Below, in pieces: positions 1 through 64,000 of a stretch of 64,000 nucleotides of DNA. Both the position numbers and the translations under genes were made by a program. The notes under the pieces were generated by a model that saw only the letters and a program-made list of their open reading frames with translations, had not been told where the DNA came from and made no database searches. The DNA is from Octopus sinensis (taxonomy: Eukaryota), in assembly GCF_006345805.1 (NCBI RefSeq), contig NC_042999.1, positions 29,512,001-29,576,000 on the forward strand. Direction: 5' to 3'. Position 1 is the stretch's first letter; the number at the start of each line of letters is the position of its first letter.

Positions 1-400
1 TGGATCTTTCTCAATTACGGTCTTTAATTGACCGTCGTCGATGACAGGTGGGCGTCCACTACACTCTCGATCTTCAGGGCTCAGGTCTCCACTGTGAAAT
101 CCTTTAGCCTATTTTCGAGCTGGCCCCTCACTGGTCCTTTTCTCAGGAAACGTTTTGATGATATCTCGTGCAGTTTCAGCTATATTAGGTTCTCTTTTGA
201 AGTTGAATAACAAAACTGCTCGAATATCGCGCTTGGACTTTCAGATCATTTTAACAATGTTAATTTATTGATGCCTTTGTGCAAATCTTTCTCTGTATTA
301 GACAATTGCCAAAAACGTTCTAAAAGCATTGAAAAATAAAAATTCGCTACAAATTCTTCATGTTTCAAAATATTATTTACTTTTTGTACTCAACATGATA
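1..400 (-). mobile_element. Mariner transposon 5' fragment (TIR plus N-terminal HTH of a decayed transposase), truncated by the window start
   Basis: Minus-strand translation from about 249 reads KSKRDIRAVLLFNFKREPNIAETARDIIKTF...SGDLSPEDRECSGRPPVIDDGQLKTVIEKDP with in-frame stops, which matches the mariner HTH/GRP region. The reverse complement of 372-400 (tatcatgttgagtacaaaaagtaaataat) resembles a mariner TIR and sits next to a TA. Confidence 0.85.
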
Positions 401-414
401 TATACACACAAATT

Positions 415-569
415 TTTTTATCTCCTTGTTCTTTCTGTGTCCCTTTTCTGTAGAAGAGCGTAGGCTCGAAACGTAAAAGACTTTTTCTATTCCTGAGCGT
501 CATACTAATGCATCTGTTTGTTTTGTACACCTCCTGTCTTCGTCTTTTGTTTTATTCGTAAACTCTCCC

Positions 570-570
<1 letters not shown>
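415..570 (+). mobile_element. Penelope-like element terminal repeat fragment (family H1) with a degenerate hammerhead motif at 443-480
   Basis: Sequence is CTGTAGA-a-GAGC-gtag-GCTC-GAAAC-GTA-aaag. It is homologous to 25740-25880 (+) and 31365-31500 (-) and ends at a (TA)n(TG)n tract. Confidence 0.65.
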
Positions 571-610
<40 letters not shown>

Positions 611-1450
611 TTGCATGTTTGTGTGTGTTTGTGTTTGTGTGTTTGTATGTGTGTGTGTGAAAGTGTTAAGACGGTTGGTGGCAAACAAGAAGTGGTACTG
701 AGATATCGTTTAATAGTCGTTACGTATTCTATCGTAAAATATGCCACACTAATTTGCTGCCGTTAATACTGATGTCGGAGATATATAAAATATGTGGCAC
801 ATATTTAGAAAGAATAATAAAGGTAGTACAGTGTGAAGGAGTTCTTGATGAAATATTTAAGAAAAAAAAACTATCACTGTTGTTAGAAAATAGAAATTTC
901 CAAAATTGAAAGTTTTATAGTAATCTGATTGAATTATATTTATAATCAGTAAGAATAAAAATAAATTTCCTGAATATCAAAAATAAATATTTAATATTTA
1001 TTTTTTCAATATTTACTTCTCCTCTTTCTCACATGTTTCACAGAACGACATAGAGTTTGACAGCGGAGTCTTGTCTATCATTTAGAATGTTATTATTTTC
1101 TCATTAACCTGGAAGCGTCGGTTAATATTCTCTTACACAAAACCACAGGTGATTGTGTGTATCAGAACGTTCGAATAAGTTTAGCGTTATACGCTGTGTA
1201 GTGTCTGTGGAGAAGATATCATTGTAGGAGTAGAAGTGAATATTACATATGATATGTCATTAGGAAAAGTTCATATTTTTATGAGCCTTTAGCGTTAAAA
1301 ATCGACGCGGATTACCAATCTTCTTAGAAAGAACGCTTGAAAAACGGAACTCTCTGCACGAAACCATTTTTAATTCACAAAACAAAACTTGTCTAGTAAA
1401 TGCGTTGTTGAGCCCGCATTCTAACTGTACAATAGAATCGTGTGCATACA

Positions 1451-1627
1451 GGCATATGAGTGGCTGTGCGGTAAGTAGCTTGCTAACCAACCACATGGTT
1501 CCTAGTTCAGTCCCACTGCGTGGCATCTTGGGCAACTGTCTTCTGCTATAGCCGCGGGCCGACCAATGCCTTGTGAGTGGATTTGGTAGGCGGAAACTGA
1601 AAGAAGCCTGTCGTAAATATCTATATC

Positions 1628-1688
<61 letters not shown>

Positions 1689-1907
1689 TTGTGTGTCTGT
1701 GTTTGTCCCTCTAACATTGCTTGACAACCGATGCTGGTGTGTTTACGTTCCCGTCATTTGGCGGTTCGGCAAAATAGACCGATAGAATAAGAACTGGGCT
1801 TACAAAGAATAAGTCCCGGGGTCGATTTTCTTGACTAAAGGCGGTGATCCAGCATGGCCGCAGTCAAATGACTGAAACAATTAAAAGAGAGTAAAAAGAA
1901 AGAGAGT
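1451..1907 (+). mobile_element. tRNA-derived SINE family A, full length
   Basis: Has A/B-box-like head (tggctgtgcggtaag ... gttcagtccc), internal (TA)n(TG)n and a (taaaagag)n-type tail. It is highly similar to copies at 16620, 23873, 39686 and 46385. Confidence 0.9.
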
Positions 1908-2049
1908 ATACGCAAATATTCATGCAAGAGAGACGAAGCAAAGAACGGGTTTGAGAAGTGACTTCCACATCTTCCGCATTATTATTGAAGGATTTCAACG
2001 CAATCCTGCAATATTTCATATGCCGCATACCTCTGTTAACAATAAAGCA

Positions 2050-2770
2050 TGAATAAAGTTAGCTTGAATAATTGATCATAAAAATGTTCGTCCAACTTTG
2101 GGCACCGATCTCTGAGCATTTCAATGAAATTTCTTGAATGGACCAAAACCTAGAAAAATTAATCAGGGCTAACTCCAATGTTTGTAATCTGTAAGAAGCT
2201 ACAGTATTGATATAATATTTGAAGAAAAACATAGATTTCTGGCAGCAGGTGTAAAAACATCCCTTACGGAAGATGTAGCCTAAAGTAGGGAGCAAATAAA
2301 TTAATACTACAATAAGAATGTTATCCACTACTAGATTATATGAAATGGCTTATTCTAGACAGTTCACACGCATTCGTAGAGCAAGACAGTTCTACACTTT
2401 GTTGTGATGTACCTGTAGAGGTTATCTTGGATAGAATGCAGAAATCATGTAATGGCTGAATGCTACAGACGTGTGATGTAATTATAAAAATTAAATTTGT
2501 ACCAATTTGAAGAGCAATCCCACAAGGAATTTCCAAGGAATCTCACACCTTCAACTAATTTACTGTTTGTCATCTGATTCTTTAACCGATGTGGAAATAT
2601 AACTATATGCGAATAAATCTGATTTGGTAAACAACAAATCATCACTTGTATATGGAAGACCTCGTGTGGTATGCTAGAATGAAATACAGTTGGTAAATTA
2701 CTATAGAGAGTAGAGAAATTCATCGAAGTAGACCTTGAAGAGATGAAATCTAATCTGAAGCAATAATACT
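2050..2770 (+). pseudogene. Heavily decayed reverse transcriptase fragment of a REL-type (R4/NeSL-like) LINE
   Basis: Near 2635-2695 the sequence reads TNHHLYMEDLVWYAR, compared with the consensus INHLLYMDDLKLYAK. An upstream IPQG-like motif lies near 2517. Many stops and frameshifts. Confidence 0.55.
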
Positions 2771-3719
2771 GTACTATATAATGAAGCTTAAATAAAAGAA
2801 CCAGATTATACTCACACATAAATATTTAAGAATCAATGATTTAGACAAGGTACAACAAGCATACATTAGAGAGAAAAAAAGGAATATTGTGTATCACTAC
2901 TTAAACCTCCAATGCCTGATCCACGTTCATGAATCTCAATAATCTACCTCTCCTATTTATAATTTAGGATTTTAACAAAATCAACCCAACGATAAACGAA
3001 ATTAAATTTGGCATGAAACCCAAAGAATAATAGTGGCTACCTAAATTCTTACAAAGATTGTGCATGGTAGTATTTGGAAATCGTCGAGGCTTTATACAAA
3101 TTAGACAACCTACGACTTTAAGAATATCAAATTCAAAATCAAAGAAAGTTTGTATAAAATTTACATTCCATGAATAATTTTATAAAAAATGTAACTTTTT
3201 CCATTGAAGTTAGCCGAAACATAAGACGTAGTAGCCACAATAACGATTAAGTTTAAATACAAAGAAGAAATATTACAAACTTTTAGTACTTAAAATTGGA
3301 AAAAAGAAATGTGAGAAAGCAACTATAGTCTAGGATATACTCAGTTAGGAAGATGACGTCTAATCGCTGATATATTACTGTAGAGTGCCATCCGGAATAC
3401 ATATCAGAGGAAACTGTATCCAACAAAGAATGGATAAATTATTGCGAATCAGTTACAAATATGAACAAGATTCCAATTATTGACAAAAGAGCATTTGTTT
3501 GTGTGTGTGTGTGTGTACACACACACAAGCACGAATACACACACACATACACAGGCGTGCGCGTAAACACGCACGCACCCGCACGCACCTACACACACAC
3601 ATGTTTCCATCCACTAAATTCTGGCTAGTAGTTTGTGAGGGTGAGGCAACCACTGTTTTACTGGTTGAAGAACACCCAAATACACCAAGGGAATGATACC
3701 GCTCAGTCTTTTTCGAAGA

Positions 3720-4045
3720 GACAAAAGAGCTAATGATATGGAAAGGGAGAATGGTCAGATAACTCAGCTCATTTTTATGGATCGCAGAAAGCTTTATAAT
3801 AAGACAATGAGTAGCATGTTGAAACTTTTCTACATATTGCTCGTATTCCCCCAAATGACATATTTGTGTAATTCGGTATTCAAAATGCACTGTACTGATA
3901 TCCGAATGAGTAAGATTTCAAGAAACCCTGGACACTGAAATTCGAATTGGGCTAACAATGAAAGTAGTTAACAAGGGAGAGCGGTGTAACTATTTGGGAA
4001 TAGTGGACGCAGACAATGTAACATATGAAGAGATGAGGCGTACAT
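3720..4045 (+). pseudogene. REL-type LINE RT fragment
   Basis: Reads GQITQLIFMDRRKLY (motif LFMDDLKLY) and GERCNYLGIVDADNVTYEEMR (motif YKYLGILE). Confidence 0.65.
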
Positions 4046-4167
4046 TTTAAATGGGTAATTATGAGATTCTTGCCTGCCACAATTACATTCCCCTTCCTCC
4101 TAATATAGCTGAAAGTTGTGTATATACGACCTATTCTTTAAAAAGACTACCGACGTTGCTGCTGGTA

Positions 4168-4286
4168 ACTACTACTACTACCACTACTGCTACTACTACT
4201 ACTACTACTACTACTACCACTACTGCTGCTGCTGATACTACTACTACTACTAATACTACTATTACTACTACTGCTCCTGCTGCTGA

Positions 4287-4328
<42 letters not shown>

Positions 4329-4329
4329 A

Positions 4330-4362
<33 letters not shown>

Positions 4363-4385
4363 GCTACTGCTACTGCTGCTGCTGC
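4168..4385. repeat. (ACT)n/(GCT)n compound microsatellite
   Basis: Directly visible trinucleotide repeat. Confidence 0.95.
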
Positions 4386-4399
4386 ACTAATAGCAGTAG

Positions 4400-5739
4400 A
4401 AGTTGATACTGATGGATATAAACGATGAATATTGAGAGCAATGGATATAAATATCTTGGGATTTTAGAATACGACAAAATGAAGTAAATTGAAATGAAGG
4501 AATGCTTTAGGCGATGATATCTCACATGAACGGTGTTAAGTGTGGGAAGTAGACGCAATGCAAAATAAAAACAAAACAAAAACAAAATGAGGCATCGAAT
4601 GCATGCGTTGCTTCTTTAATGCGATACAGCGCAGTCGTTGTTAGGTAGGCAAATAACGAGCTTCATGAAATGGACAGAAATTCTAGAAAAATGATGACAA
4701 TAAAGATACAACACACGAAAAGCGATACTGGCAGACTGCATGTGCCTTAAAACAGGGGTGGAAGATGTCTTATAGGACGCAAGATCCGTGTTGTCAACGA
4801 CAAGCACATTCAGCGTTGATACATCAAGCAACAGAGCGGATCCTTGCTTGCTACTGTAACAAAAAAATAATATAATAAGTATCGAAAATGTGATGTAAGG
4901 AAAAGACAAGATAAACACTTGAGGGAGGGCTAAGAAAAAGTAATGATATGAAAGCCTGCATTAAAACATTGATATGCAGCGCCCAGGGACACGTTCTTAA
5001 AACTAATTACACTAAATTCCAAATAGATAAGAATACTGAATATCCCCTTTGTAGTATGTGTGGCAGCAGAAACAATCTTACGTATTGTTAGTGAGTGCAG
5101 CAAGCCAAACGCACTAAAAGAGGCGGTACGATAATTTGGCTAAGTTCGTCCAATGGAGGCTATGTGTAAAGTACGGTCTGAATAGTACAGGGAAATGGCA
5201 CGTATATGAACCAGAAGAAATCACCAAAACAAGGAACATAGGCTACTGTGGGATTATAGAATCTGATAGAACTCCCTGATCGAGGCTTGGAGAAAGATAT
5301 TGAGGTAGGTAAAGGGAAATAGGAAATCAAGATCATTGATATTGCAGTAACATTGATATTGCAATAACGCATAAGTGACAATGAGCTAGAACGGATTGAA
5401 AAGTACCGACAAATAAAAGAGGTGTGGACAAAAGGAGAGTGTTTGTTATTCCAGTAGTTCTAGGGGCACTTGGAGCACACGCAGCCAAGTTCTAGAACTA
5501 TGTGGAAGAGATCGGAGTTGCAATGAGAGCAGACCAAGTCCAAGAAACAGCCCTGCGAGGGATAGCTATGAGTTTGAGACTGGTTCTTGGATGCTGAATG
5601 TCTCTAACGATAACTAAGAACCAAGTGTCGCAGTTGATAATGTGCCGAAAGAGACGCTGCGGGACATGTAACGGCAGGCTGCTGTCCGCTCTCACAGAGT
5701 CTACTAGAACAAACAGCACCGAACTTTCTGAGAAGTAAC

Positions 5740-5740
<1 letters not shown>
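4400..5740 (+). mobile_element. 5'-truncated R4/Dong-like LINE (thumb, CCHC zinc knuckle, REL endonuclease, 3' UTR) ending in (AAT)n
   Basis: Reads GYKYLGILEYDK, MRYSAVVV..ELHEMDRNSRKMMT, PLCSMCGS..IVSECSK, PD...IIDIAV...E.IEKY and FVIPVVLGALG. It runs into (AAT)n at about 5740. Confidence 0.85.
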
Positions 5741-5831
<91 letters not shown>

Positions 5832-5915
5832 CGCCATCATCATCAACATAATCATCACCATAATCATTATCATCATCATCATCATCATCAGCTTTATTCA
5901 TCATCATTATTATTA
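5740..5915. repeat. (AAT)n-(CAT)n-(ATT)n compound microsatellite between two convergent LINE 3' ends
   Basis: Directly visible. Confidence 0.95.
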
Positions 5916-7017
5916 TTCCTTCGTAACACTATGTAAGTAAAAATGCACCGGATATTTTACTCATATGTCAAGTCCCCAGAAGGACACCAGACGGATTATA
6001 CCTCCCTTAAGAGGTGCGCTGTGGCTAATAAGGCTGCTATTTGCAAGGCACCAATCCTGCATAGGATTTACAGTTGCCTTAAGAAGTCTTGAAGTTTCAA
6101 TGGGATTGAGACTAACGCCCCGATCACCACTGTTATCAATTTAACTCATCTTCTCTCATTCCATACAGTCTTGCATTTCCACTTTCAATTAGAGTTCTTG
6201 CTGATTTTTTAAACTTCTTTACTCGCAAACTTCATGTCATTTGGTACGGCTACATCAATGATCTGACAGTATTTGTCTCTCTTATTCAACTTGACATTAT
6301 CCGGCCGACGGTGTTCGATTACACGCTCCGTCTGAAAATCATAATCCCGGAGTATCGTTACTTTTCTATACTCCTGCATAACTTTACCTAATAATGGAAT
6401 TTCCGGTATAAGAGCCAATGAAGATATACACAGACTCCATCGTGGTGGCGCATGTAATACTTTTGTGCAAGGATGTCAAATCTTACCAAGCTGGTCACAT
6501 TTTCCACACCCTTACTACAGAACAGGTATTTCTGGGTGCCAGAAGTTTTATAGATGTTATGCTTCACAATATTAGTAGCGCGTGCCTGGTCTTGTGCAGC
6601 AGTGGTAACTCTTTCGGTGGTACGCTTCAGATAATTTCGCTTCAGTAATGCCCACGATGCTGTATTATCATTACTTTCCTGTGCAATCCTTTCAAACTGT
6701 CAATGCATTCCCATTGCAAGAAAGTTTTCTCTTCTCCTCAGCTCTTTGTTTGAACTCTTTTTTGCTTATTATTTTATCTCCTTTAACACCCATAACTTTC
6801 GCAGCATATTGCAGCAGGTCATCACCACTATTTATAAAGTACGCGGCAAGCGCCGAATTTCAAAACCATCTTCACCCTTTTAGTTACGTCTCGCTGACTT
6901 TGCTTTCCATTTCTTTGTGTAGAAATCATCCTGTTCCAAAATCCCTAAATATCTATACACACTACCGCTGTGCTCAGTCATGGTCTCTCCAGATGGTAAC
7001 CGAAATCATATGCAGGC
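5916..7017 (-). mobile_element. 5'-truncated, internally deleted R4/Dong-like LINE
   Basis: ORF 6209..6418 reads KVTILRDYDFQTERVIEHRRPDNVKLNKRDKYCQIIDVAVPND, the REL PD-(D/E)xK motif. Its 3' end (attccttcgtaacac...aaaaatgcac) is shared with the copy at 55514. Confidence 0.85.
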
Positions 7018-7040
7018 TATTATTATTATTATCATTATTA

Positions 7041-7116
<76 letters not shown>

Positions 7117-7179
7117 AGTAGAAGTAGAAGTAGTTGTAGTAGTAGCAGTGTAGTAGTAGTAGTAGTAGTAGTAGTAATA

Positions 7180-7218
<39 letters not shown>

Positions 7219-7265
7219 CGGCGGTAACCACAAAAGCAGCTGCAGTAATAGTAACAGCAGTAATA
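7017..7265. repeat. (ATT)n(AGT)n compound microsatellite
   Basis: Directly visible. Confidence 0.95.
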
Positions 7266-8355
7266 ACCTCCTAGCAACAGTGATAATTCCCCCTTCGTTC
7301 TCAAGATCCCGAAAAACAAAAAAAATAATAACTGTTTTGCAAACCACGAAGATACCCACAAGTTTACATGGATTCCACACCTGATCATAACTAAGAATAC
7401 GTTTGTTACTCACAACATATTATTCCCAATCTATATGACTGTTGTTTTCCTACCACTGCAAAACTTCCGAAATAATATATTTGCTTATTTATCTTCTTAT
7501 GTTCTTTGTGTTCCTGATATATATACATAATATATACATACATATAATATATATATATATATATATATTATATAATATATATATATATATATTATATATA
7601 TAATAATATATAATATATATATATATATATTATGTATGTATGTATTGTCATTGCTATCTTACTGTTCAATATCTTCTCTTCTATTAACGCCGTCTTCTTG
7701 GGTTACTGTAAATTACTATTGCCTTTCCTACATCCCACCAGGCATAGCAACCTATGATAACGACAAATATAATTCCTCACTGACAGCCCGATGATCGAAA
7801 CATGACACCTTATCAGTCATGTTTGCCAGCATGTGTTTATATTTGATGTTTTATACATCTGTTTATTTTTTTTATTACTATGTTTGATATCTTTATCCGC
7901 CATTTTGTTTTGATTGATCGGCTACAGTTATAGCAGTCTGAACTTATTGTTTGTTTATGTTTTCTTCCTTTCACGCCTTCCTTAATGAAATTGTGATAGA
8001 ATGCAAATAGACATTGGCAGGAAAACATTTTCTCGAAAATATCGCAGACGTTAAAGCAACTGTACTGTCTTCAGTGATCTATTTAATATTCAATCGAGGC
8101 CTATGTATAAGAAAATATTTGTAGGAGCAGTAATTCGCTTTCCAAACTGTTTAAGATTTTACTACTTTCTTCGTTTTCCCTATCGTTTTCTATCGTGTGC
8201 ATGGAACGTACTTCGTGTGTGTGTGCATATATATCAACATTTTAGTTGTTATTTTTCATGTAGAATAGTTCTCATGTTCAAATATACTCAATGTGTGTAG
8301 AGGAGGAATGAGAGATCGATATGTATGAATATGAGAATGATCATATATACGTGCG

Positions 8356-8678
<323 letters not shown>

Positions 8679-10174
8679 CACATATGTATTGTGAGAGATA
8701 GTTGTATATAGATGGAGGACCGTGTATTTGTACATAGACCCTCTGATAATTGTGTAAATAGATGTTTTTGAATGGTACTTTTTTCCGTTGTGTATAAATT
8801 CACGTACGATGTATAAACAATAAATCTACCACACATTGTTCTAAGTGCACAGGCGCAAGCACACTTACAGACACACACAAAAGCGCTCACATACATATAT
8901 ACATACATAAAGTCATATACATGGTGTCAGTATACGTATGTTCACGTATGTGCATGTATACATGCATGTGTGTATGAATGTATCTATGTATGCAGGCATA
9001 TCCGCACAATGCAACTATTATCATTTTAAACCAAATCACAAAATCACAAAGAAATAATTGAAAGCGAAATAATGGAAAAACGGTAACACACTCACAAAAT
9101 AAAATGATTTAAACGCAAGAAGAAAACTAAAAATGGAAAAGAAATTTGGAGGTGACAAACAGAAGAAGCTTGACATAAACAAACCTATTAATATATGATG
9201 ATAGAAAACAATAAAAAGATTCTACGAAAAAAGATTTAGTATAGTGAATTCTAAACATCGTTGTTGGTTGTCCTTATTATCAATATTTTTTTCCGATGTA
9301 AGAATAATAAACTTAAAATATCAGATTCAGGAATAATAGATTTGAAGCCCTAGAGTGTTGAGAATCATTTAATTCGAATTTCGGAAGGGAAATGTGATAA
9401 AACGAATGAAATTCTCTATTAGTTCATTCACTGAAGCAAATAAAACTATTGCTTTTAACTGTGTTTTTAAACAACCATCTGCTCTCTACAGTTTTGTATA
9501 CCATTTAAAAAAATTTTAAATCAACTCAACATCTATTTTGTATGATTTTTTCCTCACCATTTCTACTTTATCCTACCTGACACCTTGCACAAAATCTGCT
9601 TCTTATATATGTATTCTTCATTATAATATTTCTTTCTATACGTCTTCAGTGTGTATTCTTGTATTATTCAGGATTTTTTTTAGCAAATCTATTTATTTTA
9701 CATTTATATACTCACACTCTTGTTTTCATTATGGATATTATTGTCACAACGTATCATCCTCAGTACACAGAAATCTTCATCTGCTTCCTTTTATATCATG
9801 TATCATTTTCAATATGTCGAAGCGTAGGTTTTAGGAAATCCATGTTAGTGAGGTTGAATAGGTTGTTCTCATTGCATTGGTCATATCTGACATTTTTATT
9901 ATTATCAAAGTTATGCATAAGGCACTGAGAGCAATATACACTCCATGGATTACTTGGATTTGACATTTAGAAGTTACAACGGTTGTTTAAACATATAACA
10001 CACAATTGATTAAAGCAATGGCTGTAGGGCAGCTACGGCAGAAGATTTGTAATTATATCACCAAAGACGGCGCCATGAATACGAATATGCCAATGTGTTA
10101 AGTTTCATATACATATTGATATATTTAACTTTGATTCCCATTCCAACAAATAACATTATGCATACCATCTTGCA

Positions 10175-10191
10175 ACTACTACACCTACTAC

Positions 10192-10223
<32 letters not shown>

Positions 10224-10455
10224 TTACTAACACCACCACCACCACCACCACCACCACCGCCACCACTACTACTGCTACTACTACTACTACTACTACAGTT
10301 TCTGCTTCAAACGCTACTACTATTACTGATACTTATGTTACTGTTGATACCACAGCTAGTAAAAGCCGCAGAAGCGGCGGCGGCAGCACCAGAATCAATA
10401 ACAGCAGAAGCAGTAGTATCAGCAGCAGCAGTAGCAGCAGCAGCAGCAATACTAA

Positions 10456-10512
<57 letters not shown>

Positions 10513-10540
10513 TAGTAGTAGTAGTAGTAGTCGTAGTAGT

Positions 10541-10572
<32 letters not shown>

Positions 10573-10688
10573 CAGTAGTGGTGGTGGTGGTGGTGGTGGT
10601 GTAGTAGTAGTAGTAATAATAGTAGTAGTAGTAATAGTAGTAGTAGTAGTAGTAGTATAGTAGTAGTAGTAGTAGTAGTAGCAGTGGC

Positions 10689-10719
<31 letters not shown>

Positions 10720-10741
10720 ATAGTAGTAGTAGTAGTAGTAA

Positions 10742-10782
<41 letters not shown>

Positions 10783-10802
10783 GTAGTAGTAGTAGTAGTA
10801 GT
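10175..10802. repeat. (CTA)n(CCA)n ... (GCA)n(TAG)n(TGG)n(TAG)n compound microsatellite
   Basis: Directly visible. Confidence 0.95.
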
Positions 10803-11693
10803 CTAAATCATTTCCTTTTTTCTTTCGTTTATTATCTAACAGTTTCGTTTCATCATTTTCCTCGCTTTTGATAGTACGAGACTGTGCAAAAAGAATATTT
10901 GAAGAAAGAATTATATCGTAGTGCACTTATTTACACAAGCAAACGAAAGGACATTCGCATGTACAGTGGAAGTCTTGATTCTAAGATGTATTATAATTTA
11001 AGAGGGGAATGAGCAAGCCGTTCATTCGTGCATCTTCATATATATAGTTGTGCGGCAATGTATATCACTATATATGTTAGGCGAGAAAAGACTATTGGTG
11101 CTGAATTATAAACATTATAGATAGAAAACATTAACACTATAAGAATGTATCTAGCAGCCACTCTTGTGCCAAAGAGTTTTACATTGTATTAGTTACTGTT
11201 TAAAAACAACACGATTGAAACAAGCCCATGTAATATCCTCTTTTTTCCCACTATCCCACAGTAAAATGTATAAAAGATGGAAGTACACATATACACGCGC
11301 ATATGTATATAGATAGATAGACATATAGATTGATAGATAGATAAATACATACATACATACATACATATATACATTGTTGGCTACAAAATATGAACAGATA
11401 TTGAATACCGTTGTGTATCCATTACAATGAAACAACTTCAAAAATGATAATACGTTAACCGCATTAAGTGTCAAGGTTGCCTTATATACCCATATCGGAG
11501 TATCTGATTTATGAAACTATAAGTAATACATAAAAAAAAAGAAAAACTTGCATTCTCTCCGTAATGAAATTGTAAGACAAGGGCAAATCTTATCGTGAAG
11601 GTTCCTGGGTAAATCATTGTGTTTTCCTCTTTTTCTTAACATGCACTGTTCTCTTAAAATATGTAGAGATATATTGTATTATAGTATATATAT

Positions 11694-11746
<53 letters not shown>

Positions 11747-11794
11747 TATATATATATTATATATATATATATACATACATATATATATATATAT

Positions 11795-13036
11795 GATTGG
11801 CAAGTTACCGCCGTTTTTTTTATAAAATTTGGAATTTATTGCTTTTTTACATTTTGGAATCTATTTTGCTTTGTTTTTCTTTTTTTTTTAGTTAATTCTA
11901 CTTAATTTTTGTTTATTTTCAGATCATGAAAATGGAACGTCAACTTAAGATAAACGAGCATTATGGACACCGCCTTCTTTTTGCTTTTAATCAATGTTCT
12001 AACTCCCCAAAAACTGCTCGCGACATTTGTACTGTGTATGGAGAGGTTGCCATAGATGAAAGAACCGCTCGTGATTGGTACCCAAGTTAAAAAATGGAAA
12101 TTTTGACCTTACAGACGCACCTCGTTCTGGACGTCCAATTGAATTCGATGAAGAGCGATTAAACAAACATTTTTACGAAAATTTTCGCCAAGCGACAAGG
12201 GGACTGGAATGCTCCCACACTACTATAGAGAAACATCTTCACTCGCTGGGAAAGGTTCAGCAGTATGGAGCATGGGTTCTGCAGGCTTTAAGTGACAACG
12301 ACAAAAATCAACCAGCCACAATCTCCGCTCGTTTGGTTGCTCGTCACCGCTCAACTCATAGACACAGGCAAATATTCTTTACCGAACCGTTACTGGCGAC
12401 GAAAAACGGTACTTCTACATCAATATGAAGCAGCGTAAGGAATGACTTAGCCCCAGTAAACAAGTGACACCGCGCGTGTAACAAGATCTTCATCCGGGTA
12501 AAACGATGTTGTGGGTATGGTGGGACTGGGAAGGGGTTATCCCGTACGAAATTGCTTGAACGGAACCAAACACTCAAAACGGAACTCTATGTTCATTAGA
12601 AGGAATGACTCAACACGGTTATTCAAGTGAAAAGACCTAATCGGCAGCATAGAGTTCTTCTGCTGCACGACAACAGCCACCCTCATATTGCCAATATGAC
12701 CAAGGAAGCCATTTAAACGCATGGCTGGGAAGTGCTGCGACATACGCCGTACTATCTTGACTTGGTACCAACGGATTTCCACCTCTTTCGATCTCTTTCA
12801 AATGTTATGTGTGGGGTTTCGTTCAATACTGATACAGAATTGAGAGCTTGGTTGGATCACATTTTCGAGTCGATATCGGGTGATTTCTACCAACAAGGTC
12901 GAGAAAAACCTGTTGAACGTCGGAAAGAATTTGTAAACAACAAGGGTGAATACATTATTGATTAATTAGTTATTATTTTTTATTAAAACTTAAAAAAAAA
13001 ATTTTTTAATACCTCGACAACTTAGTTGTCAACCCA

Positions 13037-13039
<3 letters not shown>
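11795..13039 (+). mobile_element. Near full-length mariner (D,D34D) element with a disrupted transposase at about 11932-12965
   Basis: Motifs are DAPRSGRP, WVLQALS (WVPHEL-like), TGDEK, LHDNSHPH, PYYLDLVPTDFHLF (YSPDLAPSD-like) and C-terminal KGEYIID, broken by frameshifts and stops. Right TIR is aacttagttgtcaacccaata and the left TIR is degenerate. It lies in a (TA)n tract. Confidence 0.92.
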
Positions 13040-13088
<49 letters not shown>

Positions 13089-15046
13089 CGTGTGTGTGTC
13101 TGTGTGTGTATTTGTGTGCGTGTGTGTGTGTGTGAGTGTGTGTGTATACGTAAATGTACACTCTAAGCTCATTCTAGAACTTTATGTATACTGCTGTTCA
13201 GTTATCATGTAAAATAAGGGTATTTTCGTTTCATTTTCGAGTATACATAAGAAATTGAACAATTTTTGAGAAGAAATATAGGGAGGTATGCTAGATATAT
13301 AGCTATTTGTTTTACAGATCGAACGCTACTGCTTTAAATGTTCTGACAATGAATATATAAAAATATAGACGCATGATTACGACAGGGACCCTTCTTTTCA
13401 TAAGCCAGATATATAAGAAGTGAGCGTTGTTTCAACAGTAAGAAATACGAAAACAATTTTTGTATTTTTCTTTAAATTCCCTTAATGCTACATTTCGATA
13501 CTTCGCCGGTAAATAGAATTACATCTATTCATAACAAACAATAGGGCTAAAGAATTACTTCAACAGTTTTTTTTTAATATTTGCTACACGGCAATCGGTT
13601 TGGCCTGATAACAAGATTAATCAACAAGTCCCAAATTGCAATAATACTGACTTCATTGAAACATACGTCCAAAATACTACAAAGTAAACACAAATATATA
13701 ACATTTTACGTGTTGAAATTTTTCTTAAAATACGTTTTCTTCAAAACGATACCTTAAAATTTGTATCAATGTTTCCCTGATTTACATTCATTGATATGTT
13801 TATTTATTATTTGTTGTCGCCGTTTCAATCAGCGTTGATGTGAGGCTAATCAGTAATAACATCCGCTCTTGAAATATATTTATTTCTATATAAGTAATAG
13901 TAAAATTAAAAAGAAGAAACGAAACCAATCTTACTGATATTGACGTATCTGAAGCGTTGAATCCAACTACGCAATTCAATTCTGCAAAAACTGCTTCAAA
14001 GTATGCTATGATGAGATTTCCTATTGTGCATTGAACAGGTTAACACTTCTGCCTGGAAATAGCTTCCTTATAATGAGATCTTTGCTATCTTCGTGTATTT
14101 AATTGCAGGCCTGTTGAGAATTTTGCATGCAGTTAATGACAAATACAACATTGGATATAATGAGGATGTTAATTAACACTAGATTTCTCTAATTAGCAAT
14201 CAGTTATTCCTTCACATTTGTATTGCGCTCTGTTGATATGGGTAATAGCTTATGTGGTTTCGAATTATATACATTACCCACCTGTATTTGTATACAAACA
14301 ATGCATAAACTGATATGAAAAAGATATATAATTGAAGGAAACAAAGTGATTTGTATGTTATAATAGCAGCGTGTAATGTTATAGCGGTGTTACAGATATA
14401 GGAAAAGTAATATATGTCAACTGACGTAAGATTTAATAGCACGTATATCTATATATAAATTATCTTTCCAAGATCTATGGAAGAGATGGCTTAAACTAAA
14501 CGCAATAGAAAATTAATTTGGAGAGTTATTTTCAGCTAAAGCCGATGGAGAAATTTCCGCATATAGAACAAAAATAATTAAAAATATTTTATTGATTCTC
14601 AGGCATTACAATGAATTGTGTCACACGCAAATAACTCATAGTACTATGATTGAATCATGTTTCGTTCGACTTTGACTATCTTATTATCCTGAACAGAAAT
14701 ACGCCTGTATTATACGGGTACTTGAAGTCTATTTCCTAAACGAATTCACTGAGACATAAAATTTGTTGCGTGTAGCCAACATTACTTCAGATTTTGACTT
14801 CATTTCTAAACGTTAGTCTCACTCTAGTTAATTTTATATTTTGAAGTGTTAAGATAGAATTATCAATAATAACGTAGTTATCGTGTATATTTGAGTAGAT
14901 TCAAATGTTATTCATTCAACATTTCACTGATGATGTTTGGAAACAAAGAATTTGAAATCGCAATAGAGGCACCGCAAGTATTCTTTCTGAAAACTACTTT
15001 CTATAGACTTATAACGTTAGTTTCTGATATGTGTATGTGTGTGTTT

Positions 15047-15104
<58 letters not shown>

Positions 15105-15469
15105 TGTGTGTGGTGTGTGTGTTGCGGGCATAGTATAAAAGTCAGTAAGGACAAGTGTACAGAAATGTTCATTACCGAAGATTAACAAAAGAGTTTCAGT
15201 AGATATTTTATATAACTTTCGTGAAAAATTCAAGCGAATGGAATGAATATCTCGTAATTTATGAGGAAATAAACAAATAATCTTCCAAACTGCAACGGCC
15301 GAAAGTTAAGTGTTACTTAGAGAAACAATGAAAAAATTGAATACGAACAAAAGAAAAACCCTTACTGATAATAATTTTTGAACATCCCTCTATTATCAAT
15401 GACCTCACATCTATTACCAGAGGAGTGAATCAATTTCTTGCAAAATTATGAAGTAATATTGTTCCATTC

Positions 15470-16500
15470 GTTTTTCAATAATTCCCAGAGTTCATTTTGC
15501 TTCTCTGGATTTCTCCTTCGCCAGTAATCTTCCAGATGTTTTCTGTAGCATTAAGATTGGAACTTTGTGTTGGCCAGTTCATAAGATCAAACCCCTCCAC
15601 CACACAAAAAATCCTTGACCCTCTTCGCGGGGTGACAAGGAGAGTTGACCTGCATGAAGATAGAAGGTTGAACTGTCGAGTATCAGAGGTGTGGAAGGGC
15701 ATGCTGTCTATGTATCTGCTTGTAGATTTCAGCATTGGGAGTTACTTGTAGGTGAATAATTGTACCGCGTCCAGCATCAGACATCACTCCCCATACCATT
15801 ACACTGCCTCTTATATATTTCATTGTCTCTTTCACCGACAAGATAACCTTTTGTCATTTAATCGCCGGACGGGACGTACTTCCCGCCGTCGGAACCACTA
15901 TCATTAAACATCGATTCATCACTAAAATTAACATGTTTTTGTCAAAAGCTCTAGCGAAATGAAGACGGGAACTCTGAATCTCCTTGGAGATCAGAGGTTT
16001 CTTTGTCGGTGTCCGAGCAAGCAGCCCAGAACATTGCAGCCGCCGAAAAACTGTTTTGCGCGTTACGTTCTCAGCTAATCCAGCGGGTGCAGAAACGTTA
16101 GCACGCCGGGCGGAATGCGTAGCCGTATTTCGTCTGCCGTTACGTTTGAGTTCAAATTCCGCCGAGGTCGACTTTACCTTTCATCCTTTCGGGGTCGATA
16201 AATTAAGTACCAGTTACGCACTGGGGTCAATGTAATTGACTTAATCCCTTTGTCTGTCCCCTCTATGTTTAGCCTCTTGTGGACAATAAGGAAATGTATC
16301 CGAGCAGCACTCTTAAACCTATCCTTCAGTGACCTTCTAACCATAAACATTCTTGTTTTGGTGACGTTTTATGTGGTCTACCGGTATTACACTTTAGGCA
16401 TTTGTCGATACAGATGACTGAAAAGGAGCTACAATTCGTTACATAGCACTTCTAGACATTTCTACAGTAGTTGCTATTACGGAATTGTACTTGCCCATTT
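15470..16500 (-). mobile_element. Decayed Tc1-like (DD34E) transposase, interrupted by a SINE
   Basis: Minus-strand motifs are GRPHKT, FSDESMF, GSVMVWGVMSDAG and WPTQSSNLNATENIW (consensus WPSQSPDLNPIENLW). Confidence 0.85.
16086..16295 (+). mobile_element. tRNA-derived SINE family B, nested in the Tc1 relic
   Basis: Contains gcagaaacgttagcacgccggg...gagttcaaattccgccgaggtcgacttt...cctttcggggtcgataaa. It is homologous to 25174 (-) and 63880 (+). Confidence 0.88.
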
Positions 16501-16619
16501 AGTGACACACACAACGCTTTGTTGTTCATCAAAGCACGCTGGTTGTCTCTCACAAGCCGCCTTGTTGGTAATGAATGTTTCAATAATATACATATACATA
16601 TATAATATACATATACATA

Positions 16620-17033
16620 GGCGCAGGAGTGGCTGTGTGGTAAGTAGCTTGTTTACCAACTACATGGTTCCGGGTTCAGTCCCACTCGTGGCACCTTGGG
16701 CAAGTGTCTTCTACTATAGCCTCGGGTCGACCAAAGCCTTGTGAGTGTATTTGGTAGACGGAAACTGAAAGAAGCCCGTCGTATATATGTATATATATGT
16801 ATGTATATGTATATGTTTGTGTGTCTGTATTTGTCCCATCCAACATCACTTGACAACCGATGCTGGTGTGTTTATGTCCCCGTTACTTAGCGGTTCAGCA
16901 AAGAGACCGATAGAATAAGTACTGGGCTTACAAAGAATAAGTCCCGGGGTCGAGTTGCTTGATTAAAGGCGGCACTCCAGCATGGCCGCAGTCAAATTGC
17001 TGAAACAAGTAAAAGAGTAAAAGAGAGTAAAGA
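16620..17033 (+). mobile_element. SINE family A, full length
   Basis: Colinear with 1451-1907 and has a (gtaaaaga)n tail. Confidence 0.9.
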
Positions 17034-20000
17034 TTATATATGATCATTTGTCTACAGTTCAACATGTAAAGAACGATATCAGCTAACTATCCACAAGAAG
17101 GTACCTAAGCCTCGAAAGCTATATTTTATACATTCACCCACACACTACTCGAAGGGATCACACGTCTCTAAACGTGGATGGCAGCTAATTGTGTTAAGGA
17201 TATATGCACGATACATGCACAACTACAAGTGCGTGCAGGGATAACGATTGTTTTCACTTCACTGTCTCGTTTGATTTGGTGACTACAGAAACATCGAAAA
17301 GACTCTGCAAGGGCATTTTTGAGTATCATATTCCAAATTTTCACACTCCTGGAGATCATAATACCCATCTCTGTCTCCACCAAAGTCTACACGTATTCCA
17401 CTAACCAACAGTGCCATTCAACAGGAAGAATGTATCTTAGCAAACTCTAAGCTAGTAGTAAGCAAATATATAGCAGAGTACGTCAATCTTCTCTGTGTGA
17501 AATTAAATTCTCTCTCACCAAGAAAATGAAGAGTATCTTTTGCCTATGTTATATAAGCATTTAACGATGAAACGTACTCACAAATAAGTTTTCTCTCTCT
17601 ATGTTACCCTTCAGCTATTCCTGAGGATAATTAACGAGCAAGGAAACGTGATATAGCATTGATTCGGTATAAGGTATGGTTAAATTTCTTTTATCATACA
17701 TGTAATCATGATAAGTCGTCGTATACAAGTTGAGCAGTAGGAATCGAAACGATGTGTTATCTAAGCATCGTCTGGGCAGATTCGAAACTGAGTACGCTAA
17801 TCACTTTATGATGTGTGTGTGAACGCGTGTGTGTATGTATTTGTGTGTGTGTGTGTGTTTCTGTGTTCAGTGTGACCCGCCGTAAAATATATACAGAATT
17901 CACTGCTGACTGATAACTAATTATTTCATGATTTTAGCACCAGATTAACTTCTCGTTGCCATCAGAGACAAACTCGCACTCATTTATCCAGCTTCGTTAA
18001 ACTGCTACAATAAGGGAGAATCCGCTGGTAAGAACAAAGTAAGTTGAATACGAAGATCCATAAATTCCTGCAATACAAATACATAGCCTCTATCAAGAAA
18101 ACTAATATTTGACGCTCCCTCTTCATTTCAATATGCTTGTCAGGTAACATGATATTTTTTCTACATGAATGAGATGTGTGAACATTTGTTGTTTAATGCT
18201 GCCACTGGAGATTGGAGACAGACAACGCTTTAAGATGTCTGTATCAAAGACTTACTGTAGAAAAAACAAAATGTTTGAAAACAGAGAGCGTCAGGAGATG
18301 ACTTACAACGCCTTTGGATGTAGTCATTGCAAATGGAAATGTCATTCTCATGTGTGTTTCTGTAAGCCCATTTAATACTGCTCTGTGAATAACATCAAAG
18401 AAAGCTACTTCGGTTTCAGATTTATAGACATAGAGACGCAGAGATGCATACACATTCATGTTGTCATATATATACAATGATTATTATAATTACGAGTATA
18501 ATTATAATTAGGGTTAGGCAAAAAATTTGCTTCACCACACGCCGAACTTTACAAATAGCAGCCAAAGATCCTAGCAATTTCTTCTACTGTAAGAAACAAC
18601 CCCCAGACAATATATACTCAAAAACAATTCACGTAGGCAGAGAGGAAAAACAACGAAATTCACTCGGCATTTAATTAACTGTGGACGCGTTTCGGAATTA
18701 GATAGATGTGAAAAATTCCTTTTGGGGTTTCATTTAAGACCGTTTGGAAGAAATAAAATCCTTATATAAATCTATGTTTTTGAATATAGCCCTGCGTGTT
18801 TCATTTTAAATTGACAACCACTGTGCCACGTATTTGCTTATTTAGAGAAACCTTCTTAGCACCTTAACAGTAATCTCAAACATTAGAATAGAATATAAAG
18901 AAGCTATTTTGTTCAACATTTAATTCTTCGTCATGATTATCTATTTTGTAGATACATTCACTTCAATGGATCTCGTTCAGAAATTCCTATTTTCGCTCGC
19001 TTTCTTACGCCAAGAATTTCATTTTTGCAGTGATTGTTGTACGTTGAAATTGTTTGCTTGAATAGTTGCATTTAGAGACGTAGATTCTGATCAAAGGAAT
19101 AACAAATCGTATCAACGCTCAATCTTTAGACTAAGACACATTTTGCAATCCTTATGCTTCCATCTTCGTCTGAACAAATTATTGCAACTCCGCTTTCGGG
19201 ATTTGTCGTACGTCACAACGAGGATATATGTTCGAAATGATCTGGAGCGTGTAGTTGCTTTAACAGTAATTCATACATTACAAAGCATTAATATATCTTC
19301 AAAATCTTGCCTCACTGGGTTTTTGAGTGATATGACATTGAGTAGTAAATAACAAAAAAAACTATGTCTACTCTCATACACTCACGCACACGCATACACA
19401 CAGATACACACACACACACACACTCATGTACATATATACCCATTGTACACAGTATGGACGTTCAACCGAAAAGATGTCAGTTGAAAGGGATCTATGCGGT
19501 ACCTGTAACAAGGAACCTTTAAATTTTACATCAGTTGCGACAGATGTGTTTTAAATATACCATCGCATTATCTCTATTGTTTCTCCCTCGGTCTTTTTCT
19601 CGCTTCCTTCTCTATATCTCTCTTCTCGTGTATGTTGCTGTAAGTTTCCTCCAGCGTAAATGAATACATTCTTTTTACAAGTGGCATGGCTAGTACGCCT
19701 ATTATTTTATGTCCATTAGACCAGAACTGACGTAATGCGAATCGCCAACTGCATCATTCTGTTTAGATGCAACCAAACTTGCCCCACTGCTTAAAAAACA
19801 ATCATAACGTCGTCGTTACAACCGCTATCATAAAACAACAAATTAAAATCGACACCAGCAAAAGAAAAATATCCACAATGTTATAAAAACAATATAAATA
19901 TTTGTAGTTATTTCCTCATTAACAAAACTATTGCCAAAGTATGAAATAGTCAATTTAGAAATGCCTAGCATGACAGAATACATTTTGCTGTGATCATATT

Positions 20001-20794
20001 CAAGATCGATATGTGAACACAACGTCAAAAATTGATGAGATTGAAAACCACTCTAAATAAATAAAATATTTATTTCTAAAAGATGAAAAGGTTTCACTAA
20101 AATTATTAATGGAGTAGATTGATCTGAGAAACAGTAATTTATTCCAGGAACTAGAATTACCAGAATACATTTTGTCCCACATAATGGAACCCTAAAATAT
20201 CAAGCGAATACTTTGTTTATATATTCGATGCGAAAACGGTTTATGAGACAATATGTTTTTTTCTATACGATATTTCTCTATAGCTCGTTGACTTACATAA
20301 TTCGTTAAGCCAATGTAGTATATCACTACAATATCTCTAAATGCTTAATTTAAAGACTAATCGCTTTCTATGGATGGCGACGCTTCTACTACGACTTAAG
20401 ACAGAAGTGGATACTCTGAAATGCCTTTTCGGAATATATACGAGGGTATTTCAATATGATTTCTTTTCTGATAATTTTGCGTTAATGTTACTTCAAATTT
20501 GAACACTGACAGTTTTGAAAATGACAATGATGTTGATGATTGTCGTAATGATCATATTCATGATGAAGAAAAAGAAGAAATGAGTGAAAGGTGGCGGTTG
20601 GAGGATTTGATGTCAAGACGTCAATCCTTAAAATTCAACGCAAAATCACTCTACACCAAAACGTTCACATACACACACACGCGCACACACACACATGCAC
20701 GCACACACATATACACGCATTGAAGCAAGCAGACATATGCATGTATACGTATATATATATATATATATATATGTCGCTCTGTGTGCGTGTATAC

Positions 20795-20830
<36 letters not shown>

Positions 20831-21489
20831 GGGGGTGAACAAAGAGAAAGACCCCACAATACTACATACATACGACTCCTGTCTAATCTGCCACCAGACA
20901 AATTAAATTTGAGTGCCTTAGTTATAAGTAAACATATTCAATCAACCGTGTCGACCTTGTTTTGGGGCACAAACTATTCTGTAACGTGACACTAATGCAC
21001 GAATGTAGCAGGAAATTTACCAAAGCTTAAAAACTTAATCATGTGTTCATTCTCTACTTGACAGATATTATTCAGAGTATTGATTGTTTTGACTTGTGCA
21101 GTCAACCGTGTCAGCATCAGGTTATGACGCCAAACATTTTGACTTGATATAGAAACACGGACGTAACCAGTCATATGACTACCTTTACCAATCAAATCCT
21201 ATTCAAAACATATACTAATTTGAGTCATGAAATCCCTATAAAATAGGGCAAGCTTCAAACACTAGTTAAATGCAAGGCGGCTGCAACATAAAGCACTTCT
21301 CTCTTTCAAACTTTTATCAAAATCAGTTTCAACTGTGAAAAGAGTTAAAGCATAAAATATAAAAAAAAAAAAAAAACTATTTGCAATGCATATTCTTGGT
21401 ATAATCCTACTCGTGTTCAATAAAATAATCTTGTTTTCTATATATATAGGAGAGTTATGGAACAAATGCAGATTTCCGATATACCGGAT

Positions 21490-23170
21490 ATATAATTGCT
21501 AAAGCGGACAACAAACGCTCAGGCAAGACAAAATTATCATCTCATATACGCTATTATTATTGGAGGAATTTAAATTGTTACAGCTGCTTCTGTGATATCA
21601 CATAGAATGCAAAATTCCGTCACCGGCGACAAATAGGGAAAATGCGAATGGTATAGATTACTGAAACGTTGACATAGAGGGTGGGCGAAAAGGAATATAG
21701 AAATGAAAAAGAAAAGGAAAAAAATAAGCATTCCAATTTTCGATAGTGTAGTTGTTAGTCCAAAAGTCCTTAAATGCAATCTTGCGTAAATCCATGTATG
21801 CTTATAGCTTTAATAATGCAAATATTCAGAGATAAATGCGAACGGATACCAATGCACCGTACACAATATATTAAATAATTACAATAGCTACTTTATTGGA
21901 TCAATCCCTAATGTTAGACAAATATATTCTGCACATTGAAACTCATTTAAATATAAAGAACGTAGCAATCCCACTTCACTAGCCATTCACGTACACCATA
22001 TAATTAATTGAAATATACAATACAGGTTATGCGGGGCCAACATGGATTCCGGCATCCCATATCAGGGCCTACTCCAATTCTGGACTCTCCCTATAAGAAT
22101 CCCTCAAACTTCACCACAATTGCTTAACAAACGCAATAAAGCATTCTCAACGATTTCTGCACAAATTCTTCTGCATTTTCAAATTATTCCTTAAATTAAA
22201 ATCTAAACATGGCCCAACACATAACACTCATATACATACCTCCATGATTGTTAATACATCCTCTAGTATAGCTCTTCCATCAATATTAGTAGTTTATATG
22301 ATAACTGTTAAATCTTTCATTTTTTAAACCTTAGACTATAACATCCACTAATATTTAGTTGTAACTCTTATTCCTAAATAATTTAACATCCAAATAATTT
22401 CTCCATTTACGACTGCCAACACACTCACAATCCCATAGCTAAAAGTATTTCTACACCCACTGACCCTATCCACATTTATTACTACTAGATATCCTCCCCG
22501 ATCCCTAAAAACTAGAAGAATAGAACTGGCACATACAATCCTGTTTGAACCCCTTTCATTTTACATGTTTACGTTATCTTCCATTACCTCCGCGTCTCTC
22601 TTTATGTAACCTTATATATCTATTTATCTACTTGTTTATTTTTGTACCTTATATTTTTAAATATCTGATTATGTCCTTCATACCAGTCGTTGCTTTCCTT
22701 ATCCACTTTCCCTACCTCTTGCTTCTCTACCAATACCTTCCTGTCTTTCTATTTATTTTCCTTTCTATTTATCCATTAATAGGAACCTGCGCAATCATTC
22801 TCTTACGAAACTTCGATACGTTCACATTTATCTCTAGCTATTTACACTATTAAAGCTATAACTATACATGGATTTAAACAGGACCCACATAAGGACTTAT
22901 GGACTAACAACTACAATATCTGAAAATGAAATTATATTTAACTTTTTTCTCTATATTTCTTTATTCTTTTCCTGCTGTCTTCTATTTCACAATTTCATTA
23001 ATCTATACCCTTCATATTTTATATATTTGTCTCCGATAAGGAAATATCTCATACTTTGATATATCCCAGAAACAAAAGTAAGACTTAAATTTTTCAAATA
23101 AATAATAGCATATAAGAGTTGAGATATTTGCCTTGATTTAGCGTTTCTTGTCCTTTTTATCAATTATATA
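21490..23170 (+). mobile_element. Penelope-like element remnant: inverted terminal repeat (21490-21850), GIY-YIG remnant (21847-22190), 3' region and terminal repeat with HHR (22815-23170)
   Basis: Translation from 21847 reads YQCTVHN..NSYFIGS..RQIYSAH*NSFKYKERSNPTSLAIH, and later LLNKRN. The segment 21490-21850 is a diverged reverse complement of 22815-23170. Both arms carry a degenerate HHR. Confidence 0.72.
23029..23084 (+). ncRNA. Degenerate type I hammerhead ribozyme (family H2)
   Basis: Sequence is gtct-CCGATAA-[stem II]-GAAAC-aaaa-GTA-agac, with a perfect gtct/agac stem I. The mirror copy at 21575-21630 (-) reads CCGGTGA...GAAGC-AGCT-GTA. Confidence 0.55.
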
Positions 23171-23189
23171 TATGTATAAACACCTATAC

Positions 23190-23228
<39 letters not shown>

Positions 23229-23872
23229 TATGAAGATCAACAAATTATTAATGATGAAACTTTATAGAAATAAATAGCATAGGAATAACGAATCTTTTAA
23301 ATTTTTCCGTACTTTCTTGTCCGCTTACATCCAGCGTGCTCTGTACGAGAACGTATTTTTCGTGGTTTGAAGATCTAACATCTTTCAGCAATGAAAGGAA
23401 GCCATACAGTGGTTTTCCACTTACGTTATGTTTATACATGCATACACTCACACACACACACATACATATATACACACACACACATACACGCGCGCACACA
23501 CACACAGAGATATATATATAAATAATTTACATTCTACAGATAATTTCTATGCATACTGACCACTGGAATAGATTATTATTTTTAATAAATTTTACATTTA
23601 ATATGAATATTTTTGTTCTTCATTCAGGTAATTCACTGCTGAATTTTTATTCACTTCTTATTTATTCTGGCCTAACCGGTTGCTTGAAGACATGGGAACT
23701 GAATTAGATAGGATCGTTATGCACATGCGTTTTTTTTTTTAGGTTTGCAAGTATACCTATCCGGCAGTTTCTAATATAGATCTACTGATAATTGTTTAAC
23801 TATTCAAAGTGAAACTTCGAGAAATAACTGGTTTTCTAAATTGTTTTCACATTATGTTTCCTGCTTACACAG

Positions 23873-24303
23873 TACTCTTTTACTCTTTTACTCTTTTACT
23901 CTTTTACTTGTTTCAGTCATTTGACTGCGGCCATGCTGGAGCACCGCCTTTAATCGAGAAAATCGACCCCGGGACTTATTCTTTGTAAGCCCAGTACTTA
24001 TTCTATCGATCCTTTTGCCGAACCGCTAAGTTACGGGGACGTAAACACACCAGCATCGGTTGTCAAGAAATGCTAGGGGGACAAACACAGACACACAAAC
24101 ATATACACAAACACTTATATTTATATATATACATATATACGACAGGCTTCTTTCAGTTTCCGTCTACGAAATCCACTCACAAGGTATTGGTCGGCCCGGG
24201 GCTATAGCAGAAGACACTTGCCCAAGATTCCACGCAGTGGGACTGAACCTGGAACCATGTGGTTGGTTAGCAAGCTATTTACCACACAGCCACTCCTTCG
24301 CCT
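23873..24303 (-). mobile_element. SINE family A, full length, reverse orientation
   Basis: Reverse complement of the family A sequence, with a (tactcttt)n tail at the left. Confidence 0.9.
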
Positions 24304-25173
24304 ATAGTAGGTGCTATGCATGAGAAAGTATTTTTCGTGACTTGAAGATCTGATATCTTTTTTCAGCAATGCAAGGAAACTACTTAGAGCTTTTACTCTT
24401 AGTGTATAATTGGCTATGGTTATACACACGCTCACACTCACACGCACATACACACATTCAAACACACACACACACACACTCGAACACACATGCACACACA
24501 CATACATATATTATGTTGATATTAGTATGATGTGCACGCAGAAGATAAATATATAACAATGGAACTATTTTAATCCAGATTTTTATATTATTGTATCAAT
24601 AGTGAGATGACATTGATATCAGTCAATTGTCATTTAAATTTGCATTGGTCAAAATTAAATATCTAATTAAGAATTAATTAATTATTATAACATTTATTTA
24701 TATGTTTTAATATTGACTATATAATGCTGTCATAAGTTAAAGTGCAGAACATCCTATAAGCAATCTCACTCCTCTGGTGGAATTCACGTAAATATTTCAA
24801 ATTCATAAAACATATGATCAATAGCATTTTCCATGTAAATTCAGTGAAATACTAATACAATTTAAGGAAAAGCCATGCACCACTGTCAATTCCAGATTGA
24901 AATAAAGATTCTGGGCAGCAGGTGGGATTGTTACAACTAGTTGGATATAAAGTAGAAACAAGATATTTACAAGAAATATTTATATATTTTAGGTACTAGT
25001 TTCTACACACACATTTAACTTTTTGAAAATTTGTTCATTTTCTCATTTGTTTCTATATGCTTATATGTATTCACACCCTTGTTTATGCAATTGCAAGCTT
25101 TTTCTACTCCCTGATATGCACAACTAATACAAATGTGTGCATTCAACCAATACATTTGGATAAACAGATATAC

Positions 25174-25398
25174 TTATTTCTTTATTGCCCACAAGGGGTT
25201 AAACATAGAGGGGACAAACAAGGACAGACAAAGAGATTAAGTCAATTACATCGACCCCAGTGCGTAAGTGGTACTTAATTTATCGACGCCGAAAGGAAGA
25301 AAGGCAAAGTCGACCTCGGCGGAATTTGAACTCAAAACATAGATGCAGACGAAATACCGCTAAAAATTTCGCCCGGTGTGCTAACGATTCTGCCAGCT
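25174..25398 (-). mobile_element. SINE family B, reverse orientation
   Basis: Reverse complement of 16086-16295. Confidence 0.88.
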
Positions 25399-25399
25399 A

Positions 25400-25882
25400 T
25401 ACTGGAATGTTTACCGGCTGATGTCTGTCGACTTTATATGCTCTCCAGTTTCTTATTTACTATGCATCACACCACCACTCACACACTAGCACTGATCATT
25501 TCCCAGCCCCACACCATCATCCACACACCTATGCATTCACACACGCACACACGCACGTGTCAAGGTCACCATCCCTCTTCCACACGCACGTACATGCTCT
25601 CCTATACATACGCACGCGCACCTTCGTTTTGGGATCACCACTACTTTATTATCTTCCCTTTTTCCAAGATCTCCTGTGTGAACTCTCAGTCCCGCATTCG
25701 CCATGATAGATCGCTAGACGCTACAAATTTTTACTTACTCTACCTGTTTCTGTGTTCCTCTCTGAGGAAGAGCGTAGGCTCGATACTTTCAAGACTTTTC
25801 TCTCCCCGAGCGTTAAACTAATATATTTGTTTGTTGTCGACACGACCTGACTTCGTCTTTTCTCTGTGAATTCTCACTATAT
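25400..25882 (+). mobile_element. Penelope-like 3' region and terminal repeat (family H1) with a degenerate HHR at 25757-25795
   Basis: Sequence is CTGAGGA-a-GAGC-gtag-GCTC-GATAC. Flanks are homologous to 415-570. The 5' boundary is uncertain. Confidence 0.55.
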
Positions 25883-25907
25883 ATGAATGTGTATATATAT
25901 ATATATG

Positions 25908-25959
<52 letters not shown>

Positions 25960-26789
25960 TACATATATATGTCAATATATACATTCCAATATTGTGTCTT
26001 ATAGACAGAAACGAATTCTAAGCATCAGAATGAAGCAGCTATCATATATATTTTTATTAAAATTTCGACATCCAGATTTATAAGCCTTAAAATAAGTAGA
26101 CTTAAGTTAAAATACTGTTGAAGTTTGACAATATATTATTAAAACTCGTTATTACTTGTTTTACTGAAATGGTGTATGAGTCTGAAATATCTTGAACTTA
26201 GCATAACAATACGCTACAGTGCAAATCACTTTTTTTCCTTTCCCCGTTTTTTCATCAAACTATATACATATGAAAGCGCATGGATACACACACATTCATG
26301 CTTCTAAGACGTTAAAGTATTTTCTCATATATTTTCATACGCAAGCATGTCCCAAGAAGTGAGCATTCATATATAAATATAAGTGCAAATAAATACATAC
26401 ATACACTCGCACACATACATGCGTATATACATACATACATGTATACATATATAATTATAACAGCTAAAAAGCAAGAAACGCTGCGGTTTCGTATTCCACC
26501 GGAGGCTGCATAGGGCAGATGAGATATTGTCACACGTTTTTACTATGAGAGCGAACTTCACTACGCGGTAAATGCAGTGAATTAGAGCTTAGAATGTATT
26601 ATATCACACTCATATTTTAACTAACTTAAAATTCATTCCTGCCAAATGAGAGGTTAATTCTCATGCTGCTGATTTCCACCGAGCGTGGGGTCAGATAACT
26701 CAACTAATCCAACGTTGTTTGAAATTGTTAGTCAAGTCTACCGCTTTAACCTTTCAGAATCACCTCATTTCGGTATTTCCCATTGATAA

Positions 26790-27050
26790 CAGTAAACTAG
26801 AAGAAAACTTTAAATTGAAGAGTAGATTCAAAATACATATTGTAAATAGGAACGCATTGATTAAGGACGCTATCAAAGTAACGAATAGGGAGAGAAGGGA
26901 TACGATGCGTAAGGAAAGAGAAAGAATGAAGTATGGGTAACGGAATATATTTGTAACATACGTACACACATAAGATCACGTATATAAATATATGGAAATA
27001 TGCACGTAAATACAAATCCATGCAAATATACCTATGGGTACAGCTATAAA
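26790..27050 (-). mobile_element. Internally deleted inverted copy of the Penelope-like 3' region at about 28960-29590
   Basis: The reverse complement of 26795-26850 matches 29533-29585 (tttacaatatgtattttgaa.ctactcttc.attt). The segment 26970-27020 matches 29005-29060. Confidence 0.7.
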
Positions 27051-27076
27051 CATACACTCTTACTTACACATATACA

Positions 27077-27154
<78 letters not shown>

Positions 27155-27396
27155 TGCATACAATGTAGCCATCCACATAAAATCCTATCTAAGACCTAAT
27201 GTATATATGCAAACGAAATTTCAGAGTGTCTTATAATAAAACTCGGATAAAATGAATAACATATAACGAATTATCTATAAATATAACGATTAAATGGGTT
27301 TGTAAAATACAATGAAATGAAATATAAATGAAATTACAATCTTAAACATATTATAAATCTACATAATAGCAGTATAGCATATTGTATATCTACAAA

Positions 27397-27511
27397 GTAG
27401 CAGTATAACCCGACTTTGCCCACAGGTAAGTCAGGATAATTAAGCTAATCAAGTTCTTTATTTCAAAGTATCATAGACTACAAATTTGGGCGAATTTGTT
27501 ATATATATCTG

Positions 27512-27604
<93 letters not shown>

Positions 27605-27615
27605 GTTATATATAA

Positions 27616-27672
<57 letters not shown>

Positions 27673-28170
27673 CTGTTATATATATATATATGTGTATATA
27701 TGGGTACCACACACATACACATAAACACACGTACATACGTGCACCTATCGCATACATTTGTTTTGTACGCATACTTATTCGTATGTGTGTGTGTTTGTTT
27801 GTGTGTGTGTGTGTGTGTGGTGTGTGTGTGTGTGTGTGTGTTGTGTGTGTGTTGCCCGTATATCAACAAAACACTTCTTTCCTTGATGGAAGAAACAACA
27901 AATGTCTTAACAAAAACCGTACTCGTCGCCAGCAGGGGAATTAACTCCTGTTTGCAAACAATGGTGACTTGAAAATTGTTAAAAGTTTTGGTTGAAAATA
28001 TACTTTTACTACTATTCACTAGTGCATCTGGTAAAAATAAGTTGATGAAATTACAGCTAGGTTCATGATGAATGTCCTAATTTTGGAGCAAAGTTGTGGA
28101 CTGCATGAATTGCATTCACGTACAGACACTGACACACACACACACACATCCTGCCTTTTATATATACACA
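27397..28170 (+). mobile_element. Possible non-autonomous Helitron-like element with internal microsatellites
   Basis: 5' end is gtagcagtataacccgactttgccc and 3' end is acagacactgacacaca...cctgccttttatatata. These resemble Lep1/DINE-type non-autonomous rolling-circle elements. Terminal resemblance only. Confidence 0.4.
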
Positions 28171-28173
28171 TAA

Positions 28174-29812
28174 CCACTGACGGAAAATGTCTGGAGAAAG
28201 GAATTGTGTATTGAGCTAAGGAGCAAATTGAAGGCTCTGGAGCTTCTGAAAATTGTTTGAAGACCCGATTTTATTCTCACAGAAATTTGTGCCGGTACCT
28301 CGAAAATGGGACAAAGACGGGCTTGGCAAAATATATCTGGGAAATAAAAGAAAATGAAACTCGGCCTTTCAACAAGAAATGGAGAATTTTAGATAGAGCA
28401 TCACCTTGCAGACACCGTACGAATAAAAGACCCATTAAATGTAATTTATGAGTTTCGGAAAAATTATATATTTTAATCCAGGATAATAGTGCTTTGAATC
28501 AAAGACACGATGTCTTTAATTCCTGCACACGCCCAACAAAATTTAAAATGTCAGCTGACAAAATTTCATATGGATAGTATATATATATTTTTTAATATTG
28601 AACTTTTTAAATCCCACTGTTGCATTTGTATTCTGTAATGCATGTTTTATTTCGCATGGAAAAGATACTGTATATATTTCCACGCATTTCTTAAAAAAAA
28701 CTTTCGATTGTTATATGCTTATATTATTTTCATGTTTAAGATTTTATTATTATTTTTATTTCATTTTACAAAACGATTTAATCGTTATATTTATAGATAA
28801 TTCGCTATATGGTGTTGCATTTTGCTTGTCTTTTAACCAATTGTTATGATTATTCACTCAGCATTTTGTGAATATGTTTTGTATATACGTTAGGACCTAG
28901 ATATGTTTTTATGTGTCCGTCTGTGTATATGTGTTAGTAACAATGTGTGTGTAAACCTGTACACCTAGGTTGTATATGTATGCATGTATACACTTATATT
29001 TGAGTGGATATGTATTTACGTGCATATTTCCATATATTTATATACGTGATCTTATATGTGTATTTATATGCCAATATATATATATGTATATGTTTGTGTG
29101 TGTGTGTGTGTCTTTGTGTAATTGTATTTTATGAGTACTTTTGTTACACATATTCCGTCACCTATCCCTCTTTCTTTCTATAGCTGTTACGTTTAGGTTC
29201 TTATTTTCTATTTTTCCCTCCCTAAGTTTAAGACATACTTTCTATCTCTCTTTCTCCATAACTGACCTGTATATGTATACACCAAGAGATTTTTGTACAA
29301 GGGTATGATTGTGTGCATAAATGTGTATATGTGTATTTGTGCGTATATTAATGTCTTACATATATATGCCTGTACATCTATGATGTTATGTGCATGGATA
29401 TCTGTATTTTCATGTATATATATATTTTATAGAGGGCCTAGTCCGGGTATATACTGTTGTGAAATATTTATGTGATGCAGCATGATAATTTTAATTTTAA
29501 TGTATTAATTGACTTATATTTCGTATATAGTTCTTTACAATATGTATTTTGAAACTACTCTTCGATTTGAGGTTTTCTTCCGTTTTGCAATAGAATTAAT
29601 TTATATTCTATTCATTTATCTTGTGCATTGCTTCCTTAAGACCGTTAATCGAAAGTACCAATCAAACAAATACATTTTTAAAAGTGTATCCTTTAACTAG
29701 GTTTGATTATATCGTTATTTTTGTTCCATTTTAACAGAACTGTCCGACGAACGGGAACATGAAACACTGAGTAACAGGTTTTGTTATACTTCTGCAGCTT
29801 TGAAATGAATAT
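28174..29812 (+). mobile_element. Penelope-like element 3' part: GIY-YIG endonuclease remnant (28174-28560), long 3' region, terminal HHR
   Basis: Reads DGKCLEKGIVY*A...KTRFYSH...TGLAKYIWEIKE...KWRILDRA...CNL*VSEKLYIL...LNQRHDVFNSC, typical of the PLE GIY-YIG C-terminal region. HHR motif at 29733-29785. Confidence 0.8.
29733..29785 (+). ncRNA. Type I hammerhead ribozyme motif, degenerate (family H3)
   Basis: Sequence is aacagaactgt-CCGACGA-acg-ggaa-cat-GAAAC-actga-GTA-acaggttttgtt. It is homologous to the copies at 32162 and 33356. Confidence 0.65.
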
Positions 29813-29837
29813 ATACATATCTACATACATATTCATG

Positions 29838-29870
<33 letters not shown>

Positions 29871-29982
29871 ATATATATATATATAATATATATATATGTA
29901 TATATATATATATATGCGTTTTGCGTAATGAGAAAAATAAAAATACAAACCGTATAGATATTAGAGCATTTATAGACACAAA

Positions 29983-30034
29983 GTCTTATAACTGTTTCTA
30001 GGATAGTAATTAATAATAACCCTTCAGCGGAGAC
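29983..30034 (-). ncRNA. Degenerate type I hammerhead motif (family H2) within a terminal-repeat fragment at about 29930-30160
   Basis: Minus strand reads gtct-CCGCTGA-agggtta...tatccta-GAAAC-agtt-ATA-agac. Confidence 0.55.
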
Positions 30035-30161
30035 GGTGCGAGAAGAAAACCTTAGTCGTAGATATCGATGTTATACAAATAGAGAGTGAGTTTGGGGGAA
30101 GGAGATAAATGTAAAATATGTATGGGTATTGAATTCGTAATTCCGTTTCAGGGGTATAATG

Positions 30162-30241
<80 letters not shown>

Positions 30242-30265
30242 ATATATATATATATATATATATAG

Positions 30266-30302
<37 letters not shown>

Positions 30303-30364
30303 GTAATATTCACTATCCTTTGAGTAAAATTGAAAGATCCATAAATATGTATATATATATATAA

Positions 30365-30437
<73 letters not shown>

Positions 30438-31302
30438 CATTTATATTTATATAAAATATATATAGGTATATCTATCTATCTCTCTCCATATATATAAAAA
30501 ATATATATATATATATATACACATACATACATACATATATACATATAAGTGTGTGTGTGCTAACACGCCTATAACTACGCGCACAATTCATACAGTAGCT
30601 AGACGCTCCCATATAGAACAAGTGCTCTACAAAATTACACCAAATTTTTAGGCAAAATGCTCTCTAATAAGCATGTTTCGTGATTTGTTTCCTATGTCAT
30701 CCCTTGACATGTTGTTTTGCAATGAAATAGTTTCTACAATAAACCTATCCTAATCTCAGAAGAAAACATTTTATTTTCTTGAAATAAGTTTTCCACAAAG
30801 GCGGATTCTCTAACCTTCTGAGAGTTCTGCAATTAAAATAAAATCCAGCATTGATGCCAGCTGAGTTCCCTAAAGATTTCTATTTCATAAAATTTCTCTC
30901 CTCGCTGTTAGTGAAAGCTAAATGTGTACATTCTATTATTATTCCAGAATAAAATCGATATCGTAAGAAGCATTGTAACATGTTAACATTTGCAAATGAT
31001 ATACACGTAATAATATCATATTGAATAGTATAATATAAACAAATAAGAGAGTATGGATTTTCTTTTCATTTAAATATATTCATAAATAATTAACAAAATA
31101 AAATATCGGCCACCATGACAGTCACACAAAACAACACATAGACACATATCCGTATGAAGATTAATTACACACAAATATATTTCGAAATCACCGATTGCAT
31201 CTTCTTTCTGCATGTTTGTATATATATATATATATATATATTGTTATATAGATTGATATGTATATGTATATATACATATGCATGTATATATTTATAAATA
31301 TC

Positions 31303-31347
<45 letters not shown>

Positions 31348-31458
31348 TTGTGTGTGTGTAGTAAATAAACTCGAAGAACAAACACAAAAAACAACAACGT
31401 AAAGATGTGGTAAAGGTAAATTATTAGCAGACGCACAGAGAAGGAAATAAAAAAAATG

Positions 31459-31493
31459 ATTTAACGTTTCGAGCAAAGCTCTTCTTCAGAAAC
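31459..31493 (-). ncRNA. Minimal type I hammerhead motif with intact core (family H1), in a repeat at about 31365-31560
   Basis: Minus strand reads gttt-CTGAAGA-a-GAGC-ttt-GCTC-GAAAC-GTT-aaat. Stem III is reduced to the palindrome AACGTT. Confidence 0.65.
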
Positions 31494-32063
31494 AGCGATA
31501 AGTTCAATAGAAAAGGAAAGGAAGTAGGATGCAAAAATTTCGAACGATTCACATGTGGTTCCATAAAAAAAATTATATATATATAACCAAATAAATAATA
31601 TCACACTACGAATTACAAAAGCATATTAGAAGAATGCAGCAGGGTCCCGCGTGGTGTATTTCGAAGCTAACTATCCTCGATAGACTTCAGCCAAGACCAT
31701 GCCGCATTCTTAGGATATTCTTTCGGTTGTAGACGTAAGTTTCGTATGATGATTACGCTTGTTTGTAATAGAGTAATTCTCATTTTTCTGTTTGAAATGG
31801 ATGTGATAATTACCTTCAGCCTGTTATTAATCATTTTATTATAATAAATCAAGGGAACCTACAACTTTTCATACAAACTAGAGTATACCAGCAACGTACA
31901 ATTTAAAATACCCCATGCTTTGGACCAAGCACAAGGCGCTAAATAATCATAGGGTCGATTTTGTCTTTGTACACTACAGGGATGTTATATTTGATACTTG
32001 CCAACCACAGATTTATCCAATCCTACCTCGTGCATATATTTGTAAGCATATGTATATATATAC

Positions 32064-32095
<32 letters not shown>

Positions 32096-32098
32096 ATT

Positions 32099-32144
<46 letters not shown>

Positions 32145-32161
32145 AAGCAGCAGAAAATTCA

Positions 32162-32213
32162 ACAAAATCTGTTACTCTGAGTTTCTCGTTGCCGTTCATC
32201 AGACAGTTTTTGC
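32162..32213 (-). ncRNA. Type I hammerhead ribozyme (family H3), downstream copy on the minus strand
   Basis: Minus strand reads gcaaaaactgt-CTGATGA-acg-gcaa-cga-GAAAC-tc-a-ga-GTA-acagattttgt. Core is complete and stem I has 11 bp with one mismatch. Predicted cleavage is between 32173 and 32172. Confidence 0.78.
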
Positions 32214-33206
32214 TAGTCAACGTACCCTGTATTTCCCGGGAAAATGGGGCTTATCCCTTGGTCCGTTATCATAAGCATTTCGCTAACTCTATAACCACAA
32301 TGCAAATTATGTAGGCCTGAAAACGGTTACTGTGCATTTACAGAAAATACTAAGCTGTCTTCAACATGATGCGGCTTTTAGTAATTCTCAATAAGTTATG
32401 GCGGTGCCCTAGCAATGGCGGTGCCCCAGCATGGCCACAGCTTGTGAGCTGAAACTAAATAAAATTTTAAAAAAGCAAAATGTGAAGGCAGCTGTGTAAG
32501 AACATGAAATTGGTTACCCGATAGAAAAAAATTTAAAATAAAGTAGCCCCGTAAAGGGCTTAATGATTCCCAGTGTATATAGAACCTAAGGAAATACTAA
32601 TAAGGTATGTATAATAAAATAGTGAAGCAGGTTACGTAATAACAAGCTAATGAAATATGAGATGATGACAATTCAAAGAAAATGACTCTGAAAAGAGATT
32701 TAGTGCCTTCCCAGACAATATTCCCCTCAGGGGCGCTAGTGTTTTTATATTCATGAATATATCACTAACCGACATAAGTGCATCTATTGTTTAGGGAAAT
32801 ATTACTTACTTGTTTAAGGGTTGTACTTGATAATTTGAGAAATGATCCTAACAGTTGAAATACTAAGAAATATACAAATTCAATTTCATATTTTTTTATG
32901 ATTTAGAAATACCTATGGATTATTTCCCTTGGCCACATAAAAGGATCACTTCCTGGAGTGAATGTGATAGTTCCTTTGGTTTTTAAAAGAAAATATTTAG
33001 CTGATAAGGATCCCTGCCAGAAGCCCTATTATAACTTTTTCAGCAATTTGAGTATGCCATGAGTTTTCCATATACGAGTTCTACTCACGTGTCAAGTTAC
33101 ATCAAAATGTACGAGAAGTTACCTAAAAACTCCACAAAGACACGAACAGACAGAATGTTTCGCATATATGTAGTATATATGTATGTATGTATGTATATAT
33201 ATACAT

Positions 33207-33240
<34 letters not shown>

Positions 33241-33296
33241 GTATGTATATATATATATATATTATGTATGTATATATATGTAATATGTATATATAT

Positions 33297-33338
<42 letters not shown>

Positions 33339-33355
33339 AAGCAGCAGAAAATTCA

Positions 33356-33407
33356 ACAAAATCTGTTACTCTGAGTTTCTCGTTGCCGTTCATCAGACAG
33401 TTTTTGC
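33356..33407 (-). ncRNA. Type I hammerhead ribozyme (family H3), upstream copy on the minus strand
   Basis: Identical to 32162-32213. Predicted cleavage is between 33367 and 33366. Confidence 0.78.
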
Positions 33408-34400
33408 TAGTCAACGTACCCTGTATTTCCCGGAAAATGGGGCTTATCCCTTGGTCCGTTATCATAAGCATTTCGCTAACTCTATAACCACAATGCAAAT
33501 TATGTAGGCCTGAAAACGGTTACTGTGCATTTACAGAAAATACTAAGCTGTCTTCAACATGATGCGGCTTTTAGTAATTCTCAATAAGTTATGGCGGTGC
33601 CCTAGCAATGGCGGTGCCCCAGCATGGCCACAGCTTGTGAGCTGAAACTAAATAAAATTTTAAAAAAGCAAAATGTGAAGGCAGCTGTGTAAGAACATGA
33701 AATTGGTTACCCGATAGAAAAAAATTTAAAATAAAGTAGCCCCGTAAAGGGCTTAATGATTCCCAGTGTATATAGAACCTAAGGAAATACTAATAAGGTA
33801 TGTATAATAAAATAGTGAAGCAGGTTACGTAATAACAAGCTAATGAAATATGAGATGATGACAATTCAAAGAAAATGACTCTGAAAAGAGATTTAGTGCC
33901 TTCCCAGACAATATTCCCCTCAGGGGCGCTAGTGTTTTTTATTCATGAATATATCACTAACCGACATAAGTGCATCTATTGTTTAGGGAAATATTACTTA
34001 CTTGTTTAAGGGTTGTACTTGATAATTTGAGAAATGATCCTAACAGTTGAAATACTAAGAAATATACAAATTCAATTTCATATTTTTTTATGATTTAGAA
34101 ATACCTATGGATTATTTCCCTTGGCCACATAAAAGGATCACTTCCTGGAGTGAATGTGATAGTTCCTTTGGTTTTTAAAAGAAAATATTTTAGCTGTATA
34201 AGGATCCCTGCCAGAAGCCCTATTATAACTTTTTCAGCAATTTGAGTATGCCATGAGTTTTCCATATACGAGTTCTACTCACGTGTCAAGTTACATCAAA
34301 ATGTACGAGAAGTTACCTAAAAACTCCACAAAGACACGAACAGACAGAATGTTTCGCATATATGTAGTATATATGTATGTATGTATGTATATATATACAT

Positions 34401-34434
<34 letters not shown>

Positions 34435-34485
34435 TATGTATGTATATATATATATAATATATATATATATATATGTATATATGTA

Positions 34486-34518
<33 letters not shown>

Positions 34519-34812
34519 AGCAGAAATAGAGGGAGGTAATTAGGTAGCTACATATACGTAGAGATTTATTTAGATACAGATAGTTATATAAATAAATAGG
34601 TAGACATATATACATATATGTATATTTATGTATGTATCTACAACATACATATTCATAAACGCAGCTTGCAAGGTTTTACTTAAATTAGTTTATCCAATGT
34701 AATAAAGTTCTTATATTTGCCTGGAGATTTAAGATGAATATTTTTGCGATAGGTTAACTTTGTTCTATGAATAATAATTCAAACATTTTTAAATCGTTAC
34801 GGAAGCTATCTA

Positions 34813-34852
<40 letters not shown>

Positions 34853-34966
34853 AGATAGATATATATATATATATAGATAGAAAGATAGATATATAGATAG
34901 AGAGAGATATATAGACTTATATGCATATTACTACATATATATATACATATGCATATATACATATAC

Positions 34967-35002
<36 letters not shown>

Positions 35003-36759
35003 TGTGTGTGTGTGTGTATGTGTGTGTGTGTATGAGTGTGTGTGTCTCACTTACTACAACTCAGTTTTTCTTAGCATTATACAGAAGACAATAATTTATT
35101 CAAATATAGTCTACAGCAACTAGAATTTCTAATTCAATTTCGAAAATCAGTCCCGAAACATCTGTCTTCGTATACAGATTGAATTTTATATAAGGCCTTA
35201 AGCATTCTCCAAACTCATTGTTCCATAGTATATATATGATAGCTATTTATCATGTCATCACCCTCTATTTCCATCTTTTCTCTCAGAAAATCATACTCAA
35301 CGTGTCTATAATATAAGTTAACTCATTGTATTTCCTGCAACACCAAACTCAATATAATTGAATATAATTTGAAGCACCACTTTTTTTATTATGTTGCTCA
35401 AATACATATTCTGAAACTTGATGTTATGAAGGTAGTTTTCCAAGTAATTTCACTTACCCTATATCACTATAGGATGTAAAGAATTATACTTTTCGCTCTA
35501 AGGAACTTGTATGTCATTATATCATAAATTGCTCAATCTATATTGTAATTTCAGTAAACTGAAATTACAATATTTGCCGCTAAGTTTGCAATCCGTTTGA
35601 TAATTGTACAGCTCGTGTGGAAATTTTACTGCTCGTATAGAAATTGTGTGCTTTGAGAAAATCCACAATATTTTCCTTGTGTCTTTACAGCATTTGGGAA
35701 TATTTTGTGGATGATTAGACATTTTCCTTTCAAGAACAATTGTATTTCTCTTATCGTTCGAATACATCACCTACACTGTGAACAACAGAAAATTTTATTT
35801 AAGCTGACTGTTTACAGAACCATAGCCAATATGAAAACCGAGTATGCGTTAGAAATTTTCGCTACACATGAAACAGCAATGTGAAGGGCTTACGATTATC
35901 TCTGACACTGTATATGGGTATCACAAATTAATTGTTAATTGAGAAGTGATAGGAGTAAAAAAATTGCACACCATTTACCCCGCAGCATATTAGAAGCCAC
36001 TACATTGAAACCAGTTGTTTATCGACAAAAGATGATTATGTCACGACAATCGGTAACGAAATACGTAGTTGTTGAACAATCGAAAACAAAATACATAACT
36101 GTTGACATTTAGCCCTAACTTCAGTTATAGCAATCATCATAAAAATCAGTTTTAAAACTATAAGCTCTATTACACAAAATAAACAAAAGGACATGTGTAT
36201 GCGAGACGTCTCCAAAATCTTGTCTAATTTTGTGAATCATATAATGTAAAAATATTATATGAAAGCTACTGACTATCCTAGAATATAAGTGTGATATGAA
36301 TCAAACGGTAGAAGAGCATGATCCTCATCTTCGAAAAGAAAAATGAGAAAGAAGTCATAACATGCCTACCTACTGTATACAGCACATATTTTGTTATAGG
36401 AAAAATAAATAGTTAGTCTTACAAATTTATCACATCCATCTGAAAATAGATTGCAAAAGCAGTACAATGTAATTTATATTCATTAGAAAAATGTACTTCA
36501 GCGTCATACGATTTTAATATCAAAATGCCTTTTCTTTTCTGTGATTCACATCCATCAATTGTAGCCTTCTTGGAACTCAGTATCAAACATACTATTAATG
36601 AACAGCAAATCATTCTAACACTATAATCAATAGTGGACTAATCAATAAAGAAATGTACGCTAAAGTCGCTAAACTCCTCTGTCTATGCCCATTTCTCTAT
36701 CGTTAACGCTTTTAAACATATCGGAGGCATAAACTAATAGTTTGAAAAAAAATGCATTT

Positions 36760-38600
36760 TCCATTATATACGGATAATCGCAAAATATACGATGAATACC
36801 TGTCGCATAAATTCACAACCGATCAGAGTCTAGGAGACACTTCAGGTTGCCTGATCTCGAAGCATCTGCGATTGCATGAGTAATCTGCTAGGCAGTCTAC
36901 CATGGGTGAATCGCCATCAGTTTGGACAGAAAAAAACATCTTTCTCTCATGCTGAAATCTCTTTCATGTGCTGATACGTATTCCATCAATGCACTGCTAG
37001 CTTTATTTACAAAATCGAATTTGTTTTAATTTCCTGCGTCTCTGAGCGTTTTCAATATAACTTTTATTGTTTTAGTTTATTCTGCTGTTATGTTCGGATG
37101 TTTCCTGTGGTTTGTTTGAGGATTCTACATTTGATATAGTCTTGAGTAACTGTTCTTTCTATTCCTCGTGACACTTTTATTATAGGGTTCCAGAGCTTTT
37201 AATCGGTGGCCAGGATTTTTTCTTACTTTACCGTAGAGTTACGTTTGTTTCATTCTCCTAATATTTGCGATGACTGTTTATCAAGATACATCTCGTTCTC
37301 CTCAGTCACATCAGAAATCTAAGAAATATGTTGGTGTACAAATGATGTATATTAATATTTTGTTTTTATCACTTATGGCAATGGTGTGAAACTTCGTGTT
37401 TGTTTTGGAAGAAATATACTTTTGTTTCTTTGAGGATATATATTTTGAAATTGTATGTTTATGACACACCATTAATTTAGTATTACAGTAATTAATATTC
37501 CTGTTATTACCCTTGCTGCTCGCATTGTCAAGTTGCTGCTATTTTCATTGCTTCGGGGTGTTGGTAGTCAATTCGGCGCCATTTAACTGTGCGAACACAG
37601 AAAAATATTACGGTGTCTGGCGCTTTCCCTTAAATAAAACATAGCCAGCCGAGCTTTACCGGAACATTCCTGGGTTCCCCAATCTCCATGTATAAGTGTG
37701 CATTTTACTTTTAAAAAATCCATGCTTTCCAACCATTCTTTTAATTACAATTCAGATCTAAAATTTCGCTGTGTTTTTGTGACTGTTTTACTTAATAAAT
37801 CTTGACGTAATTCTTCAGGCACATTAAAAGTGTGAAATTTGCGTAATCTTCACGTGTTTCCCCACGTTAAGTTAGCATCATGCAATCATAAGTTTACTGA
37901 TTTGTAGGTATTAGCATGATGTTCTACGAGTAGGACTTAATGATGTTTATTTTCATATTCTTTAATCATTGAAACATAGAGATACCAGCATTCAATATTA
38001 ATTTCTTTCTCCCAATATATACCCCGGACAACACCATCTTTCCAACATTCAATATCTTGTGCTGTTGTAATATTGCGTATATCTTTATATACCTCTCTGC
38101 ATTAGGCTTCGTTTAATTTTTTTTTTATTTAAGTCACGCTGTCTTTTCGCTGAACAGATTTTGAAGAAAATGTTTTACACACATTTGTTGAAATACATTT
38201 GGAAATGAGCTCCTATTTATTATGCTGTTTTGTTTTAGTGCTGTGGCAAATAATAGAAGGGTTACTGTTTTATTGCACTTCTCGTTTGCGTTGTTCATAT
38301 TGTTGCGGTTATTTTCATTTTTGAAATATTTTTATCGTTGTTCTATTTGTGATTGATGTTTCCATTGTACAAGCAAGTTGCTCGAAGAAGAAGACGACTA
38401 CAATATTTTTCTCTTCTCCAAAACAGCTATAACTAGTAATAACGACGCTTGATACGTTTATATCCCCACCTATCGTTGTTTTAGTATCAATAAAAGTGTA
38501 TTCCACTTCCTGTTTTTCACATTTCTAAGCAGTGAATATTATTATTACTTCGCAGGGATCTGTTTTCTTTTAATGTTCTGTCTTGTTTCCCAAGAAAACT
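36760..38600 (-). pseudogene. Possible very decayed LINE ORF1 / AP-endonuclease relic
   Basis: The minus strand is purine-rich and coding-like, with weak motifs GNLKCLLD (GDFN-like) near 36830-36860 and a gag-knuckle-like segment near 37590-37690. Weak evidence. Confidence 0.25.
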
Positions 38601-38764
38601 GACAACTTACGAGATCATCTGGAATATCAAACAGAGCGCAAAAGCCTAAGGGACGTCAGTTCTTCTCATGAATGACAATAACAGCACCAATAACAATAAC
38701 AGCAACGAAAACAACAAAAACAAATGCAACAACAACAACAACAACAACAACAATAATAATAATG

Positions 38765-38807
<43 letters not shown>

Positions 38808-38899
38808 CAACAACAATTATAATAATAATAATAGTAATAACAACAACAACAGCAACAAGACCCATTACAATAATGATATCATTTACAATAATAAATCTA

Positions 38900-39851
38900 A
38901 AATCTCATTGAAAATTGCAACCATGAGATTTTCTCCTTCCCTGCAACAAACAAATGTCAGGATTTTAAAGAGGCGTCTGAAATATGAAGATGCCATAAAG
39001 TTGCATTCATTGCCGAAAAGCGCAATAGTATACCTCCAAGAAATACAACTAGAAGAACCAGTACCCGAAGAAAATGTGCTCACAATCGACGAGGTAAAAT
39101 GAATAGAAACCATAGCAAAACAAATCAATTTCCCGTATACAAAGGAAAAATGGCATGAAGATATGTGAGTAAAGCCTGGTGCAATGCTGTAGATCGAACC
39201 CTTACTCATCACTGACTGTCATACCCTGGTCTAAAAACAGAACCTGAGGTGTATTCCATTACTTTACATGATTAGTTCATTCCCACTAAGAATTGCCAGT
39301 GGGCTGGAATATGAAAACAGCTCATTCATTATGCAGGCAGCATCCAGATAAACCAAACACATAATGTTTAAATGCAGCAGGATGGTACCAATTGAGTACT
39401 TACAAAGACATGACAAGGCGGATCAATGCATACACTAGTCAATATACCGCTCAAATCGCTCCCTCACAAAAACAATACGTAAGAATACACTCCACCAAAA
39501 GTTGCATTCAAATGGTGAGGTCACCACCCTTTGGAATTTATGCGTTCGGGCTGGACGAGAAGTACAACCAAAACATCCTCACCTCTTTGTGAAAAGTTAT
39601 ATTAAAAACAAATTGTTTTGTGATTGATGCTGCAACCCCATCCATCAAAAAACTCTTCTCTGAACATATTTGAAAAAATGATCTAGCAGGAGTGGCTGTG
39701 TGGTAAGTAGCTTGCTTACCAACCACATGGTTCCGGGTTCAGTCCTACTGCGTGGCATCGTGGGCAAGTGTCTTCTACTATAGCCTCGGGCCGACCAAAG
39801 CCTTGTGAGTGGATTTGGTAAACAGAAACTGAAAGAAGCCCGTCGTATATG

Positions 39852-39885
<34 letters not shown>

Positions 39886-40435
39886 ATTATATATATATAT
39901 ATATATATGTTTGCGTGTATGTTTTTGTGTCTGTGTTTGTCCTCCTAGCATTTCTTGACAGCCGATGCTGGTGTGTTTATGTCCCCATCACCTAATGGTT
40001 CGGCAAAAGAGACCGATAGAATAAGTACTGGGTTTACAAAGAATAAGTCCCGGGGTCGAGTTGCTCGAATAAATGCGGTGCTCCAGCATGGCCACAGTCA
40101 ACTGACTGAAACAAGTAAAAGAGTAAAAGAGTAAAAGAGTAGCATAAGTACCTAGGGACTGAAATCCAAAGAATATAGCATTTCAAAACTACAACGTATT
40201 TCACTGGTCAACAAAATTTATTTTCAAGCATAAAATCATACCGATGTTTTAGACTAACTTTTGAAAGCTGATTTTAAAATTGACTTAAGATATGTTCTAT
40301 CAAATTATGTTTTTGTGCCATCGTTATTTACCTGGAGCATATCATAATTTAAGCCTTGTGCCGCCTAATTTGAGATAGTTATCGTTGAATACTCAGACAA
40401 ATTTTGAATATGTTGAGACTGAGATTCCCTTTAAA
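38900..40435 (+). mobile_element. Decayed R4/Dong-like LINE 3' part, interrupted by SINE A
   Basis: Reads GLKTEPE and CFVIDAATP...EKM[SINE]KY..EIQRI, which are REL motifs split by the SINE. It begins immediately after an (AAC/AAT)n tract at 38670-38890. Confidence 0.65.
39686..40141 (+). mobile_element. SINE family A nested in a LINE relic
   Basis: Colinear with the other family A copies. Possible short TSD tagca. Confidence 0.9.
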
Positions 40436-40449
40436 GGTGGGAAATGAAC

Positions 40450-41485
40450 CACTGTGATCTAGTTTTGGATACAACATGAAATAGATGAATATTCTGAAAT
40501 TATACCGATATATATATTTTTGCTACGTCTGTGCCACAGGCTCAAAGACGCAATATTAATAACTTTGTCAAGATGTATCTTGCTTATTTTAAAGTAACAC
40601 TTGAGGACAGTGACAACACGTGTGATGGAGCAATTCATCAAAGCTCCTGATCACAGCGGAAACTGCTGCATATATATATATATATGAATCACAACTCCAA
40701 GTCTCAGTGACGAGACGGCAGGAATATTTGAGGGCCCTCAAATAAGAACACTCCTCAGGGATCCAAATTTTGTGAAAAAATGAGTGCGGAGGAAGCTAGA
40801 AATTGGAATGCTTTCTATGAGGCAGTGCAGGCTTTCTTCTGGAAATGGGGAAGCTAACAACTATCAACAGATTGTGCAAAATCTGCTCTTGATTTTGCTT
40901 GGATGAAGAATGTGCGTTAAATTGCATTACTTACATAGTTACTTGGATGAGTTTCCAGAAAACATGGGTGATGTTAACGAAGAGGTGAACACTTTCCTTA
41001 AGATGTACAAATAATGGAAGACGCTAGCAAGGCCGATGGGACTTAAACATGATGTGAGATTACTGCAGGAACTTGAGAGATATCCCAGAAGCTGTGCATA
41101 AAAGATCCTCAAAAACGAGTAAGTTCTTGCTGTAATATGATCACAATATTTGACAAAAATCAATAGAAATTTTCTATTCGTCTTTCAGTATAACCAAGCT
41201 TATTTCGTACATGCTGATATGTATTTACTCCAAACATTTTGTGTTTTGATTTATTTGAAATAAAAAGAAAACATGCCGTCTATTAAATATTACATCTACG
41301 TATGTTTATTTCTTTCTTTATGAGTATTAAATAGCAGTTTATAGCAAAATTAAAGATTTAATATCTCAAAAATCTTATGTGATAGACAAAACTCTCATGC
41401 CATATTTGTATTCAGCACCATAGGATTAGCTAACGAACAATGATAAAACCTGTGGTGTCCGCCACTCGTATTATTGCACTCATTG
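40450..41485 (+). mobile_element. Internally deleted Chapaev3-like (CMC superfamily) DNA transposon
   Basis: 40620-41135 reads MEQFIKA..., AGIFEGPQIRTLLRDPNF, NYQQIVQNLL, MCVKLHYLHSYLDEFPENMGDVNEE and QGRWDLNMM*DYC. Left terminus is CACTG. The family assignment rests on recalled motif similarity. Confidence 0.7.
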
Positions 41486-41499
41486 AATGAATATGATAA

Positions 41500-41682
41500 G
41501 GAGCGAGCAAATATGCAAAGCAAATTACTTCACGCATGTTCACGTGATGTTGTAGATTGGTGATATTCTGTCTACCGTGGTTGTGTACTAAATTCAAATC
41601 CCAACAAGGACCTCAGACACTATTTTTTACAATATGCATGCAGTTCCACTTAATGTTAATTTTTGCAGTACAGGAAGGTTAT
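41500..41682 (-). mobile_element. Extreme 3' fragment of a REL-type LINE
   Basis: Minus strand reads LQKLTLSGTACIL*KIV, compared with the consensus LQKxxLLGTAHILRKVL. Confidence 0.55.
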
Positions 41683-41692
41683 TAGTATCATC

Positions 41693-41772
<80 letters not shown>

Positions 41773-41793
41773 CATTATTATTATTATTATTAT

Positions 41794-42613
41794 TCAGTAG
41801 TTTTATTTTTATAGCGTGCTTTCACTTCACTACCGAGCGCAGCTCTGTGTGCCTTGGGTATGTGCTGTGATTTGTTGTGATGCTCTGATGGTTATTGTAT
41901 GGAAAATGTTCTGCGTAGGATGTGTGCAGTGCCTAGTAGTGCAATTTTCTGTATGTTATATGTGTTTGTAAGTCCTGGTGTTTTTGTTATGTATTTGTCT
42001 GAATATTTTTTTATCATGCCTAATGCACCTACTATGATAGGAATTGTTTCTGTTTTCAGTTTCCACATTCTAGTTACCCTCTATTTCCAGGTCTTTGGTA
42101 TTTTGAGAGTTTCTCCATTTCTTTTAGAGACACGTTGTCATCTGCCGGTATTGATACATCATTAGAAAGCATTTTTTTCTTCATGATCTCTGACAACTAT
42201 ATCTGGTCTGTTGGCTTAATTTCTCTATATGTGTGTATCGGCATATCCCAGAGTATGGTTGCTTTCTCGTTTTCTGTGACCTTTTCTGGTGTGTGCCTAT
42301 ACCATCTTTTTTCTGTTGTTATTCCATAATGTTGGCATATCTTCCAATGTATGTAGGTTCCAACTCTGTCATGTCTGTGAATATATTCCTTCTTAGCCAG
42401 GACTGGGCAGCTAGAGATAATATGATTTATTGTTTCTTGTCCATCTCCATATATTCTGCAGTTACTTGTAATATTTCTTTTCATTACATGTTTTTGGTAA
42501 TTTCTGGTGGGGAGGCTTTGGTCTTGTGCTGCAATTAAAAATCCCTCTGTTTCTGCTTTGAGTCCTGAGCTTCTCAACCATTGCTGGGATTTTTCTTTGT
42601 CTATTTCTTTTGC

Positions 42614-42614
<1 letters not shown>
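41794..42614 (-). mobile_element. Relatively young 5'-truncated R4/Dong-like LINE, flanked on both sides by (AAT)n
   Basis: ORF 42197..42577 reads GLKAETEGFLIAAQDQSLPTRNYQK...CRIYG..ETINHIISSCPVLAKKEYIHRHD...ILWD, followed by IPIIVGALG and ALGTAHILRR. The 3' UTR runs into (AAT)n. Confidence 0.92.
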
Positions 42615-42656
<42 letters not shown>

Positions 42657-42715
42657 TATTATTATTATATTATTATTATCATTATTATTATTATTATTAA
42701 TTATTATTATTATTA

Positions 42716-42832
<117 letters not shown>

Positions 42833-42844
42833 GGTAATAATAAT

Positions 42845-43020
42845 GGGAGTAATGCATGCCATCGAAGTGACACGGATAAAAATATACGAATCCCAGCATA
42901 TCCATCTAGACTCCGAGTCTGATAAGGGTACACATGCATCACACTCACATGCGTGCGACATGCTGATAGGGTTAAGTTAGAATGTTTTCTGGTCAAGTAG
43001 CCTATTCCGCTCAAAAGTTG
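42845..43020 (-). mobile_element. 3' tail fragment of a non-LTR retroelement or SINE ending in (AAT)n; related fragment at 63150-63250 (+)
   Basis: The two loci share catgtcgc.c.cat.tg..tgtgatg...gtgtacc.ttatc.gact...gatgg.tat.ctggg.ttc. Confidence 0.5.
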
Positions 43021-43059
43021 AATCATTAACGTTATCATTATAATTATTTTTTTACATTA

Positions 43060-43310
43060 GCATCTTCTTTCGATTCTTCTTCTTCTTCTTCTTCTTCTTC
43101 TTCTTCTTCTTCTTCTTCTTCTTCTTCTTCTTCTTCTTCTGCTTCTTCTTTTTCTTCTTCTTTTTCTTTGTCTTTTTCTTTTCTTGTTTTTTTCTTCGTT
43201 TCTTCTTTCTTCTTCTTCTTCTTCTTTTCTTCGTTTTCTTCTTCGTTTCTTCTTCTTCTTCTTCTCTGTCTTCTTTATCTTTTCTTCTTTTCTTCTCCTT
43301 CCTCTTATTA
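43060..43310. repeat. (TTC)n and degenerate polypyrimidine tract
   Basis: Directly visible. Confidence 0.95.
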
Positions 43311-43774
43311 TTTGAAGATGAATAAAAAGAAGTTACAAATGGAAAATTAAATGCTGTAACATACAAAGGAATCTATTTTGGATATATACTGGAGTAACTT
43401 CATAATGTAATACAATGAACCAATAGTTGAAATTATATGAATTTTGAACAACTCTGTCTGTTTAATTGGATATTCGGGGCAAATGTACGATAGATCTGAA
43501 TAAAATATATAGAGAAAAAAGAAGCGTTTTGCCTTGTTGAAAATGAACGTTGTAATTTATGTAGATTCAGACAAATACTCTACACCACTATGCACATTAT
43601 GATGGGGATCTCATTTCCTGCAGACAGTAATGTAAACTATAAAACATTCACATCCAATGATTGAAATAACTAATAGCAACTTGTTTAATTGCATCCGTAG
43701 TATTTTTTGCAGATGCATAATGAGAGATAAATATATAAAAGTATAAGGAAATGTTCTCATCTAAAAAGACATAT

Positions 43775-44290
43775 ATAAGGTGTCACTCGAAAGGTGAATA
43801 CCTTTTCAAAATATGTAGTGAAGGCAAAAAGCAACGTGTAATATACACTTATATTTAGAGAAAATCCAGTACTAAAAACATTCAGGTCTAGATTGAAACA
43901 TATACAACTTCTATGACTGCAAGTGACTATATATGCTGATACAGGACCGACAGCTCCTGTTGCAGAAAAGTGAAAGAATAATGTCTATGACTTGCACGTC
44001 GAAACTCCTGCTCCAAGCCCCGTCTAAATCGCGGATTTCATAATTGCGGATTAATAATCAAACGAATACGTGTCACATGTATACTTTCAAGTTAATTTTA
44101 TGTACATTTTCAATCATTCCACTTGTCCTCTCGGTGAACACCTCCTTTTGTTTCTCCTCGTGGCGCAATACATCTTTATGACCGCTGCAGTGATAAGAAT
44201 ATTCAAGCATGTCTTCACAAAGAACAGGACATTGAGGTTCCTATTGCATAATCAATATTTTAATGACGAGGTATTAGCATATTAATGCCA
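43775..44290 (-). mobile_element. Possible mariner 3'-end relic
   Basis: A TIR-like ta-taaggtgtcactcgaaaggtgaatacc is present, and minus-strand RCIAPRGE near 44150-44180 resembles the mariner C-terminus. Confidence 0.35.
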
Positions 44291-45640
44291 GCTATCGTTT
44301 CTCTACTTCCTTTCTCATTGAATATAATTGATTTCTGTTTGATATATTTAAGGATATATTTCCAGCTTACGTAGAATCAGCAACATTTTTGTGCAAGATT
44401 ACGAAACGACGTTTTATGAATGAGCCGAACGAATGCATTAGGTACAATGCATTTTCTCAATTTATACTATTAATACAACCATTTTCTGAGACAGTCAATG
44501 TGACCCTACCTCTTTCAATCTATCTAGTGACGCGTGTCAATATAGAAAGTAAGTGTTGCTGAACATTTCCTGTTCTTAAGGACATAGCGAAAGGCGTGTT
44601 TGGAGGCCAAATATTCCGAATACAGTTAGAAGGCTTAGAAAAAATAAGGGATCGCTGCAATGGGTGTGTGAATCTGAGACGGGAATATGTCCAATAAAAT
44701 TATAATTAACGTTACAGGAACGTTTCAGCAAATCCTGTATTTGGAATGTGTAATATGTGTAAAACCGGCAAATGGTTGCATTTTGTAATCTCATCTTAGA
44801 ATATGTAGCATTTAACAAGTCTCTGTGTACTGGAAAATTCTTGATGCATTACATGTCTTTCGCCTACAGTTATTTTGGACGCCAGAGAGTGTATTGATAT
44901 ACATTCAATTGATACGGGCCATAATTAGCCACAGCAAGTGAAATTGTGCACTGAAATAACTGTAATATTTAAACTTGTACGAGTAAGCCAGCGTTGAATA
45001 TATTGCGGTCGATGATTTGTCATATCTAGTCCAGATGGAAGTGTGTCCATATTGTATAGAGGGGTAACTGATAAAGAAATCAAAAAGGCATTATTCACTA
45101 TCCTTGATTTATACGAACCCGATAACAGAAAGATTTCATATGGCTGAACGAACAACACTTTAGCATTCAAGTTCACCTTCAGAAAGCACTTGATTAGAGT
45201 AAGTTATATACAGCAATATTTGGCAAATATTTTTCCAAAGAGTCCCCATATCTCCTTTCACATATTTAAATGTACAATATGCAATAGATTAAGTTGCTCA
45301 CATAAGGACTACTGTAGATACTAAGCAGGAAGTTAATATGAAGAACAAAGAGAAAACAGAAGTTTGCCATCTGTACCACTTTTTCACCGATAATTTTCAC
45401 AAGCAGGATTCTTTATGGCATTTCTTCCAGCAAGTGTTGAATTCCATATTTCCTTGTAGTGTCCAAGATCTGTATCATCGTCCTTATTCAAGACGGTAAT
45501 ATAGATGGAAAATCTGATAATATATTGAACATTTCTTGGTGTGCTTACTAGTAAAAACAGGACATGGAACGTATTTTTACTACAGCTTGATTCCGGCGTT
45601 TATATATTCGATCAAGAAATTCGCATAATACACACATATA

Positions 45641-45716
<76 letters not shown>

Positions 45717-46316
45717 AGAAGAGATAGCTCATCCTGATTTGTGCTATGCAGAGAGCAGGTTTGTTATTCTTGGACTTTGTGAAATATATTCGGAAATATT
45801 CAAATGCGTGCGAAATATTCATTACAGAGAATTTTGACATGCTTGAGTGCCTCTCTTAGAATATCTTGGAATTCAGAGAGTATTAAGGATTATAAATGGT
45901 AGACTGTCAGCAACCAGCATTAAGCATTCGAAAGGCTTTAAATTCATACAGGATTTTCTAATAGTAAGTACCTTTGTACAACGTTGAAACCCTTTTGGGG
46001 TTTCACGACAAGAAAACGTTTTGATTGAAATCAGTGGAGTTTCTCTGAAATAAATCAACTCAATGAAGCAAGCGTTTCCTCATCTTTTCTTTTATGCGGA
46101 AACTGTTGTCGGACTTAAGTACGTCGATTTAATTTGCATCATTACCAGAAGCTAAATAATCTCTCCGACTGCTAAGGAGAGAAAGCCAAAAACGCACACA
46201 CGCACACACACTCTCTTTCCCTCTTTCACACACATTCTCTCCCTCTCTTATCCCCCACTGTCGCACACACGCTAATATATGTGTATGTAGAAGTATATAT
46301 ATATATATATAATATA

Positions 46317-46354
<38 letters not shown>

Positions 46355-46384
46355 ATATATATATATATATATATATATAAATAT

Positions 46385-46554
46385 AGCGGTTCGTCACTTA
46401 GCGGTTCGGCAAAAGAGACCGATAGAATAAGTACTGGGCTTACAAAGAATAAGTACCGGGGTCGAGTTGCTCGACTAAAGGCGGTGCTCCAGCATGGCCG
46501 CAGTCAAATGACTGAAACAAGTAAAAGAGTAAAAAAAAAAAAAAAAAAAAGAGT
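46385..46554 (+). mobile_element. SINE family A, 3' half
   Basis: Reads cttagcggttcggcaaaagagaccgatagaataagtactggg...gactgaaacaagtaaaagag. Confidence 0.9.
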
Positions 46555-46589
<35 letters not shown>

Positions 46590-47950
46590 TGTATATATAT
46601 ATGTAATTATATACACATATTTAAATGTGTGTGTATGTTTGTGTGCTTGTGTGCATGTAAGTGTGTATGTGTGTGGTGTTTAATTGAGTGTCGATAGTTG
46701 CTCTGTTCATTGCAATTTAATAAATGATATATATTTGCGATAATTACAACGTGTTTAATCAGTACAATCATTATGCTAGGTTATAATTAGATGTTTGCTA
46801 TGCGAATACATGATTAGAATAAATAACACTAAAGCTTTATCTTCAAGTATTGCTATCCAGATTAATCACTTTAGCTTTGGCGATTGATATTTCTTCATTT
46901 TCTCACCAGGATTAATACATCTCAGAAGTATAATGCCTGTTAATTCTTCGCTGTCACATCATATACGATAACTAGACATACGTTTATTTGAGTTATAACT
47001 TCATTCATGGCTACTTTGTCATAATTAACAATATTTGTATAAACATAGCTTCTATGATGCTGATCCTGAAAATATAATGCCGAAGATTTGCTAAGCAGTT
47101 TGTGAAATATTATACCCATTTTCAAACACCATGATATTTGTTGTCATATTCTGCAATATATATTACAGCTTTAAAAGTTACATTGGAACGTATTGCTTAT
47201 ATATTTATTTAAGATATATTGTCAATTTGAATGGCAATATCCCATAATCATGTTATAGAACATAGTTGCATCTCTATATCGAGCTATGAATCCCTTTAAA
47301 GTAGCACCTACAGTTAAATTATCGTCCACTAAATCATATTTTAACTTTGTCTCTGATGATGCAACCACAAAGGAAATACTGGGGCACATGATCATTTCTA
47401 GGGCCACCTAATCTTATGGAGAAATGGATGTTATCCTTGAAATGGGTGGCTGATCCGAAGGACAGAGCCAAAGGCTGAGTAGGAGTTGGCTTCTTATGCC
47501 AAATTGTGAAATGAAAATGACTCTTTAAATCAACCGTTTTAGCTAACCCTTTATAAGCTGCAAAAAAATGTTCATACGCTTGAAAGATAGTTGAAGTAAT
47601 GACACTTTTACGGCTATTTAATATGCAAGAAAATTATGACCAATTCCAAACCTTCAGCAGCTCGAGTTTCCTCTACTTCAAACTGCCTAGTTAACGTAAC
47701 ATTTTCAACTTCCAGTATTAGTTCAAGTTGTTTTGAAATGTTCTTAAAACAGCCCTAAATCTAACACAATTAAAAGAAGTTAATACAACTTTTAGAAAGG
47801 AAACTATGTACATCATTCAACAAAGACGAGCTCAATCGTGCGTGTTCTGATACGTATTTGATAAACGTGCATTTTCTTATAGGTCTGGGGAATCAAATAT
47901 GATGAAAATAGGACGTGACATATTTTGATCTTGAAATTGTAATATTTTAC

Positions 47951-47988
<38 letters not shown>

Positions 47989-48156
47989 TATTCTCTTAAT
48001 TCTGTAATATATTGAAAGTATGCGAGAAAATGTATAATACAATGTGTAACGCCAATATGCTGTTCTTTGAAACATTTACTTTTGTGTTGGTCATCATTGT
48101 CAATCTTTTATACATTTGTGGGATATTTTATGTATGAATGGTAACTAGTTACAAGT

Positions 48157-48360
48157 TACAACACCATTACTACCATCAACACAACCATCATCACCACCAT
48201 CACTGCCGCATCCACCACCTCTACCACCACCTCCACCGCCGCTGACATCATCATCCTCATCATCATCCTCATCATCCTCATCCTCGTCATCATCATCATC
48301 ATCATCATCATCAACATTGTTGTCGTCATCGTCATTAGCAGCAGAAGCAGTAGCAGCAAC
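48157..48360. repeat. Degenerate (CAC)n/(CAT)n/(CAG)n tract
   Basis: Directly visible. Confidence 0.9.
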
Positions 48361-48609
48361 ATCTGCAGTGGTATAATAAATCTATCATATACTACTCTAT
48401 CCAGCACTGATGTTGTTTCGAGTTTTGGTGACAAATATTGTCCTCAGATTTAAAAAAAAAACTATCTAATGATTCATCCGGAATACAGAACGATATATTT
48501 CTGCAGATCTTCTCACTCTATAATCACATAGTTTTTCCTTTTAATTTTGACCTAAGAGTCTTATTGAGATTCTTCTCTGCAATCATACTTATTTTAATTG
48601 CTTCAATGT

Positions 48610-48930
48610 GAGGGCGCGTGACTTAGTGGTTAGGGCATTCGGCTCATGATCGTAAGATTGTGAGTTCGATTCCCGGCGACGCGTTGTGTCCTTGAGCAAG
48701 ACATTTTATTTCACGTTGCTCCAGTCCACTCAGCTGGCAAAAATGAGTTGTACTTGTATTTCAAAGGGTCAGCCTTGTCACTCTCTGTGTCACGCTGATT
48801 ATCCCCGAGAACTACGTTAAGGGTACACGTGTCTGTGGAATGATCAGCCATTTGCACGTTAATTTCACGAGCAAGCTGTTCCGTTGATCGTATCAGCTGG
48901 GACCCTCGTCGTCGTAACCGGCGGAGTCTT
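48610..48930 (+). mobile_element. tRNA-derived SINE family C, full length with a 12-bp TSD
   Basis: A box tgacttagtgg, B box gagttcgattcc and tgtgtccttgagcaagaca core are present. The TSD aattgcttcaat occurs at 48596-48607 and 48933-48944. Confidence 0.9.
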
Positions 48931-49759
48931 TAAATTGCTTCAATATATGGACAATATTTATAGAGAAATCTCATAAGCACTGTAATTTTTATGAACTATC
49001 AGAGCATCTAGATCATATTCATATAATTTTCTATCACTTTTAAAACAGACGCAGCTGACATTTTAAGGTAGGCTTCATACTGATACTTATACTCATTTAC
49101 TCTAAATGTATTAACTTTATAAGCTTAATACCTTAATCACTTCCCCACAGATTTATCTCTTTAATCTCTTAAGATTATCATTATAGACCTATATCAAATT
49201 CTTTCTGTTGACATACACATGAGTGGTCATAATGTGAAATTCAGTTTCTGGCATCGGGATTCCATCTCTCGAAAAAACTATTATCCTTTACAACCAAAAT
49301 ACGTTGTTTTTAAAAAATGAAATTGTCACGTAAGTCTATCCGTTTACAACTATTTGTTCTGTTGTTCTACTCTCTGGTCGTTAATCATTCTACTGTGTTT
49401 TTAATGTATTAGTAGATTGATTTTGGATATATCTATTTGTAGAAAGAATTCCTTACTAACTTTGTTCACCATAACTTGAAACACGATACTGGTGCTCGAA
49501 TGGTGATGGTTTCTTCATTCAACAAGTACCTTTCTTGGTACTGATATTAATTTTAGTTTGATAAATATACATTGAGAGTAGATTCTCAAATTATATCTAA
49601 TTCTTAGAGAACATTCTTCGCTCAGTTTTGAAATGGAAAAGAGCAACTGGTAGAATCCAAGTATTCATGATTTTCATGAATTAGGTCGATGTAATCAACT
49701 TACTTTTTCCAAAACTTGCTGTCGATATGGCTAACTTTGAACCCAATATTTATATTCGC

Positions 49760-51345
49760 TTCTTTTGGGCTGTTCTCCATTCATTTTTGCAATTTCTGAA
49801 ACGGCGGTTCTTCACTGATATAATGAAACTCTATGCTCAAAATATTTCACCAGATATTCCCTGCTGCTTTCGCAATTGTTATGTCATCATTTGATTTTAA
49901 TTCTTCTTGTTTCAACTTTGCACATTTTCCTTCCACTCTTTCTAAAGAGACAGTTTTGCTGATAATGTCATTTTTTTTTTTACTTTTGTCGGATAGTGCC
50001 TTCATTTTCATCACATCATTTCTTTAGCTAGATATAATCCTTTCCACTAATGAACTTTCTTTGTAGCTCATTCCTCCAATGTCTGCCTTTCACTAACTTC
50101 TTTTGAATTATTTAATTGGTTTTTCAGGATCGGTATTGAAATGTTCACTTGAATCAAATATCTCCATTTTCAACAAGTCTTTTCTCCGTTCTTCCTTGAC
50201 TTTTCATTCGAAGAATCCTTACTGAAAAATGAAGTCGTATACATGTGTTATAATTTGAAAATACTTTAGTTAAGAGCTTCTCCGGGTTGTTTTCGAATTT
50301 GAGTACGTTTTTTTTTTCGATGTCTTTCAAAGATAATAAGTTCTTTCTTTCTCTAATTTGTGTATGAATTAATAGTTGTTCTAAGCATTTTCATCTATTC
50401 TTCCATAGCTCTATTGGCGTTTCTGAACAATTTACTCTTAAACTTTGCAGCAGTAGTAGAATAAACTCCAGACCCGTTCTGCTGCATAGGGAGATACTTA
50501 ATTTCCAAGATACGTTTATTTGAGAGCCGGCATCATTAACACAGGTGTGAAGGTAGCGTTTATTTGACATTTCATTCATTATGAACTCACAAACAACTAT
50601 ATCTAGACATGATCGGTATAGAGGTGGTAGCCAACACGTGACAGTGAGTATTTTCATTACGTAAAACTACAGAGATTGTAATCAAGGCTATAACAAAGAA
50701 CACAGCTGAACAAGTATGTCCCTGGAATATGCTTCTTTTGATTGTAAACTTGGTTAAGTGCTGGTTGCTTGAATCCTTCATTCCTGCAAAATAATTTTGT
50801 CTGGCTACTAATATTCCTTGGACGAAACTTTGGGAAGTTACAATACAAAGCCTTTCCTTGCCACTCAAATAATCTTCTTTTATTCTGTTTCCTTTTCTGT
50901 TTCCGTGTGTTCTACTATGACTCGAGTAGCTCTTAATACAATCTATTGAAAATTAGCTACGTGGGAGGCTATATAATCTCTAGCTAATTCCACGTTACTT
51001 CTACTGATATTAACTTCGACCATCTTCCTCTCTATGTATGTATAATCTTGCTACTAATACTCTCCGGTGAAGGCGTCAATTCATATTGAATCGCTTCATA
51101 GATATTCTGTCTAGATTTGCTAATTCAAATTTTGACCAATCTACAAACGTTGCAAAATATCTAGTTTGTGATACTCATCAAGTATTTATAACAAACTTTA
51201 GCTTCATCACCCGTCGCATGTACTCTGCCAGATATTCTAGATACTCTACTTCATTCAATTATTTTAATGCCTGGCCATCTGGTAATTTGATGCCTTCACA
51301 GCTGAATACCAATTTGATATTTTTGTGGCTAATATTGCGCACTTA
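49760..51345 (-). pseudogene. Mosaic of decayed REL-type LINE fragments
   Basis: IKRSIFQGHTCSAVFFVIAL (RT motif QGDSLSPLLF) occurs at about 50680-50745. EGIKLPDG..., RYFATFVDWSKFELANLDR and RLYIHREEDGR occur at about 51010-51310. The fragments are out of canonical order. Confidence 0.6.
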
Positions 51346-52662
51346 CGTATGACTAATTATTTACTTGTATTTTTTCGAAACAATCTTACAGTTGATATTA
51401 AGGAATCTATTTCGTTCTATTCTTACTAAAACGCTTCAGACCATCCATGTAGAGCAAATGGATAATTTCTTTCTTTTTCATTTCAGAAATGGTAACCTGA
51501 CTTTGCCTTTCGTAACACTAAAGTGAGGGGGATATGACATGAGACGAATATTAAATGGGCTAATGTGTTTCATTGAAAAACACCTCACTTCATATTAACT
51601 TTCCTTAATACTGTATCACTAGAGTAGAGATCTACGTTCCATTTCTTCATGCTATAGGTAATAAAATCTCAGGTATCGTTTATTGAAAATTTATACAAAT
51701 CCTTTTCAAACGGCATAGATTACGATTATAAAGAAATTTATTGGGAAAATGTTTTCAAGGATATTCCTCATTTTCTTTACACAACAGTCTTCAAAATGAT
51801 GGAGTGTTTGGAGGTGGGGGTTGACATCTTTGTATGAAAACTTTTTGTAAATTCCTTTTTTTTACATCCCCTCCCTTGTCATCCTACTCCGGACCTATTT
51901 TGGCAAAGTTTGTTCTTTGCATTTGCAAATCATGGGAAGAGGATTTACGGTAAAATCTTCAATAAATTTTCTTAATATATTCATTGGGAAAGGGAGTGAT
52001 TTGAGAGCGATATGTCTGTTGTTTCTAGGATATCCAAAAACAAACCTCTTCGTTTCTTTATCACTTTTGCATGTAGTGATATTTTTGATTATTTTTACCT
52101 CATATAAACATTTATATGCTATAAAAAAGAAAATTTGAATAATTAGAGTAATTATGAATTTTATGAAACCCGACACTCTTCTCCAGATTGCTTCTGTTTA
52201 AAAGTTAAAATATTGGAGAAACTGAGAAGGTCATTGCTAGCATTTATTAACATTGATTAAAAAAAAAATACGAGATATACTTGCATTGCAAATGACTTGA
52301 TGTGAGAGGGTGTGCTGAAAAAGACATTTGAGCGTAGATGTTTGCAAGACTGTCAAGAACACAGAGCAACATTAGTTTCACGGCACTATTTAAATACAGA
52401 TGTTGGGATACATCTACGTAACAATATGAAGGGGAGTGATAGTTTTTAAGGTTACGGCTAGTTAAGGGACCTATGTATTCAAATAATGCCAGGTTCACTT
52501 CAACATTGAAATTTCATTTGTCTCAAAATATTTTCTTGGTTTTGAAAGCACAACCTTTTCACTGACAAGATTTCGCATAAGTAATGCAGCACGATGTTTT
52601 GTCAGCAAACACACACGCACACACATACATACAAACATACACACACACATGTCATTGCCTTT

Positions 52663-52697
<35 letters not shown>

Positions 52698-53306
52698 ACG
52701 TGTGCTCGAGTATGTCACTGTTGTAGTCGCCCGTGCAATTTTTTTGCGTATATATTGACTTAATGGTACAGAGTGTTTGGAAACTGAATACGGTTCAAAT
52801 TTCGAGTATTTGTCGGTAGCTTTTTTTCTCTGCCTCATATAGAGGATCTTCACACAGATATCCTGCGTTAAAAAAAGTATAAGGGTATTTTTAAAATTCT
52901 CACTCAATACATAATGAAATAAGTATACATTGCTACAATAATAAATAATAAATTACGCATACATTAATAGAATGAACTGTCGGTTTTCCAAATAGCGAAA
53001 GAAAACTTAAAACAGAAAGTCTGAGACTTTGCAAATGTGAATGGAATACTCTGTAGTGTATGCAATGAATATTCAAAGTTATGAATTGGACGCAGTGAAT
53101 CCAATGACTATTTCAAGTTACTAGAAATCGGAGTTAAAATAATTCAAGAAATTTCTGAATTTCTAAAAATATTTCAAGACGGTCACCCATTTAATGATTG
53201 CTTTGTTTTAGTACGTTTAATAATTGTTACAATCTAATTAATAAACAGCATTCTGCATTGTAGTATGCATTTATAGTAGTAGTAGTAGTAGCTGTAGTAG
53301 CTGTAT

Positions 53307-53338
<32 letters not shown>

Positions 53339-53798
53339 CCAGCTGCAGCTGTCATTGGTGTTATTTTCGTTGCTGCTGATGTTTTTAATGTGGTGGTGGA
53401 GATCTAGATATCGTTGGTGAAATAGTTTGAATTATTGACAATGCAAAGTGTGTATATAATAGTCACACAGATGTTTGTCTCACTTTCAGGAAATAATGTT
53501 TTTTTAAAATACATATGACTATATTCATACCTAAATAAGATGACTCTGATTTAATGGCGGTGCGAAATGTTCAGATATGTCGCAACAATACACACTATTG
53601 TTCAAAGGTCGTTTGCACTTTGTCATCTTTGGTTACTTCCGACATTTGGGTCGGGGCTTCCGTTGTAGCTTAATCAATATTGCGAACCTTTCGCTCTGGC
53701 ATTTCATACAGAATTTTGGTGACAGCTTGCATCGACTCTCCTTGTTGTGTTTGTGTTCTTCCATGACAGCAGGTGAGAAAATATTTTGGTGATTTACG

Positions 53799-53882
<84 letters not shown>

Positions 53883-53898
53883 CATATAAATATACTTG

Positions 53899-53973
<75 letters not shown>

Positions 53974-54525
53974 CTTTTACTGTACTATTTGGATGTTTTT
54001 CACCAGCTACACCTGTACATGATACAGATATTATAGAAGCTTTAATATTTCATCAGTATTGTTAGGGATTTCTTTCGTGTTTAACCGAGTATGGTTTTAA
54101 GATTGAATATCTGATGTAATTCATCATAAATCCTTATTTCATGCTGACAAAAAGAAAATGTCTAGAGAAGTTCCAACAACTTCACATTTTATGACTGCTA
54201 GCTTTACGAAGCGGTATTGTTGCTGATATTTGTAGACGTTACGACGTTGAGGCAATGGTGATGCCATGGGAATTTAGTTACTACATTTATGCTGAAGTAG
54301 CGTAGTGAAATGTGTAAGTTCTAGCATTTGTTTCCATTCCCAAATGCAATGGCATCGGAGGTGCATGCATTTGACATTACCTTTCGAAATTTTATGAGCT
54401 ATAACTAAGTGTGTAAGTATGAACGTATGTATGTATGTACATACGTACGTATATGTATGTATGTTTGCATCAATCTCTCTATACGATAATCCATATATCA
54501 ATATATATCTATATATATATATATC

Positions 54526-54563
<38 letters not shown>

Positions 54564-55232
54564 ATAATATATATATATAACGCAAAATAAGATAGGGGTT
54601 TAGAGGGTAGACCATAGGCTGAAACAGCTGTAAGAAGCAGTTTGTTTGTATTATTTTTATTGTATTATTAATTTGCATATTGATTTATAATGTTTTGTTC
54701 GATTTTCATCTTCATATTTATAATTAATAGATAATATGAAATTGTAATATCTGATGATCGAAACGAATTTGTTCCTCCATTTTCTTATTTGTATATATAT
54801 ATATATATATAGTTATATGCGTGTGTATATATGTGTGTGTATTTATATGTATATATGTTTGTATACGTATGCATATATATACATACGCATATATGCTAAA
54901 ATATATATATGAACATCTAACCACCCACACCGTACACCACACATCATTACACGCACACCCACACAGAATCGTCAAAAGTGTCAGCAAACTTATCATGAAG
55001 CCACTCACAATGTTTTACTCAGCACACACTACACAGAATCTTTCAAGCTCCCACTACACAATCACATAATATCTAAACACACAGATTATATAAACACACA
55101 CAAGACGCATAGACAACGATATTTTTCACGCACAAACATACACTATACACTCGTACACACGCAGGCAACACCCACCATTCTCACATACATACACACACGC
55201 GTTTGCGCACATTCGTTCGTTGAAATCATCGT

Positions 55233-55233
55233 A

Positions 55234-55311
<78 letters not shown>

Positions 55312-55513
55312 TGTATTATTATCATTATTATTAGTAGTAGTATTATTATTAGTATTATTATTATTAACATTATTATTATTATCATTATTAGTATTATTAT
55401 TATTATCATTAACATTATTATTATTATCATTATTGTTGTTATTATTATTATCATTATTATTGTTAGTATTATTATTATTATTGTTGCTGTCGTTGTTATC
55501 ATTATTATTATTA
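55233..55513. repeat. (ATT)n degenerate microsatellite (LINE tail or target)
   Basis: Directly visible. Confidence 0.95.
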
Positions 55514-57845
55514 TTCCTTCGTAACACAGTGTAAAAATGCACTGAAGTCTTTAGTCATCTGTCTCGTCAGAACAAGGACATCATACAGGTAACGCTTTCC
55601 TTAAGATGTGCGCTGTGGCCAATAAGGATGCTTTTTGGAAGACATCAATGTTGCATCCAGTTGTATTAAGAAGTCTTGAAGTTTGAATGGCATTGAGCCC
55701 AACGATCGAATACCACTGGTATTACTTTTGCATAATTTTCTCGCATTCCATACAGCCTTGCCATGTCCATTTCCTCTTTCAATTCGGAGTATCTGGCGAT
55801 TTTTTCAACCTCTTTACTCACAACATTCATGTCCTTTATAATGGTTACATCAATGATCTGACAACTTCTTTCTAACTTATTGAACATGACATTATCCGGC
55901 CGTGGGTGTTCGATTTCACGATCAGTCTGAAAATTATAGTCATAGAATATTGTTACTTTTCCATCCTCCTGAATAACGTTACTTAGTACATGCACATACC
56001 AGTTCTCCTGTTAATTCACATTTATATTTACGGCATAAGAGCCAATAAAGATACACCCACAATATAGCGTCGCCGTGTTTGTATTCTCTTTCTACAAAAC
56101 TCTGGCATCCACTTACCAAGTGGTTAACATCTCCCATACGCGTTCCACAAAGTCTGCATTTCTTGATGTCAGAAGTTTTATAGATGTTCTACTTCACTGA
56201 ATTGATAGTGAGAACCTGGTCTTCTGCAGCAATGATCAAGTATTCAGTGGTACGCTTCAAATAACCTCGCTCTAGCCATGCCCATGATACTGTATTATCC
56301 TTAATATCTTGTGTCTTCCATTGAAACTGTCCATGCATTATCATTTCAAGAATGTCTTCTTTTCACTTCTCCTCAGATCTTTCGTTATACTCTTCCTAGC
56401 ACATCTTTTCATCTGCATTTACGCACATATCTTTCGCAACATATTGCAGTAGTTTTTCATTACCAATTATCAAACATTCGGCAAGCGTTCTCCCTTCACT
56501 CCTTATACAATGGTCTATACTAATTAGTCTCCTGCCATCGTTCTTTCTTTTCATGCACTGTCTGTTTACATTCGCTTTGGGGTGTAGCGCCCCATGGAGC
56601 GTTATCGACTTTTTCGTCCTTCTATCCAGTGATGGTATTTCCTCTTTAGTCCATTTGAGGATGGATGCACTAAATCTGACCACCGAAACTTCCCAGGTAT
56701 TCATGGTGATAATCAAAGTCTTGGAATTCGGATTGGATTTCAACAGCATCTTCACGCTATTTTTTGATACGCCTCGCTGCGTACAGTGTCAACCAGCACC
56801 CAAATCCATAAATATTTATACCTACTACCGTCGGGTTCACCAATCGTCTCCCCTGATGGTAACCGCAATTCTCTGCAGGCTGCTTTCTTCCCTGTTTTCA
56901 TATTAAGTTCTGAGCATTTGATGATACCATATTCCATGACGATGTCCCTGCCATACTGCTGGACTGTTTTGGTTAAGGAAAGTATCTGCTTCAGATTTCC
57001 TAAACAATTTCAGGTCATCCATAAACAGAAAATGGTTCAATGATGGACCTCCTTTCCCTTATCGGTAACCTATCTTAACTCACCAAAATGTCAAGGGTAT
57101 TAGTGCAATTACAAAAAGTAACGGAGAAAACGAGCCTCCTTGTAAGATTACCCTTCGAAAATTAACTTCTCCAAGGAATTCATTACTTGAGTAGAATTTG
57201 GTTTTCCACTCTTTCATGCCAAGCATCAGGAAATTTGTGATGTTGTCAGCAACACAAATCAACTGCAAGCATTCAACTGTCCAAGAATGAGGCATGATAT
57301 TTTTTGCTTTCTTAAAGTCAACCTAAGCCATAAATATGTGTGTATGCTTTTGAAAATGCCTCAGAACTGTTTTATCGATGGCCAGATGATCTTTGGTATC
57401 CTGAGAACTCTTCCTACATCGATTTTGTTCCCTCGGTAGCATTTCATCCTGTGCCAGTCATTTCTACTCCAGTTAAGTAACCCTTTCTCCTAATCACTCT
57501 CAATCGGTTCATGTCGTTTGCCATCCGAAATTTCAAGGTTCGCCGAAATACTCTGCGACTTCCTTTCAGCTTTGCTCTATCATGGCATTCAATAAGTGTA
57601 CCGTATTCTTCCTCCGTCGACTCATGTCTGTTTTTGCGCAAACCGTGTATATGATCTGTTGTGAGATAGCAACCGTCCAAGGCCAGATCACAGTTCCTGA
57701 TGTAGGAGCTTTCGAACAAGCCGAGTGGGAAAGCTTCAACGTGATCTCCTATAGCATCATTCTCACTGTTAACTCTTTCCTTGATGTGTTGCATACTGAT
57801 TTCATGAGTTGTTTGTTGGGTTCCCATGGAAGTTGTTACTGAGAT
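55514..57845 (-). mobile_element. Longest R4/Dong-like LINE remnant (RT, thumb, CCHC, REL endonuclease, 3' UTR)
   Basis: Reads EQNRCRKSSQDTKDHLAIDK, MPHSW, ILQGGSFSPLLFVIALIPL, HFLFMDDLKLF, YKYL, NTWEVSVVRFSASILKW and HPRPDNV...IIDV...EKIARY. Frameshifted. Confidence 0.92.
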
Positions 57846-58236
57846 CCCATCTCCCTCTTCCTCTCTTTATTTGCATATGCACGTGCACACGTATGTACAC
57901 ACACATATATAAAACTAATGTACTTGCATTGTGGCGACTCCATAACCACAGTGGTTATCATTAACAACGTCGTTATACCTATAGCATATAAAATTATCAA
58001 TATTAACTTTATTGTTGTTATTATTATTATTATTATTACTACTACTACTAGTACTACTACTACTACAACTACTACTACTACTACTACAACTACTACTGTT
58101 GTTGTTGTTTTATTATTATTATTATGTCCGTTTTATTAAAACTCTTTTTTCCAGTCGTTTCCCCTTGAAACACCGTTGGACATTTTATGTCTCTTATTTC
58201 CATTGTCATATATATATATACATATATATATATATA

Positions 58237-58281
<45 letters not shown>

Positions 58282-58772
58282 ATTTCAGAATCACACGTAT
58301 GTAATTATATGAGTATATATGCTTGCACATGTGTGTATCCCTACAAATATTAATTACGTACATAAGTGTGTGAATGTGCTTGTACGTGAATGAATAAGTG
58401 AGTGTGTGTCTGTGTGTGCATATTTGTGTGTTTGTATGTGTGTGCGTGCGTCTGTGTGTGTATGATTTGCTCGCAAACCAACAAGTCACGTGAAATATCC
58501 GGACATAGATACACTCTCTTTCTCTTACTCTACCTGCATTGCATCTTTGTGTAATTTTTATATAAGTATGTATATACAAACATATCCATACATATATACG
58601 CAGAAATACAAATACGTTAGGGCAAAAGAGAGTTCAGTGATAAAGACACACACACACATGTACACACACATATATAAACGTACTCAAACATACATGCAAA
58701 CAGACAAACACAAAACACACGCACTCATATGTATAGTCACGTACACGCATAAATACAAACACACACACACAC

Positions 58773-58910
<138 letters not shown>

Positions 58911-60374
58911 CATATATATATTATATATATATTATATATATATATATATATATAGCCTTCATCTAAGTTTTAGTAATTCTTTCATGTTACCGACCTCATG
59001 GTAGTTTATAATTATGTGTTCTAGAAGCCTTTGCTACATAAATCAGTCTGTTTCGGTGCGTGATAACAACAATACTTACCAAACTAAACAAAGCTATTTT
59101 TATAGACTTATTCCTTCTATTCTTGATCATATGACGTGAAGATAATTAGTGAGATTGTAGCTGCCGAAGGGTTTGTTGGACCTATAAACTCAGATTCATG
59201 GTAAAAAGGAAAATAAACATAGTGTTTGTGTAAGAATTGTTGGCATTAATTTCTCCAGTAAACGAGATCTATCTTCGTCCGTTTTGCTGTAAATGACTTG
59301 GCACGAGTTGCTGCTTTATTTGGCTATAAGGAAAAGTGCAATGTTTCTATCAGAGATAATGAGTTAACTAGTAAGCAAACGTAATGTAATTTATTTTAGA
59401 CCTCAGAAGCGACACACACTCGAACATCTCATTACTCTGAATGAATTATAATCCTGATTTAGATATTAAGAATGATCTACGGTGATTAAGTGATGCCATA
59501 ACTGATAATAAATATACAATAAATTAAAAAAACAACGTACGCTAACTATTCTCATGTGTATTCCGAATGAGCTGAATGAGAATCTCCAATTGCATCTGTA
59601 TGTTATATATTTCCTTCAATTCAGTCTTATAAATGTATTAGATATTTACATGCTCGCTTTTGTTAGAATGAGTTGTTCCATATTTGCTCGGGAAAAGCAC
59701 TGTATATGCACAGAACCCAGCTGCCATCGGCTTCGAGTTATATCTACATGAATAGATTTAAATACAAATGAATATCTTTTTTACTCAATTGATAAATATA
59801 GGTTTTAAATGTTTCCTATTTTGAGTAGTAATCTACCCGATCTGTTCTGTAAAAGAAAAGCATGGCAGAACTGTAAAGCTTAGGCCTTCATTATTTTGAC
59901 ACGTTACCATTAACGTACTTGCGGCACAATTTTAAATAAATCACAAGAAATTTGTAAAAAAACATGCTTATCTGTAAGAAATAATATATAAATTGGAATT
60001 GTTGTTACAGAAACATTTGTCTATCCTCGGTAACGGCAGAAGTTGAATAATATAAACTTAGAAGATTATAATACTGTACAACATCAAATTTCTTTATGAT
60101 ATTTAATGTGTCGAATACACACATTAATGCAGTTAACATCGTACTAATATATGAATATATATTCTAGAATATGCATTGTGTTTATATAAATACATTTTAT
60201 TACTTTACAATTCTTATATCAATGCTGATTCAACTTCTCGACCAATAAGAAATGTTTAGTGAAAGACTATACAATGACGGCAGCAAAACAGCACAAGATT
60301 TCGAGAATAAAACAACTCATTCTTTGGAATTCCGCATAATTTTGCAAACGTGATGGAAACTAGTATATTGCAGA

Positions 60375-60660
60375 CATGCGTGTGGGTACCCAAAACAAAA
60401 CCAGAATTCTGCAATGATATTTTATTCACTTAGTCTTACATGTTAACGCTTTTATCGACTAAACAATATTCACCATTTGAAGCAATACATCGGTCGGTCT
60501 ACATGCGCTTTCCACCGCTCGAAGCAACGCTGCACCTCTTGCCTTTTAACGTCTCCGTCGTTTCTTCCATATCTGCAAATTCCATCATCAGTAAAGACCT
60601 TCGAAAAACATTCCGGATCAACTCCCAGCCGTTCTTTCAATTCACCACACGCATTCGGCC
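60375..60660 (-). mobile_element. Mariner 3' fragment
   Basis: Minus strand reads QRCFERWKAHVDRCIASNGEY. A TIR-like cgtgtgggtacccaaaacaaaaccagaat lies at the left end. Confidence 0.65.
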
Positions 60661-60672
60661 AATTAAAAAAAA

Positions 60673-60814
60673 ATTATTTACATTTTTTACGTTTGACGGA
60701 TATTTGTCCTCATCTTGTTTGTTGTTTTCACAATGTTTCCGTTGATATACCATCCGGCCTTCATTAGGTGTCTTGGGGAAATTTCGAACTTGGGCTCTAA
60801 TAGATATGTTTCGA

Positions 60815-60868
<54 letters not shown>

Positions 60869-61065
60869 CATCATAATCATCATCATCATCATCATCATTA
60901 TTATGATTATTATGACAGCATCGAAAAATATCTTAGGAATGAGAAGCCTGGTTCGAAATTTTCCCAAGACAGCTGATGAAGACTGGAGGATATATCAGCC
61001 GAAACGTTGTGTTAACAACAAAGAAAATGAGAGCAAATGTCCGCCAAAGTAAATCATATAAATAA
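60673..61065. mobile_element. Two inverted copies of an HHR-bearing Penelope-like repeat (family H4) flanking an (ATT)n(CAT)n tract
   Basis: The left arm 60673-60820 (-) and right arm 60913-61065 (+) are diverged reverse complements. Confidence 0.75.
60968..61013 (+). ncRNA. Minimal type I hammerhead motif with intact core (family H4)
   Basis: Sequence is gacag-CTGATGA-a-gactg-gaggatatat-cagcc-GAAAC-GTT-gtgtt. Sister copies have gacac, which pairs with gtgtt as stem I. Confidence 0.68.
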
Positions 61066-62589
61066 CGTAAATAAAGTAATTCCGCTTCATTTGAATATAT
61101 TCCGTCGTAAATGATTTTGATATTACATGAGCAACCGAGACAGACACCCATTTTCAAAATATTACATTTGTCTACTTGCATAAAATCGTAAAAGTCGAAG
61201 TAGTAATTTACCTACACGTCACACTCACTTGTCATCGTTTCTTATACTTGCAAAATCTTATTTAATTGAATATGGCTTCACTTGTGTAAATATACATAAA
61301 TATGTATATATGGTCATATGTATGTTTTCAGGAAAAATTATAAATTAATGTTGCTTCTATATGTACATATATAAGAAAGTAAACTGAGTGATCAATTTGC
61401 TTATAAGCTGAGTTGTCAAACAAACTTATATATGCAGGTAGTGGATTATTGATTGTGGTTGTATTTTGTGTTAATTTTCTATGAACGGGATCGCACAACA
61501 TTAAAGAAAATTGAAAGAAACGTTTTGATCAATGTGTCTTTTAAAATTATTAATTGCATATCCTTCAAATTACGCTGTGTTGTGTTAGAAGTGAGAAACA
61601 CTTTGAGAGCTTGCTAATATAATACTTTGTGTGTATGATGAAATAATATATATCAGGTTGAGATGTTAAACGCTCGTGTTCATAGAGAGACAGGATCTCA
61701 TCCAAGCCCAGAATATACAATAGTATGGGGAAACTACTGTTCGATATTTAAGGGTCAGCTTGATATCGACGATTGAACTGTTGCGGCTTTATTGGCGTTT
61801 TGTTTTATCTATTATCACTAATATGAAGCTGGCTTTTCACCATTTACAGTGAATAATAATCTATTTCTTTCACCACCTTGAAGTATTTTAGTAGAGCGAA
61901 TATACCCCATTACTTATTTTCTTCAACCTGGTTCATTGGTGTGTCTCTCGTAACGGCTAAGTTAAGTAATGTTCAGATATATTTCAAGATTACATAAGCA
62001 GATAACGGAAAATATGGCACATTACTTGTTTGTGAGGGAAGGCATAAATTATTGCATGCCTAATTGTTAACTCATTACTAGTTAATATGTGGATATTGAA
62101 TCCGACGATCATCCGTTCTGTCTTTTGCAGATAATTTTATAGTTGTACATAAATGCTTAAGTACAATTTGGTTGCAACGCTAGGCGTAATATTTACTGGG
62201 AAATATCATATATTAATCTGCATGCATGTTCACTCCTTTCGTTTTCTGATCCTACCGAGTGATTTCCTCTTCATATCTTTAATTATTTTTAACAGTGAGG
62301 CTGCTAATATGAACTGCGGGTATTAATATTTATAGACTTCATTATAATATAGCTTTCATCTAACATACAATTGATATTTGAGGCAGGCCATCGCGTAGAT
62401 TATCATACACATTTCTCCACAATTGAGACACGTCAGGTTTAGGATTTCAATTCTAGCCTGAAATACACCATCTCCATCGATGCTTGCAAAATGTAGAGTT
62501 AAAATAGTTGGGCAAAGTTCAGAGGAAGATAAAGTGCGTAGTCCTATATCACTCGTTAACAGAATGAATCCTATGGACATTATTTAGAT

Positions 62590-62745
62590 AATTTACATTA
62601 TTTACGTGTGACGGATATTTGTCCTCATCGTGATTGTTGTTAAACGCTTCGGCTGATATTCCCTCCACCCTTCATCAGGTGTCTTGGGGAAATTTTGAAC
62701 CTGGCTTCTCATTCCTAAGTTATTTTTCGATGCTGCTGTTATGAT
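62590..62745 (-). mobile_element. Third family H4 repeat with a degenerate HHR at 62641-62683
   Basis: Minus strand reads ccccaagacac-CTGATGA-agggtggagggaatatcagcc-GAAGC-gtt...gatgaggacaaatatccgtca. Confidence 0.7.
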
Positions 62746-62761
62746 TAGTATTATTATTTTT

Positions 62762-62843
62762 GTTCTTCTTCTTCTTCTTCTTCTTCTTCTTCTTCTTCTT
62801 CTTCTTCTTCTTCTTCTTCTTCTTCTTCTCTTCTTCTTCTTCT

Positions 62844-62890
<47 letters not shown>

Positions 62891-62924
62891 TTCTCTTCTT
62901 CTTCTTCTTCTTATTATTATTATA

Positions 62925-62962
<38 letters not shown>

Positions 62963-62976
62963 TATTATTATTTTTA

Positions 62977-63019
<43 letters not shown>

Positions 63020-63039
63020 CATTATTATTATTATTATTA

Positions 63040-63088
<49 letters not shown>

Positions 63089-63147
63089 CATTATATTATT
63101 ATTATTATCATTGTTATTATTATTATCATTGTTATTATTATTATATT
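62762..63147. repeat. (TTC)n(TTA)n compound microsatellite
   Basis: Directly visible. Confidence 0.95.
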
Positions 63148-63549
63148 GATATGAGATCACCATGTCGCTCACATATGGTTGTGATGGAGGTGCCTGGTGT
63201 ACCTTTTATCGGACTGGTAGTGATGATGGGTATACTGGGCTTCTTATTCGGAGAAACTCCAAAATTACACATTTTCTCCTGGAAACCTACTTGTTATTTT
63301 CTAGTTATGAATTATATAGTGTGAAACATAAGGAAGACAACGTGGCATGTATCTAATACTCTAGTGTTTGTCAAGGCTAGTGGAACCTTTAATATGTCAA
63401 ATCCTGTATGAAAGCAAGTTACAAATCTCTTGTTTAGAGATACAGCGCTAATTAATCATCATGAAGTTTGTTGCTTTTGAACATAATATGGGCGTTTCAT
63501 GCAGGTTAGCATTCTTTTATGTGAAATATTATGCTTCCTTCATTACCCT

Positions 63550-63758
63550 TTTCAAAATCTAGCAGATGCCCAGCAATTTCGGGAAGAGGTAATCGGATTA
63601 TATCGACAGCAGTGATTAATTGGTACTTATATTATTGGCTCCAGATATAAGAAATTCCAAGTGAACATTGGTGGCATTTCATCTCAGTTAGTGAATTCCT
63701 AATAAATGCTGCTAATCATTTTGTTTGGTGAGGTACTGATTGTGTGAGCTCACCGCTT
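63550..63758 (-). mobile_element. Degenerate SINE family B-related copy
   Basis: Contains gagctcaccgc, gattatatcgac and tggtacttat, which are remnants of the reverse-complemented consensus. Confidence 0.5.
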
Positions 63759-63879
63759 TGTTACTTATTGTAAATATTAGCTTCCATTTTAATGAAAGAG
63801 ATGATGTCGCAAGGGAAAATTTCGCTCGATCGGATCCCCCTGTCTCTCACACTAGGCGCTATATATTTTTTACTCTAAT

Positions 63880-64000
63880 GGCGGTGAGCTGGCAGGAATG
63901 TTAGCACTCCTGGCAAAATTTTTAGCGATATTTCGCGCGTCTTTACGTTCTGAGTTCAAATTCCTCTTTGGCCAACTTTGCCTTTCATCATGTCGGGGTC
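63880..64000 (+). mobile_element. SINE family B, 5' part, truncated by the window end
   Basis: Reads ggcggtgagctggcag...gttagcac...ttctgagttcaaattcc...actttgcctttcatc. Confidence 0.85.

Follow-up and report, generated by a model that had tools for sequence, protein, structure and literature searches.

Penelope-like elements of the Hydra clade are described (Craig et al. 2021, PMC8557442) as inserting in (TA)n tracts, carrying hammerhead ribozymes and encoding a reading frame with a recurrent set of motifs: RWK, DKT in place of DKG, a CxCX5C linker, and CxxC and CxH around the conserved E and N, with CCHH absent. Even in dimeric form, published Penelope-like hammerheads of this type show only weak cleavage (PMC4209133), and eight of the nine hammerhead dimers tested from Xenopus showed no cleavage (preprint 10.64898/2026.07.22.740005). 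In vitro, a Poseidon element uses two reverse-transcription start sites that bracket the 'tail', on AT-rich targets, and this activity does not require hammerhead cleavage (PMC11167929). Retrozyme monomers are typically about 150-400 nt long, and circles over 1000 nt are also mentioned (PMC7229834). Canonical non-autonomous Helitrons (HLE1) begin with 5′ TC and end with a 3′ hairpin and CTRR followed by the target T (PMC11417382). A literature search covering few subscription papers returned nothing on octopus retrozymes or on the Penelope-like family described below.

We analyzed a 64,000-nt stretch of Octopus sinensis DNA (the window), in which two hammerhead motifs lie head to tail, and searched the assembly from which it derives (G000, 2.7 Gb). 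The object is a further copy of a known kind, a truncated Hydra-type pseudo-LTR (pLTR) with its hammerhead. This fragment was very probably doubled by a local duplication bounded by (TA)n, which is likelier to have arisen during assembly than to exist in the animal. On this reading, the hammerhead is seen twice because 1.2 kb between two TA tracts was duplicated.

Layout of the tandem and anatomy of the hammerheads

Self-alignment of the window placed the tandem copies at 32105-33324 and 33300-34518, identical in 1211 of 1225 alignment columns, and outside simple repeats the two differ by no substitution and four one-base indels in 1031 columns. The 1194-bp tandem with two identical hammerheads, which the preliminary description had reported, is therefore borne out in the assembly, where the sequence has a repeat period of 1194 bp, a low GC content (32%) and no coding capacity. 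The left breakpoint region is a (TA)n tract (32103-32141), which would also have been the insertion target of the Penelope-like piece. Adjoining it on the minus strand is a 5′-truncated 76-nt pLTR tip of a Hydra-type Penelope-like element (32141-32216) that bears the first type I hammerhead motif (32161-32214). A putative old non-autonomous Helitron-like element follows on the same strand (32213-33177), as delimited by its aligned relatives and the terminal rules of PMC11417382. It includes a SINE-like 3′ tail on the plus strand (32401-32470), and a compound (TA)/(TG)/(TATG) microsatellite (33178-33334) separates the copies. Copy 2 repeats the pLTR tip with its hammerhead (33335-33410) and, as placed by self-alignment and genome search, the Helitron-like element with the SINE-like tail (33407-34371), both on the minus strand. 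It ends in a compound microsatellite that runs into (TA)n (34372-34518), the right breakpoint region. Since the microsatellite between the copies resembles this last tract, the 5′ flank of the Helitron-like element belongs to the duplicated unit. The breakpoints on either side fall within (TA)n, a boundary that the preliminary description had already recognized.

The two minus-strand hammerheads are identical type I motifs 1194 nt apart, with C3 at 32202 and 33396 and H17 (an A) at 32173 and 33367; G12 of copy 1 is at 32185. Stem I has 11 pairs, one of them G-U, and one A-A mismatch, and is joined to the core CUGAUGA. Stem II consists of 2 bp capped by GCAA with an A-A at its base and is followed by GAA; stem III is ACUC-A-GAGU, and A17 is the A at 32173 or 33367. 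This is the anatomy originally claimed, and the predicted cut sites, 32173/32172 in copy 1 and 33367/33366 in copy 2, were correctly positioned. Hammerhead motifs in the window exceed chance: a structure-aware type I descriptor matched three times (the pair and a motif at 31489), compared with one match in 20 base-shuffled windows. Rfam returned no hammerhead in the window at the gathering score and none among its 63 matches at E<=10. Additional hammerhead-like motifs of other sequence families were found in the window at 31489 (minus strand) and 60973 (plus strand) and at three loci elsewhere (L113, L126 and L128); these are probably other Penelope-like ends.

Folding predictions agree with the earlier view that this is a hammerhead of the Penelope type acting as a dimer. 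The minimum-energy structure of two isolated motifs is a double hammerhead, at -22.8 kcal/mol versus 2 x -10.3 kcal/mol for the separate motifs. Folding of a single motif favoured an inactive structure (z = -0.04 against 200 shuffles), a result that is uninformative for a dimer-type motif. The hammerhead is of the Penelope type and predicted to be built for dimer action. Two intact and identical cores, arranged head to tail on the same strand, would suit a retrozyme, as would the modelled pairing of the isolated motifs. In a 1321-nt read-through transcript, however, the double-hammerhead fold lies 17.7 kcal/mol above the minimum, a rough value for an RNA of this length, which speaks against that reading.

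Origin of the parts

The search with 32141-32330 gave 59 genome matches. Two of these are the window copies themselves and one lies in the downstream part of the query; all the others cover only the first 58-80 bases. The 46-nt hammerhead core has 1,649 exact genome matches (827 + 822), whereas the reversed control has none. At 28 other loci that we retrieved, the motif forms the start of a 153-nt repeat whose usual 3′ ends are at about 83-86 and 153. This repeat sits in (TA)n either singly or as fold-back pairs, and solo pLTR pieces inside (TA)n were found at L007 and L024. The two 3′ ends observed here fit the two start sites of Poseidon.

One hammerhead locus led to a reverse-transcriptase frame, whose protein matched at 85-100% identity all 113 places scored among 26,164 candidates. 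The locus L068 is complete: it comprises a pLTR, a single 727-aa frame, a 3′ UTR of about 1 kb and a second pLTR with a 70-nt tail. The pLTRs start at positions 355 and 3708, so that their hammerheads are 3,353 bp apart, and window positions 32141-32216 are letter-identical to the first 76 nt of both. The element is inserted in (TA)n and carries the hammerhead in its pLTR on the sense strand. Of 1,936 exact matches that start at CTAG, 1,126 are also exact in the UTR sequence upstream and 810 are not, some of the latter being substitutions rather than truncations; starting at CTAG is, by these matches, common within the family.

The 727-aa frame contains the reverse-transcriptase motif YRDD followed by GVVY...YTG of a C-terminal GIY-YIG-type endonuclease, domain names here resting on motifs. 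RLRWK is present in all eight printed frames over 600 aa (seven distinct places), and the DKT/EKT motif reads SDKTRN in L074 and SEKTRN in L068. CxCX5C is intact in P0001 and L074; its regular expression missed seven of the eight printed frames, and L068 has F for the second C. The GIY-YIG-like stretch has no Cys between GVVY and YTG (CCHH is absent), and all eight frames have CxxC and CRH (CxH). Searches of Pfam, with a partial and the full 727-aa frame, and of PDB found no family. These motifs, together with (TA)n insertion and the hammerhead, are those described for the Hydra clade, and the parent of the 76-nt piece is accordingly placed there as a candidate member, by motifs rather than by a tree. 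Neptune, our first guess for its clade, was dropped on clade features.

The Hydra-type family is young and abundant and has long open frames, several of 720-770 aa; the complete copy L068:355-3860 corresponds to G000:C17:13932740-13936245. Its hammerhead is unlike the published Hydra-1_oBim row, so the family is possibly unlisted, and an apparently active partner element is present in the genome. In the fold-back pairs (L003, L005, L009-L013, L016, L019, L020 and L025; for example G000:C1:71052567-71052658), the two arms meet at the self-complementary CTAG immediately 5′ of stem I, or close to it; typically one arm extends to the short 3′ end and its partner to the tailed one. This arrangement suggests two oppositely primed cDNAs annealing at the CTAG palindrome. 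The same spot also resembles a 3′ splice site, and a Penelope intron end has been reported at helix I (PMC4209133). One and the same retroelement locus recurs, with no difference in scores or layout, in four small contigs (L058-L061; G000:C10284, C10285, C10713 and C11374), a sign of assembly redundancy.

The remainder of the unit has a different source. The segment 32218-33165 matched at all 40 places scored among 3,136 candidates, and the 38 non-self relatives are 74-81% identical over the long segment. All 38 lack query positions of about 184-258, which correspond to 32401-32470; this insert, missing from the six relatives displayed, has relatives elsewhere in the window and is what we take to be a SINE-like tail. 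When 18 relatives were aligned, they had sharp ends and unrelated flanks. At the minus-strand 5′ end, TC follows the target A in 8 of the 18 (by eye), and TA takes its place in the window copy and five relatives; at the 3′ end, 13 have a hairpin and CTAG, with T next in 12. The relatives' termini thus match those of canonical non-autonomous Helitrons, and the element would span 33177 to 32213. In copy 1, the 5′ end is near 33177, the 3′ hairpin is at 32225-32240 and CTAG is at 32213-32216, four bases in which the end of the Helitron and the start of the pLTR piece overlap. With about 79% identity to its relatives, TA in place of TC and a mismatched hairpin, the body of the unit appears from its alignments and termini to be an old non-autonomous Helitron-like element; a Helentron/HINE reading was dropped on the termini. 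The unit is therefore a mosaic of a terminal-repeat fragment, a SINE-like tail and a Helitron-like element, as the preliminary description held, except that 33140-33180, which it took for the 3′ end of that element, is the 5′ end, and the 3′ end is at 32213-32240, next to the ribozyme.

The junction between pLTR and Helitron has two exact genome matches, which are the two window copies. The 1194-bp unit is therefore not a mobile family, and the search for further arrays suggested earlier, made with this junction, returned none. The window has 219 complex stop-free frames; when the longest 100 were compared with Pfam, matches were only of the transposon type (three frames), so that no host transcript was identified, with the proviso that short exons would escape. 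Remnants of a Tc1/mariner-type transposase (HTH_Tnp_Tc3_2 and a weak DDE_3) and of zf-RVT were observed at 15478-16180 and 42200-42655, both on the minus strand.

The doubling and its explanations

As a control, we scanned 60 unselected 10-kb stretches of DNA one by one (600 kb in total), which contained six near-identical head-to-tail duplications. Two of these, in L091 (592 bp) and L117 (676 bp), lack a hammerhead core and have (TA)n at every boundary. In L092, (TA)n is present at the outer ends only, two others are not TA-bounded, and L123 is a different phenomenon described below. Duplications bounded by (TA)n thus occur about once per 300 kb of control DNA, and repeat loci were doubled likewise at L078, which has no core, and at L012/L013, a pLTR fold-back pair. 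The duplicated spans are L091:4186-5392, L117:4762-6143, L078:664-1382 and L012:1067-1690, with (TA)n-bounded units of 300-700 bp. These hammerhead-free cases indicate that the doubling needs no ribozyme, and because every pLTR end adjoins (TA)n, some pLTR ends get caught in such doublings. The preliminary description had itself cautioned that the repeat might reflect slippage or an assembly duplication, and that caution was justified. Because they were found in the same assembly, the control duplications say nothing on a biological versus an assembly origin.

That question was addressed with contigs assembled from six sequencing runs of four studies (X1-X6), runs with a share of 0.14 or less being left out. 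All four differences between the copies are one-base losses, two in each copy. The extra base of copy 1 at 32747 is present in contigs of X1, X2 and X5, and the copy 2 form at 34188, and at 34197 where reached, is present in those of X2, X3, X5 and X6; the G of copy 1 at 32238 is the form found in relatives. The read contigs support a single sequence at three of the four difference sites. One-base losses of this kind are typical of consensus errors in unpolished long-read repeats, and the pattern fits a false duplication and likewise a real, very young one. By contig depth, which is a rough guide taken from contigs rather than raw reads, gives no copy number and can be inflated inside repeats, five of the six runs look about single-copy: body/flank ratios were 0.88 (X2), 1.02-1.34 (X3), 1.06-1.35 (X4), 0.86 (X5) and 0.87-0.92 (X6). 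In X1 the body depth was 48.1 and the flank depth 23.4, a ratio of 2.06 that would be consistent with a genuine duplication in the animal sampled. X1 and X2 have one sample label and different genotypes, and either may be the source sample. No displayed contig spans the pLTR-Helitron or the inter-copy junction, and 33472-33559 is without contig cover in four of four runs; only the longest pieces were displayed, so that this gap proves nothing. Taken together, the duplication is probably an assembly artefact, and a real and recent event, private or polymorphic, is a rather doubtful alternative.

The following order of events may account for the locus. An old Helitron-like element would have inserted and later gained the SINE-like tail. 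A Penelope-like endonuclease could then have nicked the neighbouring (TA)n, with reverse transcription starting near the short pLTR 3′ end and stopping after 76 nt, and the cDNA might have been joined to the Helitron end via the common CTAG. Finally, the block from (TA)n to (TA)n would have been doubled, likely by misalignment of the tracts, a step in which the ribozyme would play no part.

We considered whether copy 1 instead derives from copy 2, through a Penelope-like enzyme that copied a read-through RNA ending in the pLTR tip into the adjacent (TA)n. Members of the family do form partial tandems and have (TA)n as their target, and a Penelope-type protein primes inside RNA and nicks AT-rich DNA in vitro (PMC11167929). 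Such a local retro-duplication is nevertheless very improbable: neither copy stops at the family's usual 3′ ends (pLTR about 83-86 and 153), the shortened end is identical in both, ribozyme-free duplications of like build exist, and contig depth is mostly single-copy. There is slightly less to be said for rolling-circle duplication by a Helitron reading past its 3′ terminator and capturing the pLTR tip. The Helitron-like 3′ end does lie directly upstream of the tip on the same strand, but the duplicated unit holds about 150 bp of Helitron 5′ flank, so that the duplication does not begin at the 5′ terminus, and the copy is old (about 79% identical to relatives), with TA for TC and a mismatched hairpin. 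Just as far-fetched is a nascent retrozyme, for which the duplication would have to be real in some animals, read through on the minus strand, cut by the two hammerheads into a 1194-nt RNA that circularizes, and available to the Hydra-type enzyme; such a retrozyme would have been put together by chance from a pLTR tip, an old Helitron and a microsatellite. The least credible reading is a dedicated non-LTR retrozyme, a unit that would be transcribed, cut by the double hammerhead, circularized and returned to the genome by the reverse transcriptase of a Penelope-like element. The genome apparently holds an active partner, but the pLTR-Helitron junction exists only in these two copies, and no other near-identical body was found among the 40 scored places (non-self places are at most 81% identical over the long segment). 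Moreover, the breakpoints fall within (TA)n, the length of the unit is some four times that of the typical ~300-bp monomer (PMC7229834), and its hammerhead is the tip of a coding retroelement and its remainder an old Helitron-like copy. The retrozyme-like unit of the preliminary description is thus unsupported, and a pLTR fragment doubled between (TA)n tracts remains the preferred explanation.

The genome does contain a dispersed family that looks quite different from the window unit. The 561-bp unit at L123 has its own, different type I hammerhead with a palindromic stem III, lies in (TA)n and has no frame over 91 aa. At the 39 places scored among 1,275 candidates, its copies are mostly 97-100% identical and range from monomers, dimers and trimers to an 8-mer, with inverted partial copies as well; examples are L123:1531-3622 (G000:C1:60011531-60013622) and, for the 8-mer, G000:C8632:19971-24472. 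This is a genuine retrozyme-like or non-autonomous Penelope-derived family, and it serves as an internal positive control that the window unit does not resemble.

Relation to known systems

The window object is an ordinary transposon relic that advises caution in reading double hammerheads: where more than 1,600 identical pLTR hammerheads lie next to (TA)n, and the assembly has a (TA)n-bounded duplication every few hundred kb, they arise with no retrozyme involved. Should the duplication be real and transcribed, it would illustrate one route by which a retrozyme could be born from Penelope-like ends. Better leads are the young family of Hydra-type elements and the tandem family with the 561-bp hammerhead-bearing unit, a stronger retrozyme candidate.

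Compared with the Hydra clade as described in PMC8557442, the parent element is alike in RWK, DKT/EKT, CxCX5C, the absence of CCHH, CxxC with CxH, and (TA)n, and it shares with the C-terminal EN+ elements of that clade both short and 'tailed' 3′ ends and inverted 5′-truncated copies. The hammerhead layout is close to the Hydra-2_aMil row of the same source (ctgt/acag in stem I, actc-n-gagt in stem III, cut after A). In contrast, it differs by eye from the octopus Hydra-1_oBim, for which the motif row alone was compared, and its 2-bp stem II is weaker; moreover, the window holds only 76 nt of the element, and the parent unit measures 3,353 bp where <3 kb is reported. The motif resembles the published hammerhead class in being type I, in its dimer-type helix III and in being found mostly either singly, in truncated elements, or in inverted pairs that lie close together. 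It differs in its long helix I and in a short helix II that lacks the conserved G10.1-C11.1 pair. Relatives of the body share 5′ TC, the 3′ hairpin with CTAG and an A|T target with non-autonomous HLE1 Helitrons (PMC11417382), whereas the window copy has TA where 5′ TC is expected. Finally, the tandem in the assembly is like animal non-LTR retrozymes (PMC7229834; preprint 10.64898/2026.07.22.740005) in having two complete head-to-tail type I hammerheads, but it is non-dispersed, spans 1194 bp rather than about 300 bp (PMC7229834), and is made of unrelated older transposon pieces and microsatellite.
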